Source: Candidatus Aenigmatarchaeota archaeon (GTDB lineage: Archaea > Aenigmatarchaeota > Aenigmatarchaeia > CG10238-14 > SCSR01). Taken from it: a stretch of 64,000 bases of DNA. The translations under genes and the position numbers were made by a program. The DNA is taken from contig JAWBPV010000001.1 of the NCBI GenBank assembly GCA_039000425.1, positions 67,240-131,239 of the forward strand, given 5' to 3'. Of the stretch, positions 1-64,000 are shown one piece after another (the stretch's first letter is position 1; each line of letters begins with the position of its first letter). The notes under the pieces are model-generated. The model did not search any database. It saw only the letters and a program-made list of their open reading frames with translations, and had not been told where the DNA came from.

Positions 1-1
1 A

Positions 2-820
2 GAAACACCCACTATGGAAATATACTTGAAAAAAGAATTCAACAACAGGGAAAAAGCGAGAGAGATCGCTGAGAACATAATAGAGAAGAAAATATCCAAC
101 GTAGCTAAAAAGATATCTATAGACTTAAGCGAAGGCTCAATCGAGATAGAGCCAGAAGATCTGAGGAAAATGGGAAAGATAGCTAAGGTTATAAAGGATA
201 ATTTGAAAGATGTTAAAATCAGGGAGAAAACGAGGAGCATTGTAGTTACACCAAAAGAAGAAGCTGATGTAAAAACACTCCAAGCTTTGAGAGAAAAAAT
301 AATGAATTTACACTTCGAAGGAATAAAGGGAATTAAAAACGCTATCGTGAGAAGAGAAGAAGATAATTGGATAATAAACACTTTAGGTTCAAACCTTGAA
401 GAAATCTTCAAGTTAGAAGAAATTGATGAAACTAGAACTACTTCCAACGATATCTACGAGACTTTTAAAGTGTTAGGGATAGAAGCTGCTAGAAATGTTA
501 TCATAAGGGAGGCTGTAAAAACTTTGAACGAACAAGGTTTAGATGTTGATATAAGACACATACTCCTAGTTGGAGATATTATGACTTGTAGTGGTAGGAT
601 TCAATCTATCGGAAGATATGGAATAGCCGGTTCACAAACATCTATCCTAGCCAGAGCTGCGTTTGAAGAAACAGTTAAACATCTGGTAAGAGCTTCGATA
701 AGGAATGAAACGGACGAATTTAAAGGAATTTTTGAGAATGTGATGATAGGTCAAGTTATACCAGCTGGCACAGGAATGCTTGAGCTTCTAGCTGTTTTCG
801 AGAAGGAGGAAAAGAAATGA
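2..820 (+). CDS. rpoA2: RNA polymerase subunit A'' (Rpo1C), 5'-truncated by the window edge
   Basis: Frame open from nt 2 (ETPTMEIYL...). Motifs VLGIEAARNVII, DIRHILLVGDIMT, ARAAFEET, ENVMIGQVIPAGTG. Confidence 0.95.
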   Translation, partial: ETPTMEIYLKKEFNNREKAREIAENIIEKKISNVAKKISIDLSEGSIEIEPEDLRKMGKIAKVIKDNLKDVKIREKTRSIVVTPKEEADVKTLQALREKIMNLHFEGIKGIKNAIVRREEDNWIINTLGSNLEEIFKLEEIDETRTTSNDIYETFKVLGIEAARNVIIREAVKTLNEQGLDVDIRHILLVGDIMTCSGRIQSIGRYGIAGSQTSILARAAFEETVKHLVRASIRNETDEFKGIFENVMIGQVIPAGTGMLELLAVFEKEEKK

Positions 821-1080
821 ATTTGGAAGAAGAAATACTCGATGCCACTAAAAAAGGTAACATAATACTTGGGTATAAAGAGAGTAGAAAATACATAAAA
901 GTTAACAAAGCAAAGCTCGTTGTTTTGGCCAATAATGCTCCTGAAAAGATAAGAAAGGAAATTGAACATAATGCAAGCATTGCTGGAATAAAAGTTGAGA
1001 TTTTCGATAAAGGTAGCAAAGATTTGGGAATACTTTGCGGTAAACCTTATCCAGTAAGTGTGCTAGTGATCAAATGGTAA
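817..1080 (+). CDS. rpl30e: 50S ribosomal protein L30e
   Basis: AKLVVLANNAP and LGILCGKPYPVSVL; conserved position after rpoA2. Confidence 0.95.
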   Translation: MNLEEEILDATKKGNIILGYKESRKYIKVNKAKLVVLANNAPEKIRKEIEHNASIAGIKVEIFDKGSKDLGILCGKPYPVSVLVIKW

Positions 1081-1490
1081 TTAAATTTGACACTGAAAGC
1101 ATAAGGCTTATGACGATTTTTGAGAATTTGACAGGAGTACAAGTTAGGGATTGTTTAGTTGAAGAAGATACGGTATATTTTCTAGTGGATGAAGAAAAAA
1201 TCGGCATGGCCATAGGCAAAAATGGTAGTGTTGTTAAAAATGTGGAAGCGGCTATTAACAAAACTATAAAACTTTTCGGTTTTTCTGACGATTTGACAAA
1301 ATTTATCAAAAATCTCATACCGAAAGCTACTAACATAAAGATCATGAATAGCGAAGACGGGAAGAAGGTAGAAGTGGTGGTTGAAAAAAGTGAGAAGCCT
1401 TTGGTCATAGGAAGAGAAGGAAAAAATTTAAAAATAATCAAAGAATTACTCAAGAGAAATTATGATGTTAGTGAATTGGTGGTAAGGTGA
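1074..1490 (+). CDS. nusA: Archaeal NusA (two KH domains)
   Basis: KH GxxG loops AIGKNG and VIGREG; position between L30e and S12. Confidence 0.93.
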
Positions 1491-1494
1491 AAAA

Positions 1495-1917
1495 ATGCCA
1501 GGAGAATTTTCAGCTAGAAAGCTTAGAAGAGTGAGGAAGAAGTTCAAATGGAAAGATATACGCTACAAAAGAAGGGTTTTACAATTATGGAAAAAAGATC
1601 CGCTTGAAGGTGCTCCTCAAGCTAGAGGTATAGTTATAGAGAAAAGAGGTGTGGAACAAAGAAAACCTTGTTCTGGCCTAATAAAAGCTGTGAGAGTTCA
1701 ACTCTTGAAAAATAACGTTCAAGTAACTGCACACGTACCTGGTGAAGGTGCTATTGATATAATAAATGAACATGATGAAGTTTTGATAGAAAGTATAGGA
1801 GGGGCTCAAGGCGGTCCTAAAGGAAGCATGTGGGGTATAAAGTATAAGGTGGTTGCAGTCAATGGTGTTGCTTTGAGTGAAATTTTATCTGGGAAAAAGC
1901 AAAAGCCAACAAGGTGA
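1495..1917 (+). CDS. rps12: 30S ribosomal protein S12 (uS12)
   Basis: [31 protein letters not shown]; GGTGA Shine-Dalgarno upstream. Confidence 0.96.
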
Positions 1918-1921
1918 TTAG

Positions 1922-2524
1922 ATGGTTGAGATAAAGTTGTTTGGTAAGTGGAGTTTTGAAGGTGTGGAAGTAAAAGATCCGGGACTAAAGAGATACGTAA
2001 ACTTACAGCCCGTAGTAGTACCAAAAACTGATGGAAGATATGCCAAACAACAATTTCACAAAAGCAAGATGAACATAGTTGAGAGATTCGTCAACAAACT
2101 CAGAGTACCTGGACACAGAGGAAAAAAGCATGTATTAACTTCTGATAGGAATGTTGATAAAACACTAACTCATTACAAAATAGTTGAAGAAGTTTTTGAG
2201 AAAATAGAGAAAATTACTGGAAAAAACCCAATAGCTGTTTTAGTTGGAGCTATAGAAAACGCTGCGTGGAGAGAAGAAATAACAGCTTACCAATTGGGTG
2301 GTATAATTGTCAGAAGAGCTGTAGTTACAAGCCCCCAGAGAAGGGTTGATGTTGCGTTGAGGAATATAGTACAGGCAGCTTATAGAAAAAGTTTTGGTAA
2401 AAAAGTTTCAACAGTTGATGCTTTGGTTGAAGAAATAATCGGTGCTTACAATAACGATCCAAGTAAATCAGAAGCTATAAGGGAGAGGGAAAGGGTTGAA
2501 AGGGAAGCCGAAGGTGCGAGGTAA
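1922..2524 (+). CDS. rps7: 30S ribosomal protein S7 (uS7)
   Basis: IKLFGKW, AIENAAWREE, SPQRRVDVALR. Confidence 0.96.
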   Translation: MVEIKLFGKWSFEGVEVKDPGLKRYVNLQPVVVPKTDGRYAKQQFHKSKMNIVERFVNKLRVPGHRGKKHVLTSDRNVDKTLTHYKIVEEVFEKIEKITGKNPIAVLVGAIENAAWREEITAYQLGGIIVRRAVVTSPQRRVDVALRNIVQAAYRKSFGKKVSTVDALVEEIIGAYNNDPSKSEAIRERERVEREAEGAR

Positions 2525-2696
2525 GAGTATTGGTAGTTTTTTAGTATTGATTTGAAGTTTATATCTATGGTTATGAATTGCTCTTGTAACTTCACTAGCA
2601 TCAAGATTACGGATAAAATCACTAGGTATTTATTTATTTCTATGAGAAAAAACTTTAAAAGAATTGGCTTCTAAAGGATAATTTATTGGTGATATT

Positions 2697-4889
2697 TTGG
2701 CAAAAAAAGAAATGATCGAAAGGATTAAAGAAGTTATGAAAGATCCTGTTAGGATAAGAAACGTTGCCACGAGTAGCCATGTTCATCATGGAAAAACAAC
2801 CCTAACTGACAACTTGATGGCTGGTGCAGGAATGTTAGCGGAAGAGATGGCGGGAAAAGTTATGTATACTTGGTTTGACGAGCAAGAAAGGAGAAGACAA
2901 TTGACGATTTATGGAGCAAACGTTTCCATGGTCCATGAATATGAAGGTAAAGATTATCTCATAAATTTAGTAGATACACCTGGTCATGTAGACTTTGGTG
3001 GTGATGTAACTAGGGCTATGAGAGCTGTTGATGGTACTATAGTCTTAGTCGATGCTGTTGAAGGTATAATGCCGCAAACCGAGACAGTTTTTAGACAAGC
3101 ACTTAGAGAATACGTTAAACCTGTTTTATTTATAAATAAAACTGATAGGTTGATAAAAGAATTGAAACTTTCGCCACAAGAAATGCAAAAGAGGTTTGAA
3201 GAGGTTATAAGAGATGTTAATATATTAATTCAAAAATATGCTCCTCCTGAATTCAAGGATAAATGGTTGGTAAATGTTTCAAACGGTAGTGTGGCTTTTG
3301 GATCTGCTTACAAAAGATGGGCAATTTCTATACCGTTCATGCAAAAAACTGGAACTACTTTTAAGGACATAATCGAATTAACACTTGCTGGAAAAGAGGA
3401 AGAACTTGCCAAGAAAGCTCCTTTACATCAAGTTGTGCTTGATATGATAATAAAACATTTACCAAATCCTCTTGAAGCGCAAAAATACAGGATATTGAAA
3501 ATTTGGAAAGGAGACTTGAATTCAGAAATAGGAAAGCAAATGCTAGCTTGTGACTCAAACGGTAAGCTCGCTGCTATAGTGACAAAAGTTGTTCCCGATC
3601 CTCATGTTGGTTTTGTCGCAACGCTTAGAATTTTTTCTGGAAAAGTTTTTAAGGGAAAGGATGTTTACCTTGTAGGACAACATAAACAAGAAAAGATACA
3701 ACAAGTAGCGGTGTATAAAGGAATATTGAGAATTCCTGTTGAAGAAGTTACAGCTGGCAACATAGCAGCAGTTGTTGGTATTCCTGACGCATTCACAGGA
3801 GAAACAGTTTGTGAACCAGATTCAATCATCGAACCTTTTGAAGAAATAAAACATCTTTTCGAGCCAGTGGTAACTAAAGCGATAGAACCGAAAAATCCGA
3901 TGGATTTGCCAAAACTAGTCGAAGCTCTTAAGAGGATAGGTAGGGAAGATGCTGTATTGCAAGTTAAGATAAATCAAGAGACTGGAGAATACCTTGTTTC
4001 TGGATTAGGCGAACTCCATTTAGAAGCTAAAGTGGAAAATAAACTGAAAGAAATTGGAATTGATGTTGAGATGAGTAAACCGATAGTTGTTTATAGAGAA
4101 ACTATTTTCGGTAAATCTCCAGAAATAGAAGGTAAATCCCCAAATAAACATAACAGATTTTATATAGTTGTAGAACCGCTTGAAGATGGTGTTTATAAAG
4201 CGATGTTAGAAGGTGATATTCCTGGTGAAATTGAATTCAAAGGTAAACACACAGAAATTTTCAGAAAAATTTCACAGAATGGCATGGATTATGATGAAGC
4301 AAAAAATATAATACTAATTCATAACAAGAATGTTTTGATAGATTTAACGAAAGGAATTCAGTTTTTAAACGAAGTGATAGAAATGGTTAAAGAAGCTTTT
4401 AGAGATGTTATGGATGAAGGACCTTTAGCTAGAGAACCTTGTACTAAAGTTAAAGTTAAGCTTGTGGATGCAGAACTTCATGAAGATCCTGTTCATAGAG
4501 GACCTGGTCAAATAATACCAGCAGTTAGATACGCTATAAGAGAAGGAATGCTAAAAGCAGACCCAACCCTACTTGAACCAAAACAAATCATAAGGATAGA
4601 TGTACCCTCAGAGCTTTTAGGTGAAGTTATAAGAGAAGTGGAAAATAGAAGGGGGCAAATACTTGATATGAAAGAAGAAAGAGGAGCTAGTATAGTTATC
4701 GCCAAGATGCCTGTGAGCGATATGTTTGGTTTTGATTCTAGTTTAAAATCTGCAACTTCGGGTAGAGGATTTTACAGTTTAATAGAAACAGTTTTCGAAA
4801 AACTCCCATCAGAGCTAAGAGAAGATGTGATAATAAGTATAAGGAAGAGAAAAGGTTTACCAGAAGAAATGCCAAAACCTGAAACGTAA
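2697..4889 (+). CDS. fusA: Translation elongation factor aEF-2
   Basis: DTPGHVDF, NKTD, GLGELHLE, diphthamide loop HEDPVHRGPGQIIP. TTG start with GGTGA SD. G1 motif is atypical (see findings). Confidence 0.97.
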   Translation: MAKKEMIERIKEVMKDPVRIRNVATSSHVHHGKTTLTDNLMAGAGMLAEEMAGKVMYTWFDEQERRRQLTIYGANVSMVHEYEGKDYLINLVDTPGHVDFGGDVTRAMRAVDGTIVLVDAVEGIMPQTETVFRQALREYVKPVLFINKTDRLIKELKLSPQEMQKRFEEVIRDVNILIQKYAPPEFKDKWLVNVSNGSVAFGSAYKRWAISIPFMQKTGTTFKDIIELTLAGKEEELAKKAPLHQVVLDMIIKHLPNPLEAQKYRILKIWKGDLNSEIGKQMLACDSNGKLAAIVTKVVPDPHVGFVATLRIFSGKVFKGKDVYLVGQHKQEKIQQVAVYKGILRIPVEEVTAGNIAAVVGIPDAFTGETVCEPDSIIEPFEEIKHLFEPVVTKAIEPKNPMDLPKLVEALKRIGREDAVLQVKINQETGEYLVSGLGELHLEAKVENKLKEIGIDVEMSKPIVVYRETIFGKSPEIEGKSPNKHNRFYIVVEPLEDGVYKAMLEGDIPGEIEFKGKHTEIFRKISQNGMDYDEAKNIILIHNKNVLIDLTKGIQFLNEVIEMVKEAFRDVMDEGPLAREPCTKVKVKLVDAELHEDPVHRGPGQIIPAVRYAIREGMLKADPTLLEPKQIIRIDVPSELLGEVIREVENRRGQILDMKEERGASIVIAKMPVSDMFGFDSSLKSATSGRGFYSLIETVFEKLPSELREDVIISIRKRKGLPEEMPKPET

Positions 4890-4931
4890 ACATATTTAAA
4901 TATTCGTGCTAAATAAGATTAGAAGGAGAAA

Positions 4932-6209
4932 ATGCCTGCAAAACCAAACATTAACTTGATGACAGCAGGACACGTAGATTCTGGAAAATCTACACTCATA
5001 GGTAGATTGTTATACGATAGCGGTGCCATAAGAGAAGAAGAAATGAGGAAGTTGAGAGAACTAGCAGTTGAGCTTAAAAGAGAAACTTTCGAGTTTGCTT
5101 TTATAATGGATACTGTAAAAGAGGAAAGAGCAAGGGGTTTGACGATAGATATAATGCATAGACCTTTTGAAACTGAAAAATGGTTCTTCACGATAATAGA
5201 TTGTCCTGGTCATAGAGATTTCGTTAAGAACATGATAACTGGAGCAAGTCAAGCTGATGCAGCACTCTTTGTTATTTCAGCAAAAACCGGTGAAGGTATA
5301 CAAGAACAAACCAAAGAACATGCCTGGTTGTTAAGAGTCCTTGGAATAAACCAGATAATAGTTGTTATAAATAAGATGGATACCGTTAATTACGATGAAA
5401 AAAGATTTGAGCAAGTTAAACAAGAAGCCATGGAACTTTTAAGAAAAATTGGTTATAAAGTTGAAGATATACCATTCGTTCCCGTATCAGCTTATTACGG
5501 TGATAATGTAGTTAAGAAATCTGATAAAATGCCTTGGTACAAAGGTGGTACTTTAGTTGAAACTTTAGATGCTGTGATAAAAGAACCTGAAAAACCTATA
5601 GATAAGCCGCTAAGAATACCAATCCAGGACGTTTACAGCATAACTGGTGTTGGTACAGTACCTGTTGGAAGGGTTGAAACCGGTATTCTGAGAGTTAATG
5701 ATACTTTAGTGTTTGAACCGGCAGGTGTGAAAGGTGAGGTGAAATCAATAGAAATGTTCCATAAACAAATCCCAGAAGCGAAACCGGGAGATAACATAGG
5801 TTTCAACGTCCGTGGTGTATCCAAAGAGCAGATTAAGAGAGGAGATGTTGCCGGACATCCTAACAATCCTCCGACAGTGGCTAAAGAGTTTACAGCACAG
5901 ATAATAGTTTTGAACCACCCGAGTGTTATCACCGCTGGCTACACACCAGTTTTTCATTGCCACACGGCTAGCGTAGCATGTAGAATAGAAGAGATAATAT
6001 CTAAAATTGATCCGAGAACAGGAGCAGTTATTCAAGAACACCCAGATTTCATAAAAACTGGTGATGCGGCTAAAATTAGAGTTGTACCTACAAGACCTAT
6101 GGTAATAGAAAAACAGTCAGATTTTCCTGAATTGGCAAGGTTTGCTATAAGAGATATGGGTATGACTGTGGCTGCAGGAATTTGCTTGGATGTAGTTAAA
6201 GCCAAGTAG
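4932..6209 (+). CDS. tuf: Translation elongation factor aEF-1 alpha
   Basis: [29 protein letters not shown]. Confidence 0.98.
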
Positions 6210-6436
6210 TTATTTAGTACTCTTTCCACTCTTTTTTATTAATTGCACTTGGTTCTATTTTTAACTAAAGATGTCAAAAAAATCATTTCTAAATATTAAA
6301 AACAATATAATTCTCCAAAAAATCTTCCTGGATTCTTGGATTAAAAAATATTAAATAGTGTGTGTGACTTTAATTTTTTAAGTTAAAACCAAAAAGAATT
6401 TAAACTAAGCAGATTAAAGAAAGTTAAAGTGATACC

Positions 6437-6757
6437 ATGCAACTCGCAAGGATAAAGCTTTCAGGAAAAGATCCAAAAGAATTGGATAGTATTTGTTCTG
6501 AGATAAAAGATATTGCAAAAAAGTTTGGTGTTTTGACTAGAGGTCCGATCCCACTTCCAACAAAAGTTATGAGGGTTGTTACTCTAAAAACTCCTTGTGG
6601 TGATGGGTGTGGACATGGTAATGCTACTTATGATAAGTGGGAACTTAGAATCCACAAACGTGTTATAGATGTTCAAGCAGATGAAAGAGCGTTGAGACAA
6701 ATAATGAGGATAAACATTCCTAGAGATGTTTACATTGAGATAAAACTACAAGATTAA
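6437..6757 (+). CDS. rps10: 30S ribosomal protein S10 (uS10)
   Basis: GPIPLPTK, TPCGDG, WELRIHKRVID. Confidence 0.96.
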   Translation: MQLARIKLSGKDPKELDSICSEIKDIAKKFGVLTRGPIPLPTKVMRVVTLKTPCGDGCGHGNATYDKWELRIHKRVIDVQADERALRQIMRINIPRDVYIEIKLQD

Positions 6758-6788
6758 ATTTTTAAGATTCGCTCGATAGGAGAATTAA

Positions 6789-7703
6789 ATGAAAATATTA
6801 CCGATAGCGTTTGATAGTCTAGGTACAAGATCGATGGCTTGTTTTGTCGAGAGTGAAGGAATTAAAGTAATGATAGACCCGGGAGCAGCTTTAGCGCCTT
6901 CGAGATATGGTTTAAAACCACATTCGATAGAGTTGAATAAATTAGAAAAAGATTGGAGTAATATAGTTGATTTCTCTCTCAAATCTGAAGTAATAATAAT
7001 AACACATTACCATTACGATCATCATAATCCGTGGAGAAATTTAGAAATTTATAAAAATAAAATTCTGTTGGTTAAGAATCCTGTTGAGAATATTAACTTC
7101 AGTCAAAAGCAGAGGGCCTCCTTCTTCTTGAAAAAAATTGAAAATTTTCCAAAATTACTCGAATATTGTGACGGAAAAAATTTTGAATTTGGTAATACTA
7201 AAATAAAGTTTTCTGAACCAGTTTTTCATGGTACAAATCAAAAGTTGGGTTGGGTTGTTGAAGTTTTAATAGAAGATTCCACAGGAAAGTTTATTTACAC
7301 GAGTGATGTTGAAGGTATTGTAGTTAAAGATCAACTGGATTTCATATTAAAAAATAAACCAGACTTCTTGATTTTAGATGGTCCTATGACTTACATGCTG
7401 GGGTATGGATACAGTGAAGAAAATTTGAGAGATTCTATAGAGAACATAATAAAAGTTATGGAAAAAACAGAGGTTAAAACTATAATAATAGACCATCACT
7501 TGATGAGGGATTTAAAATATAGAGAAAAAATATATTCATTGTTGAAATTTGGGGAAGAGAAAAAAATAAAAATAATTTCTGCCGCAGAATTTTTGAATAA
7601 ACCGATAGAAATGTTGGAGGCAAGAAGAAAAGAGTTGTACGAAAAATATCATAACTTTGAGCTAAGGAATAATGTAAAAATATGTGAGTTTAATGAAGAT
7701 TGA
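6789..7703 (+). CDS. Metallo-beta-lactamase fold hydrolase (UPF0282-like)
   Basis: DSLGTRSMA, THYHYDH metal motif, DHHLMRD, LEARRKEL. Confidence 0.85.
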   Translation: MKILPIAFDSLGTRSMACFVESEGIKVMIDPGAALAPSRYGLKPHSIELNKLEKDWSNIVDFSLKSEVIIITHYHYDHHNPWRNLEIYKNKILLVKNPVENINFSQKQRASFFLKKIENFPKLLEYCDGKNFEFGNTKIKFSEPVFHGTNQKLGWVVEVLIEDSTGKFIYTSDVEGIVVKDQLDFILKNKPDFLILDGPMTYMLGYGYSEENLRDSIENIIKVMEKTEVKTIIIDHHLMRDLKYREKIYSLLKFGEEKKIKIISAAEFLNKPIEMLEARRKELYEKYHNFELRNNVKICEFNED

Positions 7704-8331
7704 AGAATTGTTGGAAATTTATGAAGAAAGAAAGGATGAAATAAAAGAAAGGATTTTAGAGTTTAAAGGGATGATGAAAAAAAGTGAAAAAAGAATTTTT
7801 GCTGAGCTGGCCTTTTGTATTTGTACACCTCAAACGAAAGCGATTGATGCTTGGAATGCCGTGAATGAACTTGTGAAAAATGGTTTATTATACAATGGAA
7901 ATTCGAGAAAAATATCCAGCTTCTTGAGAAAAGTTAGATTTGGGAAGAAAAAAGCTGAATACATCGTTTACGCCAGAAATACATTCACAAAAAATGGGAA
8001 AATTCGCATTAAGAAGATTATTTCCTCTTTCAAAAATCCAAAAGAATTAAGAGAGTGGCTCGTTGAAAATGTATTGGGGATTGGGATGAAAGAAGCTAGC
8101 CACTTCATAAGGAACCTAGGACTTAGTGAAAATCAAATTGCAATTCTTGATGTCCATATCTTGAAAAATCTTCAAGAACTGAAAATTGTACGAGAATTTA
8201 AGCCTTTAAGCAAAAGGAAGTATGTTGAAATCGAGAATAAAATGAAGGGATTTTCTGAAAAAATTGGTATACCATTAGATGAACTTGATTTACTACTTTG
8301 GTCAAAAGAAACTGGTTTTGTTTTCCGTTGA
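7684..8331 (+). CDS. ogg: 8-oxoguanine DNA glycosylase/AP lyase (archaeal Ogg2 type)
   Basis: ELAFCICTPQ, HhH motif GIGMKEASHFIRN, AILDVHIL, LDLLLW, ETG near the C-terminus. Confidence 0.9.
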   Translation: MSLMKIEELLEIYEERKDEIKERILEFKGMMKKSEKRIFAELAFCICTPQTKAIDAWNAVNELVKNGLLYNGNSRKISSFLRKVRFGKKKAEYIVYARNTFTKNGKIRIKKIISSFKNPKELREWLVENVLGIGMKEASHFIRNLGLSENQIAILDVHILKNLQELKIVREFKPLSKRKYVEIENKMKGFSEKIGIPLDELDLLLWSKETGFVFR

Positions 8332-8371
8332 TTTTTAAGAAATTTTTATTCAGCGAAGAAATAAAGTTATA

Positions 8372-10855
8372 TTGGTGAAACAATTGAAAGAAAAATTGCT
8401 CGTTTTTGATGCTGATTACATTCTTATGGAAGAGAAGCCTGTAATCAGACTTTTTTGCAAGAATTCAGAAGGTAAAACTTTTCTCTTGTTGGATAAAAAT
8501 TTTTTACCTTATTTTTACGCACTTCCCAAAGAAGGAAAGATAGAAGAGATTAAAAAAAAGGTTGAGAATTTAGATTTGAAGAGTTTGAAATTAGGTTATT
8601 TAAAAACAGAAGTTGTTGAAAAATTTTTAGAAGGAAGGAATGTTGAAGTTTTAAAAATCATAATCGATAATCCAAGAAGGTTACCTGAAGTTAGAAAAGA
8701 AATAAAAGAGTGGGAATGTGTAGAAGAAACTTATGAATATGATATAGTTTTCTACAAGCGTTACTTAATAGATAAACAAATTGAACCGATGGGATGGGTA
8801 GAGGTTGAAGGAGAGAGATTGGAAAATAAATGGGAATATCAGGTTGATGTTATAATTGACATCACTTCGATAAAACCTATTGAAGAAGATAGAAAAGTTA
8901 ATTTCAAGGTAGTTGCTTTCGATACAGAATTCGTCGAAGAAAACGGGGAATCAAAGCTGATAATGTTGAGTTTAGTTTCAAGTGATGGTGTTAAAAAAGT
9001 TATAACTTCTAGGTCGTGGAAAAATCAACCTGATTATGTTGAATCTGTCAAAAATGAGAAAGAGATAATAGAGAAATTTTTAGAATTTGTTAAAAAGATT
9101 GATCCGGATTTCTTATGTAGCTATAATGGTGATAATTTTGACTTTCCAAACTTGAAAGAAAGGAGTGAAAAGTTGAAAGTCGGTTTAAAACTCGGAAGAG
9201 ATAATTCTCCTTTACAAATAGTGAGAAGGGGAAGGATAAGTTCAGTTAAAATAAAGGGAAGGATACATATCGATCTTTTCGATTTCGTCGATCACATCCT
9301 TTCCCCTACTCTCAAGAGTGAAATATTAACTTTACATGAAGTGGCTAAAGAGCTCCTTGGAATTGGAAAAAAAGACATGAAATACAAAGACATCCTCGAG
9401 ATATGGAAGGGGGAAGAAGAAATGGAAAAATTAACGGAATATAGCCTTCACGATTCCATATTAACTTTTAAATTATCTGAACTCCTCTTGCCACAAATTT
9501 TTGCGATAAGTAAGTTAACTGGCCTTTTGCCTTTCGACGCATGTAGGAATACTTATTCTCAATTAGTAGAAGCTTTTTTCATGAAAAAAGCTTTTACAGA
9601 CAATTTAATAATACCAAATAGACCGAAAGCAGAAGAGATAGAAAAAAGGAGGATGGTGCCGGCTTATAAAGGAGCTATAGTGATTGAACCCAAAAAGGGA
9701 ATTCATTCCAATATACTCGTCTTTGACTTCAGGAGTTTGTATCCAACTATAATAGTTACCCATAACATCAGCCCTGAAACTCTAAATTGTGAGCACGGTG
9801 AATGTAAAAGGAAGAATTCTGTTCCTGAAACAAAACTTCATTTTTGTCTGAAGAAGAAAGGTTTCATACCAAAACATCTAGAAGAATTGATAAAAACGAG
9901 ACAAGAGGTGAAGAAGATCATGAAGAAAATTGAAAAAACTTCTGAAGAATGGAAAAGATTGGACAATCTACAATACGCTTTAAAAATAATAGCAAATGCA
10001 TCGTATGGATACTTTGGTTTTGTTGGTGCACGATGGTATAAAAGGGAGTGTGGGGCTTCTACCGCGGCTTTCGGAAGATACTACATAACTCATGTAGTAA
10101 AAGAGGCTGAGAAATTTGGTCTTGATGTGATTTATGGTGACACAGATTCATTGATGGTCATATATCCAAAAGAAAGTTCAAGAGAAGAATTGTTAGAAAT
10201 TGGTGAAAAATTCGTGAAAAAAATAAACGAACAATTACCAGGAATAATAGAATTAGAATTCAGAGATCTTTACGAGGGGGGTATTTTTGTTGCAAGAGAA
10301 AAAGGTGAAGTTGGTGCTAAGAAAAGATACGCTTTGCTAGATTATGAAGGAAAGATTGAAATAAGGGGTTATGAAGCTGTAAGAAGAGACTGGTGTGAAT
10401 TGAGTAAAAAAATACAAAGAGATGTTTTGGTAACAGTCCTTAAAGAGAAAAATCCAGAAAAAGCTGTTCAGATTGTTAGAGAAACTATCAAAAAACTTAA
10501 GGAGGGGAAAATTCCGTTAGAAGAGCTAACGATATTCGAACAAATAACTCGTCCGTTGTCTCAATATGAACAAATTGGTCCACATGTGAAAGCAGCACAA
10601 AAGGCTAGGGCAAGGGGTAGGATTGTTGGTGAAGGCGCTGTAATAGGGTTTGTAATAGTTAAAGGTTTTGGGTCCATTTCCGACAGGGCCGAACCGGTTG
10701 AAGATGTTAAACCTGGGGAATACGATCCAGATTACTACATACATCACCAGGTGATTCCGGCAAGTATGCGTGTTTTAAAAGCCCTTGGGATAACAAAAGA
10801 GGAAATTTTAAGTGAGAAGAAACAGAAGAAAATATTAAGCTTTTTTGAGAGATGA
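8372..10855 (+). CDS. polB: Family B DNA polymerase (PolB3-like) with intact exonuclease and polymerase motifs
   Basis: ExoI FDTE, ExoII YNGDNFD, ExoIII YSLHD; DFRSLYP, KIIANASYGY, YGDTDS; C-terminal PIP box QKKILSFF. Confidence 0.96.
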   Translation: MVKQLKEKLLVFDADYILMEEKPVIRLFCKNSEGKTFLLLDKNFLPYFYALPKEGKIEEIKKKVENLDLKSLKLGYLKTEVVEKFLEGRNVEVLKIIIDNPRRLPEVRKEIKEWECVEETYEYDIVFYKRYLIDKQIEPMGWVEVEGERLENKWEYQVDVIIDITSIKPIEEDRKVNFKVVAFDTEFVEENGESKLIMLSLVSSDGVKKVITSRSWKNQPDYVESVKNEKEIIEKFLEFVKKIDPDFLCSYNGDNFDFPNLKERSEKLKVGLKLGRDNSPLQIVRRGRISSVKIKGRIHIDLFDFVDHILSPTLKSEILTLHEVAKELLGIGKKDMKYKDILEIWKGEEEMEKLTEYSLHDSILTFKLSELLLPQIFAISKLTGLLPFDACRNTYSQLVEAFFMKKAFTDNLIIPNRPKAEEIEKRRMVPAYKGAIVIEPKKGIHSNILVFDFRSLYPTIIVTHNISPETLNCEHGECKRKNSVPETKLHFCLKKKGFIPKHLEELIKTRQEVKKIMKKIEKTSEEWKRLDNLQYALKIIANASYGYFGFVGARWYKRECGASTAAFGRYYITHVVKEAEKFGLDVIYGDTDSLMVIYPKESSREELLEIGEKFVKKINEQLPGIIELEFRDLYEGGIFVAREKGEVGAKKRYALLDYEGKIEIRGYEAVRRDWCELSKKIQRDVLVTVLKEKNPEKAVQIVRETIKKLKEGKIPLEELTIFEQITRPLSQYEQIGPHVKAAQKARARGRIVGEGAVIGFVIVKGFGSISDRAEPVEDVKPGEYDPDYYIHHQVIPASMRVLKALGITKEEILSEKKQKKILSFFER

Positions 10856-10859
10856 AAAA

Positions 10860-11609
10860 ATGGGATTAATAAGGAAGATAGCAAAATATTTAACATTCTT
10901 CCTGTTTTCCCTATTTCTCTCCTTATCGATATTAACATTTTTCCTTTACGATATCAGTAGTTACGATAACCTTAAAAACATATTCACAACTATTTTCAAA
11001 GAAGTTGTTATGAGAAATACAAGCACGCAAGAAATTGAAGAAATTTACAATAGAATAACGACATATTGCAACCTTAGAATAAACGAGTCTGTTGAGCTAT
11101 CAAACAACGTAAGCTTGAAATGTTCTGAAATTATCAACACAAACTCGAGTTACATGATCTACTTAATAGCAGAAAAATCTTTTGACCAAATATACTATAA
11201 GAGCTTCGAATGTGAAATGTTTGAATGTGTGAAAAAAATAAAATCTGGTAGAGATATCTTTTTCTTATTAAGTTTTAAAACTCATGAATTTCTCGGGAAC
11301 ATTTTTCAATATTTTTCCATATTAACATTCATATTTGGCATTTTACTTTTCATTTCAATAGAGACTTGGTCGGGTAGGTTAAAAACTTTTGGTTTTGAAT
11401 TCCTTTCTATAGGTATTTTCTACTTTCTATTACCATATTTCAAAAAATTTATATCAGAAAGTTTTCTAAAAGAAGTTCCTATAGGTGAGAATATACTTGA
11501 ATCGATCTTTAACCAATTCAACCCAATTCTAATAACTTTCTTTATATGTGGTGTTATACTGATAGCTGTTTGGGTTCTCTTAAAGATTTTCATCAAAAAA
11601 TCTAGATGA
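10860..11609 (+). CDS. Hypothetical membrane protein (N-terminal TM, Cys-containing loop, 3 C-terminal TMs)
   Basis: Long ORF with hydrophobic segments; ATG at 10860 follows the polB stop. Confidence 0.75.
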   Translation: MGLIRKIAKYLTFFLFSLFLSLSILTFFLYDISSYDNLKNIFTTIFKEVVMRNTSTQEIEEIYNRITTYCNLRINESVELSNNVSLKCSEIINTNSSYMIYLIAEKSFDQIYYKSFECEMFECVKKIKSGRDIFFLLSFKTHEFLGNIFQYFSILTFIFGILLFISIETWSGRLKTFGFEFLSIGIFYFLLPYFKKFISESFLKEVPIGENILESIFNQFNPILITFFICGVILIAVWVLLKIFIKKSR

Positions 11610-11841
11610 TTTTTTTACCGGTTTTCGTATCAACTATATGAATACAATTCACTGGACATGTTTCCGCTGCATCTTTAATACAATCAAGGTCTTTAACTTC
11701 AGCTTCAAATTTTAATCCCACTTTCTTCGCATTCTTTAAAAAGGCTTTTCCTTCTTTTAAGCTCCAGTATTTTTCGCAAACTGCTACACATGCACCGCAT
11801 CCTATACAAGAATCTCTTTCATGTATCACTTTATACGTCAT
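11602..11841 (-). CDS. Single-cluster ferredoxin
   Basis: CIGCGACVAVC plus AETCPVNCI. Start taken at MTYKV (ORF track extends to 11850). Confidence 0.9.
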   Translation of the reverse strand: MTYKVIHERDSCIGCGACVAVCEKYWSLKEGKAFLKNAKKVGLKFEAEVKDLDCIKDAAETCPVNCIHIVDTKTGKKII

Positions 11842-12137
11842 CACAACCACCCCATTTTCTTTTTTATTTTTTTCGAAACTCTATCAAGAGACCATGGTTC
11901 AAAAACTAAATCTATATCAACTTTTTTAACTCCTTTTATTTTAGATACCTTGTTCTTGATATCTTCTAATATTAATGATCTCAAAGGGCAATTTGGTGAG
12001 GTCAATCCCATTTTTATGCTAACGTTTCCCCCATTTATCTTGACGTCATGTATTAAACCTAAGTCGACCACATTCATAGAAATTTCTGGGTCATAACATT
12101 TCTTTAAAACGGAAACAACTTGTTTCTTGTTCACCAT
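11841..12137 (-). CDS. DUF59/SufT-type Fe-S cluster assembly protein
   Basis: YDPEISMNVVDLGLI, LTSPNCP, VFEPW. Confidence 0.92.
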   Translation of the reverse strand: MVNKKQVVSVLKKCYDPEISMNVVDLGLIHDVKINGGNVSIKMGLTSPNCPLRSLILEDIKNKVSKIKGVKKVDIDLVFEPWSLDRVSKKIKKKMGWL

Positions 12138-12156
12138 TTTCCCCCTTAAGATAAAT

Positions 12157-13167
12157 TCAATTCTCTAATATAAATCCTTCAAGCTTAAAACCACATTTTG
12201 GGCATTGATTTTCTTTTATATACGAGTTAACTTTAAATCCAAACCTCTCTATTAGGATTCCTCCACAATAAGGACAGTATGTATTTTCCAATTCATGACC
12301 AGGAACGTTTCCAATGTATACATAATCCAAACCAATTTTCTTCGCCTCTTTAGCAAAATCTTCCAAAGTTGAAATTTTTGTAGCTTCTACATTCATCATT
12401 TTATAACTTGGGAAAAATCTGATTATATGAAGTGGTGTATGTTTTCCCAAGTTATTTAAAACCCATGTCACAAGTTCTTTGAATTTTTCTTTATCCTCGC
12501 CTATTTTTGGGATTACCAAGTTTGTTATTTCTACATGAATTTTCAGTTCTTTCATGAGTTTAAGTGTGTTGAATACAGGCTTGGAAGATGGAACAGAAGC
12601 ATATTTTTTTAGAAAATCTTCATCCCCCGAAGCTTTGAAATCAACAGTGGCTGCATCTAAATATTTTGAAATTTTCTTCAAAGGCTTTTCACTCATGAAA
12701 CCATTCGTGACAAAGGTGTTCTTAATATTCTTCTTATGAGCCAATTTAGCAACTTCATAAGCGAACTCGAAAAAGACGGTTGGCTCTGTATAAGTGTGAC
12801 TTATTATTTTCACACCTTGATTTTCTGCAATTTCAACTATCTGTTCAGGTTCATACTTTTCAAACCAATTTAGCAATTGCGTTTGACTTATTTCCCAGTT
12901 ACAACAATATTTACAAGCCCAATTACAACCAAAACACGAATAAGAAAGAGCAAAAGAGCCGGGATAAAAATGAAATAGTGGTTTTTTCTCTATCGGATCT
13001 AAATTTATAGCAACTACTTTTCCGTAATTCAACGAAAATAATTTATTGTTGAAATTTTTCCTCACTTTACAAAATCCTTCAGAATTCTTCGGAATGAAAC
13101 AATTCCTTGCACACAATTCACACCTAATACCACCCTTCTCCTTTTTCCAGAAGTCGGCTTTATACAT
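12157..13167 (-). CDS. amrS: AmmeMemoRadiSam system radical SAM enzyme
   Basis: CELCARNC, DPIEKKPLFHFYPG, radical SAM CNWACKYC, NWEISQ, YTEPT, ENTYCPYCG. Confidence 0.92.
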   Translation of the reverse strand: MYKADFWKKEKGGIRCELCARNCFIPKNSEGFCKVRKNFNNKLFSLNYGKVVAINLDPIEKKPLFHFYPGSFALSYSCFGCNWACKYCCNWEISQTQLLNWFEKYEPEQIVEIAENQGVKIISHTYTEPTVFFEFAYEVAKLAHKKNIKNTFVTNGFMSEKPLKKISKYLDAATVDFKASGDEDFLKKYASVPSSKPVFNTLKLMKELKIHVEITNLVIPKIGEDKEKFKELVTWVLNNLGKHTPLHIIRFFPSYKMMNVEATKISTLEDFAKEAKKIGLDYVYIGNVPGHELENTYCPYCGGILIERFGFKVNSYIKENQCPKCGFKLEGFILEN

Positions 13168-13180
13168 ACTCCCATTTTTT

Positions 13181-13441
13181 TCAAACAAACGTTCCACCTT
13201 CATATAAAAGTTTAGAAGCAAGCTTTAAACCTTCTTCCGACATTTTAAATTTTCCATCCATTTCCACGAGATATCCTTCTTTTACCAATTTTTTGAAAAA
13301 TCTTCTAACAGTTTTCCTTTGTCTCATAGGAAATTTGAGTATTATTTCATCTTCCTTGAAAAATTTTTTAATATCACCTCTGGTCAAAATCATTACCGAA
13401 AGCAGTATAGTTTTTTCCAATTCTGTTAAAATTTTTGCCAT
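13181..13441 (-). CDS. Small winged-helix protein
   Basis: VRRFFKKLVKEGYLVE...FKMSEEG fits a wHTH recognition helix and wing. Confidence 0.7.
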   Translation of the reverse strand: MAKILTELEKTILLSVMILTRGDIKKFFKEDEIILKFPMRQRKTVRRFFKKLVKEGYLVEMDGKFKMSEEGLKLASKLLYEGGTFV

Positions 13442-13444
13442 ATT

Positions 13445-13460
13445 TACAACATATGTTGTA
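13445..13460. promoter_or_regulatory. Perfect 16-bp palindrome, probable operator
   Basis: TACAACATATGTTGTA is its own reverse complement; lies between divergent wHTH genes. Confidence 0.55.
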
Positions 13461-13530
13461 GCTAATATAAATTTGTTCTTTGAATTCGAACAGAAAGATT
13501 TTTATATACTCATTTTAAACTTTTAATTAG

Positions 13531-13809
13531 TTGGGAGAATTGATGGGAAAACACGGAAAAGCTGAAGATAGAGTTTATCAATTCGTCTGTAAAAATCCTG
13601 GAATGAACACGTATAAGATTTCTAAAGAACTGAAAATGTCCGGAGGTAACGTCAGAAACGCGCTACACAACCTTCATAAAAAAGGTTTAATTTTTTTCAA
13701 ATTTGAGAAAAAAAGCAATAAAATAGAGAAAAAATGTTTTGCTGTAAAGTTGATGAATTTATTACCGAAAACTTTGAAGAGACAACTCAAGAATATAGTT
13801 AGGGTCTAA
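13531..13809 (+). CDS. Winged-helix transcriptional regulator
   Basis: NPGMNTYKISKELKMSGGNVRNALHNLHKKGLI is a typical wHTH. Confidence 0.8.
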   Translation: MGELMGKHGKAEDRVYQFVCKNPGMNTYKISKELKMSGGNVRNALHNLHKKGLIFFKFEKKSNKIEKKCFAVKLMNLLPKTLKRQLKNIVRV

Positions 13810-15599
13810 CATTCAAACACAAAAACATCAACATTCCCCTTCATTATCTTGTTTTTTCCAAATGCTTCAGTTGTATGATGTTTAAAAGTCTGTGAATATT
13901 TTTGAAGAACGCTATCTTCGGGATCCAAAACTTCGAAAAACTTTCTTTCGAATTCAAAATTCTTATCTTTCAAGAAATTACCAAACTCTTTTGCTCTAGT
14001 ATACTTCGGATGAGCATATATCAAGAGTTTTTTTGCACCAACTTTTCTAGAGAAATTAATGAGCGATTTCAAAACAAATTCATGCATCTTCTCTTGACTT
14101 AAAGCAAGGTAAGAAAACGGTCCACCTTCCCAGGTATCAACGAACGTACAATTTTCATCTCCAACTTTACCAGCATACAAGAATGCAACTGCGACTGGAT
14201 TTTCTATACCTTTTACGTAGAACTGTATCAAAGTAGCTTTTGGATCCATAAAAATTAGTGGGATTTCCTTATCTTCATTTTGTGGTAAGAACCAACAACA
14301 CCAAAGTTTGTTCACATCATAGAGGTCTTGTGGAACTTTCCTTTTCCAAACTTTTGCAACCAACCTAGAACCTTGATAATTTGTTATCGTACCACTTTCT
14401 ATCATATAGTTTAAAGCTTCTATTTCTTGAAGTACGCTGCTAACTGAATTGGGCATTCTTTTATCTTTGTAAGAGTTTCTTATCAAAGTTGAAAAGTAGG
14501 TAAGCACGTTTTTAGCTGCATTTTTATCTTCTTCTAAAGCTTTTTTGTAATCTTCCTTAATCCTCATGTACACCGAACCCGGAGAATGATTAGGAATAGA
14601 AATTTTCGGTAGAAGCTCGTTCTGTTTACTTCCCAATATTTTAATCACCACGTGTTTAAAAACATCAACCCATCTTTCAGAAAAACCTTCACTCGCTTTT
14701 TTCTGTGAAATTTGCTCACCACTATCCAAGAATAATTCTGAATCGAATCCATTACCTTCTAAAACATTCAAAACGTTTCTTGTTACATCATCTTGTCTTA
14801 ACCACTTACCGAAATCTTTGTGCTCGATGGTTTTTTTGTAAATAAATTGTAAGTTGGGGTCTTTCTTAACATCTTCTATGAACTTTATACCACACTCCAA
14901 TGAATATTTAGTTGGTAATGGGAGTGAAAGTTCTTTCTCGATTAAATAACGTAATTTCTTTACATCACCCATAACGAGAACATCAAAATACTCGTATTTT
15001 TTTACCATTGATAGTAAAGAAAGTAGAGATATCAACTCAACTTTTTTCTCGATCGTTATCTTCTTTCTGTAAATTTTCATGGCCGATTGATTAAAAATAT
15101 CAAGTTGAGAAGGATCTAAGCTTAATATATCGAAAATATTTTGTTGTATTGGTGCCATACCATTTCCAGGAAATTCTGCGATGAAGTTAAGAAATCTTGA
15201 AATAAACCCATTTTCAAGCCATTCAAAATATTTTTTTATCATGTCTATATTATATTCCCCTTTCGATATTTTTCTGTGAATCAAAGCGCCTATATCTGAA
15301 AAAATTTCAGAAACGTTGAGTTTATTTTTCCTATATTTCTTCAAAATTCTTTCTATTTCTTCTAGTTCAAAACATCTTATAGCAAGTTCTATCGCTTTTT
15401 CATCTTGTGTTTCTTCAGAGGTAGCTGCAATGTACTCTATGGCTTCTTTGGTTAAGAAATTTAAATTAAGTTCAGAATCCAATGCTCTGTATCTCTCCAC
15501 AATTTTCACTAAACGATCTAACACTTCTCTATTTTTCACATACTTTTTTATCCTTTCGATTTCTTCTCTGAAAGGAAAATTAGTTAGATCTTCCTCCAT
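13806..15599 (-). CDS. Large hypothetical protein (~597 aa)
   Basis: Long uninterrupted ORF; no family recognised. Helical N-terminus, alpha/beta C-terminus with LWCCWFLP. Confidence 0.8.
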   Translation of the reverse strand: MEEDLTNFPFREEIERIKKYVKNREVLDRLVKIVERYRALDSELNLNFLTKEAIEYIAATSEETQDEKAIELAIRCFELEEIERILKKYRKNKLNVSEIFSDIGALIHRKISKGEYNIDMIKKYFEWLENGFISRFLNFIAEFPGNGMAPIQQNIFDILSLDPSQLDIFNQSAMKIYRKKITIEKKVELISLLSLLSMVKKYEYFDVLVMGDVKKLRYLIEKELSLPLPTKYSLECGIKFIEDVKKDPNLQFIYKKTIEHKDFGKWLRQDDVTRNVLNVLEGNGFDSELFLDSGEQISQKKASEGFSERWVDVFKHVVIKILGSKQNELLPKISIPNHSPGSVYMRIKEDYKKALEEDKNAAKNVLTYFSTLIRNSYKDKRMPNSVSSVLQEIEALNYMIESGTITNYQGSRLVAKVWKRKVPQDLYDVNKLWCCWFLPQNEDKEIPLIFMDPKATLIQFYVKGIENPVAVAFLYAGKVGDENCTFVDTWEGGPFSYLALSQEKMHEFVLKSLINFSRKVGAKKLLIYAHPKYTRAKEFGNFLKDKNFEFERKFFEVLDPEDSVLQKYSQTFKHHTTEAFGKNKIMKGNVDVFVFEC

Positions 15600-15686
15600 G
15601 AGTTTACCCAAATTTTTAAATCTATTAATTAATTTTCATCAACAATTATAAATAATTTTTGGAAAAATTTGACAAAAGGTCAAAGA

Positions 15687-16550
15687 ATGGAAGAAGAAAT
15701 AAAAAAATTGAATGAAGCAAAAAAAATTTCTGATAAAATATTGGAATTTGCCAAAAGTTTGATCAAAAAAGATGTGAAGATAGTCGAAATCGCCGAAAGT
15801 ATAGAAAGTAAGATAAGAGAACTTGGTGGTGGTGTAGCATTTCCAGTGAATATTTCAATAAATGAAAATGCCGCTCATTATACACCGTCTATAAATGATG
15901 AAACTATCCTCAAAGTGGGTGATATAGTTAAAATTGATTTTGGAGTTCATGTTGATGGTTACATATGGGATAGAGCTTTTTCTGTTTCTATTGATAAAGA
16001 TGAATGTGAATTGATAGAAGCAGCCAAGGATGCTTTAGAAAATGCTATTAAATGTATCAGACCTGGAGTTAAAGTTTGTGAAATTTCACAAGTAATAGAA
16101 GAAAGTATAAGAAAGTATGAAGTTAACCCAATATACAATTTGTGCGGACATGGTTTAAAAAGGTTTGTACAACATGCAGAACCAACCATACCCAATTGTA
16201 AAAACAACATACGATATGAAATAAAAGAAGGTGAAGTAATAGCTATAGAGGTTTTCACCACTAATGGGCAAGGATGGGTTAAAGAATCTGGTGAAACACT
16301 AATCTATAAATACGAAACGGACAAACCTGTTAGGATGAGAGAAGCTAGAATTATCATGGAAATGGCAAAGAAGGAATTTATGAAGCTTCCTTTTGCAAAA
16401 AGATGGATAAAAAGTGTTGTGGGTGGTGCGGTTTTGGATATGGCACTTAAACAACTTGTTGAAATCGGTTCTATCAGAGCTTATCCTGTCTTAAAAGAAG
16501 AAAGTGGTGGGAAAGTTGCACAAGCCGAGGAAACCATTATCGTGATGTGA
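15687..16550 (+). CDS. map: Methionine aminopeptidase type II
   Basis: AFPVNISINENAAHYTP, IDFGVHVDGYIWD, NLCGHGL, AIEVF, VAQAEETI. Confidence 0.95.
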   Translation: MEEEIKKLNEAKKISDKILEFAKSLIKKDVKIVEIAESIESKIRELGGGVAFPVNISINENAAHYTPSINDETILKVGDIVKIDFGVHVDGYIWDRAFSVSIDKDECELIEAAKDALENAIKCIRPGVKVCEISQVIEESIRKYEVNPIYNLCGHGLKRFVQHAEPTIPNCKNNIRYEIKEGEVIAIEVFTTNGQGWVKESGETLIYKYETDKPVRMREARIIMEMAKKEFMKLPFAKRWIKSVVGGAVLDMALKQLVEIGSIRAYPVLKEESGGKVAQAEETIIVM

Positions 16551-16551
16551 G

Positions 16552-16824
16552 ATGAAAGTTAGAGCACATGTGATTATTAGTGGTGTTGTTCAAGGTGTAA
16601 ATTTTAGACGGCATATTAAAATTGAAGCTGAGAAGAATAAAGTTAACGGGTGGGTAAGAAATCTAATAGATGGTAGGGTAGAGGCTGTTTTTGAGGGTGA
16701 GGAACAAGATGTTAGAAATATGATTGAATTTTGTAAACTTGGTCCACCTAATGCTGTCGTTACTGATATAAGAATAACTTGGGAAAATATCAAAGGGGAA
16801 GAAGGATTTGAAATAAGATATTAA
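16552..16824 (+). CDS. acyP: Acylphosphatase
   Basis: GVVQGVNFR, GWVRNLIDGRVEAVFEG, GPPNA. Confidence 0.93.
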   Translation: MKVRAHVIISGVVQGVNFRRHIKIEAEKNKVNGWVRNLIDGRVEAVFEGEEQDVRNMIEFCKLGPPNAVVTDIRITWENIKGEEGFEIRY

Positions 16825-16880
16825 ATTTTTAAATTATAATTATTTTAAAGTGCGCCAATTGTGACTACATTCCCATAAAG

Positions 16881-17162
16881 ATGATTACAATGAGGAAAGA
16901 CTTGGCTAAAAACATAATTAAAATCTTGAATTGTCTCAAAGAGTCAGAAGAAGGCTGGCTTTGGTATAGAGAAATCAGTAGAAGGACGGAATTGCATCAT
17001 AAAACCGTTTCCAGGCTTATCGAGAATCACCTTCAGATGTTTCTTGATATTCAAACTATGGAACCTTTCAACGTTAAAATGGTAAGACTTAAGCCAGGTA
17101 CGGATATAAATGGTATTTTCAAATATCTTAGCATTAAAGAAAGGCTTGAAAACAAGGGTTAA
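16881..17162 (+). CDS. Small winged-helix protein
   Basis: LWYREISRRTELHHKTVSRLIE is an HTH. Confidence 0.75.
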   Translation: MITMRKDLAKNIIKILNCLKESEEGWLWYREISRRTELHHKTVSRLIENHLQMFLDIQTMEPFNVKMVRLKPGTDINGIFKYLSIKERLENKG

Positions 17163-17225
17163 TTTTTTATAAAACATGTGAGTTTAAATACTCCGAAATC
17201 TATATATTAAAATACCGGTGTCGAT

Positions 17226-17381
17226 TTGGGAAAGATAGTTAATCAATATTCGTATAAGGTGAATGTGCCCTGTGAAAACTGTCATTCCCTTATAAGACTT
17301 GGTATAGATGAACGTATAGACTTCTGTCCGGTTTGTCATGCTCCATGGAATGGAAATGGAAAGGAAGTAAAAAAGAAGTAA
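17226..17381 (+). CDS. Small zinc-finger protein, 51 aa (not in the ORF track)
   Basis: TTG start after GGTG. MGKIVNQYSYKVNVPCENCHSLIRLGIDERIDFCPVCHAPWNGNGKEVKKK has two CxxC(H) motifs. Confidence 0.65.
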   Translation: MGKIVNQYSYKVNVPCENCHSLIRLGIDERIDFCPVCHAPWNGNGKEVKKK

Positions 17382-17410
17382 TTTTTGATTATAATCGATA
17401 ATTAAGCGAT

Positions 17411-18064
17411 TTAAGCAGAAGGTGTAACAAATTTGACCCAACCCTTTCCATTTTTTTCTATTCTTTGAATCCTTATCCCCCTTCTTATACAATGAGTTAA
17501 AAAGCCTCTGAGAGCAGATTCTGTTATACCAAGTCGGTTAGCGAGGTCTGTATAGCTCATCTCTCCTACTTCTTTAACAATTTCTTCTACTTGTCTCATT
17601 CTAGGTGTGGGTGGTAATTGAGACTCAATTAAATTTATTTGTGTTAGCATTTGAGTTCGTATAGGCTCAGGTGCCTTTCTGGCAATACCTTGAAGAGATA
17701 AAAGGGAATTTTCAATAACTTCAAAATGTTTCATAGTAAGTTCATCGTGTGATTTCACTATATCCCTTATCGATTCTAAAATTTCTAATATTCTCTTTGG
17801 GTCTCCAAAATTAGCAATAAACCATTCTTTAGAAGCCATTTGTGATTCTATACGAACTAAGGCAGATTCTATTTCTTTGATGGATCTTCCAGTGTATCCT
17901 GCAGCTAGACCAAGCTGTAAAGCCTCTTTTTCTAGCTTGATTGAAGAAATTTCTTCTGATTGATTGATTGATTGAGTGATTGATTGATTGAGTGATTCTG
18001 ATTTAATCGCTTGAATCGGTATTTTTTTCTTAAATAATCCTAATATACGATCCAAAATTCCCAT
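17411..18064 (-). CDS. Protein with N-terminal amphipathic helix, coiled coil and C-terminal wHTH (217 aa)
   Basis: Starts MGILDRILGLFKKK; QSITQSINQS linker; heptad-like middle; MSYTDLANRLGITESALRGFL HTH and KNGKGWV wing. Confidence 0.75.
   Translation of the reverse strand: MGILDRILGLFKKKIPIQAIKSESLNQSITQSINQSEEISSIKLEKEALQLGLAAGYTGRSIKEIESALVRIESQMASKEWFIANFGDPKRILEILESIRDIVKSHDELTMKHFEVIENSLLSLQGIARKAPEPIRTQMLTQINLIESQLPPTPRMRQVEEIVKEVGEMSYTDLANRLGITESALRGFLTHCIRRGIRIQRIEKNGKGWVKFVTPSA
17957..17996. repeat. Tetranucleotide tandem repeat (TGAT/TGAG)x10 inside a CDS
   Basis: Read directly: (tgat)4 tgag (tgat)3 tgag tgat. Confidence 0.9.
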
Positions 18065-18108
18065 GAATTGTATATTATCTTTAAAGTATTTAACTCTTAC
18101 TTTTTTAA

Positions 18109-18408
18109 TATTCTCACTTTTCAATTTAAAGTGTTTTTTATCTTATTCTCACTTTATTCTAAAGTGTTTTTTATATTTTTATGAAAATATGTTATTAAAA
18201 ATATGTTTTATAAGATAGTTTACTCAACAACTCTCACTTTTTTATAAAAAGCTTTTTTAAAAATTTTGTTTGTTACTTTATATAAATTTTTGTAAATATT
18301 TTACAAAGAATAAAACATAAAATATATTATTTAGATATTTATTTACATTTAAACATATTTAATAAAATATTTTTTATTAAATATACTTTTCTTTTACAAC
18401 TCTCACTT
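18109..18408. repeat. Repeated TCTCACTT boxes in an AT-rich non-coding region
   Basis: TATTCTCACTTT-N-TAAAGTGTTTTTTAT at about 18109-18141 and 18144-18174; ACAACTCTCACTT at 18227-18239 and 18396-18408. Confidence 0.75.
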
Positions 18409-18771
18409 CTTACAATTGCACAATATTTTTTAAATTTTTGGCGCACTTTATTTGAACACACCAATTATTCTATATTTTCAAAAGAAATACAAAATTAAAA
18501 AATTTTAACGAATAATAAAGCCTAAATTTTATTTTCAAAACAAAATATGACATAAATTTTTTATTCTTTGGCTTTTTGATGTGTTGTCGTTGAACAATTT
18601 TTTTTAAAATAATCATATCGATTTTTCAGTATATCAATTTAACGCCTAGAGAAAAATTAATGGAAAAAATTAATAGAAATGCTCAGTCGACACAATTCAA
18701 ATGATTTTTTAATCTAAAATTTGCTCAGTCTTTCCCGAAAATTGGCGCAATTATAAGAAAAAAGGTCATTT

Positions 18772-18799
18772 TTTACGTATAATCATTCTTATACGAACC
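18772..18799. other. dif: dif-like Xer recombination site (11-6-11)
   Basis: TTTACGTATAA TCATTC TTATACGAACC. The reverse-complement arm GGTTCGTATAA matches the E. coli XerC arm GGTGCGCATAA at 9/11; xerA is 1.5 kb away. Confidence 0.7.
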
Positions 18800-18940
18800 C
18801 ATTTTTCAGGATTTTTTTGAATGTTATTTGAATATAATTTTCAAAATTTTTACAAAAAAACGGGTACTTAAAGTTATCGGTTAAGTTTATATTAACCGGT
18901 ATCATAGAATAATACAAAATTTAAAATAGGAGGGGTAAAT

Positions 18941-18988
18941 ATGCCGAAGAAGAAGAAAAAGGAAGAAGAACAAACTACCTCTTCATAA
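18941..18988 (+). CDS. Putative 15-aa micro-peptide MPKKKKKEEEQTTSS
   Basis: ATG preceded by a strong SD-like AGGAGGGGT; TATA-like TTTATAT about 50 nt upstream. Confidence 0.35.
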   Translation: MPKKKKKEEEQTTSS

Positions 18989-19011
18989 ATTCTTTCCATT
19001 TTTAATTTTTT

Positions 19012-20217
19012 TTAACAAACACTAAGCTTTCCTTCTACCAAAAGTTTACAAAAACTCTGAATGTTTTCCAGCCTATCCTGAACAATTTCTTCAACTTCTT
19101 TATTTATTCTCTGAAAATCGTTTTTATTCTCCGGTATATATTGAACTATTGCAACTTTTGGATCATTTATCGGTCTTCCTATCTCGCTCAAAAGCCAAAC
19201 ATAAACTTCTTTTAACCCATTAACTTTTGAAAAAATTTTATTTGCAATATCATGGCTCAGTAAATTATAAATCTTGCCAACATGGCTAACTGGATTTTTA
19301 CCGGGGCCTGCTTCATTTCCTGCGGGCCTATTCAATGAGATAACACCATTAACTCTATTACCCCTTCCAACTTGTCCAGAGTCAGCGGCTTCAGCACACG
19401 TTCCAGTAACAGTCAAGTATAAACCGTTTTCCCCTTTTCCTCTCTGGTCTAAAGCATTAAGCTTAACACTGCTAAGCTTAAGTTCACAGTGAGTTTTTAC
19501 AAAACCCTTTATCTCTTCTAACATTTCTTCTTTTCTCTTGAAATAAGTTTCTTCTGAATCTATGAAACGATCAACTATAGCCATCGCAACTGTTAAATCT
19601 ATGGTATCGTTGGTCCTCAAACCCATTATTTTTATATCTTCACCGGATTCGGGGTGTTGTTTTTTAAAATCTTTAGAATTTAAAAATTTTTCAAGTTCTA
19701 AAACTATTCTTTCAGTTGATGTTAGTGGTGCGTAACCTACTACAGCAGATGTATCGTTCGCTCCCAATATACCTTCTTCCTTCTTGAAAATTTCGGTTAA
19801 AGCTGCTGAAGTTTGTTTCAATTCAATCTGGTATTCCACATGCCTTTCAACATCTAAAAACCTCAAGTTTTCTTTAAACCATTCTTTTGCTGTTTTAATT
19901 GCTATAGAATTTATGTCTATAACTTCACCGGCCACAGAATATGTTGCTCTATCACCAATTATAAGTTTCATTGGCTTCAAAACCTTACCACCACCGAATT
20001 TATTTTCTGCCTCTCCTGCGGACAACAAAGCCTTATCTATGTTGTGGTGTAAAATTTTACCGAATTTCTTAAAGTATTCCTTACTCAAAGCTATTGAAAT
20101 TCTATCTACTATGGAATCACAAATGTAATCTGGATGCCCTAAACCCTTTCTCTCAACTATTTCTGTCCTTTGTTCGTAAACAGGAATTGATCTCAATTTT
20201 TCTACAAGAATTTTCAT
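19012..20217 (-). CDS. mat: Archaeal-type S-adenosylmethionine synthetase
   Basis: EIVERKGLGHPDYICD, HHNIDK, ANDTS, GEDIKIMG, DSGQVGRGNR, GKNPVSHVGKIYN. Confidence 0.96.
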   Translation of the reverse strand: MKILVEKLRSIPVYEQRTEIVERKGLGHPDYICDSIVDRISIALSKEYFKKFGKILHHNIDKALLSAGEAENKFGGGKVLKPMKLIIGDRATYSVAGEVIDINSIAIKTAKEWFKENLRFLDVERHVEYQIELKQTSAALTEIFKKEEGILGANDTSAVVGYAPLTSTERIVLELEKFLNSKDFKKQHPESGEDIKIMGLRTNDTIDLTVAMAIVDRFIDSEETYFKRKEEMLEEIKGFVKTHCELKLSSVKLNALDQRGKGENGLYLTVTGTCAEAADSGQVGRGNRVNGVISLNRPAGNEAGPGKNPVSHVGKIYNLLSHDIANKIFSKVNGLKEVYVWLLSEIGRPINDPKVAIVQYIPENKNDFQRINKEVEEIVQDRLENIQSFCKLLVEGKLSVC

Positions 20218-20291
20218 TGTTTTATAATATAGTATGTGGCTATTAAATAGCTTTATGAAATTTTATACAAACTAATGACAATAAAATAAAC

Positions 20292-21104
20292 ATGAATGAA
20301 CTCCAAAAATTGGAAAATGAACTCAAGTTGAGAGGGTTTTCTGAAAGAACGATCAAGATGTATTTATTCTACAATCAAAAATTCTTAGAGTTTGTAAACA
20401 AGAAACCAGAAGAAGTTGTTGAGGATGACATAAAAGCTTTCATTGCCAAAAAGATGGAGAAAGGTATTTCAGCCAAATCTATTGTTTTAATAAAAGCCGC
20501 ATTGAAATTCTTCTACGATGAAATATTAAAAAAGAACATCGTGAACTTCAAATCACCCAAAATTCCAAAAAAATTACCAACAGTTCTAACTAGAGAAGAA
20601 GTGAGAAAACTTATTGAAGTTATAGACAATGAAAAGCACAAGCTAATGGTGATGATGCTCTACTCTTCCGGTTTAAGGTTGAGTGAATTGATAAACTTAA
20701 AAGTAGAAGATTTGGAGTTAAAAGAAAAAATTGGTTGGGTAAGAACTGGTAAAGGTGAAAAAGATAGGGCTTTCATAATTTCTGAAAAAGTTTTGGAAAA
20801 GCTGGAAAAGTTTATTGTCGGGAAGAATCCTTCTGATTATTTGTTCAATGGTAGAAATGGTAAGTTATCTCCTCGTGCCATACAAAAAATAGTCTCGAAC
20901 GCGGCGAAAAAAGCTGGAATAGCCAAAAAAGTAAGCCCACATACTTTACGACATAGTTTCGCTACACACTTGTTGGAATCTGGGGAAAATATAAGGAAAA
21001 TTCAAGAGCTTTTAGGCCATTCTTCCCTCAATACAACCCAAGTTTATACCCATATCTCTATAGAAGAGATTAAAAAAGTCAAAAGCCCTCTCGATAATTT
21101 TTAA
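20292..21104 (+). CDS. xerA: Tyrosine recombinase XerA
   Basis: Full catalytic set: SGLRLSE, GKGEKDR, HTLRHSFATH, LGH...TTQVY; N-terminal SAM-like domain; no phage or plasmid genes nearby. Confidence 0.9.
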   Translation: MNELQKLENELKLRGFSERTIKMYLFYNQKFLEFVNKKPEEVVEDDIKAFIAKKMEKGISAKSIVLIKAALKFFYDEILKKNIVNFKSPKIPKKLPTVLTREEVRKLIEVIDNEKHKLMVMMLYSSGLRLSELINLKVEDLELKEKIGWVRTGKGEKDRAFIISEKVLEKLEKFIVGKNPSDYLFNGRNGKLSPRAIQKIVSNAAKKAGIAKKVSPHTLRHSFATHLLESGENIRKIQELLGHSSLNTTQVYTHISIEEIKKVKSPLDNF

Positions 21105-21395
21105 TTACCTTTTCTCCGCTGGTTTAAGTTTCAATAGTTTAGAATAAGTCAAATCAAAAGCTTTTGCTATTTCTAGGCCTAGCTCCGTCAACTTTACTAT
21201 TTTTATCCTTCCCTTCTTCTCGAAACTAACCAACCCAAAACTTTTGAAGAAATCTAGAAGCTTGACTGTGTGGGAATAAGTAAGGTCAACTTCTTTTGCT
21301 AATATAGTAGCATATTTTGGTTCATTTTTCAAACTCATTATGAGTTTAACAGGTTTTTGTCTCAAGAACAAATTCAAAACAGATTTCTCTTTCAT
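21105..21395 (-). CDS. MarR-like winged-helix protein
   Basis: YATILAKEVDLTYSHTVKLL...KKGRIKIVKLTELG. Confidence 0.85.
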   Translation of the reverse strand: MKEKSVLNLFLRQKPVKLIMSLKNEPKYATILAKEVDLTYSHTVKLLDFFKSFGLVSFEKKGRIKIVKLTELGLEIAKAFDLTYSKLLKLKPAEKR

Positions 21396-21499
21396 ATCCT
21401 CACACTCTGAAAAAATATTATTATTCGTTCATATTTATATTTTAAAAATTATGTTCGAAAAGAAATATTTATGTTTGCGTAAAATCTAAATAACATCGC

Positions 21500-22348
21500 G
21501 TGTTAAATATGATATTAGTGAGAAAACCTGTTGGGGCCGGAAGTTTTTATCATTCTGAACAAGAAGCTCTTAAAAAACAAATTTCCGAATGTTTTACCCA
21601 TAGAATTGGTCCGAAAAGCTTTAAGAGACAAGAATTTTTGGCCGCAATCGTACCACACGCTGGTTATATGTATTCCGGACCGGTTGCTGCTTGGGTCTAC
21701 TCGAGGATAGAAAAAGCAAACTATATCATACTTGGCCCGAATCACACGGGTGTTGGTGCTCAATTTTCTTTGATGAAAAGTGGTTTGTGGAAAACTCCAC
21801 TCGGAGAGGTTGCAATCCAGGAAGAAGTTGCAGAAAAAATTTTGAAAGAGAGTAAAGTTTTGGAACAAGATGTTTTGGCCCATCAGTATGAGCATTCTAT
21901 TGAAGTTCAACTTCCATTTTTACAATACAGGTTTGGTGGAGATTTCAAATTCATACCAATAAGTATTTTAAATGAATTTGCCGATGACATGTTATTGGAA
22001 AGTTGTAGAGAAATTGGTAAATGTATTGCAAGTGTGTTGAAAAAAGAGAAGGATAAGTGGATTGTTTTGGCAAGTTCAGATTTTTCACATTATGTCCCAC
22101 AAAAAACAGCAAAGAAGATTGATTTGGGTTTAATAGAAGAGATTGAAAAATTGAACGAGAAGAAGTTTTTCGAAAAAATAATGGAAAAAAATGCAAGCGT
22201 GTGTGGGTTTGGTGCCATAGCTGTTGCTATCGTTGTTGCTAAAGAATTACATGCTAAAAAAGGTGAATTACTCAAATACGCTACTTCCGGTGATGTCAGT
22301 GGAGATATGGGATCTGTAGTTGGATACGCTTCTGTTGTAATTTATTAA
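21500..22348 (+). CDS. amrB: MEMO1 family protein (AmmeMemoRadiSam protein B)
   Basis: AGSFY, PHAGYMYSG, GPNH, EHSIEVQLPF, ASSDFSHY, SVCG, VVGYAS. Confidence 0.93.
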   Translation: MLNMILVRKPVGAGSFYHSEQEALKKQISECFTHRIGPKSFKRQEFLAAIVPHAGYMYSGPVAAWVYSRIEKANYIILGPNHTGVGAQFSLMKSGLWKTPLGEVAIQEEVAEKILKESKVLEQDVLAHQYEHSIEVQLPFLQYRFGGDFKFIPISILNEFADDMLLESCREIGKCIASVLKKEKDKWIVLASSDFSHYVPQKTAKKIDLGLIEEIEKLNEKKFFEKIMEKNASVCGFGAIAVAIVVAKELHAKKGELLKYATSGDVSGDMGSVVGYASVVIY

Positions 22349-22368
22349 TTTAAGATGAATTGTGAAAT

Positions 22369-24015
22369 ATGGAAGAAGTTATATTGAAGCATGCCTTGAT
22401 AAATGCTTTAGAGCACGAAGGTAAAGCTGAAGTACAGGCTGTAATCAAGAGGGTTTTGGGTGAAAGACCTGAATTAAAAGAAAATGTTAAACAACTCATA
22501 GGTAAAGTGGAAAGAATAGTTGAAGAGGTTAACTCTCTCTCATATCAAGAACAAAAGAAAAAGTTGGATTTATTGGGAATAGAAATTGAGAAGAAGAAAA
22601 CAAAACCATTTGAATTACCGGAACTAAAAGGAGCTGAAATGGGAAAAGTAGTAACAGCTTTTCCTCCAGAACCAAGTAAGTATCCTCACATAGGACATGC
22701 AAAAGCAGCTTTACTAAATTTCTTATACGCAAAAAAATATAACGGAAAATTCATCTTGAGGTTTGAAGATACGAATCCTGAAATGGTAGAAAAAAAATAT
22801 TACAAAGCCATCGTAGAAGGGTTGAAATGGTTGGGTATTAATTGGGATGAAGTAGATTATTCTTCTAAACATTTGGAAGAATTCTACAAAACTACTGAAA
22901 AATTAATAGTGGGGGGTAAAGCGTATGTTTGTTTATGTAAAAAAGAGGTTATAAGGAAAAACCGTGCCCTAAAGAAAGAATGTAAACATAGAAAGCAAGA
23001 AGTGGAAGAAAATCTTGAATTATGGAAAAGGATGGAAGATTTTGAAGAAGGAAAAGTTGTTGTAAGGTTGAAAATAGACATGCAACACTCTAACACAACG
23101 ATGAGAGATCCGTCGATAATGAGGATAGTTGAAGCCCCACATCCGTTGACTGGAAAAAAATACAAGATTTGGCCAACTTACGATTTTGGAACTTCTTTGA
23201 TGGATGTTTGGGAAGGTATAACACATAGATTCAGGAGCAAAGAATTTGAAATAAGGAAAGAGTTACAACAATACATTCAAAAATTGCTTGGATATAGATC
23301 TCCATACATAATGGAGTTTGGAAGACTTAATTTAAGAGGTGTTCCCAGTTCTGGAAGAATTATAAGGAGTATGATTAGCAAGGGGAAATTGATGGGGTGG
23401 GACGATCCAAGATTAACGACACTCATAGCCTTAAAAAGGAGGGGATTTCATCCGGAAGGTATTAAAAATTTCATTTTATCAACTGGGATTTCAAAAGCTG
23501 AAGGAACTGTGAGTTGGGAAGTATTGGAAGCGGAGAACAGGAAAATTTTGGATCCAGTCGCAAATAGATACATGGTTGTTTTGGATCCTGTGAAGCTATC
23601 AGTAAGAAATTCACCGGAAATTAATAGTGTGGAAATAAACTTACATCCAAACTTTCCAGAAAGAGGAAAGAGAAAAGTGTTTGTTGACATGAAAGAGATT
23701 TTCATAGAAAAAGAGGATTATAAAAATTTTAGGGGAAAGGAGGTTGGTTTGATGTACCTTGCAACCATAAAACTAGATGCTAAACCTGTTTTCATTTCAA
23801 AAGATGTGCCTTTAGATTTGCCAAAAATCCATTGGTGTTCTAAACCCAACGTTAAAGTTAAAATCGTGATGCCAAACGGTAATATCAAAGAAGCTGTTGG
23901 TGAGTATGAAATCAGAAAATTGAAAAAAGATCAAATAATTCAAATGCCAAGAGTTGGATTTGCTAGAGTTGATAAACCATATAAGGATATAATTTTATAT
24001 TACACTCATAAATAA
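22369..24015 (+). CDS. gltX: Glutamate--tRNA ligase
   Basis: FPPEPSKYPHIGH, RFEDTNP, WPTYDF, GWDDPRL. Confidence 0.95.
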   Translation: MEEVILKHALINALEHEGKAEVQAVIKRVLGERPELKENVKQLIGKVERIVEEVNSLSYQEQKKKLDLLGIEIEKKKTKPFELPELKGAEMGKVVTAFPPEPSKYPHIGHAKAALLNFLYAKKYNGKFILRFEDTNPEMVEKKYYKAIVEGLKWLGINWDEVDYSSKHLEEFYKTTEKLIVGGKAYVCLCKKEVIRKNRALKKECKHRKQEVEENLELWKRMEDFEEGKVVVRLKIDMQHSNTTMRDPSIMRIVEAPHPLTGKKYKIWPTYDFGTSLMDVWEGITHRFRSKEFEIRKELQQYIQKLLGYRSPYIMEFGRLNLRGVPSSGRIIRSMISKGKLMGWDDPRLTTLIALKRRGFHPEGIKNFILSTGISKAEGTVSWEVLEAENRKILDPVANRYMVVLDPVKLSVRNSPEINSVEINLHPNFPERGKRKVFVDMKEIFIEKEDYKNFRGKEVGLMYLATIKLDAKPVFISKDVPLDLPKIHWCSKPNVKVKIVMPNGNIKEAVGEYEIRKLKKDQIIQMPRVGFARVDKPYKDIILYYTHK

Positions 24016-24033
24016 AGTAATAAAGGTGAAATT

Positions 24034-24402
24034 GTGCCGAAGAGTTACGTTAAATTTGAAGTACCAAAAGATTTAAAATCTAAGATACTGCAAGTAATGG
24101 AAATTTCGAGAAATAGTGGAAAGATAAAGAAAGGTATGAACGAAACCACAAAAGCCATAGAAAGAGGTATTGCTCAATTTGTAGTGATAGCAGAAGATGT
24201 GGATCCTGAAGAAATAGTAATGCACTTGCCAGTACTTTGTGAAGAAAAGAAAATACCCTATGGGTATGTTTCAAGTAAACAAGAACTTGGAAGGGCTGTT
24301 GGTATTGACGTGGCTTGTGCTGCAGCCTGCATCGTAGATCCTGGTGAAGCGAAAGATGATTTGAAGGAAATAATCGATAAATTGAACAGTCTTAAGGGTT
24401 AA
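24034..24402 (+). CDS. rpl7ae: 50S ribosomal protein L7Ae
   Basis: [34 protein letters not shown]. Confidence 0.97.
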
Positions 24403-24403
24403 A

Positions 24404-24613
24404 ATGTTGGATAAATCTTTTCCAGCAGAAGTTCTACAAATACTAGAAAGAAGTGGTGCAAGAGGTGTGACACAAGTTAGATGTAAAGTTTTAGAAGGAC
24501 CCGACAAAGGCAAGATTTTAATAAGGAACGTGATAGGGCCTGTTAGAGTTGGAGATATATTGATGTTAAGGGAAACTGAAATGGAAACTGCAGCAAAGCT
24601 GGTTGAAAGGTGA
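24404..24613 (+). CDS. rps28e: 30S ribosomal protein S28e
   Basis: [27 protein letters not shown]. Confidence 0.95.
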
Positions 24614-24618
24614 AATTT

Positions 24619-24777
24619 GTGAGGTGTTCTTTTTGTAATTCCCTTATAAAATTTGGAAGTGGAAAAATGTTTGTAAAAGTAAGTGGAGAAATATTTTACT
24701 TTTGTAGTTCAAAATGTGAAAAGAATTTTATGATGGGGAGAAATCCAAAAAAACTTAAATGGACTAAAAAGAAATGA
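24619..24777 (+). CDS. rpl24e: 50S ribosomal protein L24e (not in the ORF track)
   Basis: GTG start; [49 protein letters not shown]; conserved L7Ae-S28e-L24e order. Confidence 0.95.
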
Positions 24778-24778
24778 T

Positions 24779-24876
24779 GGGCCGGTAGATCAATGGTAGA
24801 TCGCTTCCTTAAATATGGAAAAGGCATGAGATTTTCTGCTATGAAGAGGCTCCGGGTTCGAATCCCGGCCGGTCCA
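24779..24876 (+). tRNA. tRNA-Ala(GGC) with two introns (33/34: 24811-24822; 39/40: 24829-24842)
   Basis: Acceptor GGGCCGG/CCGGTCC-A with G3:U70; T arm CCGGG TTCGAAT CCCGG. Removing both introns gives CTTCC TT GGC AT GGAAG; both have BHB central helices. Confidence 0.9.
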
Positions 24877-24946
24877 TGTTTATCGACAAACTCAGAATAT
24901 CTTTTAAAAACTTAAGAAGACGAATTAATTGTTATGGTGATATTAA

Positions 24947-25498
24947 ATGGGAGTTACCAGAGTCAAAGTAGAAAGTGAAGTTGAAAAACCGAAAAAGGAA
25001 AAAATAGAGAAAAGACCTTTGCCAAAAAAAGAAGTAAAGTTAATAGTTAGAGTCGCAAATACAGATCTCAACGGAGAAAAACCTTTGAGGAATGCACTTT
25101 TGGGTATAAAAGGAATAAGTCATGCTATGAGCAAAGCTGTTTGCGTAGCTGCAGGTTTTGATCCAAATAGAAAACTTGGAAGTTTAAGTGAAGAAGAAGT
25201 GGCAAAATTGGAAGAAGTTATAAAGAACCCCATAAAGTTTGGTATACCTTCTTGGCTTCTTAACAGGAGAAGAGATCCAGAAACAGGATTAGACTATCAT
25301 TTAACTGGAACTGATCTGGAAATGACGAGAAAGTTGGATATTCAAAAGATGATTGAATTAAAGAGTTATAAAGGTGTTAGACATATGTATGGTCTACCTG
25401 TTAGAGGCCAGAGGACTAGAAGCTCTTTTAGGAAAGGTAAGACTGTTGGAGTTGTGAAAAGGTCTGTTAAAGTTTCTCAAGAAAAAAGTAAGAAGTGA
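24947..25498 (+). CDS. rps13: 30S ribosomal protein S13
   Basis: WLLNRRRD, YKGVRHMYGLPVRGQRTRS. Confidence 0.97.
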   Translation: MGVTRVKVESEVEKPKKEKIEKRPLPKKEVKLIVRVANTDLNGEKPLRNALLGIKGISHAMSKAVCVAAGFDPNRKLGSLSEEEVAKLEEVIKNPIKFGIPSWLLNRRRDPETGLDYHLTGTDLEMTRKLDIQKMIELKSYKGVRHMYGLPVRGQRTRSSFRKGKTVGVVKRSVKVSQEKSKK

Positions 25499-25504
25499 TA
25501 AAAA

Positions 25505-25954
25505 ATGAGGAGATTGAAGAAGAAATACGAAAAACCTAGAAGGCCTTGGGATAAAGAAAGAATAGAGAAGGAGAAGGAGCTTATGAAAAAATTTGGTTTG
25601 AAAAGAAAAAAAGAACTTTGGAGAGCAGAGGCGATACTCAGGAAATACAGGAGAATTGCTAGAAATCTGGTTGGTAAAAAAGATGAAAAAAAGGAGAAAA
25701 TTTTGATAGATAAATTGAAGAAAATGGGTTTTTTGAAAGATGGTAATAGCATCGATGATGTTCTTTCTTTAACTGTTGAAAATATCTTGGAAAGAAGGTT
25801 ACAAACCATAGTTTTTATGAAAGGATTTGCCAATTCAATTAAACACGCGAGGCAATTGATAACACACGGGCATGTTAAGGTTAATGGTAGAAAAATTCAA
25901 TACCCGAGTTATTTGGTTCCAATCGCTGAAGAAGATAAAATAGAAGTTGGGTGA
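25505..25954 (+). CDS. rps4: 30S ribosomal protein S4
   Basis: [29 protein letters not shown]. Confidence 0.97.
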
Positions 25955-26346
25955 AAGTTGTGAAAGAAAAATGGGGTATTGCTCACATCTTATCAACTTC
26001 GAACAATACGATAATCCACATAACAGACCTAACAGGAGCAGAAACTATAGCGAGAGTTTCAGCGGGAATGATGACAGACAAAGATAGGGAAGGTGGAATG
26101 CCTTTTCCGGCTATGTTAGCAGCAAAAAAAGCCGCAGAAATTGCTTTAGCCAAAGGCATAGTCGGTGTACATATAAGAGTAAGAGGTAAAGGTGGTGTCA
26201 AATCCAAAGCCCCTGGGCAAGGAGCACAACCAGCCATACGGGCTCTCGCAAGAGCTGGTCTTAAGATCGGGATGATAGAAGACGTGACACCGATTCCACA
26301 CGGCTACATGAGACCGAAAGGTGGTAGGAGGGGGAGGAGAGTTTAA
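25951..26346 (+). CDS. rps11: 30S ribosomal protein S11
   Basis: [38 protein letters not shown]. Confidence 0.97.
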
Positions 26347-26377
26347 ATTTAATGAAAACTAATGATAAGGTGAAAAA

Positions 26378-26995
26378 ATGAAAGTCAAGATTTTAAAAAG
26401 AAATGGGATGGAGATGAGTTTCTCCGTTGAAGGTATTTCTCCTGGTTTCGCTAACGCTTTAAGGAGGATTATGATGGTTGAGGTTCCAACTATGGCAATA
26501 GAATGGGTTGATTTTAAAAAAAATGATTCAGCATTACCCGATGAAATTATAGCTAATAGGTTGGGGCAAATTCCACTAACTTTTGATAAAAAAGCTTACA
26601 ACTTACCGAGCGAATGTAAATGTGAAGGTAAGGGATGTGGTAGATGTAAGGTTGAACTTATTTTGAAAGAGAAGGGGCCTAAAATGGTTTATTCCGGAGA
26701 CCTTAAAAGCAGTGCTAAGGACGTAAAACCAGTTTTTGACAAAATACCGATAGTTGAGCTTTTCGATGGTGAAGAATTGCAATTCGAAGCGATAGCCCAG
26801 TTAGGAGTGGGGAGAGAACATATAAAATGGCAAGCGGCAGTGGTAGGATATAACTATGAAGGAGATAAGTTCGTTTTCAACGTAGAATCTGTGTGTGGTT
26901 TGACTCCTGAAGAAGTTGTTCTCTCTGCCTCTGAAATTTTAGAAAAAAAGATGAAAGATTTTCAAAAAAGTTTAAACAAATTGAAAAAAGATTAA
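26378..26995 (+). CDS. rpoD: RNA polymerase subunit D (Rpo3)
   Basis: FANALRRIMMVEVPTMAI, DEIIANRLGQIP, CKCEGKGCGRC, EHIKWQ. Confidence 0.96.
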   Translation: MKVKILKRNGMEMSFSVEGISPGFANALRRIMMVEVPTMAIEWVDFKKNDSALPDEIIANRLGQIPLTFDKKAYNLPSECKCEGKGCGRCKVELILKEKGPKMVYSGDLKSSAKDVKPVFDKIPIVELFDGEELQFEAIAQLGVGREHIKWQAAVVGYNYEGDKFVFNVESVCGLTPEEVVLSASEILEKKMKDFQKSLNKLKKD

Positions 26996-27018
26996 GTTTA
27001 AAGTTAAAATAATTTTTG

Positions 27019-27166
27019 GCAGGGGTAGCCAAGTGGAAAAGGCGGCAGTGAGTGCTCTTGCACTCGGCGGTGCTTAAGATGCACACTAACCCTTAAGCTT
27101 TGATTCAAAGATGAGAGGAAACCTGCTGGGTTAGTCCCTTCGTGGGTTCGAATCCCACCCCCTGCA
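27019..27166 (+). tRNA. tRNA-Leu (probably TAA) with 65 nt of intervening sequence in at least two introns
   Basis: Acceptor GCAGGGG/CCCCTGC-A; long variable arm TGGGTTAGTCCCTTC; T arm GTGGG TTCGAAT CCCAC. Best mature arm is GCAGG CT TAA GA CCTGC. Intron boundaries only partly resolved. Confidence 0.8.
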
Positions 27167-27243
27167 CGATTTTATGAAAACAAATCGATTGAATCCATTA
27201 CAATTATTTATACTTACAAACCAAACTTTACAAAGGTGGTTTT

Positions 27244-27393
27244 TTGGTTGTAGGTGGTATTTGCCAAAGTTGTAAGAAATATTCAATAGCTTTATTCAAA
27301 TGTCATGGTTGTGGTGCTTTGGTGTGTCCCAATTGCGTAATAGAAGGTACTCCATTTTGTAAATTATGTAAAGGGAGGAAAGTATTAAAATGA
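27244..27393 (+). CDS. Small double zinc-finger protein, 49 aa (not in the ORF track)
   Basis: TTG start after AGGTGG; four CxxC (CQSC, CHGC, CPNC, CKLC); stop overlaps the next ATG (ATGA). Confidence 0.75.
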   Translation: MVVGGICQSCKKYSIALFKCHGCGALVCPNCVIEGTPFCKLCKGRKVLK

Positions 27394-28049
27394 ATTCCGG
27401 GGATTTTGTTTACATCGAATACGTTGGAAAAATAAGTGATAGTGGTGAAGTTTTTGATACAACAAAAGAAGAAATAGCAAGAGAAGCTGGAATCTTTAAC
27501 AAGAGGGTAAAATATGGTCCTCTACCCGTTGTGGTGGATGGTGGCTTTATAATCTCTGGTCTTAATGAAGCGATTAAAGGAATGGAAGTTGGTGAAAAGA
27601 AAAAAGTTTTAATACCACCAGAAAAGGCTTTTGGTGAAAGAAACGAAGATTTGGTCAAGTTGATTCCGGAAGCCAGATTCAAAGAGCAGGGTGTTGAAAT
27701 AATCCCAGGATCTTACGTATTGGTCAACAACTTAAGAGGAAAGATAATAAGTGTGGATGGTGGTAGAGTAAAAGTTGATTTCAACCATCCTCTCGCTGGT
27801 AAGAGTTTGGAGTATGAAATCGAAATTGTTAAGAAAGTGGAAAATGAAGAAGAAAAGGTTAAAGCCATAATAGATTATTTCACAGGATTAGAAGATGTTA
27901 AGATAAAGTTAAATGAAAAAGAAGTCGAAATAGAACTGAAAGTAGACGTTGATTTTAAAATAAAATCTGCAATATCTTCCCAATTGATAAAATGGATAAA
28001 GGATATTGAAACAGTGAAATTTGTTGAAGTTTTTAAAAAGGGTGAATAA
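27390..28049 (+). CDS. FKBP-type peptidyl-prolyl isomerase (SlyD-like, long archaeal form)
   Basis: GEVFDTT, IPPEKAFGER, VDFNHPLAGKSLEY. Confidence 0.93.
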   Translation: MNSGDFVYIEYVGKISDSGEVFDTTKEEIAREAGIFNKRVKYGPLPVVVDGGFIISGLNEAIKGMEVGEKKKVLIPPEKAFGERNEDLVKLIPEARFKEQGVEIIPGSYVLVNNLRGKIISVDGGRVKVDFNHPLAGKSLEYEIEIVKKVENEEEKVKAIIDYFTGLEDVKIKLNEKEVEIELKVDVDFKIKSAISSQLIKWIKDIETVKFVEVFKKGE

Positions 28050-28089
28050 GGATTTATTTTTAAAATTTTGAATTATAAAAAGGAGTTGA

Positions 28090-29178
28090 ATGGGAGTAAG
28101 ACAATTCACAGAAAAACCTTCTGAAAAAACGAAGGAAATAGATGAAGAATTGAGAACAATCTTAGAAAGCCGAAAAACTAAAATAAAAGTTGTTGGGGCG
28201 GGTGGTGCTGGAAACAATACCATCACTAGACTAATGCAAGTTGGTATAGTTGGTGCTGAAACTATAGCTATAAACACGGATGCCCAAGATTTGCTCTACA
28301 CCGATGCTGACAAAAAAATCTTAATCGGGAGGGAACTCACTTCTGGGTTAGGGGCTGGTGGAGATCCGAGGATTGGAATGGAAGCTGCAAGAGAGAGTAA
28401 AGAAGAAATTAAAAAAGCTTTACAAGGGGCTGACATGGTTTTCTTGACTTGCGGACTCGGTGGCGGTACTGGAACCGGAAGCTTACCTGTTGTTGCAGAG
28501 ATAGCGAATAAATTGGGGATATTGTCAATTGCTGTTGTCACTTTGCCTTTCAGCATGGAAGGAAAACAGAGAATGGCAAATGCAAGAGAAGGTTTGGAAA
28601 ACTTGGAAGATCATGTGGATACCATGATAGTTATACCTAACGATAGGCTTTTGGAAATTGTTCCCGACGTTTCTTTAGCAACAGCTTTTAAAATATGTGA
28701 TGAAGTTTTGGTTAACGCTGTTAAAGGAATCGCTGAGCTCGTAACCAAACCAGGACTTGTAAACCTTGATTTTGCTGACGTGAAAAGTGTTATGAAAAAT
28801 GGTGGACTTGCGATGATCGGTATGGGAGAAAGTGATACAGAAAACAGGGCTGTCGAGGCTGTGGAAAGGGCTCTGAACAATCCTTTGATAACAGTAGATG
28901 TAACTGGTGCAACTGGTGCTTTGATAAATGTTGTCGGTGGTCCTGATATAACTTTAAGAGAAGCTCAACAAATAGTTGAAATAGTATCCAGTAAACTCTC
29001 ACAAGATGCTAAGATAATCTGGGGTGCACAGATAGCTAAAGAACTTGGTGAAAGTCTGAGAGCTATGTTAGTCATAACTGGTGTAAAATCACCACAAATT
29101 TTTGGTCCTGGTAAAAAATGGTCAAAAGAAGAAAAAAAAGACATAGAGAATATTCTTGGTATTGAGTTTTTAGATTGA
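28090..29178 (+). CDS. ftsZ: Cell division protein FtsZ
   Basis: [26 protein letters not shown]. Confidence 0.98.
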
Positions 29179-29186
29179 GTGGTGTT

Positions 29187-29360
29187 ATGAAGATCAACAT
29201 AAGGGAAAAAGTAAAAGAGTATATAAGAGTACTTAAAATGAATAAAATTCCAACAAAAGATAAATTCATCGAAACTTTAAGGATTTGTGCCTTGGGTGTT
29301 GTTCTTCTCGGGATAATAGGTTTTATTTTTTACTTAATATTTACAATATTCGGTCTCTAG
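29187..29360 (+). CDS. secE: Protein translocase SecE/Sec61-gamma
   Basis: EYIRVLK..KIPT, C-terminal TM GIIGFIFY; position between ftsZ and spt5. Confidence 0.9.
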   Translation: MKINIREKVKEYIRVLKMNKIPTKDKFIETLRICALGVVLLGIIGFIFYLIFTIFGL

Positions 29361-29368
29361 GTGAAAAA

Positions 29369-29809
29369 ATGATATACAGTGTTAAAACTGTGGTTGGAAG
29401 GGAAAACGTTGTGATGGAAGCTATAGCTGGAAAGGCAAAATTAGAAGGTCTCAACATTCGAGCGCTTTTTCATCCTGAAGAGATTAAAGGATACATTTTC
29501 ATTGAAGGTGAGTTACAAGATATAGAAAAAGCTATTCAAATGATACCACATGTTAGAGGCTTGATAAAGAGACCTATAGATTTGAAAGAGGTTAAAAGAT
29601 TTCTAGAACCCAAGACAGTTGAAATCGAGTTCGATGTTGGTGATTTGGTCGAAGTTATCGGTGGTCCATTCAAAGGCGGTGAAGGAAAAATTATTAAATA
29701 CGATAAAGTGAAGAGGGAAGTTACGATTGAACTTATAGAAGCTGTGGTGCCTATACCGATCACGGTAAGTGTTGAATTCGTTAAACTGTTGCAAAAAGGT
29801 GGGAAATGA
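29369..29809 (+). CDS. spt5: Transcription elongation factor Spt5/NusG
   Basis: ATG at 29369 after GGTGA; KGYIFIE, KOW motif GDLVEVIGGPFKG, VPIPITV. Confidence 0.95.
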   Translation: MIYSVKTVVGRENVVMEAIAGKAKLEGLNIRALFHPEEIKGYIFIEGELQDIEKAIQMIPHVRGLIKRPIDLKEVKRFLEPKTVEIEFDVGDLVEVIGGPFKGGEGKIIKYDKVKREVTIELIEAVVPIPITVSVEFVKLLQKGGK

Positions 29810-29810
29810 A

Positions 29811-30317
29811 ATGGAAGATAAAGATGTGATAGAAATATTAGTGGAAGGTGGGAAAGCGTCTCCAGGACCAACAACCGCTCCAAAACTAAGTAGTTATAAA
29901 ATTAACGTTGGTGAAGTTTTCAAAGAAGTGAACGAAAGAACAAAAGAATATGAAGGTATAGAAGTTCCTGTGAAAATTATAATCGATAAAAATACGAGGA
30001 AATATGAAATTGAAGTCGGTATTCCTCCTGTTTCGAGTTTAATAAAAAAAGAGCTGGGGGTTGTTAAAAGAGAAAAGGGTGGGAAAGAAAGTAGTGGGGA
30101 GAAAAAAGAAGTTTTTATGGGTAACTTAACGATAGAACAATGTGTAAAAATTGCAAAAATTAAAATGAAAGAAATGTTAGCTAAGGATTTAAAGAATGCT
30201 GTGAAGATGGTTTTGGGAACTGCAAACAGTATGCCCGTAACCGTGGAAGGTAAAAAGCCGAAAGAAGTTTTGAAAGAAATCGATGAAGGTAAGTACGATA
30301 AGTTTTTTAAGTGTTAA
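29811..30317 (+). CDS. rpl11: 50S ribosomal protein L11
   Basis: LVEGGKASPGP, VGIPPVSSLIKKELG, GTANSM, IDEGKYD. Confidence 0.94.
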   Translation: MEDKDVIEILVEGGKASPGPTTAPKLSSYKINVGEVFKEVNERTKEYEGIEVPVKIIIDKNTRKYEIEVGIPPVSSLIKKELGVVKREKGGKESSGEKKEVFMGNLTIEQCVKIAKIKMKEMLAKDLKNAVKMVLGTANSMPVTVEGKKPKEVLKEIDEGKYDKFFKC

Positions 30318-30332
30318 AATCAAATAAAAATA

Positions 30333-30360
30333 ACCCGCTTCACTGCTTAGGCAGGAGGGT
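30333..30360 (+). promoter_or_regulatory. Putative ribosomal protein L1 autoregulatory RNA element overlapping the rpl1 SD
   Basis: ACC-CGCUUCA-CUGC UUAG GCAG-GAG-GGU: two helices with a CGC..A/GAG internal loop, as in known L1-binding mRNA sites. Confidence 0.65.
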
Positions 30361-30365
30361 CGTGG

Positions 30366-30983
30366 ATGAGAGAAAAAATTTTAAAAGCAATTCAAGAATT
30401 GAGGAAAAATTCCAAGAAAAGGAATTTCTCTCAAACTTTTGATTTAATAATAAACCTCAAAGATTTCGATGTTAAAAAACCGGAAAATAGATTTGTTGAA
30501 GATGTAATATTACCACACGGTAGAGGAAAGGAAGCAAGAATCGTTGTTTTTTCCGATAGTTTGAAAAATCTTGGATGTGAAATTTTAACCACCAAAGATT
30601 TGGAATTTTATTCAAAAAATAGAAGAGAAGTAAAAAAATTGGTAAAAGATGTTGATTTCTTTTTCGCTGAGCCAAAAATAATGGTTCAAGTTGGTAAGAT
30701 TTTTGGTCAATACATGGGGCCAAAAGGTAAAATGCCGAAAATAATAACTGAGAACGTTGAAAAAATAACAGAGGATTACAAAAAGGCTGTAAGGATTAGG
30801 GTAAAAGATTCTCCAACGATTCAATGTATGGTTGGAAAAGAAGATATGAAAGATGAGGAAATTTGTGAAAATATAGAAGCTGTCATAAAAGCTGTTCAGG
30901 CTAAACTTCCGAGAGGAATGCAGAACATAAAAAACATCTTCATAAAGCTAACTATGAGTAAACCTGTGAAAGTGGAGGTGTGA
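30366..30983 (+). CDS. rpl1: 50S ribosomal protein L1
   Basis: KRNFSQTFDLIINLKD, LPHGRG, GPKGKMP, KLTMSKP. Confidence 0.96.
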   Translation: MREKILKAIQELRKNSKKRNFSQTFDLIINLKDFDVKKPENRFVEDVILPHGRGKEARIVVFSDSLKNLGCEILTTKDLEFYSKNRREVKKLVKDVDFFFAEPKIMVQVGKIFGQYMGPKGKMPKIITENVEKITEDYKKAVRIRVKDSPTIQCMVGKEDMKDEEICENIEAVIKAVQAKLPRGMQNIKNIFIKLTMSKPVKVEV

Positions 30984-31741
30984 ATTTGATAAGGGAAGAA
31001 AAGGTGAAAAAAGTTGAAGAAATAAAGAAGTTGATAGAAGAATTTCCTGTTGTTGGTATAGCTGATGTGTATAAGTTTCCCAGTAAAGAACTACAAGAAT
31101 TGAGGAAAAAAATCAGAGATGTTGGTATGATTAAATTCGTGAAGAAAAGTGTACTCCTCCGAGCCATCAAAGAATCCAAAAAAGAAAAAATCAGTGAATT
31201 AGGAAGAATGATACCAAACAATCCTATACTTATTTTATGTAGAGAGGGTGCTTTCAAGTTTTACTCGCTACTATCTTCGTTAAAATTTAACACTTACGCT
31301 AAAGAATCTGATACAGCACCAAATGATATAATCGTTAAAGCTGGTAAAACTAACCTTATGCCTGGGCCTGTCATAAGTGAATTGAGCAAAGCAGGTATAG
31401 TTGTTGGCGTTGAAGAAGGTAGAATAGTGATTAAAAAAGATGTGGTTTTGGTCAAGAAAGGTGAAAAGATATCAAAAGAGGTTGCCAACGCTTTGAGAAA
31501 ACTTGAAATAAAACCAATAAGCATTGGTTTGAATGTAGTTTGTTTTTATGAGAATGGAAACGTTTATCCTAAAGAAATATTGGAATTGGTCGAGGTATAT
31601 AAACAACAAATTCCTATTGCACATCAACATGCCACAAACCTCAGTTTAAACATATTCTATCCGACAAAACACACGATAAAACTCTTGTTGATCAAAGCTT
31701 TTAATAATGCTACTATGATAAAAAGAATGGGGGGTGTTTGA
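30980..31741 (+). CDS. rpl10: 50S ribosomal protein L10/P0
   Basis: [35 protein letters not shown]. Confidence 0.92.
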
Positions 31742-32018
31742 TTTGGAGTATATATATTCAGCTTTGTTACTACATCACGCAAAAAAACCTATAACGGAAG
31801 AAAACGTTAAAAAGATATTGGAAGCTGCTGGAATAACCGTGGATGAAGCAAAAGTGAAAGCTCTGGTGACAAGCTTGGAGGGAATTAACATAGATGAAGT
31901 AATACAACAAGCTGCCATTATGCCTGCAACAGCGACCAAGGAAGAGAAGAAGGAAGAGAAGAAGGAAGAGGAAAAAATGGAAGAAGCTGCTGTTGGTTTG
32001 AGTGCATTGTTCGGATAA
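31734..32018 (+). CDS. rpl12: 50S ribosomal stalk protein L12/P1
   Basis: [10 protein letters not shown], acidic tail, GLSALFG. Confidence 0.95.
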
Positions 32019-32026
32019 GGGATTGG

Positions 32027-32656
32027 ATGGAAAAATTAATCAGACTAGCCGGGAACATAGAAGATGAAAAATTGAGGAAAAAGGTAGTGGAATTTTTGAA
32101 AAACCCTACTCTATCCCACGAAGAATTTAAAAAATATCCAAAATGTGAAATCGATAAAATAAGAACTCCTTTCACTATACCCGGACACGGAACTGTTGAA
32201 AGGGGTGATTTAATAAATCACATCGCTTCAGTTACTGAAGTTTGTTTACAAGTTGCCGAAATTTTGGAAAAAAATTATGGAGTCAAAGTGAATAAAGATT
32301 ACCTTGTAGCAGGTGCTTTACTCCACGACATCATGAAAATATTTGAATGGAAAGTTGAAGGCGAGGAAGTAAAACACAGTGGTATATTACTAGATCATTC
32401 GATGCTAGCGGTGGCCGAACTTTACCATAGGGGTTTTCCGGAAGAAGTGATACATATAGTGGCTTCACATTTTGGGGAAACTGGACCAACACCTCCTAGG
32501 AATTTTGAAGCCTTAATATTACATTATGTCGATAATTTCATGTCAACGGTTGAATTTCATCTCTCTACACCAAAACAACAACCTTTACAATTGCTTCTTT
32601 TAGATGAAGATGTTATAAAGAAACTTGTGGGTGAAAAAACTGAAGAGAAGACTTGA
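32027..32656 (+). CDS. HD-domain phosphohydrolase
   Basis: LINH, GALLHDIMK, DH, HIVASH, LHYVD. Confidence 0.88.
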   Translation: MEKLIRLAGNIEDEKLRKKVVEFLKNPTLSHEEFKKYPKCEIDKIRTPFTIPGHGTVERGDLINHIASVTEVCLQVAEILEKNYGVKVNKDYLVAGALLHDIMKIFEWKVEGEEVKHSGILLDHSMLAVAELYHRGFPEEVIHIVASHFGETGPTPPRNFEALILHYVDNFMSTVEFHLSTPKQQPLQLLLLDEDVIKKLVGEKTEEKT

Positions 32657-33665
32657 GGAACTTTTCAGAAAAGGTGAAGAATTCATACGTAACATAAAAA
32701 ACGGGGAAAAAGTAATTTTAATTTACGATTCTGACGTAGATGGGGTTTCTTCCGCTTACTTAATGCTCAGTGCTCTTGAAAAATTTGGGAAAAAAGTCGA
32801 TGCAACTTTAGCTTGTAGTTGGGGTAAATTGGAAAAGATAAAAAAAAGGATTAAAAATTTTGATAAAATTATAACAGTTGACGTTCCTGTCGACCTCATA
32901 GAAAAGAACTTCCTTCAAGAAAATAAAAAAATGTTGATAATCGATCATCATCCATGTGATGATTTGAACTCTGAAAACATAATCTTGATAAATCCTCGTT
33001 TAGAAAAATCCTGGATTTATCAACCAACTAGTTACGTAATCTACAAGATGTTCAACTTTCTGAAAGAAAAGGAATGGGTTGCTTCGTTAGGCACTGTCGG
33101 AGATTTTGGTATAGATGATTGTAAAGATTTGATAAGAGTGAAGGATAAAAAGAATATCTGGAAGACTAAGTATGGTAAAGCTTCCGTATTGGTTGGAAAT
33201 GCTATATCGGTTCTCGGTGCCGAAAGCGTTCTGGAAATGTTTTTGAAAGCAAAGGACTTAAAAGATTTGATACGTAGAAGGGAAATCATTAATGCTAGTA
33301 AAAAGTTCGAAGAAGAATTGAAAAATAGTGAAAAAGAATTTTTCAGAAATTTGGAAATTGTTGGGGATGTGTGGATTAGTGAAGTTAAACCTGTTTATGC
33401 TGGAATTTGCTCCGCTTTAATAACTCAACTCTCAACCAAAAATCCAGAAAAAATAATATTTCTCTTAGAAGAGGGTAAAAACAACGTAAAAATACATGGA
33501 AGGTGTGGCAGTAAGAAAGTCAACATTGGATTTTTATTCAAGAAACTTGGTATAGGTGGTGGACACGAGGCTGCTGGTGCTGGTATTATAAATAAAAAAG
33601 ATAAAAATAAATTAAAAATTGAAATTTTAGAAGAGTTGAGAGATTTTACAAGAATAAAAAGGTAA
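32625..33665 (+). CDS. DHH family phosphoesterase (RecJ/NrnA-like)
   Basis: DSDVDG, IIDHH, GGGHEAAGAG. Exact start uncertain. Confidence 0.88.
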   Translation: MWVKKLKRRLEELFRKGEEFIRNIKNGEKVILIYDSDVDGVSSAYLMLSALEKFGKKVDATLACSWGKLEKIKKRIKNFDKIITVDVPVDLIEKNFLQENKKMLIIDHHPCDDLNSENIILINPRLEKSWIYQPTSYVIYKMFNFLKEKEWVASLGTVGDFGIDDCKDLIRVKDKKNIWKTKYGKASVLVGNAISVLGAESVLEMFLKAKDLKDLIRRREIINASKKFEEELKNSEKEFFRNLEIVGDVWISEVKPVYAGICSALITQLSTKNPEKIIFLLEEGKNNVKIHGRCGSKKVNIGFLFKKLGIGGGHEAAGAGIINKKDKNKLKIEILEELRDFTRIKR

Positions 33666-33788
33666 TTTAAACCTTTTTTTCTAATAAGAAAATAATAAAT
33701 TACCTTTTTACGAAAAATCATCGGAAATTTCGGAAATCTTGTTCCGTAAGTTATCTGTGTGTAACTTTTTAAAATAAAAATTGAGAAT

Positions 33789-33971
33789 ATGAGATGTTTG
33801 AAATGTAACTCACTCAGAACTTTTGAATTCATAGATGGTTTTGGGGAGAAAAGAATATTTTGTAAGGATTGTTGGGAAAGTTTTCCTCAAAATAGGATAA
33901 TCGAAACTCAGAGAAGTTTACATGATTTCAACGTGAAGTGGTATTATAGACATGATTTACATTTCAGGTGA
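33789..33971 (+). CDS. Small zinc-ribbon protein
   Basis: MRCLKCNS...FIDGFGEKRIFCKDCWES. Confidence 0.7.
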   Translation: MRCLKCNSLRTFEFIDGFGEKRIFCKDCWESFPQNRIIETQRSLHDFNVKWYYRHDLHFR

Positions 33972-33975
33972 AGTT

Positions 33976-34089
33976 ATGCAAGAAATAGTTAGAGTTGAAA
34001 TATCGTTTTTGATTAGTAGTGGGAAGAAAAAGATCATGACGAACGTTGTTTCGGGAAATAGGGTTTGGGGGTTCTTGAAAAATGTGTAG
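33976..34089 (+). CDS. Putative 37-aa protein (not in the ORF track)
   Basis: AGGTGA SD, then MQEIVRVEISFLISSGKKKIMTNVVSGNRVWGFLKNV. Confidence 0.35.
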   Translation: MQEIVRVEISFLISSGKKKIMTNVVSGNRVWGFLKNV

Positions 34090-34145
34090 CCATTGCCATT
34101 TCCTCCTCCCTACCCTTTTTATTCTCTAATTGATATTGATATATT

Positions 34146-34682
34146 GTGAATGACATGAAGTTGTTTTTGGATATAGAATGTACTAACAACAAAGCTGATA
34201 TAGGGCATTTAGTAGCTGTAGGCATAATAAAAGGAAATAAAAAAGAAGTTAAGTTTGTAGAGGATGAAGCTGATGAAAAAGAAGTTTTAGCTTGGCTTAA
34301 GGAAGAGTTGAAAGGATGTGAAATGGTAATAACTTGGTATGGTTCTAAATTTGATATACCTTTCATACTAAGTAGGGCTGTTGTTAATGGGTTAGATTTA
34401 AGTGAGTTATCTAAAATACCTTCTTTAGATTTATGTGAGTTTTTCAGGAAAAACTTTCTTTTCAGTAAGAATAGTTTATCTGAAATTGCAAAAATACTCA
34501 ACATACCAAAAAATAATGAGATAAGTGGAAAAGATGTTTTGAAGTTATACATGAAATCTACACGTGGGGACGAAAAATCAAAGAAAATGATAATTGAACA
34601 TTGTCTTAACGATTTAGAAGTTATGGAAAAGATTTTTGAAAAAATTTCACCTTATTTGAATTCAAGTACGAAAAATCCATGA
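34146..34682 (+). CDS. Stand-alone RNase H-like/DnaQ-type 3'-5' exonuclease (YprB/RNase_H_2-like)
   Basis: FLDIE, TWYGSKFDIPFI, HCLNDL. Confidence 0.85.
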   Translation: MNDMKLFLDIECTNNKADIGHLVAVGIIKGNKKEVKFVEDEADEKEVLAWLKEELKGCEMVITWYGSKFDIPFILSRAVVNGLDLSELSKIPSLDLCEFFRKNFLFSKNSLSEIAKILNIPKNNEISGKDVLKLYMKSTRGDEKSKKMIIEHCLNDLEVMEKIFEKISPYLNSSTKNP

Positions 34683-35326
34683 TCTTTATCGAAAGGGTCC
34701 AACTCAACAAAATCTAAAATTTCAAATTTCTCTTCAAATTTTTTTCTAGCTTCTTTATATATTTCTCCTGGTTTTTTGAGGACATCGATACTCCTGGCTT
34801 TCACGGCTATCATGCCATGACCTCTTGGTTTTAGAAATTTTTCAGAATTTCTTAAAAAAAGGTCTATCTCATCAGGACTTGCCACATCACAATAAATCAC
34901 ATCAACTTTCTCTAACACCAAGTCACTATAATCTTCTGGTTTCCTCGCATCGGCTAGTATAGGAATTATATTCCCCCTTCCTTCAGCGTGTGGTATCAAT
35001 TCTCTCAAAACCCTTTCAGAAATTTCTATACCGTATATCAAACCTTCTTTTCCAACTATATCACTGAAATGGGTTGCTGTTGTACCGCTTGCTACCCCAA
35101 GGTATAAGATTTTACAATTTCTTTTTATCGGGAAATATTTTAAACCTTTCTTTATCGCCGCTGCAGGCTTACTCCTCCACAAATCCCAAATCCTGTATTC
35201 AACTTTACCTATTCTTACCAACTCCTCACCATAAACCTTTTTACCTGGTAAAAGGTTTATGGTCGCTAAATTCTTTTTTATCATGAAAATTCCATCGAAT
35301 TTTTCATGTTTTTTAACTTCCATCAT
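34652..35326 (-). CDS. flpA: Fibrillarin-like 2'-O-methyltransferase
   Basis: VYGE, YRIWDLWRSK, LYLGVASGTT, NIIPILADA, KARSID, LDPFDKDH. Confidence 0.96.
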   Translation of the reverse strand: MMEVKKHEKFDGIFMIKKNLATINLLPGKKVYGEELVRIGKVEYRIWDLWRSKPAAAIKKGLKYFPIKRNCKILYLGVASGTTATHFSDIVGKEGLIYGIEISERVLRELIPHAEGRGNIIPILADARKPEDYSDLVLEKVDVIYCDVASPDEIDLFLRNSEKFLKPRGHGMIAVKARSIDVLKKPGEIYKEARKKFEEKFEILDFVELDPFDKDHGFFVLEFK

Positions 35327-35353
35327 CCCAACCTAAAGATGCAACATCTTAAT

Positions 35354-36409
35354 TTATTTCGATTTTCCTGAACAAGATCTTATTTTTTTGATTTTTTCTT
35401 CTAATTCTTTTTTCAATTTTTCACCCATGTACTCTTTCGAATAAAAGTCGAGTTTTGCTGCTATCGAAAGTTTAGATGCCAAAACCCTAGCAATTTTTCC
35501 TTTCAACTTCTCTGGAGAATTTAGGATTAATGGATGATTGTATAATATGCCGAATCTTGGTGATTTACCTTTTCCACGCAAAAATCTAAAAAGACTCTTC
35601 TCCGCGCCTATTAGTTGAATTGCACTAGATGCCATCTTTGCTAATTTTTCAAGACTACCTGCTCTTGCTATAAGTTTCGCGGAAAGTATCGGACCTGCTA
35701 AATCTAGCAAATTCGGTGCCACTTCTTTCAAAATTTTTTCCAATTTTTTGGCTAATTCTTCCCTTAATTCATATAATATTAAAAGTTTGCTCGCTATCGA
35801 CTCAACAACTTTTATCTCATCATCACCGAAATCCACACCCATACTCTTCTTAGCCAGATTTTTTAGATCTTTATCTTCTATATTCTCTCTATGCCCATAT
35901 TTCTCCACTATCCAAGCGAATCTTTTATGATCAGTAATTATCTTATCCATCTCCGGAAAATGTAGTGAGTAAAATTCCCTAAGTCTCTCCATCAAAATAT
36001 TAGTGGTTTTATCCAAATCTTCTATAGTTTTTATAATTTGAACAACTATTATATCTTTCTTAACCATTTTTCTCATTTCATTTTTGACCAATTCTGTTGT
36101 AACTTTTGAATAGAACTGATTGAATTCAACTTGATCGTTGAAGAATTTGTATTTTATCGCCAATTCTCTCAAATTTTGCTTGATGAATTGATATACTTCA
36201 CTTCTGAAATCGCTTTTAACAACATCGTATCCTTTACCCTTCAGTTCTATTTGTATCTCTCTTTCTTCTTCAATCCAATCCGTTTTTGAGCGAATGATCT
36301 TTTCAGCAACTTTTTCTGGGTCTTTTGGAAAAGGTTTAAAACACAATATTTTTCTGTTCTCATCAACACCAAAACATCCCACGAAAGTTGTTACCACAAA
36401 AACACGCAT
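35354..36409 (-). CDS. nop5: Nop5 (Nop56/58) C/D-box RNP protein
   Basis: ERLREFYSLHFPE, APNL, IQLIGAEKSLFR, GKIARVLASK; adjacent to flpA. Confidence 0.95.
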   Translation of the reverse strand: MRVFVVTTFVGCFGVDENRKILCFKPFPKDPEKVAEKIIRSKTDWIEEEREIQIELKGKGYDVVKSDFRSEVYQFIKQNLRELAIKYKFFNDQVEFNQFYSKVTTELVKNEMRKMVKKDIIVVQIIKTIEDLDKTTNILMERLREFYSLHFPEMDKIITDHKRFAWIVEKYGHRENIEDKDLKNLAKKSMGVDFGDDEIKVVESIASKLLILYELREELAKKLEKILKEVAPNLLDLAGPILSAKLIARAGSLEKLAKMASSAIQLIGAEKSLFRFLRGKGKSPRFGILYNHPLILNSPEKLKGKIARVLASKLSIAAKLDFYSKEYMGEKLKKELEEKIKKIRSCSGKSK

Positions 36410-36445
36410 AGTTTTTTATTATCCGAATATATTAATATAATTAAA

Positions 36446-36667
36446 ATGGACGAAAAATTGATCTTCATAGCATCATTCTTGATATTCCTAGGTATATTGC
36501 TACTCATAATTGGAGTAATTTTAAACAAAAAAGTGAAGACAGAATTCGGATTTTTTGGTTTAATCGGGCCAATACCAATAGGTTTTTGGAGTAGTAAAAC
36601 CGCTCTTCTCCTAACTTTAGTTTTTTTATTTGTTTCCATTTTAATAATTCTTATGATCAGGTGGTGA
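36446..36667 (+). CDS. Small membrane protein (DUF131-like)
   Basis: Two TM segments around GLIGPIPIGF. Confidence 0.8.
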   Translation: MDEKLIFIASFLIFLGILLLIIGVILNKKVKTEFGFFGLIGPIPIGFWSSKTALLLTLVFLFVSILIILMIRW

Positions 36668-36668
36668 T

Positions 36669-37622
36669 ATGCCGTTGAAATTGTTTTTAGCAATGAGTCT
36701 AACTTTATTTTTACTATTTGGCTTCTTGTTTGGGTTGCTAGCAGCAGTTGGTTATTTCTTTAACATTTCTGGTTATTTGGTAGTAGCTATGGCAATAGCG
36801 TTGGTATTCATTCAATGGTTGGTTGGACCTAAAATAATCTGGTGGACGACCAACATGAGGTTTTTAGATAGAAAAGAATATCCTTGGATTTGGGAAAGTG
36901 TGGAAGAATTGTGTAAGAAGAATAAAGTTCCGATGCCAAAATTAGCTTTAGTAAGAAGTGGTGCTCCTAACGCTTTTGTTTTTGGTAGAACACCTGGGTC
37001 TGCCGTTCTGGCTGTAACACAAGGTTTACTTAATACTTTAACTCAAGAAGAAGTTAAAGCTGTGTTGGGACATGAAATAGGTCATATCAAGCATAAAGAT
37101 ATGATAGTGATGACAATTGTTTCTGCAATACCTATAATAGCTTATTTCATCGCAAGATTCTTGATATTCGCAAGAAATGAAAGAGAAAGAGCGGGTGCTG
37201 CAATTCTTGTAGGTTTCGTAGCTTTCATCATTTATTTCATCTCCAACTTACTAGTTTTAGCTTTGTCAAGGTTGAGAGAGTATTATGCTGATAGGTTTGG
37301 TGGAATTAACACTAAACCAAAGTTGTTAGCAAGTGCTCTAGCAAAAATAACTTATGGGTTAACTACTACACCAGAAAGAGTTGAAAATTCTGCCGTCAGG
37401 TCTTTTTACATAGCAGATCCAATCTCAGCTGTTAATGAAGTTAAGCAATTATCTTCAGAATATTCCGATATGGAGTTAGATGAAAAAGAATTGAAGAAAG
37501 CCATGGAGTGGGAAAAAAGGAACCCACTAATAAGATTCATGGAAATTTTCAGAAGTCATCCATTAACATTCAAGAGGATATTGGCATTGAGAGAACTTGA
37601 AAAAGAATTATCCAAAACTTAA
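36669..37622 (+). CDS. htpX: Zinc metalloprotease HtpX (M48)
   Basis: PNAFVFG, HEIGH, SRLREYYAD, SHP. Confidence 0.94.
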   Translation: MPLKLFLAMSLTLFLLFGFLFGLLAAVGYFFNISGYLVVAMAIALVFIQWLVGPKIIWWTTNMRFLDRKEYPWIWESVEELCKKNKVPMPKLALVRSGAPNAFVFGRTPGSAVLAVTQGLLNTLTQEEVKAVLGHEIGHIKHKDMIVMTIVSAIPIIAYFIARFLIFARNERERAGAAILVGFVAFIIYFISNLLVLALSRLREYYADRFGGINTKPKLLASALAKITYGLTTTPERVENSAVRSFYIADPISAVNEVKQLSSEYSDMELDEKELKKAMEWEKRNPLIRFMEIFRSHPLTFKRILALRELEKELSKT

Positions 37623-37646
37623 AAACTATTTCTCAAATAATAATTA

Positions 37647-38405
37647 GTGATTTGCTTGAGAGTTGGAGAAATAGTTCTTCTCTTGTCTGAAGATTCTTCT
37701 TACATCACAGAAGTTAAAGAAGGGAAATTACATACGAAAGATGGTATTTTTGATTTAAATGAATTGTTGAAAAAGAGATTTGGTGAAAAAATAAAGACTC
37801 ATCTTGGTAAAGAATTTTCGATAGTAAGACCTAGTTTTAATGATTTGTTAGAAAAAAAAGCTAGGAGAGGTCCACAAATAATAATGCCGAAAGATGCTTC
37901 TTTGATTTTAGCTTATACAGGAATTTCTCCTGGAAGTTTTGTGGTGGATGTTGGAACTGGTTCTGGTTTTCTAGCTATATTCTTAGCGAATCATGTAAAA
38001 CCTGGGAAAGTTGTTAGTTATGAAAAAGATAGGAGAATGTTGAAGATAGCTGAAAAGAATGTGGAACTCTTCGATCTTTCAGATTTTATCGATATAAAAA
38101 ACAAAGACGCTTCAAAAGGAATTTCTGAGAAGAACGTGGATTTAGTAACTGTTGATATAAAAAATCCTGAAAAAGTTATTGAGCATGCTTATAAAAGTCT
38201 GAAAGTTGGTGGTTGGTTGGTTGTTTATTCACCGACGATAGAAGAAGTTATTAGCGTAACAAAAAAAATAAAAAGGTTAAACTTTTCTTATATCAAAACA
38301 GTTGAAAATATAGTAAGGGAATGGCAAACTGAAAGGACTACGAGGCCAAAAACCATTGGAATAATGCATACAGGCTTCATGACTTTTGCCAGAAAGGTGT
38401 CTTGA
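37647..38405 (+). CDS. trmI: tRNA (adenine-57/58-N1)-methyltransferase
   Basis: RGPQIIMPKD, DVGTGSG, YSPTIE, HTGFMTFARK. Confidence 0.93.
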   Translation: MICLRVGEIVLLLSEDSSYITEVKEGKLHTKDGIFDLNELLKKRFGEKIKTHLGKEFSIVRPSFNDLLEKKARRGPQIIMPKDASLILAYTGISPGSFVVDVGTGSGFLAIFLANHVKPGKVVSYEKDRRMLKIAEKNVELFDLSDFIDIKNKDASKGISEKNVDLVTVDIKNPEKVIEHAYKSLKVGGWLVVYSPTIEEVISVTKKIKRLNFSYIKTVENIVREWQTERTTRPKTIGIMHTGFMTFARKVS

Positions 38406-38998
38406 TGGAAAACGTGAAAAAAGCGCAAGGTCCACCTGAAATTGCTCCAGAGCCATCGCCAACTATTACACCTGAAATGGTGAGAAGTGTTTTCGAAATA
38501 TTGGAAAGTAAAGGGATGATTCACTACACTGCTGGTGGGGCTTACATACCTACAGAAAGTGGATGGAAACTCCTCATGGAATTAAAGCCTGTAAGAGAAG
38601 AAATTGTTGGGTTTGGTCACGGTGATATCAAAGCTATCAATGACTCTTTAATAAGAATAACTAAAAGTTCAGACGTTGATGATGCAACGATAGCTGTAAA
38701 TGCAAATAAAGCATGTAAAGATTTGAGCGAAGAATTTAAAGCTGCGATCAAAACTGGCGGAAAAGTTGAGGTTAAAGTTGAGGTTGAGGGGGAAGAAGAA
38801 GTTTTTTTCGGTTGTGGTTCACCTGCACTTAAACTAACTAGTAAAGAAGAAATCTTGATAAGGAAAGATTCCAAAATTGATGGGAAAACTGTCGTCATTC
38901 TTTCAGACAAATCCGCTAACGAATTAAAACAGAGTTTAATTGAAAAATTGAAAAATCCAGGGAATAAAGTAAAGATAACTTTTGAAATCAAATATTGA
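38405..38998 (+). CDS. DUF371-like domain with an N-terminal winged-helix segment
   Basis: FEILESKGMIHY...PTESG wing; GHGDIKA...ITKS, ANKACKDL, IRKDS, SDKSANEL resemble DUF371. Confidence 0.7.
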   Translation: MENVKKAQGPPEIAPEPSPTITPEMVRSVFEILESKGMIHYTAGGAYIPTESGWKLLMELKPVREEIVGFGHGDIKAINDSLIRITKSSDVDDATIAVNANKACKDLSEEFKAAIKTGGKVEVKVEVEGEEEVFFGCGSPALKLTSKEEILIRKDSKIDGKTVVILSDKSANELKQSLIEKLKNPGNKVKITFEIKY

Positions 38999-39004
38999 TT
39001 CAAC

Positions 39005-39102
39005 GGGGTTGTCGTCTAGCTTGGTTTAGGACTCAGCCTTATCTTTGGCGAACGGGTCCTGAGGAAAAGGCTGAAACCTGGGTTCAAATCCCAGCAACCC
39101 CA
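39005..39102 (+). tRNA. tRNA-Pro(CGG) with two introns (33/34: 39041-39052; 37/38: 39057-39067)
   Basis: Acceptor GGGGTTG/CAACCCC-A; T arm CTGGG TTCAAAT CCCAG; mature arm CAGCC TT CGG GA GGCTG; relaxed BHB helices (3/4 bp). Confidence 0.78.
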
Positions 39103-39133
39103 TCTTACTTTAAAATATTAAGTAGTTAAAGAA

Positions 39134-41320
39134 TTAATGAAGAGTTGTCTGTTTTTCTTCTTTTTTCTTAGGCACTTGGGCCAATTGTTCTTTTATCGAA
39201 TAAGCAACTTTCTCTCCTACAAGCTTGGTCAGAGTTTCAATTGGAATTTTTTTCAAATCAGAAATTCTCTTGATCCCTGCATTGTAAAGTTTTCTTGCTC
39301 TTATCCTTCCTATCCCTTTCAATCTCACCAAATTAATTAACTCTTCTCTCACACCATACTCAAGTCTAACTCTTAATTTTCTTATAGGTTTTAAAAATTC
39401 TTTGTATCCAAGTAATAAAGCAAGCTCTTGTAAAGAGTACAAAAGCCAATCCGCAATCTCTTTTTTTCCATAAAATTCTCCTGGTGTAACTCTAAAATTT
39501 GTTAAGATTTCGTCTTCACTCGCTTCTTCTATCCAAGCCTCAAATACCAAAGCAGTTTTTAAACTTCTCAAGAAATCGTCAAACTCTATTTCAGATTCGT
39601 CTGGAATAATTTGTAATATTTCATCTTCCCTTTTTGCAAGGATGTTCTCAAGTTCAGAGAATTCTCCTGGTCTCACTGGAAGCAAAGGTCTCATCTCTAT
39701 CGTGTTTGAAATCAATTGTAAAATACCGAAAGGTGGGATTTTTCTTTCCCTTGTTCTATCCAGAGTTTGAATGAAGTTAAAAGCAGTTAAAGGATCGATG
39801 TAAAGTTCAGAAACCCTTTTTCCTATTCTTGTTGCCGAAATTTTTCTCCCTTTTTTAAAAATAAATTTCCAATCTTCAAGTTGATCCAAAATCTTTTCTA
39901 TTTTATCTTCAATTAAAGATATTTCGCCAAACTGATAAGAGTAAAAAGTTTTTGAAAAAAATTTCTTCAGAGATTCTTTCGAATCACAAAAATTCGTAGC
40001 TATTAAAGCCAAAACATGCATCCTTAAAATAGGCTCAAAACCAAGCTTTGATCGAACATCCTCGATTTTACCCATGATGAAATGATCTACAAGTTCTCGA
40101 AGTTCATCTTCTGTCCTTGCTATCAATATAGATTCGCCAAACTCGTCGTAAGTTGGTCTCCCGGCCCTTCCAGACATTTGTTTATAATCCAACACTGGAA
40201 TGTAAACTGAACCTATTCCTGGATAGTATCTTTTAACATCCCTTATCACAACCCTAAAAGAAGGTAAATTAACTCCAAAAGCTAGAGTGGGAGTAGCTAC
40301 TATTATTTTAATCAAACCTTGCTTGAATTTATCTTCTATCAATCTTTTCTGTTTTCCAAGTAAACCTGCATGATGGAAAGCTACCCCATTTTTCACACAA
40401 GAAGCTAGTTTTTTACATTGTTGGGTTGGTGTTTCCAAAATTTCCAAAATTTCTTTTGCCAAATTTTGAAGTTCTACTTCCTCTTTCATTTTTATGTAAG
40501 GTTTAACTACCTTAACCAATTTTTCCGCCAAACTTTCTGCTGTCCTCCTTGTTGCAACGAAAAACAAAGCTTGTTTCTTCAACTTCAAGGTGTTTTCCGC
40601 TATGGCCGCTTCTGGCTCTAGCTCATTCAACTCATAACCATTTTTATCGTAAAAGAAGATTTTTGAATCGTAATAAACACCTTCGTAAAGTTTAACAGGT
40701 CTGAAATCGCTACTTAAAAGGGTTGCATCCAACCAGTTCGCCAATTCTTTTGCGTTGTTTATTGTAGCTGATAAAGCAATGATTTGAGCTTTTGGTACCA
40801 CTTCCCTTAATTGTGTCAACAGAATTTCGAGAGTTGTTCCCCTAGATGGATCGTTCAAAACATGAACTTCATCCACGATTATTAAACCTATATCTTTAAT
40901 CCAAGTTGCACCATGTCTTATCAAAGAATCAAGCTTCTCGTTGGTGCAAATTATCACATCGTAATCAGAAAGCCAAGGATCACTTGAATCGAGATCACCA
41001 ACAGATATAGCAACTTTCCATCTTCCTTCAAAAAGTCTTTTTAAATATTCATATTTCTCATTGGCAAGAGCAACTAGAGGAACTGTGTAAATTGCTTTAC
41101 ATCTTGAAGAAGAAAGTTTTTTTATCATGGCTAAAGCCGCTATTAAAGTCTTACCGCCTGCTGTTGGAAATGATACAACAACGTTATTTCCTTTAAACAA
41201 CTCTTCCTTAACAAATTCTTCTTGAGGTGGATAGAGTTCTGAAATACCTTCGTTCCTAAATTTTCTTATAAATTCTTCCTCTATACCATATCTTGAAAGA
41301 TCCTCAATTTTCATTACCAT
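39134..41320 (-). CDS. hel308: Ski2-like DNA helicase Hel308/Hjm
   Basis: PTAGGKT, DEVH, LSAT, AFHHAGL, QMSGRAGRP, HhH GIGRIRAR. Confidence 0.95.
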   Translation of the reverse strand: MVMKIEDLSRYGIEEEFIRKFRNEGISELYPPQEEFVKEELFKGNNVVVSFPTAGGKTLIAALAMIKKLSSSRCKAIYTVPLVALANEKYEYLKRLFEGRWKVAISVGDLDSSDPWLSDYDVIICTNEKLDSLIRHGATWIKDIGLIIVDEVHVLNDPSRGTTLEILLTQLREVVPKAQIIALSATINNAKELANWLDATLLSSDFRPVKLYEGVYYDSKIFFYDKNGYELNELEPEAAIAENTLKLKKQALFFVATRRTAESLAEKLVKVVKPYIKMKEEVELQNLAKEILEILETPTQQCKKLASCVKNGVAFHHAGLLGKQKRLIEDKFKQGLIKIIVATPTLAFGVNLPSFRVVIRDVKRYYPGIGSVYIPVLDYKQMSGRAGRPTYDEFGESILIARTEDELRELVDHFIMGKIEDVRSKLGFEPILRMHVLALIATNFCDSKESLKKFFSKTFYSYQFGEISLIEDKIEKILDQLEDWKFIFKKGRKISATRIGKRVSELYIDPLTAFNFIQTLDRTRERKIPPFGILQLISNTIEMRPLLPVRPGEFSELENILAKREDEILQIIPDESEIEFDDFLRSLKTALVFEAWIEEASEDEILTNFRVTPGEFYGKKEIADWLLYSLQELALLLGYKEFLKPIRKLRVRLEYGVREELINLVRLKGIGRIRARKLYNAGIKRISDLKKIPIETLTKLVGEKVAYSIKEQLAQVPKKKEEKQTTLH

Positions 41321-41363
41321 ATAGATTTCTTTATAATTTTATAGAATTTTAGATTGTGATGTT

Positions 41364-42353
41364 GTGAGAAAAAATGTTGTTTGTTTGGGGATTGAATCAA
41401 CAGCTCATACTTTTGGTGTTGGTATAGTTGATGAAAGAGGAAAAATTATTGCAGACGAAAGAGTAGTTTATAAACCACCATTAGGAAAAGGTATCATACC
41501 TGATGAAGCAGCAAAATTTCACGAAAAGAATTCTGAAAATGTTTTAATTAAATGTTTAGAAAAAGGTGGTTTAAAGATCGAAGATGTTGATTTGGTGGCT
41601 TATGCCGCTGGGTCTGGTCTACCACCTTGTCTTTTAGTTGGTGCCAAATTCGCAAGGAATTTAGCGATTAGATATAAAAAACCTTTAATTCCAGTATGTC
41701 ATCAAATAGCACATTTAGAAGTTGGTCTTCTTACAACAGAAGCAACAGATCCTGTTTTTGTTTATCTTTCCGGTGGAAATACACAAATTGTTGCATTGGT
41801 AGAAAAAGTTTATAGAGTTTTTGGTGAAACAGAAGATATAGCGATAGGAAATTGTTTGGATGTTGTTGCGAGGGAAATGGGTCTACCGATGCCAGGTGGT
41901 CCAGAAATAGAGAAACTGGCGAAAAATGGTAGATATGTTGAACTTCCTTACGTTGTAAAAGGTATGGATGTGAGCTACACTGGTATAGCAACGACAGCAA
42001 TTAACATGATTAAAAAAGGTGTAAGAAAAGAGGATGTGGCTTATTCCCTGCAAGAAACATGTTTCGCCATGTTAACAGAAGTAACAGAAAGGGCTTTAGC
42101 TCATACGGAAAAAACAGAAGTTTTGTTAGTGGGTGGTGTGGCTGCAAACAGAAGGTTGCAAGATATGATGAAAAAGATGTGTGAAAGTAGGATGGCAAAA
42201 ATGTACGTTGTTCCAACGGAATACAGTGGTGATAACGGTGTGATGATAGCTTGGACTGGTTTACTGGCTTTCAAGAGTGGATGGAAACCAAAATTTAGAG
42301 ATTTAATCAAACCTAAATGGAGAATTGATGATATCGATATAACTTGGAGATAA
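41364..42353 (+). CDS. kae1: tRNA t6A synthesis protein Kae1
   Basis: GIESTAHTFG, HQIAHLE, SGGNTQ, LPYVVKGMD, GGVAANRRL, DNGVMIAW. Confidence 0.96.
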   Translation: MRKNVVCLGIESTAHTFGVGIVDERGKIIADERVVYKPPLGKGIIPDEAAKFHEKNSENVLIKCLEKGGLKIEDVDLVAYAAGSGLPPCLLVGAKFARNLAIRYKKPLIPVCHQIAHLEVGLLTTEATDPVFVYLSGGNTQIVALVEKVYRVFGETEDIAIGNCLDVVAREMGLPMPGGPEIEKLAKNGRYVELPYVVKGMDVSYTGIATTAINMIKKGVRKEDVAYSLQETCFAMLTEVTERALAHTEKTEVLLVGGVAANRRLQDMMKKMCESRMAKMYVVPTEYSGDNGVMIAWTGLLAFKSGWKPKFRDLIKPKWRIDDIDITWR

Positions 42354-42401
42354 TTCTCTATTAGAGAATAAAAAGTTCTCAATTAAACGAATTGTTTTTA
42401 T

Positions 42402-42674
42402 TTAAATTAACTCATTCTCGCTTACTACCACAAAATCTCCTATTGATTTCACTGCACTAAAAGGGATTAAAATTCTTCCTTTATCATCTGTTTTTGGATT
42501 GAGGTCTTGTAAGTATCTGGTTGGTTGCTCTACCACAAGATTCAAAAGCTCGCCACTCTCAGCCACAAAATCGATGTTGCTCACCACTCCAAACTTTCTC
42601 CCAGTTTCCTCACTTATTATAGTCTTACCCAGCACATCTGCTGCCCTAACTTTTGTCTCAGCCATAATTATCAC
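42402..42674 (-). CDS. PRC-barrel domain protein
   Basis: LGKTIISEETGRKFGVV, ILIPFSAVKSIGDFVVV. Confidence 0.88.
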   Translation of the reverse strand: MIIMAETKVRAADVLGKTIISEETGRKFGVVSNIDFVAESGELLNLVVEQPTRYLQDLNPKTDDKGRILIPFSAVKSIGDFVVVSENELI

Positions 42675-42709
42675 AAATAATTATACTTTACTTAAATTTA
42701 AAGTTATTT

Positions 42710-43240
42710 ATGAGGTGTTTCGTTGGATATCTTTTAAATGAAGATGAAAAAGTGGGGATTTTAAAATTGTTGGAAAAAATGGAAAAGTGGCCGATGAAAT
42801 GTAAGTTTGTGGAAAAAGAAAACTTACATTTGAATTTTTCTTTCCTTGGAGAAATTGGTGAAAATGATATAAAAAAAATTTCTGAGAAAATCGATTCTGT
42901 TGGTAAAAAATTCAAAAAGTTTGAGGTTGAAATAGATGGGTTGAAAATGATACCTAATGATAAGTACGTAAGAGTTTTGGCGCTCTCACTCGCTTACAAT
43001 GAAGATTTGGAAAAAATTTTTAAAGAAATAGTAAAAGAGATAGGTGGTGATTCCAAACCGGCACATATAACTTTATGTAGAGTTAAAGCTGTAACTAACA
43101 AATTAGAATTGAAAAAGAAAGTTATGGAAGAGGGAAGATTTCACGGAAAAATAACAATAAGGAAAATCCAATTGATTAAGAGTGAATTGAAGCCTACTGG
43201 TCCAGTTTATTCCGTAATTCATGAAGCTGAATTGTTTTGA
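42710..43240 (+). CDS. thpR: 2H-phosphoesterase (RNA 2',3'-cyclic phosphodiesterase, ThpR-like)
   Basis: MRCFV, ENLHLNFSFLGEI, PAHITLCRVK, SELKPTGPVY. Confidence 0.88.
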   Translation: MRCFVGYLLNEDEKVGILKLLEKMEKWPMKCKFVEKENLHLNFSFLGEIGENDIKKISEKIDSVGKKFKKFEVEIDGLKMIPNDKYVRVLALSLAYNEDLEKIFKEIVKEIGGDSKPAHITLCRVKAVTNKLELKKKVMEEGRFHGKITIRKIQLIKSELKPTGPVYSVIHEAELF

Positions 43241-44097
43241 TTTTTTTCTATGAAATCTTTCAGTTCTTTTACCCTAGTTTCTATTTTATACTGGTCTATA
43301 GGTATCCTCTCCCTTAAAGCCTTGAATATTTCTTTCTTGGTAAGTTCTTCTACTTCCTTATCAGCTGGTGCTCTTGCTATATAGTCCACTTCGGCAACTT
43401 GCAACATTTCCTTGATTATTAAATCTCCTCCCCTATCACCATCGACGAATAACGTTGTAATTTTCTCTTTCGTGAGTTTAATTATTTGTTCTGGAATCTT
43501 CACCCCTTCCAACGCTATCACATTTTTAATACCATTTTTCAACAAATTGAGTACATCGGCTCTGCCTTCAACTATTATTATTTCATCAGATATTTCTACT
43601 TCCGGCCCGGCTGGAAGGCCGTAATAATCTCTTATCTGAGCAGTCTTCACGCTTTCTTTTATCATGCTGGTTAGAGTGGAAGTTGGTGGTATTTCTTCGG
43701 TTATTAATTTTCCAAGGATATCTTTTGCCCTGTTCAGCATCATCTCCCTTTTCATCACCCTAACATCCTTGACAGATAAAACTTTAAAAGAAGCTGTGTA
43801 TGGACCTATCCTTTCTATTGTTTCTAAAGATGCCGCTATTAAAGCAGTTTCTGAACTATCTAGACTTGAAGGTAAGAAAATTTTGCCAAAAGTTTTTCCT
43901 TCTGAATTGTTCAACTCAACATCTATCCTACCAATTCTACCTGTTCTTTGAAGTTCCCTCAAATCTAAATCTTGACCCAACAAACCTTCTGTTTGACCGA
44001 ATATAGCTCCTATGACATCGGGTTTTTCCACTATACCGTCTGCTTTGAATTCTGCTTCTATTAAATATTTTACAGTAGATTGAGCTAATTTTCCCAT
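43219..44097 (-). CDS. dnaG: Archaeal DnaG (compact, 292 aa)
   Basis: DVIGAIFGQTEGLLG, VEGRADV, DGDRGG, EVEELT. ATG at 44097 with GGAGATGA SD. Confidence 0.94.
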   Translation of the reverse strand: MGKLAQSTVKYLIEAEFKADGIVEKPDVIGAIFGQTEGLLGQDLDLRELQRTGRIGRIDVELNNSEGKTFGKIFLPSSLDSSETALIAASLETIERIGPYTASFKVLSVKDVRVMKREMMLNRAKDILGKLITEEIPPTSTLTSMIKESVKTAQIRDYYGLPAGPEVEISDEIIIVEGRADVLNLLKNGIKNVIALEGVKIPEQIIKLTKEKITTLFVDGDRGGDLIIKEMLQVAEVDYIARAPADKEVEELTKKEIFKALRERIPIDQYKIETRVKELKDFIEKNQNNSAS

Positions 44098-44458
44098 TTG
44101 AATCATCTCCAATTAATTTCGTTATTGAATTGAGTTCTTCAATCTTGTGAATTTTAAATGATTTGAATTTACATCTAACCAAATGATTCACCTTAATTTT
44201 ATAACGTGAAATCATTTCGGTTAGATATGAAGCCATGCTTTCTCCTTCAGGATCAAAATCTGTTAAAATAGCAACTTCTGAAGGATTTGATGATACCACT
44301 TCTTCAACCACTCTCTCCAAAGGTTTCCCACCTATTTTTACTATTTTTTTAAAACCAAATTTTTTAAGGGCTAAAAAATCCTTTTCACCTTCTACTACAA
44401 CCAAAACTTGATCTTTTTCCATTTTCTCCAAATTTTCGATAACGGAAGGAGAAAGCAT
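43937..44458 (-). CDS. Small TOPRIM-domain protein
   Basis: VVVEGEKD and ILTDFDPEGE; 3' end overlaps dnaG. Confidence 0.85.
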   Translation of the reverse strand: MLSPSVIENLEKMEKDQVLVVVEGEKDFLALKKFGFKKIVKIGGKPLERVVEEVVSSNPSEVAILTDFDPEGESMASYLTEMISRYKIKVNHLVRCKFKSFKIHKIEELNSITKLIGDDSNGKISSIYCKIFNRSRIQSRRYSGKTRCHRSYIRSNRRFVGSRFRFEGTSKNR

Positions 44459-44464
44459 AATTAT

Positions 44465-45259
44465 TTAGGTGATTTCTTCTAATATATCTCTTTCGGTTAT
44501 CATTCCTTCCAAAACTTTATCCTCGTCAACAACAGGAAGACCACCAACATCATGTCTAACCATTTCTCTTATAGCCTCAGAAACATCCCTATCTTTTTCT
44601 ATGAAGTAAACTTCTTTAGCAAATGTTGGTAATACTGGCGAATTCAATTCAGAAAATTCTAAGTTAACTTTTTTCAAATAGAGCAAAGCATCTGCAGACG
44701 TTACTATACCCACAAGCTTTTTACCTTCTACCAAAGGAAGTCTTCTGTAATGTGTGTTCACCATAGTTTTGATAGATTCTAAGATTGAAGAAGTTTTATT
44801 CAAAAAGAATGGTTTTTTTGTCATAATCTCTTCCACTTTCATACCAAATTCTACCGAAGCAAACCTCCTAACTATGTCTCTTTCAGACACCATACCAACA
44901 AGTTTTCCATCTTTAGTCACAGGAAAACCTCCTCTTCTTGAGAACTTGAACTTCAGAAGCACGTTTCCTATAGTTTCATCTACATCACAAAAAATAACTT
45001 CTCTATTCATTATCGTAGAAATCGGTTCTTCAAAACTCTGTCTTCTCAAGAAAGCTCCTAAAATATCCATCGTAGTTATTATACCAACCAATTTTTTCTT
45101 CCTAGTCAATACAGGTAATCTCCTCTTTCCTTTCTCTATTATCCTATCCATCACATTTTTTATACTTTCATCTTCATAACAAAAAATTGGATCCAAATCA
45201 GCTATTTGAACTATTTTTTGAGTTTTACTTAAACCTGCTTTACTTAACTCAATACTCAT
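44465..45259 (-). CDS. Four-CBS-domain protein
   Basis: Repeated CBS cores RRLPV/GGFPV/RRLPL/GGLPV with G(I/M)(I/V)(T/S)xxD. Confidence 0.9.
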   Translation of the reverse strand: MSIELSKAGLSKTQKIVQIADLDPIFCYEDESIKNVMDRIIEKGKRRLPVLTRKKKLVGIITTMDILGAFLRRQSFEEPISTIMNREVIFCDVDETIGNVLLKFKFSRRGGFPVTKDGKLVGMVSERDIVRRFASVEFGMKVEEIMTKKPFFLNKTSSILESIKTMVNTHYRRLPLVEGKKLVGIVTSADALLYLKKVNLEFSELNSPVLPTFAKEVYFIEKDRDVSEAIREMVRHDVGGLPVVDEDKVLEGMITERDILEEIT

Positions 45260-45797
45260 GTTCCAATTCTTCCCTACAATTTTCACATAACCATTGTCCA
45301 TTAACATTTCTTAAATCATCGCTGTAGTTATCACAAGAATCACAAATACCAGAAGTGAATTTCTCTTTTATTTCCGGTTCATAAGATTTCATCCTCAATC
45401 TATACTCTAACAAATCCAACATTTCTGGAGAAGTTTTAGCTATATCTGAAAGGGAAATTATACCAATCAATTTTCCGTTAAAAACAACTGGAAGTCTGTG
45501 TATATTATTTTTCTTCATTTTCCTCACAGCTGATAAAATTTCTTCATCAGGGCCTATTGTCACTAAAGGTGAACTCATGACTTTCTTGACTTTTGTCTTA
45601 CTAGGGAGTAGATTCTTAGCAACAACTCTTTTTATTATATCGCTGTCAGAAACTATACCCACAGGCTTTCCTTTTCTTGTAACTATTAAACACCCTCTCC
45701 TTGTTTTTTTCATAAGTTCTCCTGCTTGTTTAATTGTTTTATTTTCATCTATCGTTATCACTGGTTTAACCATCACATCTTTAACATAAATCGGCAA
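45249..45797 (-). CDS. CBS-pair protein with C-terminal zinc ribbon
   Basis: Two CBS motifs followed by GICDSC...WLCENC. Confidence 0.9.
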   Translation of the reverse strand: MPIYVKDVMVKPVITIDENKTIKQAGELMKKTRRGCLIVTRKGKPVGIVSDSDIIKRVVAKNLLPSKTKVKKVMSSPLVTIGPDEEILSAVRKMKKNNIHRLPVVFNGKLIGIISLSDIAKTSPEMLDLLEYRLRMKSYEPEIKEKFTSGICDSCDNYSDDLRNVNGQWLCENCREELEHEY

Positions 45798-45837
45798 CGT
45801 ATCACCTACTTATAATTTACGATTTTTAAATTTAAAC

Positions 45838-46161
45838 TTAATTTTTTAAAAATTCTTCCAATTTTTCACCACTATCTCTCAACACTTTCCTACTCGGTTT
45901 TAAAATCCTTATATTTCCGTAACCAAAATCAACTACTAAGTAAAAAGGAAATCCTTCTAATTTCTCGGAAATTTTACCGTAAAAATAAAGAGATTTTTTT
46001 CTCGTAGATTTGACTTGTAAGAGTAAACATTTTCCATTTTTTAAACAAACCAAATCTGCTTCACCTAGGCTTGCTCCGGCCCTAACTACTTTCCACCCAT
46101 ACTTTTCAAAAATTTGTCTGATTTTTCTTTCAACCCTGTAGCCTTTTCTCTTCACGAGCAT
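45838..46161 (-). CDS. hjc: Holliday junction resolvase Hjc-like nuclease
   Basis: KGYRVER, GWKVVRAGAS, ADLV, QVKS (PD-(D/E)xK variant). Confidence 0.82.
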   Translation of the reverse strand: MLVKRKGYRVERKIRQIFEKYGWKVVRAGASLGEADLVCLKNGKCLLLQVKSTRKKSLYFYGKISEKLEGFPFYLVVDFGYGNIRILKPSRKVLRDSGEKLEEFLKN

Positions 46162-46199
46162 AATAAATATTAAAAATAAACTTTGATAAATTGTAAAAG

Positions 46200-46874
46200 A
46201 TGAAGATTTTAGTGATTAGTGATATTCACAATGATATCGAAAACTTGATGGAATATCTAGATAAAATCCAAAACCTTGATTTTGACGTTATAGTTATTCC
46301 AGGGGACTTCACCGATTTGCCTCCCAAAGGATTTTCATCGATAGAAATAACCAAATTGATCATAGAAGAAATAAAAACACTTAAAAAACCGATGTTAAGC
46401 GTACCTGGAAATTGGGATAGAGATATCATTGAACTTTTAGAAGAAGAAGATATAAGCATTCATGGACGTGGAAAAATCATTGATGAAATAGGTTTCTATG
46501 GTTTCGGTGGTGCAAGAACGCCGTTCGATACTTTTTATGAACCTGGCGAAAGAGAAATCGAAGAAGGACTTAAAAAAGGGTTTGAAGAAGTTAAAAAAGC
46601 TAAGGTAAAAGTACAAGTAACACATATGCCACCTTTTAGAACTAAATTAGATGTAACGTATACAGGTGCACATGTTGGCTCTGAAGCTGTGAGGAAAGCC
46701 ATTGAAAATTACAAACCTGTTCTTGCTATAAGTGCACATATCCATGAAGCTAGAGGCTTAGACGAAATTAACGGGACTAAATTGATTAACGCTGGTAGGT
46801 TTCCAGAAGGTTATTGTGGTTTTGTTGAAATTGTAAATAATAAAGTTGAAACTAGAATCCTCAACTTAATTTAA
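46200..46874 (+). CDS. Calcineurin-like metallophosphoesterase
   Basis: SDIH, GDFTD, PGNWD, THMPP, AHIHE. Confidence 0.92.
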   Translation: MKILVISDIHNDIENLMEYLDKIQNLDFDVIVIPGDFTDLPPKGFSSIEITKLIIEEIKTLKKPMLSVPGNWDRDIIELLEEEDISIHGRGKIIDEIGFYGFGGARTPFDTFYEPGEREIEEGLKKGFEEVKKAKVKVQVTHMPPFRTKLDVTYTGAHVGSEAVRKAIENYKPVLAISAHIHEARGLDEINGTKLINAGRFPEGYCGFVEIVNNKVETRILNLI

Positions 46875-46962
46875 TTACTCCATCACCAAAAAGAATTTTT
46901 ATATTTTGGTTACAAAATAAATTACACTAATCAGAAAATTACCGGAAGGAATAGGGATAGAA

Positions 46963-47322
46963 ATGAATAGGCAAGACTCGCTTATAAATATTTCTGTACA
47001 ACAGAATATAGAATTGAAGAAAGAGCTCGCTTCAATTTTTTTGAATTTTGATGTTATCATGATAAAAATTTTACAAAAATTTTATTTCAACGGTGAAAAT
47101 TTTCCTAACGATGTGAATTCTTATTATCTTCAACAACTTTTCTCTGAGTTAAGAAGTGAGGGGTTACAAATCAATGTTGAAACTTTGAGAAAAAGATTGG
47201 AAAGTTTGGTTAAATTAGGTTTGATCGATAAAGTGAACACTTATCCAAGGATATATGCACCTGTAAGGGATGTGGAAAAAGTAAGAAATTTGTTGATAAG
47301 GATAAAACAAGTTTTTTTGTGA
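46963..47322 (+). CDS. Winged-helix protein
   Basis: INVETLRKRLESLVKLGLIDKVNTYPRIY. Confidence 0.75.
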   Translation: MNRQDSLINISVQQNIELKKELASIFLNFDVIMIKILQKFYFNGENFPNDVNSYYLQQLFSELRSEGLQINVETLRKRLESLVKLGLIDKVNTYPRIYAPVRDVEKVRNLLIRIKQVFL

Positions 47323-47521
47323 ACTTTTAGAAAATTTTCAAATTGAACATCTTTGTTATTGATTAACATTATTGATATAAAAACCAATCTCTCAAATAAG
47401 TGCGAACATTTAACTTATTTTATAAATTCTAGCAAACTACAAATTGAATAAAAAAACTCATTCTCGTTAAATTTTAACAAAACATATCTTTTTCTCACTC
47501 ATATTAACATTAATTTTCTCA

Positions 47522-47589
47522 CATTTATTTCAAAATCTTTGCAGATAAATTCAATTGTTTGCATTTATTTCAAAATCTTTGCAGATAAA
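47522..47589. repeat. Perfect 28-bp direct repeat with 40-bp period
   Basis: CATTTATTTCAAAATCTTTGCAGATAAA at 47522-47549 and 47562-47589. Confidence 0.9.
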
Positions 47590-47624
47590 AAATTTTATTT
47601 TTAAATCCTATATTTTAAAAAAAC

Positions 47625-47852
47625 ATGCCAAGAAGACCTTTTGGAAAATTTTTTGAATTAGCCCTTCTAAACTGCTTAGATCCAAAAATTCCAAGGACTG
47701 TAGAATTTATACGTAAATCTTTGGCCGAAAAATTAGATAGACCTGGTTTATCATGGCATACTGTTAACAAATATTTGTTATTATTAAGAGATGCTAAAAA
47801 GGTGGAGGAAATCCGTGTCGGGAAAGTAACAACTTATAAGTTGAAAACTTGA
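47625..47852 (+). CDS. Small winged-helix protein
   Basis: LSWHTVNKYLLLLRDAKKVEEIRVGKVTTY helix plus wing. Confidence 0.72.
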   Translation: MPRRPFGKFFELALLNCLDPKIPRTVEFIRKSLAEKLDRPGLSWHTVNKYLLLLRDAKKVEEIRVGKVTTYKLKT

Positions 47853-47889
47853 ACGAGATATAATATATAATTAAAAAATAAAAAATTCT

Positions 47890-49056
47890 TTGGATTTTAT
47901 GGATAAAAGAGAAATAGTGGAATTTTTCATGAAAAAAGGTATAATTCTAAAACCAGATGTACTTGAATATCTAGTTAACAAGAAAGGAGAAATCAAACAG
48001 ATTTTGGAAAAAATTGATAATGTAGAAAAAATTCCACCTTTAATTTCAATCGAATTTTTAAAGAATTTATTAGAAGAGAAAAAAGTAGACGTGGAAGAAG
48101 TTAAGAAAGAAATTTTAGATAAGAAAATTATATCAGTTGATGATGTTTCTAGTGTTTTAATTCAAAGATATGAAAAGATTAAATCTTTTTTCACTTTTAG
48201 AATGGATTTGGTCAACCTCATTTCCATTAATAAAATAAATGAGAAGATGAAGAAATTTTCTCTAATAGTTATGGTGAGAGAGATAGATGAAATGGAGAAT
48301 AAAATAGTTGTTGAAGATTTAACAGGAGAGATTATTTTTCACGTGAAGAATAAGGGGATTATGGATTATTTAATTGAAGATGAAGTTGTCGGTGTTGTTT
48401 GTGAAAGGAATGATGGAAGAATAGAAGTTGTTAATATCTTATGGCCTGATATACCTTTGAAAAGGAACATAGGAAAGTTGGAAGAAGATGTTTTTTGCCT
48501 GTTTTGTAATTTCACGATTTTTGAAGAAAATTATGAGAAAATTTTGGATAAGTTAAAAGAAATGAGTTTTGATAAGTTGTGTATTTTTCTTTTTTCTGAT
48601 GTTGATGTAAATGAAAAATATATAGATAAATTTAAAAGTTTCCTACCTTTTAATTCATCCCTAATTTTAATAACAAAAAATAGAAATTTTAAGGAAGAAG
48701 ATGTGTTAAGCTTTTCACCTCCTGTTTTCTTAAGGTTGGAGAAAAAAATCAACTTACTTCTTTCAACAGGAAACGACTTAGAATTTTACAAGAGTAAATG
48801 GGGGAAAGGAGATTTGGTCATGTTGAACTTACTTAAAAAAAGGCATTTAAATCCAATTTTCAAAACACAGAATTTGGCTTTGGAGAATAATTTCATTATC
48901 GACCCAATACCAGACATTTTTGTCGTTGGACCCTTTGATTCACCTTTTGTTTTGAACTACAAAGGAACAACTTTGATATCTTGTGGGACTTCAGAAAAAA
49001 TATTTTGGATTGTAAATCTTAAAACACGAGAAAATTTAAAAATTGATTTGATTTAA
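47890..49056 (+). CDS. Inactivated DP1-like (PolD small subunit / B-subunit) homolog
   Basis: N-terminal IVEFFMKKGIILKPDVLEYL, QRYEKI, OB fold VEDLTG..DEVVGV..WPDIP, LLKKRHLNP, IIDPIPDIFVVG, YKGTTLISCG. Metal ligands absent. Start may be ATG 47899. Confidence 0.82.
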   Translation: MDFMDKREIVEFFMKKGIILKPDVLEYLVNKKGEIKQILEKIDNVEKIPPLISIEFLKNLLEEKKVDVEEVKKEILDKKIISVDDVSSVLIQRYEKIKSFFTFRMDLVNLISINKINEKMKKFSLIVMVREIDEMENKIVVEDLTGEIIFHVKNKGIMDYLIEDEVVGVVCERNDGRIEVVNILWPDIPLKRNIGKLEEDVFCLFCNFTIFEENYEKILDKLKEMSFDKLCIFLFSDVDVNEKYIDKFKSFLPFNSSLILITKNRNFKEEDVLSFSPPVFLRLEKKINLLLSTGNDLEFYKSKWGKGDLVMLNLLKKRHLNPIFKTQNLALENNFIIDPIPDIFVVGPFDSPFVLNYKGTTLISCGTSEKIFWIVNLKTRENLKIDLI

Positions 49057-49064
49057 GAATAAAC

Positions 49065-51761
49065 ATGGAAGTTATATTTCAGCTTCTAGATGTTGATTAT
49101 ATTTTTGTTGAGAATCAACCGATCATAAGGCTTCTCGGTAAAACAGAAGATGGGAAAACAGTTTGTGTGTTTTACAAAGGTTTTTTCCCATATTTTTACG
49201 TATTACCAAAAACTGGGATGATGGAAGATGTTATAGAAGAATTGAAGAAAAATTTTCCGAACGATTTGAAGAATATAGAAGAAGTTGATAAATTCTTACC
49301 AATAGGTTTTAAGGAAGAAAAGGTGAAAATGTTAAAAGTTACTTTGAAAGACCCTTCTAGAACAGCTACAATCAGAGAATACTTGAGGAGAAAAAATTTT
49401 GTGGAAGAAATCTTCGAGGCAGATATACTTTTTAAATACAGGTTCATGGCTGATTTTTCACTTTTCGGTATGAGTTGGTATAAAGTTCAGGGAAGGCCTA
49501 CTCGTACAGAAACTATTAAAGCAGATATAATGTTGGATGTCGATAAAATAGATCCCGTGGATAAAATGGAAAGCGCACCACTGAAGTATTTAGCTTTAGA
49601 CATAGAGATTGTCTCTGAAGAAGAGATAAATGCAGAGAAAGTGCCAATAGCTTTAATCAGTTTATCTTTCTTCCCAGCTTATAATGGAAAGAACAGCATG
49701 GTTTTAGTTGCTAAGAACAATATAAGAAAAATAAATCATGATATCTTGACGTTTAAAAATGAAAAAGAGATGCTTGAAAAATTTTTAGATATAATTGAGA
49801 ATTTTGATCCCGATATAATCACAGGATACAACATCAACGATTTTGATTTACCCTATATTAACCAAAGGTTGAAAGTGAATAAACTAAAAAGAACTATAGG
49901 GAGATGTAAAGAGAAACAATTGAGTTCAAAGAGCTTGGGAGAAAATAGGTATAAAAATTCTGTTTTCGGTAGGATTATAGTTGATCCTTATTGGATGATA
50001 AAAGAAATGAGTGGAAGAGGGTTCTTCATAGGATTAAAAAGATTTGGTCTAGGAGATGTTTCTTCTTATTTACTTGGTGAAGATAAGATTGAATTTTCAG
50101 TTAAAGATATGGTGGTGGCTTGGAAAGGTGATGAAGCAGAAATGGAGAAATTTATAGAATATGCTAGAAGAGATTCTGAGCTTGTGTTAAAACTGTTGTT
50201 AGAAAAACACCTTTTAGATAAATACATAGGAATTTCAAAAGTTTGTGGGTTGTTGTTGCAAGATTGTTTGGATACAGGGGAAGCAGCTAAAGTAGAAAAT
50301 TTATTGTTGAGAGAATTCAACAAAGAAGGTTTTGTATTGCCATGTAAACCTACAGAAAAAGAGATAGCTAGGAGGAAAGCCGAAAAAGACGCAAAAGGTT
50401 TTAAAGGTGCTTTAGTTTTAGACCCAGAAATAGGTTTACACACAACTTGTGTTTGTTATCTTGATGTGGCTAGCATGTATCCTTCCATTTTTATTTCTTT
50501 CAACATTTGTCCAACAACTCTTTTGCTAGAAAAGAGAAACGATTTAGAGATAATAACAACACCTTTTGGGACTTCTTTCGTTTCACCAAGAATAAGAAAA
50601 GGTATAATACCTAGAATGGTTGAAAGACTTATAAAAGAGAGGAATGTTGTTAAAAATGAGATGAAGAATGAGAAAGATCTTGTAAGGAAGAGGGCTCTAG
50701 ATGCATATCAAGAAGGTTTGAAAAGGATAGCAAACGCTACCTATGGTTATACTGGATTCTTGTTAGGTAGGATTTATGTTTTAGATATAGCAAACGCTAT
50801 AACGAGTTGCGGTAGATATTACATTCAAGAAACTAAAAGATTGGTAGAAACCCACACACCATACAAAGTGATTTACGGTGATACAGATTCTGTGATGATA
50901 AAAACCGACACCCAAGATATAGATAAAGCCATAGAGATAGGAATCGAAATAGCAAATTTCTTGAACGAAAAATTTGAAGGTAAGTTGAGGTTGAAAATCG
51001 AGAACATTTTTAAAACACTCTTGATCTTAACGAAGAAAAGATATGCTGGATGGAGTTTTGAGAAGATAGATTCTCAATATAAAGATGAGATTGTGATGAA
51101 AGGGATTGAAACTGTTAGAAGGGATTGGTGTGATTTAGTTAGCGAAACCCAAGAAACTGTATTAAATATTTTACTGAAAGAACAAAATCCGAAGAAAGCT
51201 TTTTCTTACTTCAAAGAAATAGTACAAAAGCTACAAAATGATCAAATACCACTTGAGAAACTTGTTATAATTAAAGGGGTATCGAAAAGACCTGAAGAAT
51301 ATAAAGGAGTTCAACCTCATGTAGAGCTGATAAAGAAGATGAAAAAAAGAGGGGAGAAAGAAATTCCATCTATTGGTGATAGAGTTGGGTTTGTGATAAT
51401 CAAAGGACCACAACTTATTTCAGAAAGAGCGGAAGATCCTGAATATGTGAAAAAACATGGTTTGAAAATAGATTCTAAATATTATATAGAAAGTCAACTT
51501 TTACCACCTTTGGAAAGAGTTTTTGAAGCGATAGGTGTTGCTAAAGCCGAGTTAGTTGGATTGGGAAGACAAACTCTTTTGGCAGAAGTAGTTAACAACA
51601 ATAAGATAAAAGGAGATGTGTTGAGTGATGTTGAAAATGTTGTTTGTGTTAGATGTAATAAGAATTTCAGAAGGGTTCCTTTAGTTGGAAGATGCACTTC
51701 TTGTGGTGGTGAACTAGAATTTTCTTTCAATGGTTCAAGGTCAAAATATTTTAGTGTTTAA
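49065..51761 (+). CDS. polB: Family B DNA polymerase with a DP2-like C-terminal zinc finger
   Basis: LDIE, YNINDFD, YARRD; DVASMYP, KRIANATYGY, YGDTDS; C-terminal CVRCNKNFRRVPLVGRCTSCGGEL. Confidence 0.95.
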   Translation: MEVIFQLLDVDYIFVENQPIIRLLGKTEDGKTVCVFYKGFFPYFYVLPKTGMMEDVIEELKKNFPNDLKNIEEVDKFLPIGFKEEKVKMLKVTLKDPSRTATIREYLRRKNFVEEIFEADILFKYRFMADFSLFGMSWYKVQGRPTRTETIKADIMLDVDKIDPVDKMESAPLKYLALDIEIVSEEEINAEKVPIALISLSFFPAYNGKNSMVLVAKNNIRKINHDILTFKNEKEMLEKFLDIIENFDPDIITGYNINDFDLPYINQRLKVNKLKRTIGRCKEKQLSSKSLGENRYKNSVFGRIIVDPYWMIKEMSGRGFFIGLKRFGLGDVSSYLLGEDKIEFSVKDMVVAWKGDEAEMEKFIEYARRDSELVLKLLLEKHLLDKYIGISKVCGLLLQDCLDTGEAAKVENLLLREFNKEGFVLPCKPTEKEIARRKAEKDAKGFKGALVLDPEIGLHTTCVCYLDVASMYPSIFISFNICPTTLLLEKRNDLEIITTPFGTSFVSPRIRKGIIPRMVERLIKERNVVKNEMKNEKDLVRKRALDAYQEGLKRIANATYGYTGFLLGRIYVLDIANAITSCGRYYIQETKRLVETHTPYKVIYGDTDSVMIKTDTQDIDKAIEIGIEIANFLNEKFEGKLRLKIENIFKTLLILTKKRYAGWSFEKIDSQYKDEIVMKGIETVRRDWCDLVSETQETVLNILLKEQNPKKAFSYFKEIVQKLQNDQIPLEKLVIIKGVSKRPEEYKGVQPHVELIKKMKKRGEKEIPSIGDRVGFVIIKGPQLISERAEDPEYVKKHGLKIDSKYYIESQLLPPLERVFEAIGVAKAELVGLGRQTLLAEVVNNNKIKGDVLSDVENVVCVRCNKNFRRVPLVGRCTSCGGELEFSFNGSRSKYFSV

Positions 51762-51770
51762 TATTAATTA

Positions 51771-52421
51771 ATGAAAAAAGTCTCGATAATAATTCCAACT
51801 AAAGATGAACCTTACATCCAAACTTTGGTTGAAAAAATCCACGAAATCTTAAAAGTGAAACATGAAGTGATAATTGTTGATAAAAGTAAATATTTACCAA
51901 AAGTAACAGGAGCAAAGGTTGTTAAACAAAAAAGTGATGGTCTTGGAAAAGCTTTTTTGGAAGGATTAAAATTTGCGAAAGGTGATGTTATAGTTTTGAT
52001 GGATGGTGATGGTAGTCATAGACCAGAAGATTTACCAAGACTTTTGGATAAGATAAAAGAATATGATATAGTTTTAGGATCTAGATATGTAAAAGGTGGA
52101 AAAAATCAAGATAAATTTTACAGGATTTTAATAAGTAGGTTTTATTCCTTTCTAACTTCATTTTTGCTTGGTTTAAAGATTAAAGATAACATGTCAGGTT
52201 TTTCTGTAGTGAAGAGAAGTGTTTATGAAAAAATTAAACTAAATCCACTTGGTTTTAAAATTAATACAGAACTTTTATTCAAAGCTAAAAAATTCGGTTA
52301 TAAAATCGTGGAAATCCCAATAATGTTTGAAAATAGAAAAATGGGAAAATCGAAAGCGGGTTTGATCGAGGGTATGAGAACTTTAAAATTCATCTTTAAA
52401 TTGAAATTTGGGTTAAGGTAG
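51771..52421 (+). CDS. GT2 glycosyltransferase (Dol-P-sugar synthase-like)
   Basis: VSIIIPT, MDGDGSH, GSRY, DNMSGF, EIPIMFENR. Confidence 0.9.
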   Translation: MKKVSIIIPTKDEPYIQTLVEKIHEILKVKHEVIIVDKSKYLPKVTGAKVVKQKSDGLGKAFLEGLKFAKGDVIVLMDGDGSHRPEDLPRLLDKIKEYDIVLGSRYVKGGKNQDKFYRILISRFYSFLTSFLLGLKIKDNMSGFSVVKRSVYEKIKLNPLGFKINTELLFKAKKFGYKIVEIPIMFENRKMGKSKAGLIEGMRTLKFIFKLKFGLR

Positions 52422-52453
52422 TTAATTTAAATCTCACAAACCGAATAATTTTT

Positions 52454-53440
52454 ATGGATTTTAGATTTTTAAGTTTCTTGATCGGTTTGATAATTTTACT
52501 TCTAATTTTATACTTTTCAGGAATAAATGAAGTTTTAAAAATAATTTTGAATTCAAATTTGAATTTCATAATTTTGGCAATAGTTTGTTTCTCTTTTTCA
52601 GTGTTTTCCAAATCTTTAAGATGGTTGTATCTTCTTAAATCTGTGAACATCAAAGTTCCTTTTTCCCACACTTTTTACAGTTTCTATTCTGCCTTGTTTT
52701 TAGGCAATTTAGTTCCGATGAAAGCACTTGAATTTTTGAGAGGATATTTTTTAAAATTGAAGTTTGGCACATCTTTTTCAAAAACAATTCCTTTAGTTTT
52801 AACTGAAAGAGTTTTAGATGTTTTCGTTTACATCTTATTTTCTCTTGTTACTATTCAAACAATAACGGAACTCATTCCATCCTACGTCACTACATTAGCT
52901 TTCATAGGGATGCTAATTTTCTTCTTGATTTCAATTTTTGTTTTACTAACTCTCAACAACAAAAAAATCATGTTCATCCTTTTGAAAATATCGACAAAAT
53001 TACCTTTTATTAAAAATTTCAGCAAGGAGTTGAAATACATGGTAAGAAATTTTTCCACAGGTTTTAATCAACTCAAACGCTCAAAATTCCTTTTACTAAT
53101 TCTTTTTTTCACATTTTTGATTTGGATCACTGAATGCCTAATATTTTTATTTTCAGCTAAGGCCGTTGGAATAGAATTGCCTTTAACTTTATTCGCTTTA
53201 CCTTTGATTTCTATACTCTTGGGAAGCTTAACTTTTATACCAGGTGGTTTAGGTTCAATAGAAGCGATATTAATCTTGTTTTTGTCGTTTATCGGAACAC
53301 CTTTACCAAAAGCTACTTCTGCAGTTTTGATTTATAGAGCTCTTGTCCATTTTTGTGAAAATTCTATCGGTGCGATAACAATTTCACAAGTTTATAGTTT
53401 CGATATCGTTAGAAAAATAAAAAAACTTAAAATGGAATGA
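52454..53440 (+). CDS. UPF0104/AglD2-type flippase-like membrane protein
   Basis: LRW, ERVLD, PGGLGSIE, LIYR; many TM segments. Confidence 0.88.
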   Translation: MDFRFLSFLIGLIILLLILYFSGINEVLKIILNSNLNFIILAIVCFSFSVFSKSLRWLYLLKSVNIKVPFSHTFYSFYSALFLGNLVPMKALEFLRGYFLKLKFGTSFSKTIPLVLTERVLDVFVYILFSLVTIQTITELIPSYVTTLAFIGMLIFFLISIFVLLTLNNKKIMFILLKISTKLPFIKNFSKELKYMVRNFSTGFNQLKRSKFLLLILFFTFLIWITECLIFLFSAKAVGIELPLTLFALPLISILLGSLTFIPGGLGSIEAILILFLSFIGTPLPKATSAVLIYRALVHFCENSIGAITISQVYSFDIVRKIKKLKME

Positions 53441-53557
53441 TATTATTCCAACTTCATTGATTAATTTTTACTCCTAGTAATTAAAAGAAATCTACTGATA
53501 GAAAATTTTCTGTATTTCCTTTTAAATTAATATGTTAAAAAATGATAAAAGATTAGT

Positions 53558-54133
53558 ATGAATAATTTGATTTTAGGTAAATTTATCAAGATTCAAGCAA
53601 ACGTTAGCATTGGAGAATTTCCAAAAGATTTAGAAGGGAAAGTTGAGATTGGTGACGAATCTCTAATAAGGTCAGGGACAATCATTTATAAAAACGTTAA
53701 AATTGGTAAAAATTTTAAGAGTGGACACAATGTCTTAATAAGAGAAAACACCGTCATAGGAGATAACGTTGTTGTCGGAACAGCCACTGTTATTGATGGT
53801 AATACAATAATAGGCAATAATGTTTCAATTCAAACAGGCGTGTATATACCGAAAGAAACTATAATAGAAGATGATGTTTTTCTTGGACCAAGATGCATCT
53901 TAACAAATGATAAGTACATGATTAACCCACAAGCAAGAAAAGAAAGACCTGTACTTAAAGGACCGATTATAAGAAAAGGGGCAAGGATAGGTGCTGGTGC
54001 AATTATTTTACCAGGGATAGAAGTTGGTGAAAACGCTGTGGTTGGGGCTGGTGCAGTTGTGACGAAGAATGTTGCCCCAAATTCTGTGGTTGTTGGAAAT
54101 CCTGCCAGAGAGATTGAGAGGAAATTTAAATGA
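53558..54133 (+). CDS. Hexapeptide-repeat N-acetyltransferase (WbpD-like)
   Basis: Left-handed beta-helix repeats, FLGP..LTND, VVGNPAR. Confidence 0.9.
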
Positions 54134-55215
54134 TAAAAATAGCATCGCCAGCTATCGGGGAAGAAGAAATCAAAGCAGTGGAAGAAGTTTTGAAGTCTGG
54201 AATTCTTGCTCAAGGCCCAAAAGTGAAAGAATTTGAAGAAAAAATAGCAGAATATATTGGAGTTAAATATGCAATAGCAACATCTTCTGGTACAACTGCT
54301 TTACACACAGCTTTGCTTGCAATTGGAATTAAACCTGGAGACGAAGTTATAACAACACCTTTCACTTTCATTGCTACAGCAAATTCAATTCTATACTGTG
54401 GAGCAAAACCAGTGTTTGTAGATGTTGACGAAAAAACATTTAATATTAATCCAACAAAAATTGAAGAAAAAATAACAGAAAAAACAAAAGCCATATTACC
54501 GGTTCATTTGTATGGCCAACCAGCTGACATGAAAAGTTTAATGAAAATTTGTGAAGAACACAACTTGATTTTGGTAGAAGATGCAGCACAAGCTCTAGGA
54601 GCAGAGTTTGAAGGAAGAAAAGTTGGGTCTTTTGGTACTTGTAGTATCTTTAGCTTTTATCCCACAAAAAACATCACAACTGGAGAAGGTGGTATGATTT
54701 TGACGAATGATGAAGAAATAGCAGAAAAGTGTATGAAAATAAGAAATCATGGAGAATACCAAAGATATTTTGTTGATTCCCTGGGATATAATTACAGGAT
54801 GACAGATATAGCAGCTGCTATTGGTCTAGCTCAACTTAAAAAACTTGAGAGTTTAAATACAAAAAGGATTGAAAATGCAAAGTTCTTAATGGAGCAATTG
54901 AAGAAAGTTGAAGAGATAGAACTACCTTTTGTTGCAAAAAATGTTAAACATGTTTTTCATCAGTTCACTATAAAAACCAAAAGAAGAGATGAATTGAAGG
55001 AATTTTTGGAAAAAAAAGGAATCCAAAGTGTTGTTTATTATCCTTTACCGATTCATAAACAGAAGTTTTATCAACAACTTGGATATAGAGATTCTTTACC
55101 TATAGCCGAAAAACTTTCAAAAGAAGTTTTGTCTTTACCTGTCCACCCAAGTTTAACAAAAAAAGATTTGAATTCAATCGTAAATTCAATTTTGGAGTTC
55201 TTCACACAAAAATAA
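54130..55215 (+). CDS. DegT/DnrJ aminotransferase (WbpE-like)
   Basis: [33 protein letters not shown]. Confidence 0.93.
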
Positions 55216-56218
55216 CTTTCCCGGTTTTATATGATTTTATAGCTTTTGTGGCAATTTCCAAAGCTTTTAGAGCATCTTTCCCATCTACAGGAACAACTCT
55301 ATCGAATTTTACAGCATCTACGAAACTTCTAAGTTCTATTTTCAAAGGTTCTACATTTTCTTCTTGTAGAATTTTCACTTTCGGTTCAAACTTTCTGATG
55401 AACTCTTGATAATCTTGCCACGTAAACCCGTTTTTAGTTTCTAAAAAACTTTCCGTTATCTCTATTTTTTGTTGAAGTGTATAAACTTTGCAACAATTTT
55501 TAGAGCCAATTAAAGTTATTTCTCTAACTTTTGTGGGTGAGATCCAACTAACTTCTATTTTCCCGATTGTATTGTTTTTGAAGTTTAGAATTATGTTTGC
55601 ATGATCTTCAAATTCAGGGTTTGGCACAAATTTGTGGAAAGCAACAGCATAAATACTTCTTAATTTCTGATTGAGAAGGAAATTTATTAAATCGATGTCA
55701 TGAATTCCCAAATCAATTATAACACCACAATCCCTTATCCTAGGGTGATATATTGAAAGTCTTTTTAATTCTATTGAGAAGATTTCGCCAAATTCCCTTT
55801 TTTCGATCAATTCTTTCAATTTCATTATAACAGGATTAAATCTTTCTACATGACCTACCATTAACTTTACTCTATTTTTTTTAGCAACTTTTAAAATTTC
55901 TTTTGCGCTTCTCAAATCATAAGAAATTGGTTTCTCAATCAAGACGTGAATCCCTTTATTCAAAACATCGATTGCAACTTTCTTGTGAAGAGATGTAGGA
56001 ACTGCTATAGAAACGATATCTAAATTTTCTTTCTCAAGCATCTCCTTGTAATCGTTGAAAAATTTACAATTGTATTTTTTTGCAATTTCTGCTTTATTAT
56101 CATCAACATCAGAAACAGCTACAAGATTTACATCTCGAAAATTAAAATAGTGTCTAGCATGATGTTGACCCATGCTGCCTAAACCAATCACACCAGCTTT
56201 AAGTTCACTCAAAAACAC
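55202..56218 (-). CDS. Gfo/Idh/MocA oxidoreductase (WbpB-like 3-dehydrogenase)
   Basis: [26 protein letters not shown]. Confidence 0.9.
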
Positions 56219-57489
56219 AACCTCCCTATGGCCAAATATTTTATACCTTTTTTCTTTATTTTTTCAGGGTCTAAGAAACTTTTACCATCAAACACAAATT
56301 TCAAATTTTTAGGAAAGTCTAAACTCTTGTATCTTTCGTGGTCAGTAGCTATAATTATCCCGTCTAGTTTATTCATTTCATCTTCGTTAATATATTTCAC
56401 ACCTGTTTTTAATTCTAGCTCTTCTTTTGTGTAATATGGGTCGTTAATAAATACTTTTACACCTTCTCTTTTCAATATTTTTATTATTTCATAAGTTGGT
56501 GAAAATCTATCTTCTCTTACATCCCCCCTATAACTCAAGCCAAAAATTCCTATCTTCTTTCCTTTTAAACTACCAAAAAATCTTTTGATTATATTGATTG
56601 AATATCTTGGAAGGTTTTCATTTATTTTAATACTAGCTTCAAGAAGTTTCTGATCTTTGAAATTATTAAAAATGAAATATGGATAAACAGGAACACAATG
56701 TCCACCAACACCTATTGTTGGTTTGTGTAAGTGGTAATATTTAATTAAATTGGTCTTTTCCATAACTTCAATGAAGTCGATATCAAAATTTTCACAAATT
56801 CTCGCAATTTCTGCTGCTAAAGCTATGTTGACATATCTATAAATACCGGCTCCAGCTAGCTTTATTAATTCAGCAGTCTCGCAATTCCTAACGATAATCA
56901 CCCCTTTCTTATTTATTTTTTCATAAATAGCTTTAGCTTTTTCGGCAGATTCTTGATTTACACCTCCAATTATCTGCTCGTAATTTTCTGTTAGATCTTT
57001 AATCACATGTGGATTCATAGCTTGTTCAGGAGCATAGACAAGATAGAAATCTTCACCAGCTTTAAGACCAGATTTTTTCTCAAGAATTTTACCTACGACA
57101 TTTCTTGTTCCACCAATTGGCATTGTAGTCGAAACTATAACTAAATCACCTTTTTTCAAATTTTTACCTATCACTTCAGAAACTGAAACTATATTAGAAA
57201 AATCGAGTTTTTTGTTTTTGTTTATAATTAAAGGAGTTATTATTATCTTAACATCAGAATTTTTTGCTGCATGTTCTAAATCAACAGTAGCTTCTATTTT
57301 CTTTTCCTTCACGTATTTCCTTAATAATTCTGGAACAAACTCTTCATTTTTTAACGGACATTCACCCTTGTTTATTTGATTAATTTTTTCCTTGTCTATA
57401 TCAGCAGCTATAACTTTTCCTATAGAAGCAAAAATACAAGTCAAAGGCAGGCCTATGTTTCCTAGACCGAAAATTGAAAATATCAACAT
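56209..57489 (-). CDS. Nucleotide-sugar 6-dehydrogenase (WbpA/WecC-like)
   Basis: GLGNIGLP, VSTTMPIG, GVGGHCVP, GLSYRGDVREDRFSP, ATDH. Confidence 0.9.
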   Translation of the reverse strand: MLIFSIFGLGNIGLPLTCIFASIGKVIAADIDKEKINQINKGECPLKNEEFVPELLRKYVKEKKIEATVDLEHAAKNSDVKIIITPLIINKNKKLDFSNIVSVSEVIGKNLKKGDLVIVSTTMPIGGTRNVVGKILEKKSGLKAGEDFYLVYAPEQAMNPHVIKDLTENYEQIIGGVNQESAEKAKAIYEKINKKGVIIVRNCETAELIKLAGAGIYRYVNIALAAEIARICENFDIDFIEVMEKTNLIKYYHLHKPTIGVGGHCVPVYPYFIFNNFKDQKLLEASIKINENLPRYSINIIKRFFGSLKGKKIGIFGLSYRGDVREDRFSPTYEIIKILKREGVKVFINDPYYTKEELELKTGVKYINEDEMNKLDGIIIATDHERYKSLDFPKNLKFVFDGKSFLDPEKIKKKGIKYLAIGRLCF

Positions 57490-57538
57490 TTAATATCAAC
57501 TACTAATTATTTGTATATTAAATTAAAAATTTAAAGTG

Positions 57539-58537
57539 TCATAAAATTTGTTTATACAGTCTTATAATTTTTTTGGCATTTTTTATGGAATCATGATTTT
57601 CTATTACAAATTTAATACTTTTTCTACCTAATTTCTCTCTTAATTTTTCGTCTTCCACTAAAATTCTCAATTTTTCATATAAATTTCTAGGATTGACATT
57701 AACTATCGGTAAATTTTTCATATGTTTTTCTAAATCTTTTCTTATGTACGCACAAGTTGGAATACCAAGAGCCATAGATTCTATAGCAAAAACACCATAC
57801 CACCCAATTATTAATTGATCTACAGATATATCTGCGTGTTGAAGAAATTCTTTCACTTTTATGTTTGGGGTATTTTCTAATATAAGCAGTTTTACATTAT
57901 ACCCTTCTTTTTTTAGCTTTTCAACTGCAGATTCTATATACACAGTCCCCTTAACTAACCTATCACTAGCCGAGTGTAATATCTTTATTGTTTCGTCTTC
58001 TTTAATTTTTTTTCTATCTTGTTTCCATTTTTCTATATCTATAGAATTGTTAATCCATACAGCATCAGGTAATTCGTCTAAGAGGTCAGGAGTAGAAACT
58101 ATAATTAAATCAGAGAGTTTTTTTGCATTTTTAATTAAACTCAATTTAGAACTTTTGCTCATTTTTTGACAAAATGAGCAACTACCATGTTCTTTTAATC
58201 TTACTTCACACCCATGAAAGTGAAATACAATTTTCTTTCCAATTTTTTTTGCAGCAAATGCGTCATAGTTTTTTGGTAAAATACTTTTTGTATGAAAATG
58301 AAATATGTCATAATTTTTTAAAGCATTTAGTAAAAAAGTAGGTGTTTTTAGGAAGCCAACTAAATACATTGATGTCTTAGAAAAATTTTCCAAACAAAAG
58401 TTATACTCATATTTGTAATTATAGTACTTACTACTTTTATAAACCATTACATCACTTTTTATTCCATATTTTCTTTGGGCTCTTGATATTACCCACGCCT
58501 GCCCAGCTACATCAGTAGGACAATGTAACACTTTCAT
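57539..58537 (-). CDS. GT4 glycosyltransferase
   Basis: HFHGCEVR, VSTPDL, KGT, DQLIIGWYGVFAIESMALG. Confidence 0.88.
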   Translation of the reverse strand: MKVLHCPTDVAGQAWVISRAQRKYGIKSDVMVYKSSKYYNYKYEYNFCLENFSKTSMYLVGFLKTPTFLLNALKNYDIFHFHTKSILPKNYDAFAAKKIGKKIVFHFHGCEVRLKEHGSCSFCQKMSKSSKLSLIKNAKKLSDLIIVSTPDLLDELPDAVWINNSIDIEKWKQDRKKIKEDETIKILHSASDRLVKGTVYIESAVEKLKKEGYNVKLLILENTPNIKVKEFLQHADISVDQLIIGWYGVFAIESMALGIPTCAYIRKDLEKHMKNLPIVNVNPRNLYEKLRILVEDEKLREKLGRKSIKFVIENHDSIKNAKKIIRLYKQIL

Positions 58538-58541
58538 TCAA

Positions 58542-60389
58542 TCACCAGTTGGATAGATTATTTCTGCAATTTTCACTAATAAAAATTCTAAACCAAAACT
58601 CTAAAATTAAAATCCTCCAAAAAATCCTAGCGTATTCTTCACCAAGTTTTCCTTCACAGAATTCCTTGAATTTTTTCACAATTTCTTCTTGATTGAAATA
58701 TTTTCTACTTTTAAATTCTTTTGAAAGAAAAATTTTCATTATCTTATCTTTTAATTCTATCAACCACTTTTTTTCAGGCACAGCAAATCCTATTTTACTT
58801 CTTCTCCATCTGATTTTTTCCGGTACCACCCCTTTAACAGCTTTTCTTAAAATATATTTTGTCCAACCGTTTTTTATTCTCATCGAAATAGGTAAAGAAA
58901 AAATATACTCAACAATCCTGTGATCAAGAAAAGGTACCCTAGCTTCTATTGAAAAGGCTGAAGAATTTCTATCTTCATACCTTAAAAGTCTTGGAAGGCT
59001 GGTTTTAGTTATTTCTAACCGCAAGAATTCAGCCAAATCATCACCAACCCACTTACTTTTAACTATATTTTCATACTTTTTTACAAAATTTTCATCAAGC
59101 ATTTTTTTTATTTCATTTTCAACCTTTTTCTGTGAAAAATATTTAAAAACAAAAGGTAGGGTTAAATCTAAACTTAACAAGAACTCTTTCAAAAGTTGAA
59201 AATACTTCTTTTCTTTCAACAAGTTTCTGAAGTAAATTCCATAGTAAGGTATATAACCAGCAAAAATTTCATCCCCACCTTGACCATCAAGCAAAACTTT
59301 AACTTTTTTACTCGCCAATTTCATGACTTCCCATTGAGCATATATGCTTGGACCTAAAAAAGGCTCATCCTGAAAATAAACAATCTTTTTCAAATCTTTC
59401 CACAATCTTTTAGAAGAAGGAAAAGTGTAGTTTTTTTCCACCATCGTGAATTTTATTATTTCTTCAATATATTTTCTTTCATCAATTTTTTTATCATCAT
59501 AAACTGCCGAAAAAGTTTTTTGCATTTTACCAATAACTTTGACAAGATTGGCATTCTTTTTCAAAAGTTTATTGATAATACAAACTATCACAGAAGAATC
59601 TATACCTCCACTCAAACAAGTCCCAACGGGAACTTCGCTTATCAAATGTTTTTTTATGCTGTCTTCTAAAAGATTGTAAAGTTGTTTTGTTATTTCATCT
59701 TCATTTTTAAAATTTTTGCTTTTCTTAACTTTTAGTTTCCAATATCTCTTTATTTTTATTCTTTTTTCGTTTACAATCATGAAATGTGCAGGTAACAATC
59801 TTTTAATACCTTCAAAAAAAGTTTCTTCTTCATCGTCATTAAAGCCGTAAACTAAAAATTTGAAAATTGATTTTTCATTTGGCATTATTCGAATAGATTT
59901 ATCTTGCAAAACCGCTTTTATCTCAGAAGCAAAAATGAATTTTTCCCCATCCAGATAATAATAAAGTGGTTTTATACCAAATCTATCTCTAGCTAAAAAC
60001 AACATCCTTTTTCTTTTATCCCAAATAGCAAAAGCAAACATCCCATTTAATTTTTCTAAGCAGTTTACATCCCATTCTTCATAAGCATGAACAATTGTTT
60101 CGGTATCACTTTTTGTATAGAAATTGTGACCAAGTTTTATCAATTCTTCTCTTAACTCAAGGAAGTTGTAAATTTCTCCATTGCTTACTATCCAAATATC
60201 TTTTTTTTCATTGTGGATAGGTTGTCTACCAAATTTTATATCTATGATGGAAAGCCTTGTATTACCAAGAGCTATATTTTTATCAAAGAATATTCCTTCA
60301 TCATCAGGACCACGATGCTTTAAAGTTTTGAGCATTTTTTTAAGTAAAAATTTATTACCAATTCCAAAGTAACCAGCTATACCACACAT
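58542..60389 (-). CDS. asnB: Asparagine synthase-like glutamine amidotransferase (probably sugar amidation)
   Basis: N-terminal MCGIAG, HRGPD, NGEIYN, RDRFGIKPLY, LSGGIDSS, GQGGDE, EARVPFLD. Confidence 0.92.
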   Translation of the reverse strand: MCGIAGYFGIGNKFLLKKMLKTLKHRGPDDEGIFFDKNIALGNTRLSIIDIKFGRQPIHNEKKDIWIVSNGEIYNFLELREELIKLGHNFYTKSDTETIVHAYEEWDVNCLEKLNGMFAFAIWDKRKRMLFLARDRFGIKPLYYYLDGEKFIFASEIKAVLQDKSIRIMPNEKSIFKFLVYGFNDDEEETFFEGIKRLLPAHFMIVNEKRIKIKRYWKLKVKKSKNFKNEDEITKQLYNLLEDSIKKHLISEVPVGTCLSGGIDSSVIVCIINKLLKKNANLVKVIGKMQKTFSAVYDDKKIDERKYIEEIIKFTMVEKNYTFPSSKRLWKDLKKIVYFQDEPFLGPSIYAQWEVMKLASKKVKVLLDGQGGDEIFAGYIPYYGIYFRNLLKEKKYFQLLKEFLLSLDLTLPFVFKYFSQKKVENEIKKMLDENFVKKYENIVKSKWVGDDLAEFLRLEITKTSLPRLLRYEDRNSSAFSIEARVPFLDHRIVEYIFSLPISMRIKNGWTKYILRKAVKGVVPEKIRWRRSKIGFAVPEKKWLIELKDKIMKIFLSKEFKSRKYFNQEEIVKKFKEFCEGKLGEEYARIFWRILILEFWFRIFISENCRNNLSNW

Positions 60390-60394
60390 AAATA

Positions 60395-61534
60395 CTAAAC
60401 CCTTAATTCTTTTCTCAATATTTTGATAATTCTTTCAGTTGCTTTACCATCCCCTAGAGGATATGTGGTTTTCTTCACTTTTTTATAAAAACTACCTCTG
60501 TTTTTTATTTCTTGAAGCAATTTTAAGGTCTTATTTACGTCAAATCCTGTAGCTTTAATAATTCCCATATCTTCGAATTCTTTCCAAACATTTATTCTTC
60601 CAAGGAAAATACAAGGTACTTTTAAAATAAGAGCTTCTTGTTGAACACCCCCACTATCAGTTAAAATTGCCTCACTGTTCTTAACTAAATTTAAAAAATC
60701 TACATAATTATAAGGGTCAGATAAAATAATGTTTTGGTGTTTTTTCAATTCTTCTAAAAGTCCAAATCGATTTAGTTTATCTTTAGTATTAGGATTTGCA
60801 ATAAATATGACTTTAAAGGGAGATTTTACTAATATTTCAACTAGTTTCTTCATTTTATTTCTATTATTTATATTCTCAAAATGTAAGACATTCACAACAA
60901 TATACTTTTCTATTTTCTTCTTTTTTCTTAATTTAAATTTTTTTAATACATAATTAACAATTTCGACATGAGGATCTCCAACATTAAATATTTTCCCTTT
61001 GATTTTTTCTTTTTTTAAATTATTTTCAGCAACTTTACTCGGCACAAACAATATATCCGCAAATCTGTCTCCAATTATCTCGCTTAATTCTCCTAGAAAC
61101 GGTTCAAAAATATTATGGACTCTTATTCCAGATTCTCTATGGATTAAAAATATTTTTTTTTGAACTGTTTTTGCCGCAAAAACAGTTATAGGAACACTCA
61201 TACAATTTCCTTGATAAAAAATGGCATCAGGCTTCTCTTTAATAATAGCTCTTCTTATTCCTAAAAAAGTTTTCATAAGCCAAAGGATCGCTAATAAAAT
61301 TGAACATATTTTACCCTTTCTTACCCACCTTTCTCTTAATGACTTCCCAAGGTATATATCTGGTTCAGGCAAATTTAATAGTTTTATTAAATTTTTTGTT
61401 TCATGTTGTCCTGTATGTAAAATTTTAATGTTAAAATTTTTTTTTCTTTTTAATTCTCTAATTATTGAAGAGAATTTTATTACTTCAGATCGTGTTCCTA
61501 TTACTATAATTATTTTCTTCTTCATGTTTGACAT
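60395..61534 (-). CDS. UDP-GlcNAc 2-epimerase family protein (WbpI/WecB-like)
   Basis: GTRSEVIK, HTGQH, ESGIR, TDSGGVQQEA, GDGKATERI. Confidence 0.88.
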   Translation of the reverse strand: MSNMKKKIIIVIGTRSEVIKFSSIIRELKRKKNFNIKILHTGQHETKNLIKLLNLPEPDIYLGKSLRERWVRKGKICSILLAILWLMKTFLGIRRAIIKEKPDAIFYQGNCMSVPITVFAAKTVQKKIFLIHRESGIRVHNIFEPFLGELSEIIGDRFADILFVPSKVAENNLKKEKIKGKIFNVGDPHVEIVNYVLKKFKLRKKKKIEKYIVVNVLHFENINNRNKMKKLVEILVKSPFKVIFIANPNTKDKLNRFGLLEELKKHQNIILSDPYNYVDFLNLVKNSEAILTDSGGVQQEALILKVPCIFLGRINVWKEFEDMGIIKATGFDVNKTLKLLQEIKNRGSFYKKVKKTTYPLGDGKATERIIKILRKELRV

Positions 61535-61564
61535 TTATAAAGTAAAAATATTAACTATTTAATT

Positions 61565-62527
61565 ATGTTGGGCATACTTTTGTTTATATTATCTTTTTCA
61601 TTAACATTTATTTTTCTCAAATATTGGATACCACTAGCCAAGAAAAAAGGAATTTTCGGAATAGATGTGCATAAACCAAACAAACCAAAAGTTACAGAAG
61701 CAGGTGGTACTATTTTTCTTTTTTCTATTATAGCTTGTTTGTTAATTTACGGTTTATGGCTAACAATACACAACACCACCCCTGATTTAAAGTTTTTTTC
61801 AATTTTTTCTTCGACTCTGATTGCTGGTTTTTTAGGTCTTCAAGATCAGCTTATAGAAATAAGATGGAGGAACAAACTTATATTTCCTCTAATTATTGCC
61901 ATGCCTTTAGTGATAGCTAGGGTTGGCCATACTATAGTTGATATTCCTTTTTTTGGGCCTATAGATTTTGGCAATATTTACGTTTTCTTTATAATACCTC
62001 TTGGAGTCATAGGTTTCGTAAATATGGTGAATATGTTGGCTGGATATAACGGATTAGAAGCGGGTTTAGGAGCTATTAACGCCACCTGGTTTTTGATTGT
62101 AAGTTATTTAGTAGGAAATGAGTTGACTTTCTTTACTTCTTTAATACTCTTAGGTTCTTTACTTGCTTTTTTAAAATTCAATTGGTATCCTGCAAAAATC
62201 TTTCCTGGTGATGTAGGCACATTTACAATAGGAACAGTTTTGATAAGTATGGCAATAATAGGAAATATGGAAAAATTTCTTCTAGGTCTTTCTTCCCTTT
62301 ATTTAATTAACTTTTTTTTATTCATATATTGGCAAATTAAACGTAAACCCTATAAAAAATTTGCCGATGTTGATAAAAACGGATACATTAAACCCCCAAA
62401 TCCTTATACAGTTTATTGGTTATTACCGTATTATTTCAAGTTAAAAGAAAAAACAATCGTAAAGATTTTACTTTTACTTCAATTTTTCATAGGATTTTTA
62501 TCTTTCTTATTTTTTATAAAAATATAA
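61565..62527 (+). CDS. MraY/GPT-family polyprenyl-phosphate HexNAc-1-P transferase (AglH/Alg7-like)
   Basis: GIDVHK, NMVNMLAGYNGLEAG, FNWYPAKIFPGDVGT. Confidence 0.92.
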   Translation: MLGILLFILSFSLTFIFLKYWIPLAKKKGIFGIDVHKPNKPKVTEAGGTIFLFSIIACLLIYGLWLTIHNTTPDLKFFSIFSSTLIAGFLGLQDQLIEIRWRNKLIFPLIIAMPLVIARVGHTIVDIPFFGPIDFGNIYVFFIIPLGVIGFVNMVNMLAGYNGLEAGLGAINATWFLIVSYLVGNELTFFTSLILLGSLLAFLKFNWYPAKIFPGDVGTFTIGTVLISMAIIGNMEKFLLGLSSLYLINFFLFIYWQIKRKPYKKFADVDKNGYIKPPNPYTVYWLLPYYFKLKEKTIVKILLLLQFFIGFLSFLFFIKI

Positions 62528-62554
62528 CTAAAGAATAGTTAAAAGAATAGTAAT

Positions 62555-64000
62555 ATGAGTGTAAGTAAAAAATTAATCTCAAACGCTATTTATCTTTTTC
62601 TAGATTGGTTTGTTGTAACTGTTATAGGATTTCTTTATTGGTTTATTGCTGGTAAAACTTTATTGCCAGAAGAATATGGCATAGTGGCAACTTCGACAAA
62701 TTTGGCCATGATTTTGTCAAGTATTAGTTTGTTGGGCTTAAACCTTTCTCTCATGAAACTATTGCCAGAGTACTTAAGTAAAAGACAAAATAATAAAATA
62801 ACATCTCTCATAAAGTTTTCTCTCAAAGTAACAATTTTAACAAATTTAATTATTGTATTATTCCTTATTTTGTTTTCTGACTTAATAGCATTTCTATTAA
62901 AAGTTTCTAAAGAAGTTATTTTGATTTCTGCTACAATTTTGCCAATTATTTCTCTTGTTACACAATTTGGCTCAATCATTTATGGTTTTCAAGAAATGAG
63001 AAAGTTTCTTATTAGCGATACGTTTGGCCAATTTACAAAAGTTTTAACTTCAACTTTATTAATCTTCTTGGGATTTGGTTATTTTGGACCTTTAATAGGA
63101 TTTTTGTTAGGATTTTTGCTTATAGCAATCATAAGATTTAAATTTTCCTTTCCTTACCTTTCTTTTTTTCAACAACCGATAAACAAAAGAGAGATAATGT
63201 TAAATTATGCCCTTCCTGCTTTTTTCTCTTTTCTAGCTTGGACTCTATTTTTGAACGGCCAGTACGTTTTGCTTACTATGTTAAAAAACCCAAAAGTCAC
63301 AGGAATTTTCACCATAGCAATGGTTATAACTTCAATAATAGCTACTTTTCCTTCCATTTTAAATTCAGCTCTATTCCCTATAATTTCTTCTCTTTCTGCT
63401 GATGAGAATTCAAAAGAAAAGCAAAGTCACTTAATTCAAACAGTTTTTAGATATAGTTTGTTCTTATCTTTGCCTGTGGCTACATTTCTTGTTGTATTTT
63501 CAAAACACTTGATTTTAATTTTTTCTAGGCCAGAATATTTAGACGCTTCTTCTTTATTTCCAATTCTAGTTACAGGATCTTTAATTTATGGTCTAGGTAA
63601 TATTTTCCTTTCAAGTTTGTATGCAATAGGAAAAACAAAGATAAACAGAAATATAATAATTCTAACAACTTTTGTTTATCTTTGTTTATCAATATATTTA
63701 ACTTCTTTCTTAGGAGGCTTTGGTATGGCTCTAGCCTATACTTTATCCGTAACTTTTTTGGCATCTCTCAGCTTTTTCTACATTAGAAAATACTTGAAAA
63801 TTAACTTACCAATTAAAAGTACAATTAAGTGTATCGTATCCGTTATTATCTCTTTTTCATTTCTATACACAACAACACATTTTACTACAGATCTTTTAAC
63901 AGGTATCCTATTGGTGATAATCACAGGGATGATTTATATTGAATTCTTGTTTTTACTGAAATTTTATGTCAAAGAAGATGTTAGAATTTTAGAATTTTTA
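62555..64000 (+). CDS. Wzx/RfbX-type oligosaccharide flippase, 3'-truncated by the window edge (not in the ORF track)
   Basis: ATG at 62555: MSVSKKLISNAIYLFLDWF...LLPEEYGIVA; hydrophobic frame appears open to the window end. Confidence 0.85.
   Translation, partial: MSVSKKLISNAIYLFLDWFVVTVIGFLYWFIAGKTLLPEEYGIVATSTNLAMILSSISLLGLNLSLMKLLPEYLSKRQNNKITSLIKFSLKVTILTNLIIVLFLILFSDLIAFLLKVSKEVILISATILPIISLVTQFGSIIYGFQEMRKFLISDTFGQFTKVLTSTLLIFLGFGYFGPLIGFLLGFLLIAIIRFKFSFPYLSFFQQPINKREIMLNYALPAFFSFLAWTLFLNGQYVLLTMLKNPKVTGIFTIAMVITSIIATFPSILNSALFPIISSLSADENSKEKQSHLIQTVFRYSLFLSLPVATFLVVFSKHLILIFSRPEYLDASSLFPILVTGSLIYGLGNIFLSSLYAIGKTKINRNIIILTTFVYLCLSIYLTSFLGGFGMALAYTLSVTFLASLSFFYIRKYLKINLPIKSTIKCIVSVIISFSFLYTTTHFTTDLLTGILLVIITGMIYIEFLFLLKFYVKEDVRILEFL

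Follow-up and report, generated by a model that had tools for sequence, protein, structure and literature searches.

An inactivated DP1-like protein encoded beside a zinc-finger-tailed family-B DNA polymerase in an Aenigmatarchaeota archaeon: a probable replicase of a known kind

Two published studies describe the closest counterparts of the locus reported here. In the first, Kazlauskas et al. (NAR 2020, PMC7544198) described the B6-aenigma1 family-B DNA polymerases (PolBs) of Aenigmarchaeota, a lineage in which DP2, the catalytic subunit of PolD, is absent from most genomes and DP1 is retained but inactive; the tailed PolB was proposed as a replacement for DP2. In the second (Nat Ecol Evol 2025, PMC12680538), AlphaFold3 modelling and yeast two-hybrid (Y2H) assays were applied to DP1 and 'PolB-DP2CTD' proteins of Aenigmatarchaeota and Baldrarchaeia—both said there to be without DP2—with DP1 binding PolBs that bear the C-terminal domain (CTD) but not those without it; the Aenigmatarchaeota CTD is called degenerate, shorter and different in predicted structure. 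Eukaryotic PolBs lie nearer B6 in the 2020 analysis, Baldrarchaeia being favoured in the 2025 paper, and the CTD of the eukaryotic replicative enzymes comprises two metal-binding motifs (CysA and CysB) plus a three-helix bundle (PMC7544198).

Our window, the whole 64,000-nucleotide stretch of Aenigmatarchaeota DNA analysed, holds a gene pair that is the same in kind as the B6-aenigma1 system as published, and to which the eukaryote-like complex hypothesis tested in 2025 for DP1 and PolB applies equally. Its features, together with those of its upstream neighbours, are as follows:

46200..46874 (+): PDE224, an intact stand-alone metallophosphoesterase (PF00149, E = 2.5e-19)
46963..47322 (+): orf119, a small protein without known family between PDE224 and the DP1-like gene (weak winged-helix Pfam hints)
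47625..47852 (+): orf75, a small protein immediately 5' of the DP1-like gene (weak DUF7342 hint)
47890..49056 (+): DP1-like 'B-subunit' gene, predicted exonuclease-dead (NCBIfam DP1, family profile, AF2 model, Foldseek)
47890..48075 (+): its N-terminal helical domain, residues 1–62, four helices (AF2 model, NCBIfam)
48247..48444 (+): its OB fold, about residues 120–185 (model strands 122–184; aligns with the OB region of solved DP1)
48487..49053 (+): its degenerate calcineurin-like phosphoesterase domain, about residues 200–388 (motif tables)
49065..51761 (+): family-B DNA polymerase, 898 aa (PF00136, PF03104, invariant active-site residues)
51645..51704 (+): PolB Cys4 zinc-finger module, C861–C880, probably derived from DP2 Zn-III and bearing the RRxP loop (DP2 profile matches)
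51705..51758 (+): the final 18 residues of PolB past the zinc finger, predicted to contact the DP1-like protein (complex model)

The DP1-like ORF, 388 aa when read from a TTG codon at 47890, ends 8 nt before that of PolB. Its public gene call (P0001) is 385 aa long, and so fits a start at ATG 47899 instead. Both frames, the gap between them, the position of Cys861 at nt 51645 and the sequence of the PolB tail are as the first-pass annotation gave them.

PolB is matched by PF00136 (E = 1.4e-117) and PF03104 (4.6e-35), and its exonuclease (ExoI D179/E181, ExoII N256/F260/D261, ExoIII Y366/D370) and polymerase residues (motif A D467/Y472, motif B K553/N557/Y560/G561, motif C D606/T607/D608) are invariant in an alignment of 42 relatives, bearing out the earlier reading of both sets of motifs as intact. 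At the C-terminus, C861, C864, C877 and C880 are invariant in 42/42 PolBs (from 26 families), as is F886, with G882 and E883 nearly so. DP2 is the sole significant match of this tail, both among C-terminal models (NF011302, 1.6e-6; NF003103, 2.3e-6; TIGR00354, 4.7e-6) and among solved PolD chains (6knb_B residues 1117–1166, 1.8e-5; 6hms_B residues 1109–1158, 7.7e-5), the next, unrelated match lying at E = 0.47; DP2 genes from the same phylum match PolB residues 847–896 at 40–41% identity. Judged by these alignments, the tail derives from DP2 Zn-III. The first-pass annotation had called it a DP2-type zinc module, which holds for the Cys4 motif and the Zn-III match but not for its extent: the last 95 residues contain four Cys only and the protein stops 18 residues past the last of them, whereas DP2 runs about 100 residues beyond the module (chain lengths 1324 and 1270). 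It is likewise a short form when set against the full DP2-like CTD of Baldrarchaeia PolB3. Since the tail amounts to one Zn module and has neither CysA nor a helical bundle, 'eukaryote-like' fits the architecture of the pair, not a full eukaryotic CTD.

The upstream protein is matched by the NCBIfam DP1 models NF003118 (residues 4–205, E = 1.5e-27) and NF003116 (residues 304–349, 2.2e-6), all such matches falling far under the curated cut-offs (96.8 bits against 445 for the former), whilst a profile built from 30 relatives finds solved DP1 at 4.7e-38 (6knb_A) and 3e-33 (5ihe_A). A Pfam search returns no relevant match above cut-off, and PF04042 (DNA_pol_E_B) matches neither this protein at E<=1 nor anything else in the genome; some relatives do carry it. 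The AF2 model (pLDDT 89.5, pTM 0.84) places an OB fold ahead of a calcineurin-like phosphoesterase fold, with P. abyssi DP1 as its top Foldseek match (E = 7.8e-22, TMq 0.66) and the B-subunits of eukaryotic Pol delta, epsilon, zeta and alpha ranked straight behind (human Pol delta p50, 2.7e-17; Pol epsilon B, 9.6e-15; Pol alpha B, 1.1e-13), over about 400 aligned columns. Helices at 6–15, 22–30, 32–44 and 54–62 make up the N-terminal domain, whose likeness to DP1N comes from one NCBIfam alignment, beginning at residue 4 (model position 3), and the helix count. The scaffold motifs RYEK (93), KKRHL (316), PDIF (341) and YKG (357) are all where the earlier reading placed them, LKKRHLNP and PDIF being kept within the degenerate phosphoesterase domain. 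Profile and modelled fold thus put the protein in the DP1/B-subunit family, as first proposed.

Active DP1 proteins carry the phosphoesterase motifs DxH, GDxxD, GNH(D/E), H and GHxH. With motif columns anchored on canonical DP1s from the same phylum, we see CNF (206), SDVD (236), TKN (262), TG and GPFD (347) in their place, the substitutions that had been reported from the sequence; in the alignment these stand opposite SDxH, GDxxD, GNHD and GHxH, and when the C-terminal part is aligned to solved DP1, GHVH faces GPFD. GNH, DxH and GHxH patterns are found neither in the protein nor in its genus, and its single Asp aligned with motif II is not conserved among close relatives. With every catalytic and metal-binding motif lost, the protein is predicted to be incapable of acting as a nuclease.

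Across the phylum, this decay appears in stages, the catalytic His being lost from all tail-linked DP1s and metal ligands surviving in a few families. GNH is kept in 0/42 tail-linked proteins, against 4/4 PolD-linked DP1s; DxH and GHxH persist in 8 of the 42 (one f1 genome and all sampled genomes of families f15, f20 and f27), where GD and the motif-IV His also align. The lost His corresponds to H451 of P. abyssi DP1, the proton donor, whose replacement in H451A leaves an exonuclease-deficient enzyme (Raia 2019); 6hms_A reads GNAD where 5ihe_A reads GNHD.

A separate, active PolD, for which a search had been suggested, is not in evidence: we find neither DP2 nor a second DP1-like gene in the genome, which is 91% complete, TIGR00354 matching the PolB tail alone (31 bits, cut-off 702). 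Within the phylum, DP2 exceeds its cut-off in 7/151 genomes, all of family f11 and all with canonical DP1 (7/7); in the five of these seven that were searched, the best PolB is 31–35% identical and without the tail (frames of 762–777 aa for the four matches that are whole). Across this sample of 151 genomes, the tailed PolB is an alternative to PolD. The retention of DP2 and canonical DP1 in f11 departs from the statement in PMC12680538, but agrees with the 'most' of Kazlauskas et al.

The tailed PolB and the DP1-like protein form a conserved operon, nearly always paired. Among 111 genomes listed with both, they share a contig in 103, and in 97 of those 103 lie within 4.5 kb of each other, with DP1 upstream on the same strand in 78 of the 97; the linkage suggested at the outset is therefore conserved in relatives. 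Intact DP1-like frames were read in 42 loci from 24 families (G116 showed none, and in G065 the frame is cut by the contig end).

When the pair is modelled as a complex, the PolB tail docks in a groove that the DP1-like protein forms with its OB and phosphoesterase (PDE) domains, with a score of 0.79 (runs 0.79, 0.78 and 0.81) against 0.01 for the best of three controls, contact agreement of at least 91% and partner pLDDT of at least 68; the prediction called for in the first-pass annotation is hence a positive one. The mark used is reached by 58/80 solved complexes and 2/110 mismatched pairs, counts that are rough here as the alignments were self-built. The predicted interface comprises R869–G875 of the zinc-finger loop and residues 883–886 and 894–898 of PolB, facing a DP1-like surface that includes OB residues 128–147 and 163–164; 7 of its 27 DP1 residues are among 61 invariant or nearly invariant positions, a modest enrichment. 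The same elements are used in PolD, where Zn-III contacts DP1 through its KxRRxP loop (PMC6355029), with a contribution from the helical bundle of the DP2 CTD. That said, the pass may come about because the predictor had already learnt from solved complexes of PolD and of Pol alpha/epsilon CTDs with B-subunits, and so speaks for likeness rather than binding.

Taken together, homology, the dead active site, the absence of DP2, the conserved operon and the complex model favour the heterodimer first proposed, and we consider it highly probable that, in an archaeon from which PolD has been lost, the pair serves as the main replicative polymerase: a proofreading PolB with a DP2-derived zinc finger, docked on an inactive DP1-derived scaffold and most likely tied to GINS/CMG. 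The 898-aa PolB would carry out both synthesis and 3'–5' proofreading, its last 38 residues representing one Cys4 finger descended from DP2 Zn-III. The co-transcribed upstream protein would descend from DP1, the small subunit of PolD, having kept its N-terminal helical domain, OB and phosphoesterase folds; the R869–G875 loop and C-terminal residues of PolB would dock between the latter two, much as DP2 does on DP1 and the CTDs of Pol alpha/epsilon do on eukaryotic B-subunits, the dead subunit presumably being kept as a scaffold. Its N-terminal domain most likely serves as the tether by which the polymerase is joined to GINS and to the CMG helicase; we infer this from T. kodakarensis, where the four-helix DP1N binds Gins51C (PMC9023282), and a GINS-family gene is present in the genome. 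Two further PolBs are also encoded there, so that the main-replicase role is likewise inferred.

So arranged, the pair would resemble PolD (P. abyssi 6HMS/6T8H, T. kodakarensis 6KNB) in the fold of its DP1 (N-terminal domain, OB, PDE) and in the predicted seating of the Zn-III RRxP loop at the OB/PDE groove, but differs from it in having PolB rather than the double-psi-barrel DP2 as catalytic subunit, a DP1 that is predicted to be exonuclease-dead, and no CTD helical bundle. With eukaryotic Pol alpha/delta/epsilon/zeta (4Y97, 5VBN, 6TNY) it shares a PolB, a C-terminal metal module, an apparently inactivated DP1-type B-subunit and proofreading in the catalytic subunit; unlike the CTDs of Pol alpha/epsilon, it has one Cys4 module rather than CysA and CysB, again with no helical bundle, and we see nothing to suggest additional accessory subunits of eukaryote type.

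Alternatively, the DP1-like gene could be a still-open frame left to decay after the loss of PolD and no longer a functional partner of PolB, the zinc finger serving some other contact such as DNA, primase or PCNA. The protein does diverge faster than its neighbours (52–54% identity to same-genus genomes, against about 75–79% for PolB and 74–75% for PDE224), its active site is erased, and it is shortened to 272–345 aa in many families; this divergence, together with shrinkage to 272–300 aa in some families, fits a weakening constraint. In other archaea, primase is a further Y2H partner of the DP2 CTD (PMC12680538), and Zn-III adjoins the nascent duplex in PolD. Yet the frame is intact in all 42 loci counted above and tightly linked to PolB, 23 columns of the family are invariant (E142, D143, G146 and D164 of the predicted groove among them), the fold is confidently modelled, the complex model passes its controls and the phylum is Y2H-positive (PMC12680538), all of which makes a mere relic improbable. 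Still less probable is a DP1-like protein active through a non-canonical site, in which case the pair would have two nucleases, as PolD does, instead of the inert B-subunit of the eukaryote-like type: the phosphoesterase fold is kept, and DxH and GHxH survive in 8/42 relatives, but the query and its genus have neither these nor GNH, the motif-II-aligned Asp varies among close relatives, and the His that P. abyssi DP1 needs for proofreading is missing from all tail-linked members. A fault of assembly or binning, such as a chimeric contig, has next to no likelihood: the bin is large (1.70 Mb against 0.6–0.7 Mb for same-genus genomes) and 'B6-aenigma2' PolBs have been reported as Baldrarchaeia contigs mis-binned into Aenigmatarchaeota MAGs (PMC12680538), but the four-Cys tail recurs in 42/42 PolBs of independent assemblies, the genes adjoin in 97/103 same-contig cases, the nearest named homologues of both proteins are from Candidatus Aenigmatarchaeota (PolB identity up to 79%), and the PolB here is not of the disputed kind.

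Returning to the paired replicase, we assign its PolB by motif, lineage and gene content to aenigma1, the type with one motif, as opposed to the disputed aenigma2: it has a single C-terminal Cys motif nearest DP2 Zn-III, and comes from an Aenigmatarchaeota genome in which DP2 is absent and DP1 appears inactive. The 2020 exemplar, OIN85950, is absent from the 10 homologue clusters looked up.

The genes upstream of the pair may belong with it. PDE224 is found in 95/151 phylum genomes (E<=1e-15) and lies within 5 kb of DP1 in 63/81. Pfam gives weak winged-helix hints only for orf119 (E = 0.049–0.14) and a weak DUF7342 hint only for orf75 (0.022); phmmer matches to the former occupy the same position in eight other loci (families f1, f3, f5 and f6), and matches to the latter lie between PDE224 and DP1 in seven, with two copies in G024 and G056. 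PDE224 plus one or two small proteins adjoin the dead DP1 gene across at least four gene-order arrangements; in f13, PDE224 is 50 nt downstream of DP1, with PolB apart on the other strand. Among families whose DP1 loci were read, a linked PDE224 orthologue is seen only where the DP1 metal ligands are lost, or partly lost (f1), and is not found in f11 (canonical DP1) or in f15, f20 and f27 (ligands kept). PDE224 is a candidate extra component of the replicase. A bolder proposal, which we regard as rather unlikely, is that the module exceeds the published pair: PDE224 and the small proteins would belong to a PolB holoenzyme of many subunits, as accessory components or as a nuclease acting in trans, and the staged decay of DP1 would be a natural series that retraces the inactivation of eukaryotic B-subunits.

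The caution in the first-pass annotation, that novelty would rest on the linked inactive B-subunit, was justified: the system is already known in kind, the phylum's pair having been published in 2020 and the DP1–PolB interaction reported in 2025. The 4.5-kb linkage, the alternation of PolD with tailed PolB, the staged decay and the linked PDE224 are not found in the main texts of these papers. That of Kazlauskas et al. makes no mention of gene linkage, although its Figures S15–S16 and Tables S4–S7 may cover some of this; linkage, staged decay and PDE224 may therefore be additions to that work.

Eukaryotic Pol alpha, delta and epsilon have been proposed to originate from just such an architecture, a PolB that carries a DP2-derived zinc finger and is paired with an inert DP1. 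An archaeal lineage in which this exchange has taken place offers a living model of the transition—a point already made in 2020, with binding tested in 2025. The locus described here adds another member to this known system rather than a discovery, and what we contribute is modest and descriptive: the alternation of PolD with tailed PolB, the operon, the stages of DP1 decay and the linked phosphoesterase. The graded DP1 series lends itself to asking at what stage, and for what reason, a B-subunit turns into a pure scaffold.

The two genes that the first-pass annotation proposed as a polymerase and its B-subunit are both present, 8 nt apart, downstream of a phosphoesterase gene and two small frames:

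46200-46874, + strand: PDE224, an intact stand-alone metallophosphoesterase of 224 aa (PF00149, 2.5e-19), 1 kb upstream of the DP1-like gene
46963-47322 and 47625-47852, + strand: two small open reading frames of no known family, between PDE224 and the DP1-like gene
47890-49056, + strand: DP1-like gene, 388 aa from a TTG start
49065-51761, + strand: gene for a family-B polymerase (PolB) with a zinc-finger tail, 898 aa, 8 nt downstream of the DP1-like frame

Starting with the upstream protein (an ATG at 47899 would give 385 aa, as in the public gene call P0001), a single-sequence comparison yields little: nothing relevant in Pfam, with DUF1919 at 0.0013 falling under its cut-off, and only a weak match to PDB sequences (3.4e-4). 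The NCBIfam model for DP1, the small subunit of archaeal PolD, matches residues 4–205 (NF003118, 1.5e-27, far under the curated cut-off), and a profile of 30 relatives matches solved DP1 at 4.7e-38. An AlphaFold2 model (pLDDT 89.5, pTM 0.84) finds P. abyssi DP1 as its best structural match (E 7.8e-22, TMq 0.66–0.68), followed by B-subunits of eukaryotic polymerases, namely human Pol delta (2.7e-17) and Pol epsilon (9.6e-15), yeast Pol zeta and human Pol alpha (1.1e-13); the proposed relationship to DP1 is thus borne out, and the DP1 motifs listed by the annotation are all present. Within the genus, this is the fastest-diverging of the three proteins compared, at 52–54% identity versus approximately 75–79% for PolB and 74–75% for PDE224.

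The downstream product is a family-B polymerase (PF00136, 1.4e-117; PF03104, 4.6e-35), whose exonuclease I–III and polymerase A–C residues are invariant in an alignment of 42 relatives, as are C861, C864, C877 and C880 of its tail; the motifs are, as claimed, intact. Residues 858–897 resemble the C-terminal end of models for DP2, the large subunit of PolD (1.6e-6 to 4.7e-6), and match the solved PolD chains 6knb_B (1117–1166, E 1.8e-5) and 6hms_B (1109–1158, E 7.7e-5), the first unrelated PDB sequence appearing only at E 0.47. As PolB stops 18 residues past its last cysteine, where DP2 extends for around 100 more, the tail amounts to a zinc finger without the helical bundle; its description as DP2-type holds for the C-terminal zinc module of DP2 (Zn-III), matched both in DP2 models and in solved PolD. 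All 42 PolB tails read from the phylum sample carry four cysteines, as CxxC...CxxC in 23 and CxxC...CxC in 19. A homologue search with the tail region alone returned six proteins, a word-index effect that makes it uninformative on the distribution of the tail. Five of the tailed PolBs are much longer, at 1309–1723 aa (loci L021, L030, L051, L053 and L055, from genomes G119, G064, G106, G022 and G116); the DTDS motif is interrupted in four of these, database relatives of this length bear intein/LAGLIDADG domains (PF14528, PF14890), and, as read from sequence, the five probably carry inteins.

When the DP1-like protein (30-row alignment) and PolB residues 811–898 (42-row alignment) are folded together, the complex scores 0.79 (runs of 0.79, 0.78 and 0.81) while the highest-scoring of three controls gives 0.01; contact agreement is at least 91% and partner pLDDT at least 68. 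Among solved complexes 58 of 80 reach that mark, and among mismatched pairs 2 of 110; these counts are rough here given the custom alignments. On the PolB side, the predicted interface comprises R869–G875 (the RRxP loop of the finger), 883–886 and 894–898; on the DP1-like side, the RYEK helix (78–94), the OB fold (128–147, 163–164) and residues 324–330, which follow KKRHLNP. In PolD, the Zn-III loop that bears KxRRxP occupies the OB/PDE groove (PMC6355029), and the predicted interface has this arrangement. Because solved structures of this kind exist, the structure predictor may have passed by reproducing what it had learned from them; the model shows likeness and supports, short of demonstrating, binding of the pair, which the annotation had suggested checking in this way.

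The DP1 proteins of family f11, which keeps PolD and belongs to the same phylum, show the canonical phosphoesterase motifs SDxHxGS, GDxxDG, GNHD, YHG and SGHLH. At these alignment columns the protein of the window reads CNF, SDVD, TKN, TG and GPFD, in line with the loss of ligands first described. The histidine of GNHD corresponds to H451 of P. abyssi (the exonuclease-deficient chain 6hms_A reads GNAD, wild-type 5ihe_A GNHD), which acts as the proton donor; H451A abolishes proofreading and leaves the metals undisturbed (Raia et al. 2019, PMC6355029). Having neither this histidine nor the metal ligands, the DP1-like protein, judged by its residues, cannot be a phosphoesterase of known kind.

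Comparison of 46 DP1-family proteins from loci of the phylum sample shows this loss to be graded. All five motifs are present in the four DP1s linked to DP2 (three from f11, one on contig 64 of genome G091), and not one of the 42 that accompany a tailed PolB has GNH. DxH and GHxH survive in eight of those 42, from one genome of f1 (the family of our query) and all sampled genomes of f15, f20 and f27, where GD and the motif-IV histidine also align; their motif III reads PGNMD, PGNID or PGELD, and the catalytic histidine position in f15, f20 and f27 holds Met, Ile, Leu or Arg. The remaining 34 retain few ligands or none, and many have shrunk to 272–345 aa. By family, the series runs from canonical (f11) through partial (f15, f20, f27) and mixed (f1) to erased and shortened in most others, LKKRHLxP and PDI(I/F) being kept throughout; as f1 holds both states, the motifs were finally erased on more than one occasion.

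The query genome bin (1.70 Mb, 91 contigs, 91% complete) contains a single DP1-like gene, and DP2 family searches match nothing in it except the PolB tail, which answers the annotation's question about a separate active DP1/DP2. The nearest named homologues of both proteins are labelled ‘Candidatus Aenigmatarchaeota archaeon’. Three genomes of the same genus are 0.6–0.7 Mb in size, well below that of the bin, which holds one tailed PolB alongside its one DP1-like gene and has a marker-gene contamination of only 3.2%. Across 151 genomes of the phylum, the C-terminal region of PolB is found in 148, a DP1-like gene in at least 121 (single-sequence query), and DP2 above the family cut-off in seven, all f11. 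In the five of these seven that were searched, the best PolB is 31–35% identical (a 762–777 aa frame in four whole matches) and ends before the tail, the sole tail-like match being the genome's own DP2 (40–41% identity over PolB 847–896). With DP2 above the cut-off confined to a family whose searched PolBs have no tail, PolD and the tailed PolB are alternatives within the phylum.

Two side observations concern polymerase content. G091, an f1 genome with a short DP1 and a tailed PolB, also includes contig 64 (L012, 3058 bp), on which a canonical five-motif DP1 adjoins the N-terminal 570 model positions of DP2; either the contig was mis-binned or the lineage still holds both systems. The query bin encodes two further family-B polymerases, at 8372-10852 (+) in the window and at 9413-10474 on contig C37; the former, of 827 aa, has DTD, no cysteine among its last 100 residues and no ExoI motif found by a simple D[IVLMF]E pattern in its first 300.

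Gene order ties the two proteins together. Taking the best listed match per genome, both genes are listed in 111 genomes (a further 10, namely G056, G046, G073 and the seven of f11, have a DP1 match and no strong tail match listed) and share a contig in 103, lying on different contigs in eight. DP1 is upstream on the same strand and within 4.5 kb in 78 of the 103, so that the arrangement noted in the window is widely conserved in relatives; the median distance from DP1 match to tail in these is 2431 nt, the length of the PolB body. The genes lie on opposite strands within 4.5 kb in 18 pairs and more than 4.5 kb apart in six, some with intein-bearing PolBs; PolB is directly upstream of DP1 only once (G118, f27), where the called frames (locus L013: PolB 691-3438, DP1 3395-4603) overlap by 44 nt. 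We read 48 loci, including the window, from 26 families. Among the 30 of 151 genomes negative by single-sequence query, a family HMM recovers a DP1-like frame beside PolB in all seven whose sequence upstream of PolB was retrieved (G001, G039, G042, G019, G069, G007 and G115); 121 of 151 is for this reason a lower bound. The same HMM finds no DP1-like frame beside PolB in G116, and the G065 locus is cut by the contig end. An assembly chimera, which the annotation had named as a possible source of the zinc finger, is ruled out by the recurrence of the four-cysteine tail in all 42 PolBs and of a DP1-like frame beside PolB across families.

PDE224 shows only weak likeness to the YfcE family, and among solved structures it matches one functionally uncharacterised protein, 2yvt. 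At E<=1e-15 it occurs in 95 of 151 genomes (f1 30/31, f2 10/10, f13 12/12, f14 7/7, f19 12/14) and in none of the seven of PolD-keeping f11. Leaving out secondary matches and genomes with no DP1 match, 81 genomes remain, and in 63 of these no more than 5 kb separates PDE224 from DP1, in one of four arrangements: upstream on the same strand (41; f1, f2, f3, f5, f6), divergent (13; f14, f19), directly downstream (8; f13, where PolB stands apart on the opposite strand), or otherwise (1; f9). Of the 18 unlinked cases, eight are weak matches in f15, f20 and f27; the remainder are genomes with the two genes on separate contigs (f1, f3, f14, f19) and one f19 genome in which over 5 kb lies between them. 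That PDE224 compensates as a rule for the lost DP1 nuclease finds no support, since at the same threshold it was not found in the sampled genomes of several families with decayed DP1s (f7 0/3, f8 0/7, f16 0/4, f17 0/11, f18 0/2, f22 0/4 and the single f24 and f25 genomes) and so is not a general substitute. That it is the split-off phosphoesterase domain of DP1 can be set aside: it matches generic Metallophos families, its match to a DP1 model is no better than E 0.077 over 33 residues, and the short DP1s can themselves still be aligned to the profile of the DP1 C-terminus. Families f1, f3, f5 and f6 share the small frames between PDE224 and DP1 as well as an Hjc-like gene on the far side, which may be plain synteny among relatives.

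The surroundings in the window are rich in replication and repair genes, among them minus-strand frames at 43219-44112 and 45838-46161. In loci of f1 and f6, the Hjc-like Holliday junction resolvase (NF040854, 6e-7, under cut-off) remains a neighbour of PDE224, and one minus-strand neighbour looked, by eye, like a DnaG-type TOPRIM protein.

Kazlauskas et al. (2020; PMC7544198) described group B6 PolBs of Aenigmarchaeota with one (B6-aenigma1) or two metal-binding motifs, the one-motif form being most similar to Zn-III of DP2; they found DP2 missing from most genomes of the phylum and an inactive Aenigma DP1 group co-occurring with tailed PolB, and concluded that the tailed PolB replaced DP2 and that the eukaryote-like changes could have arisen in archaea already. 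A later study (Nat Ecol Evol 2025, PMC12680538) reports the Aenigmatarchaeota CTD as degenerate and shorter, assigns the two-motif ‘aenigma2’ sequences to mis-binned Baldrarchaeia contigs, and, from AlphaFold3 and yeast two-hybrid tests, finds DP1 of both lineages to bind PolBs that carry the CTD, with no such binding for those that lack it. Given these descriptions of B6-aenigma1 and its DP1, we place the window pair within the published system (the published exemplar was not matched by accession look-up among 10 clusters): the observation is confirmed, its interpretation supported and its kind already known, and the novelty once allowed for the linked inactive B-subunit falls away. Adjacency of the two genes goes without mention in the main texts of both papers, and their supplements may show it. 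Our literature search returned no further paper on the DP1–PolB complex and none on the linked phosphoesterase; the PDE224 linkage is the one lead here without a match in the literature searched.

The interest lies in the system itself, and not in its discovery here. In the mechanism we propose, PolB would carry out both polymerisation and proofreading, and the dead DP1, held on its zinc-finger tail, would act as a scaffold. In T. kodakarensis, DP1 binds Gins51C through an N-terminal domain of four helices, linking PolD to the CMG helicase, a link conserved with Dpb2 of Pol epsilon (PMC9023282). The model of the query protein has four N-terminal helices, its NCBIfam DP1 alignment begins at residue 4, and a GINS-family gene is present in the genome; by this analogy, tethering the polymerase to the helicase would most likely be the role that the dead DP1 has retained.
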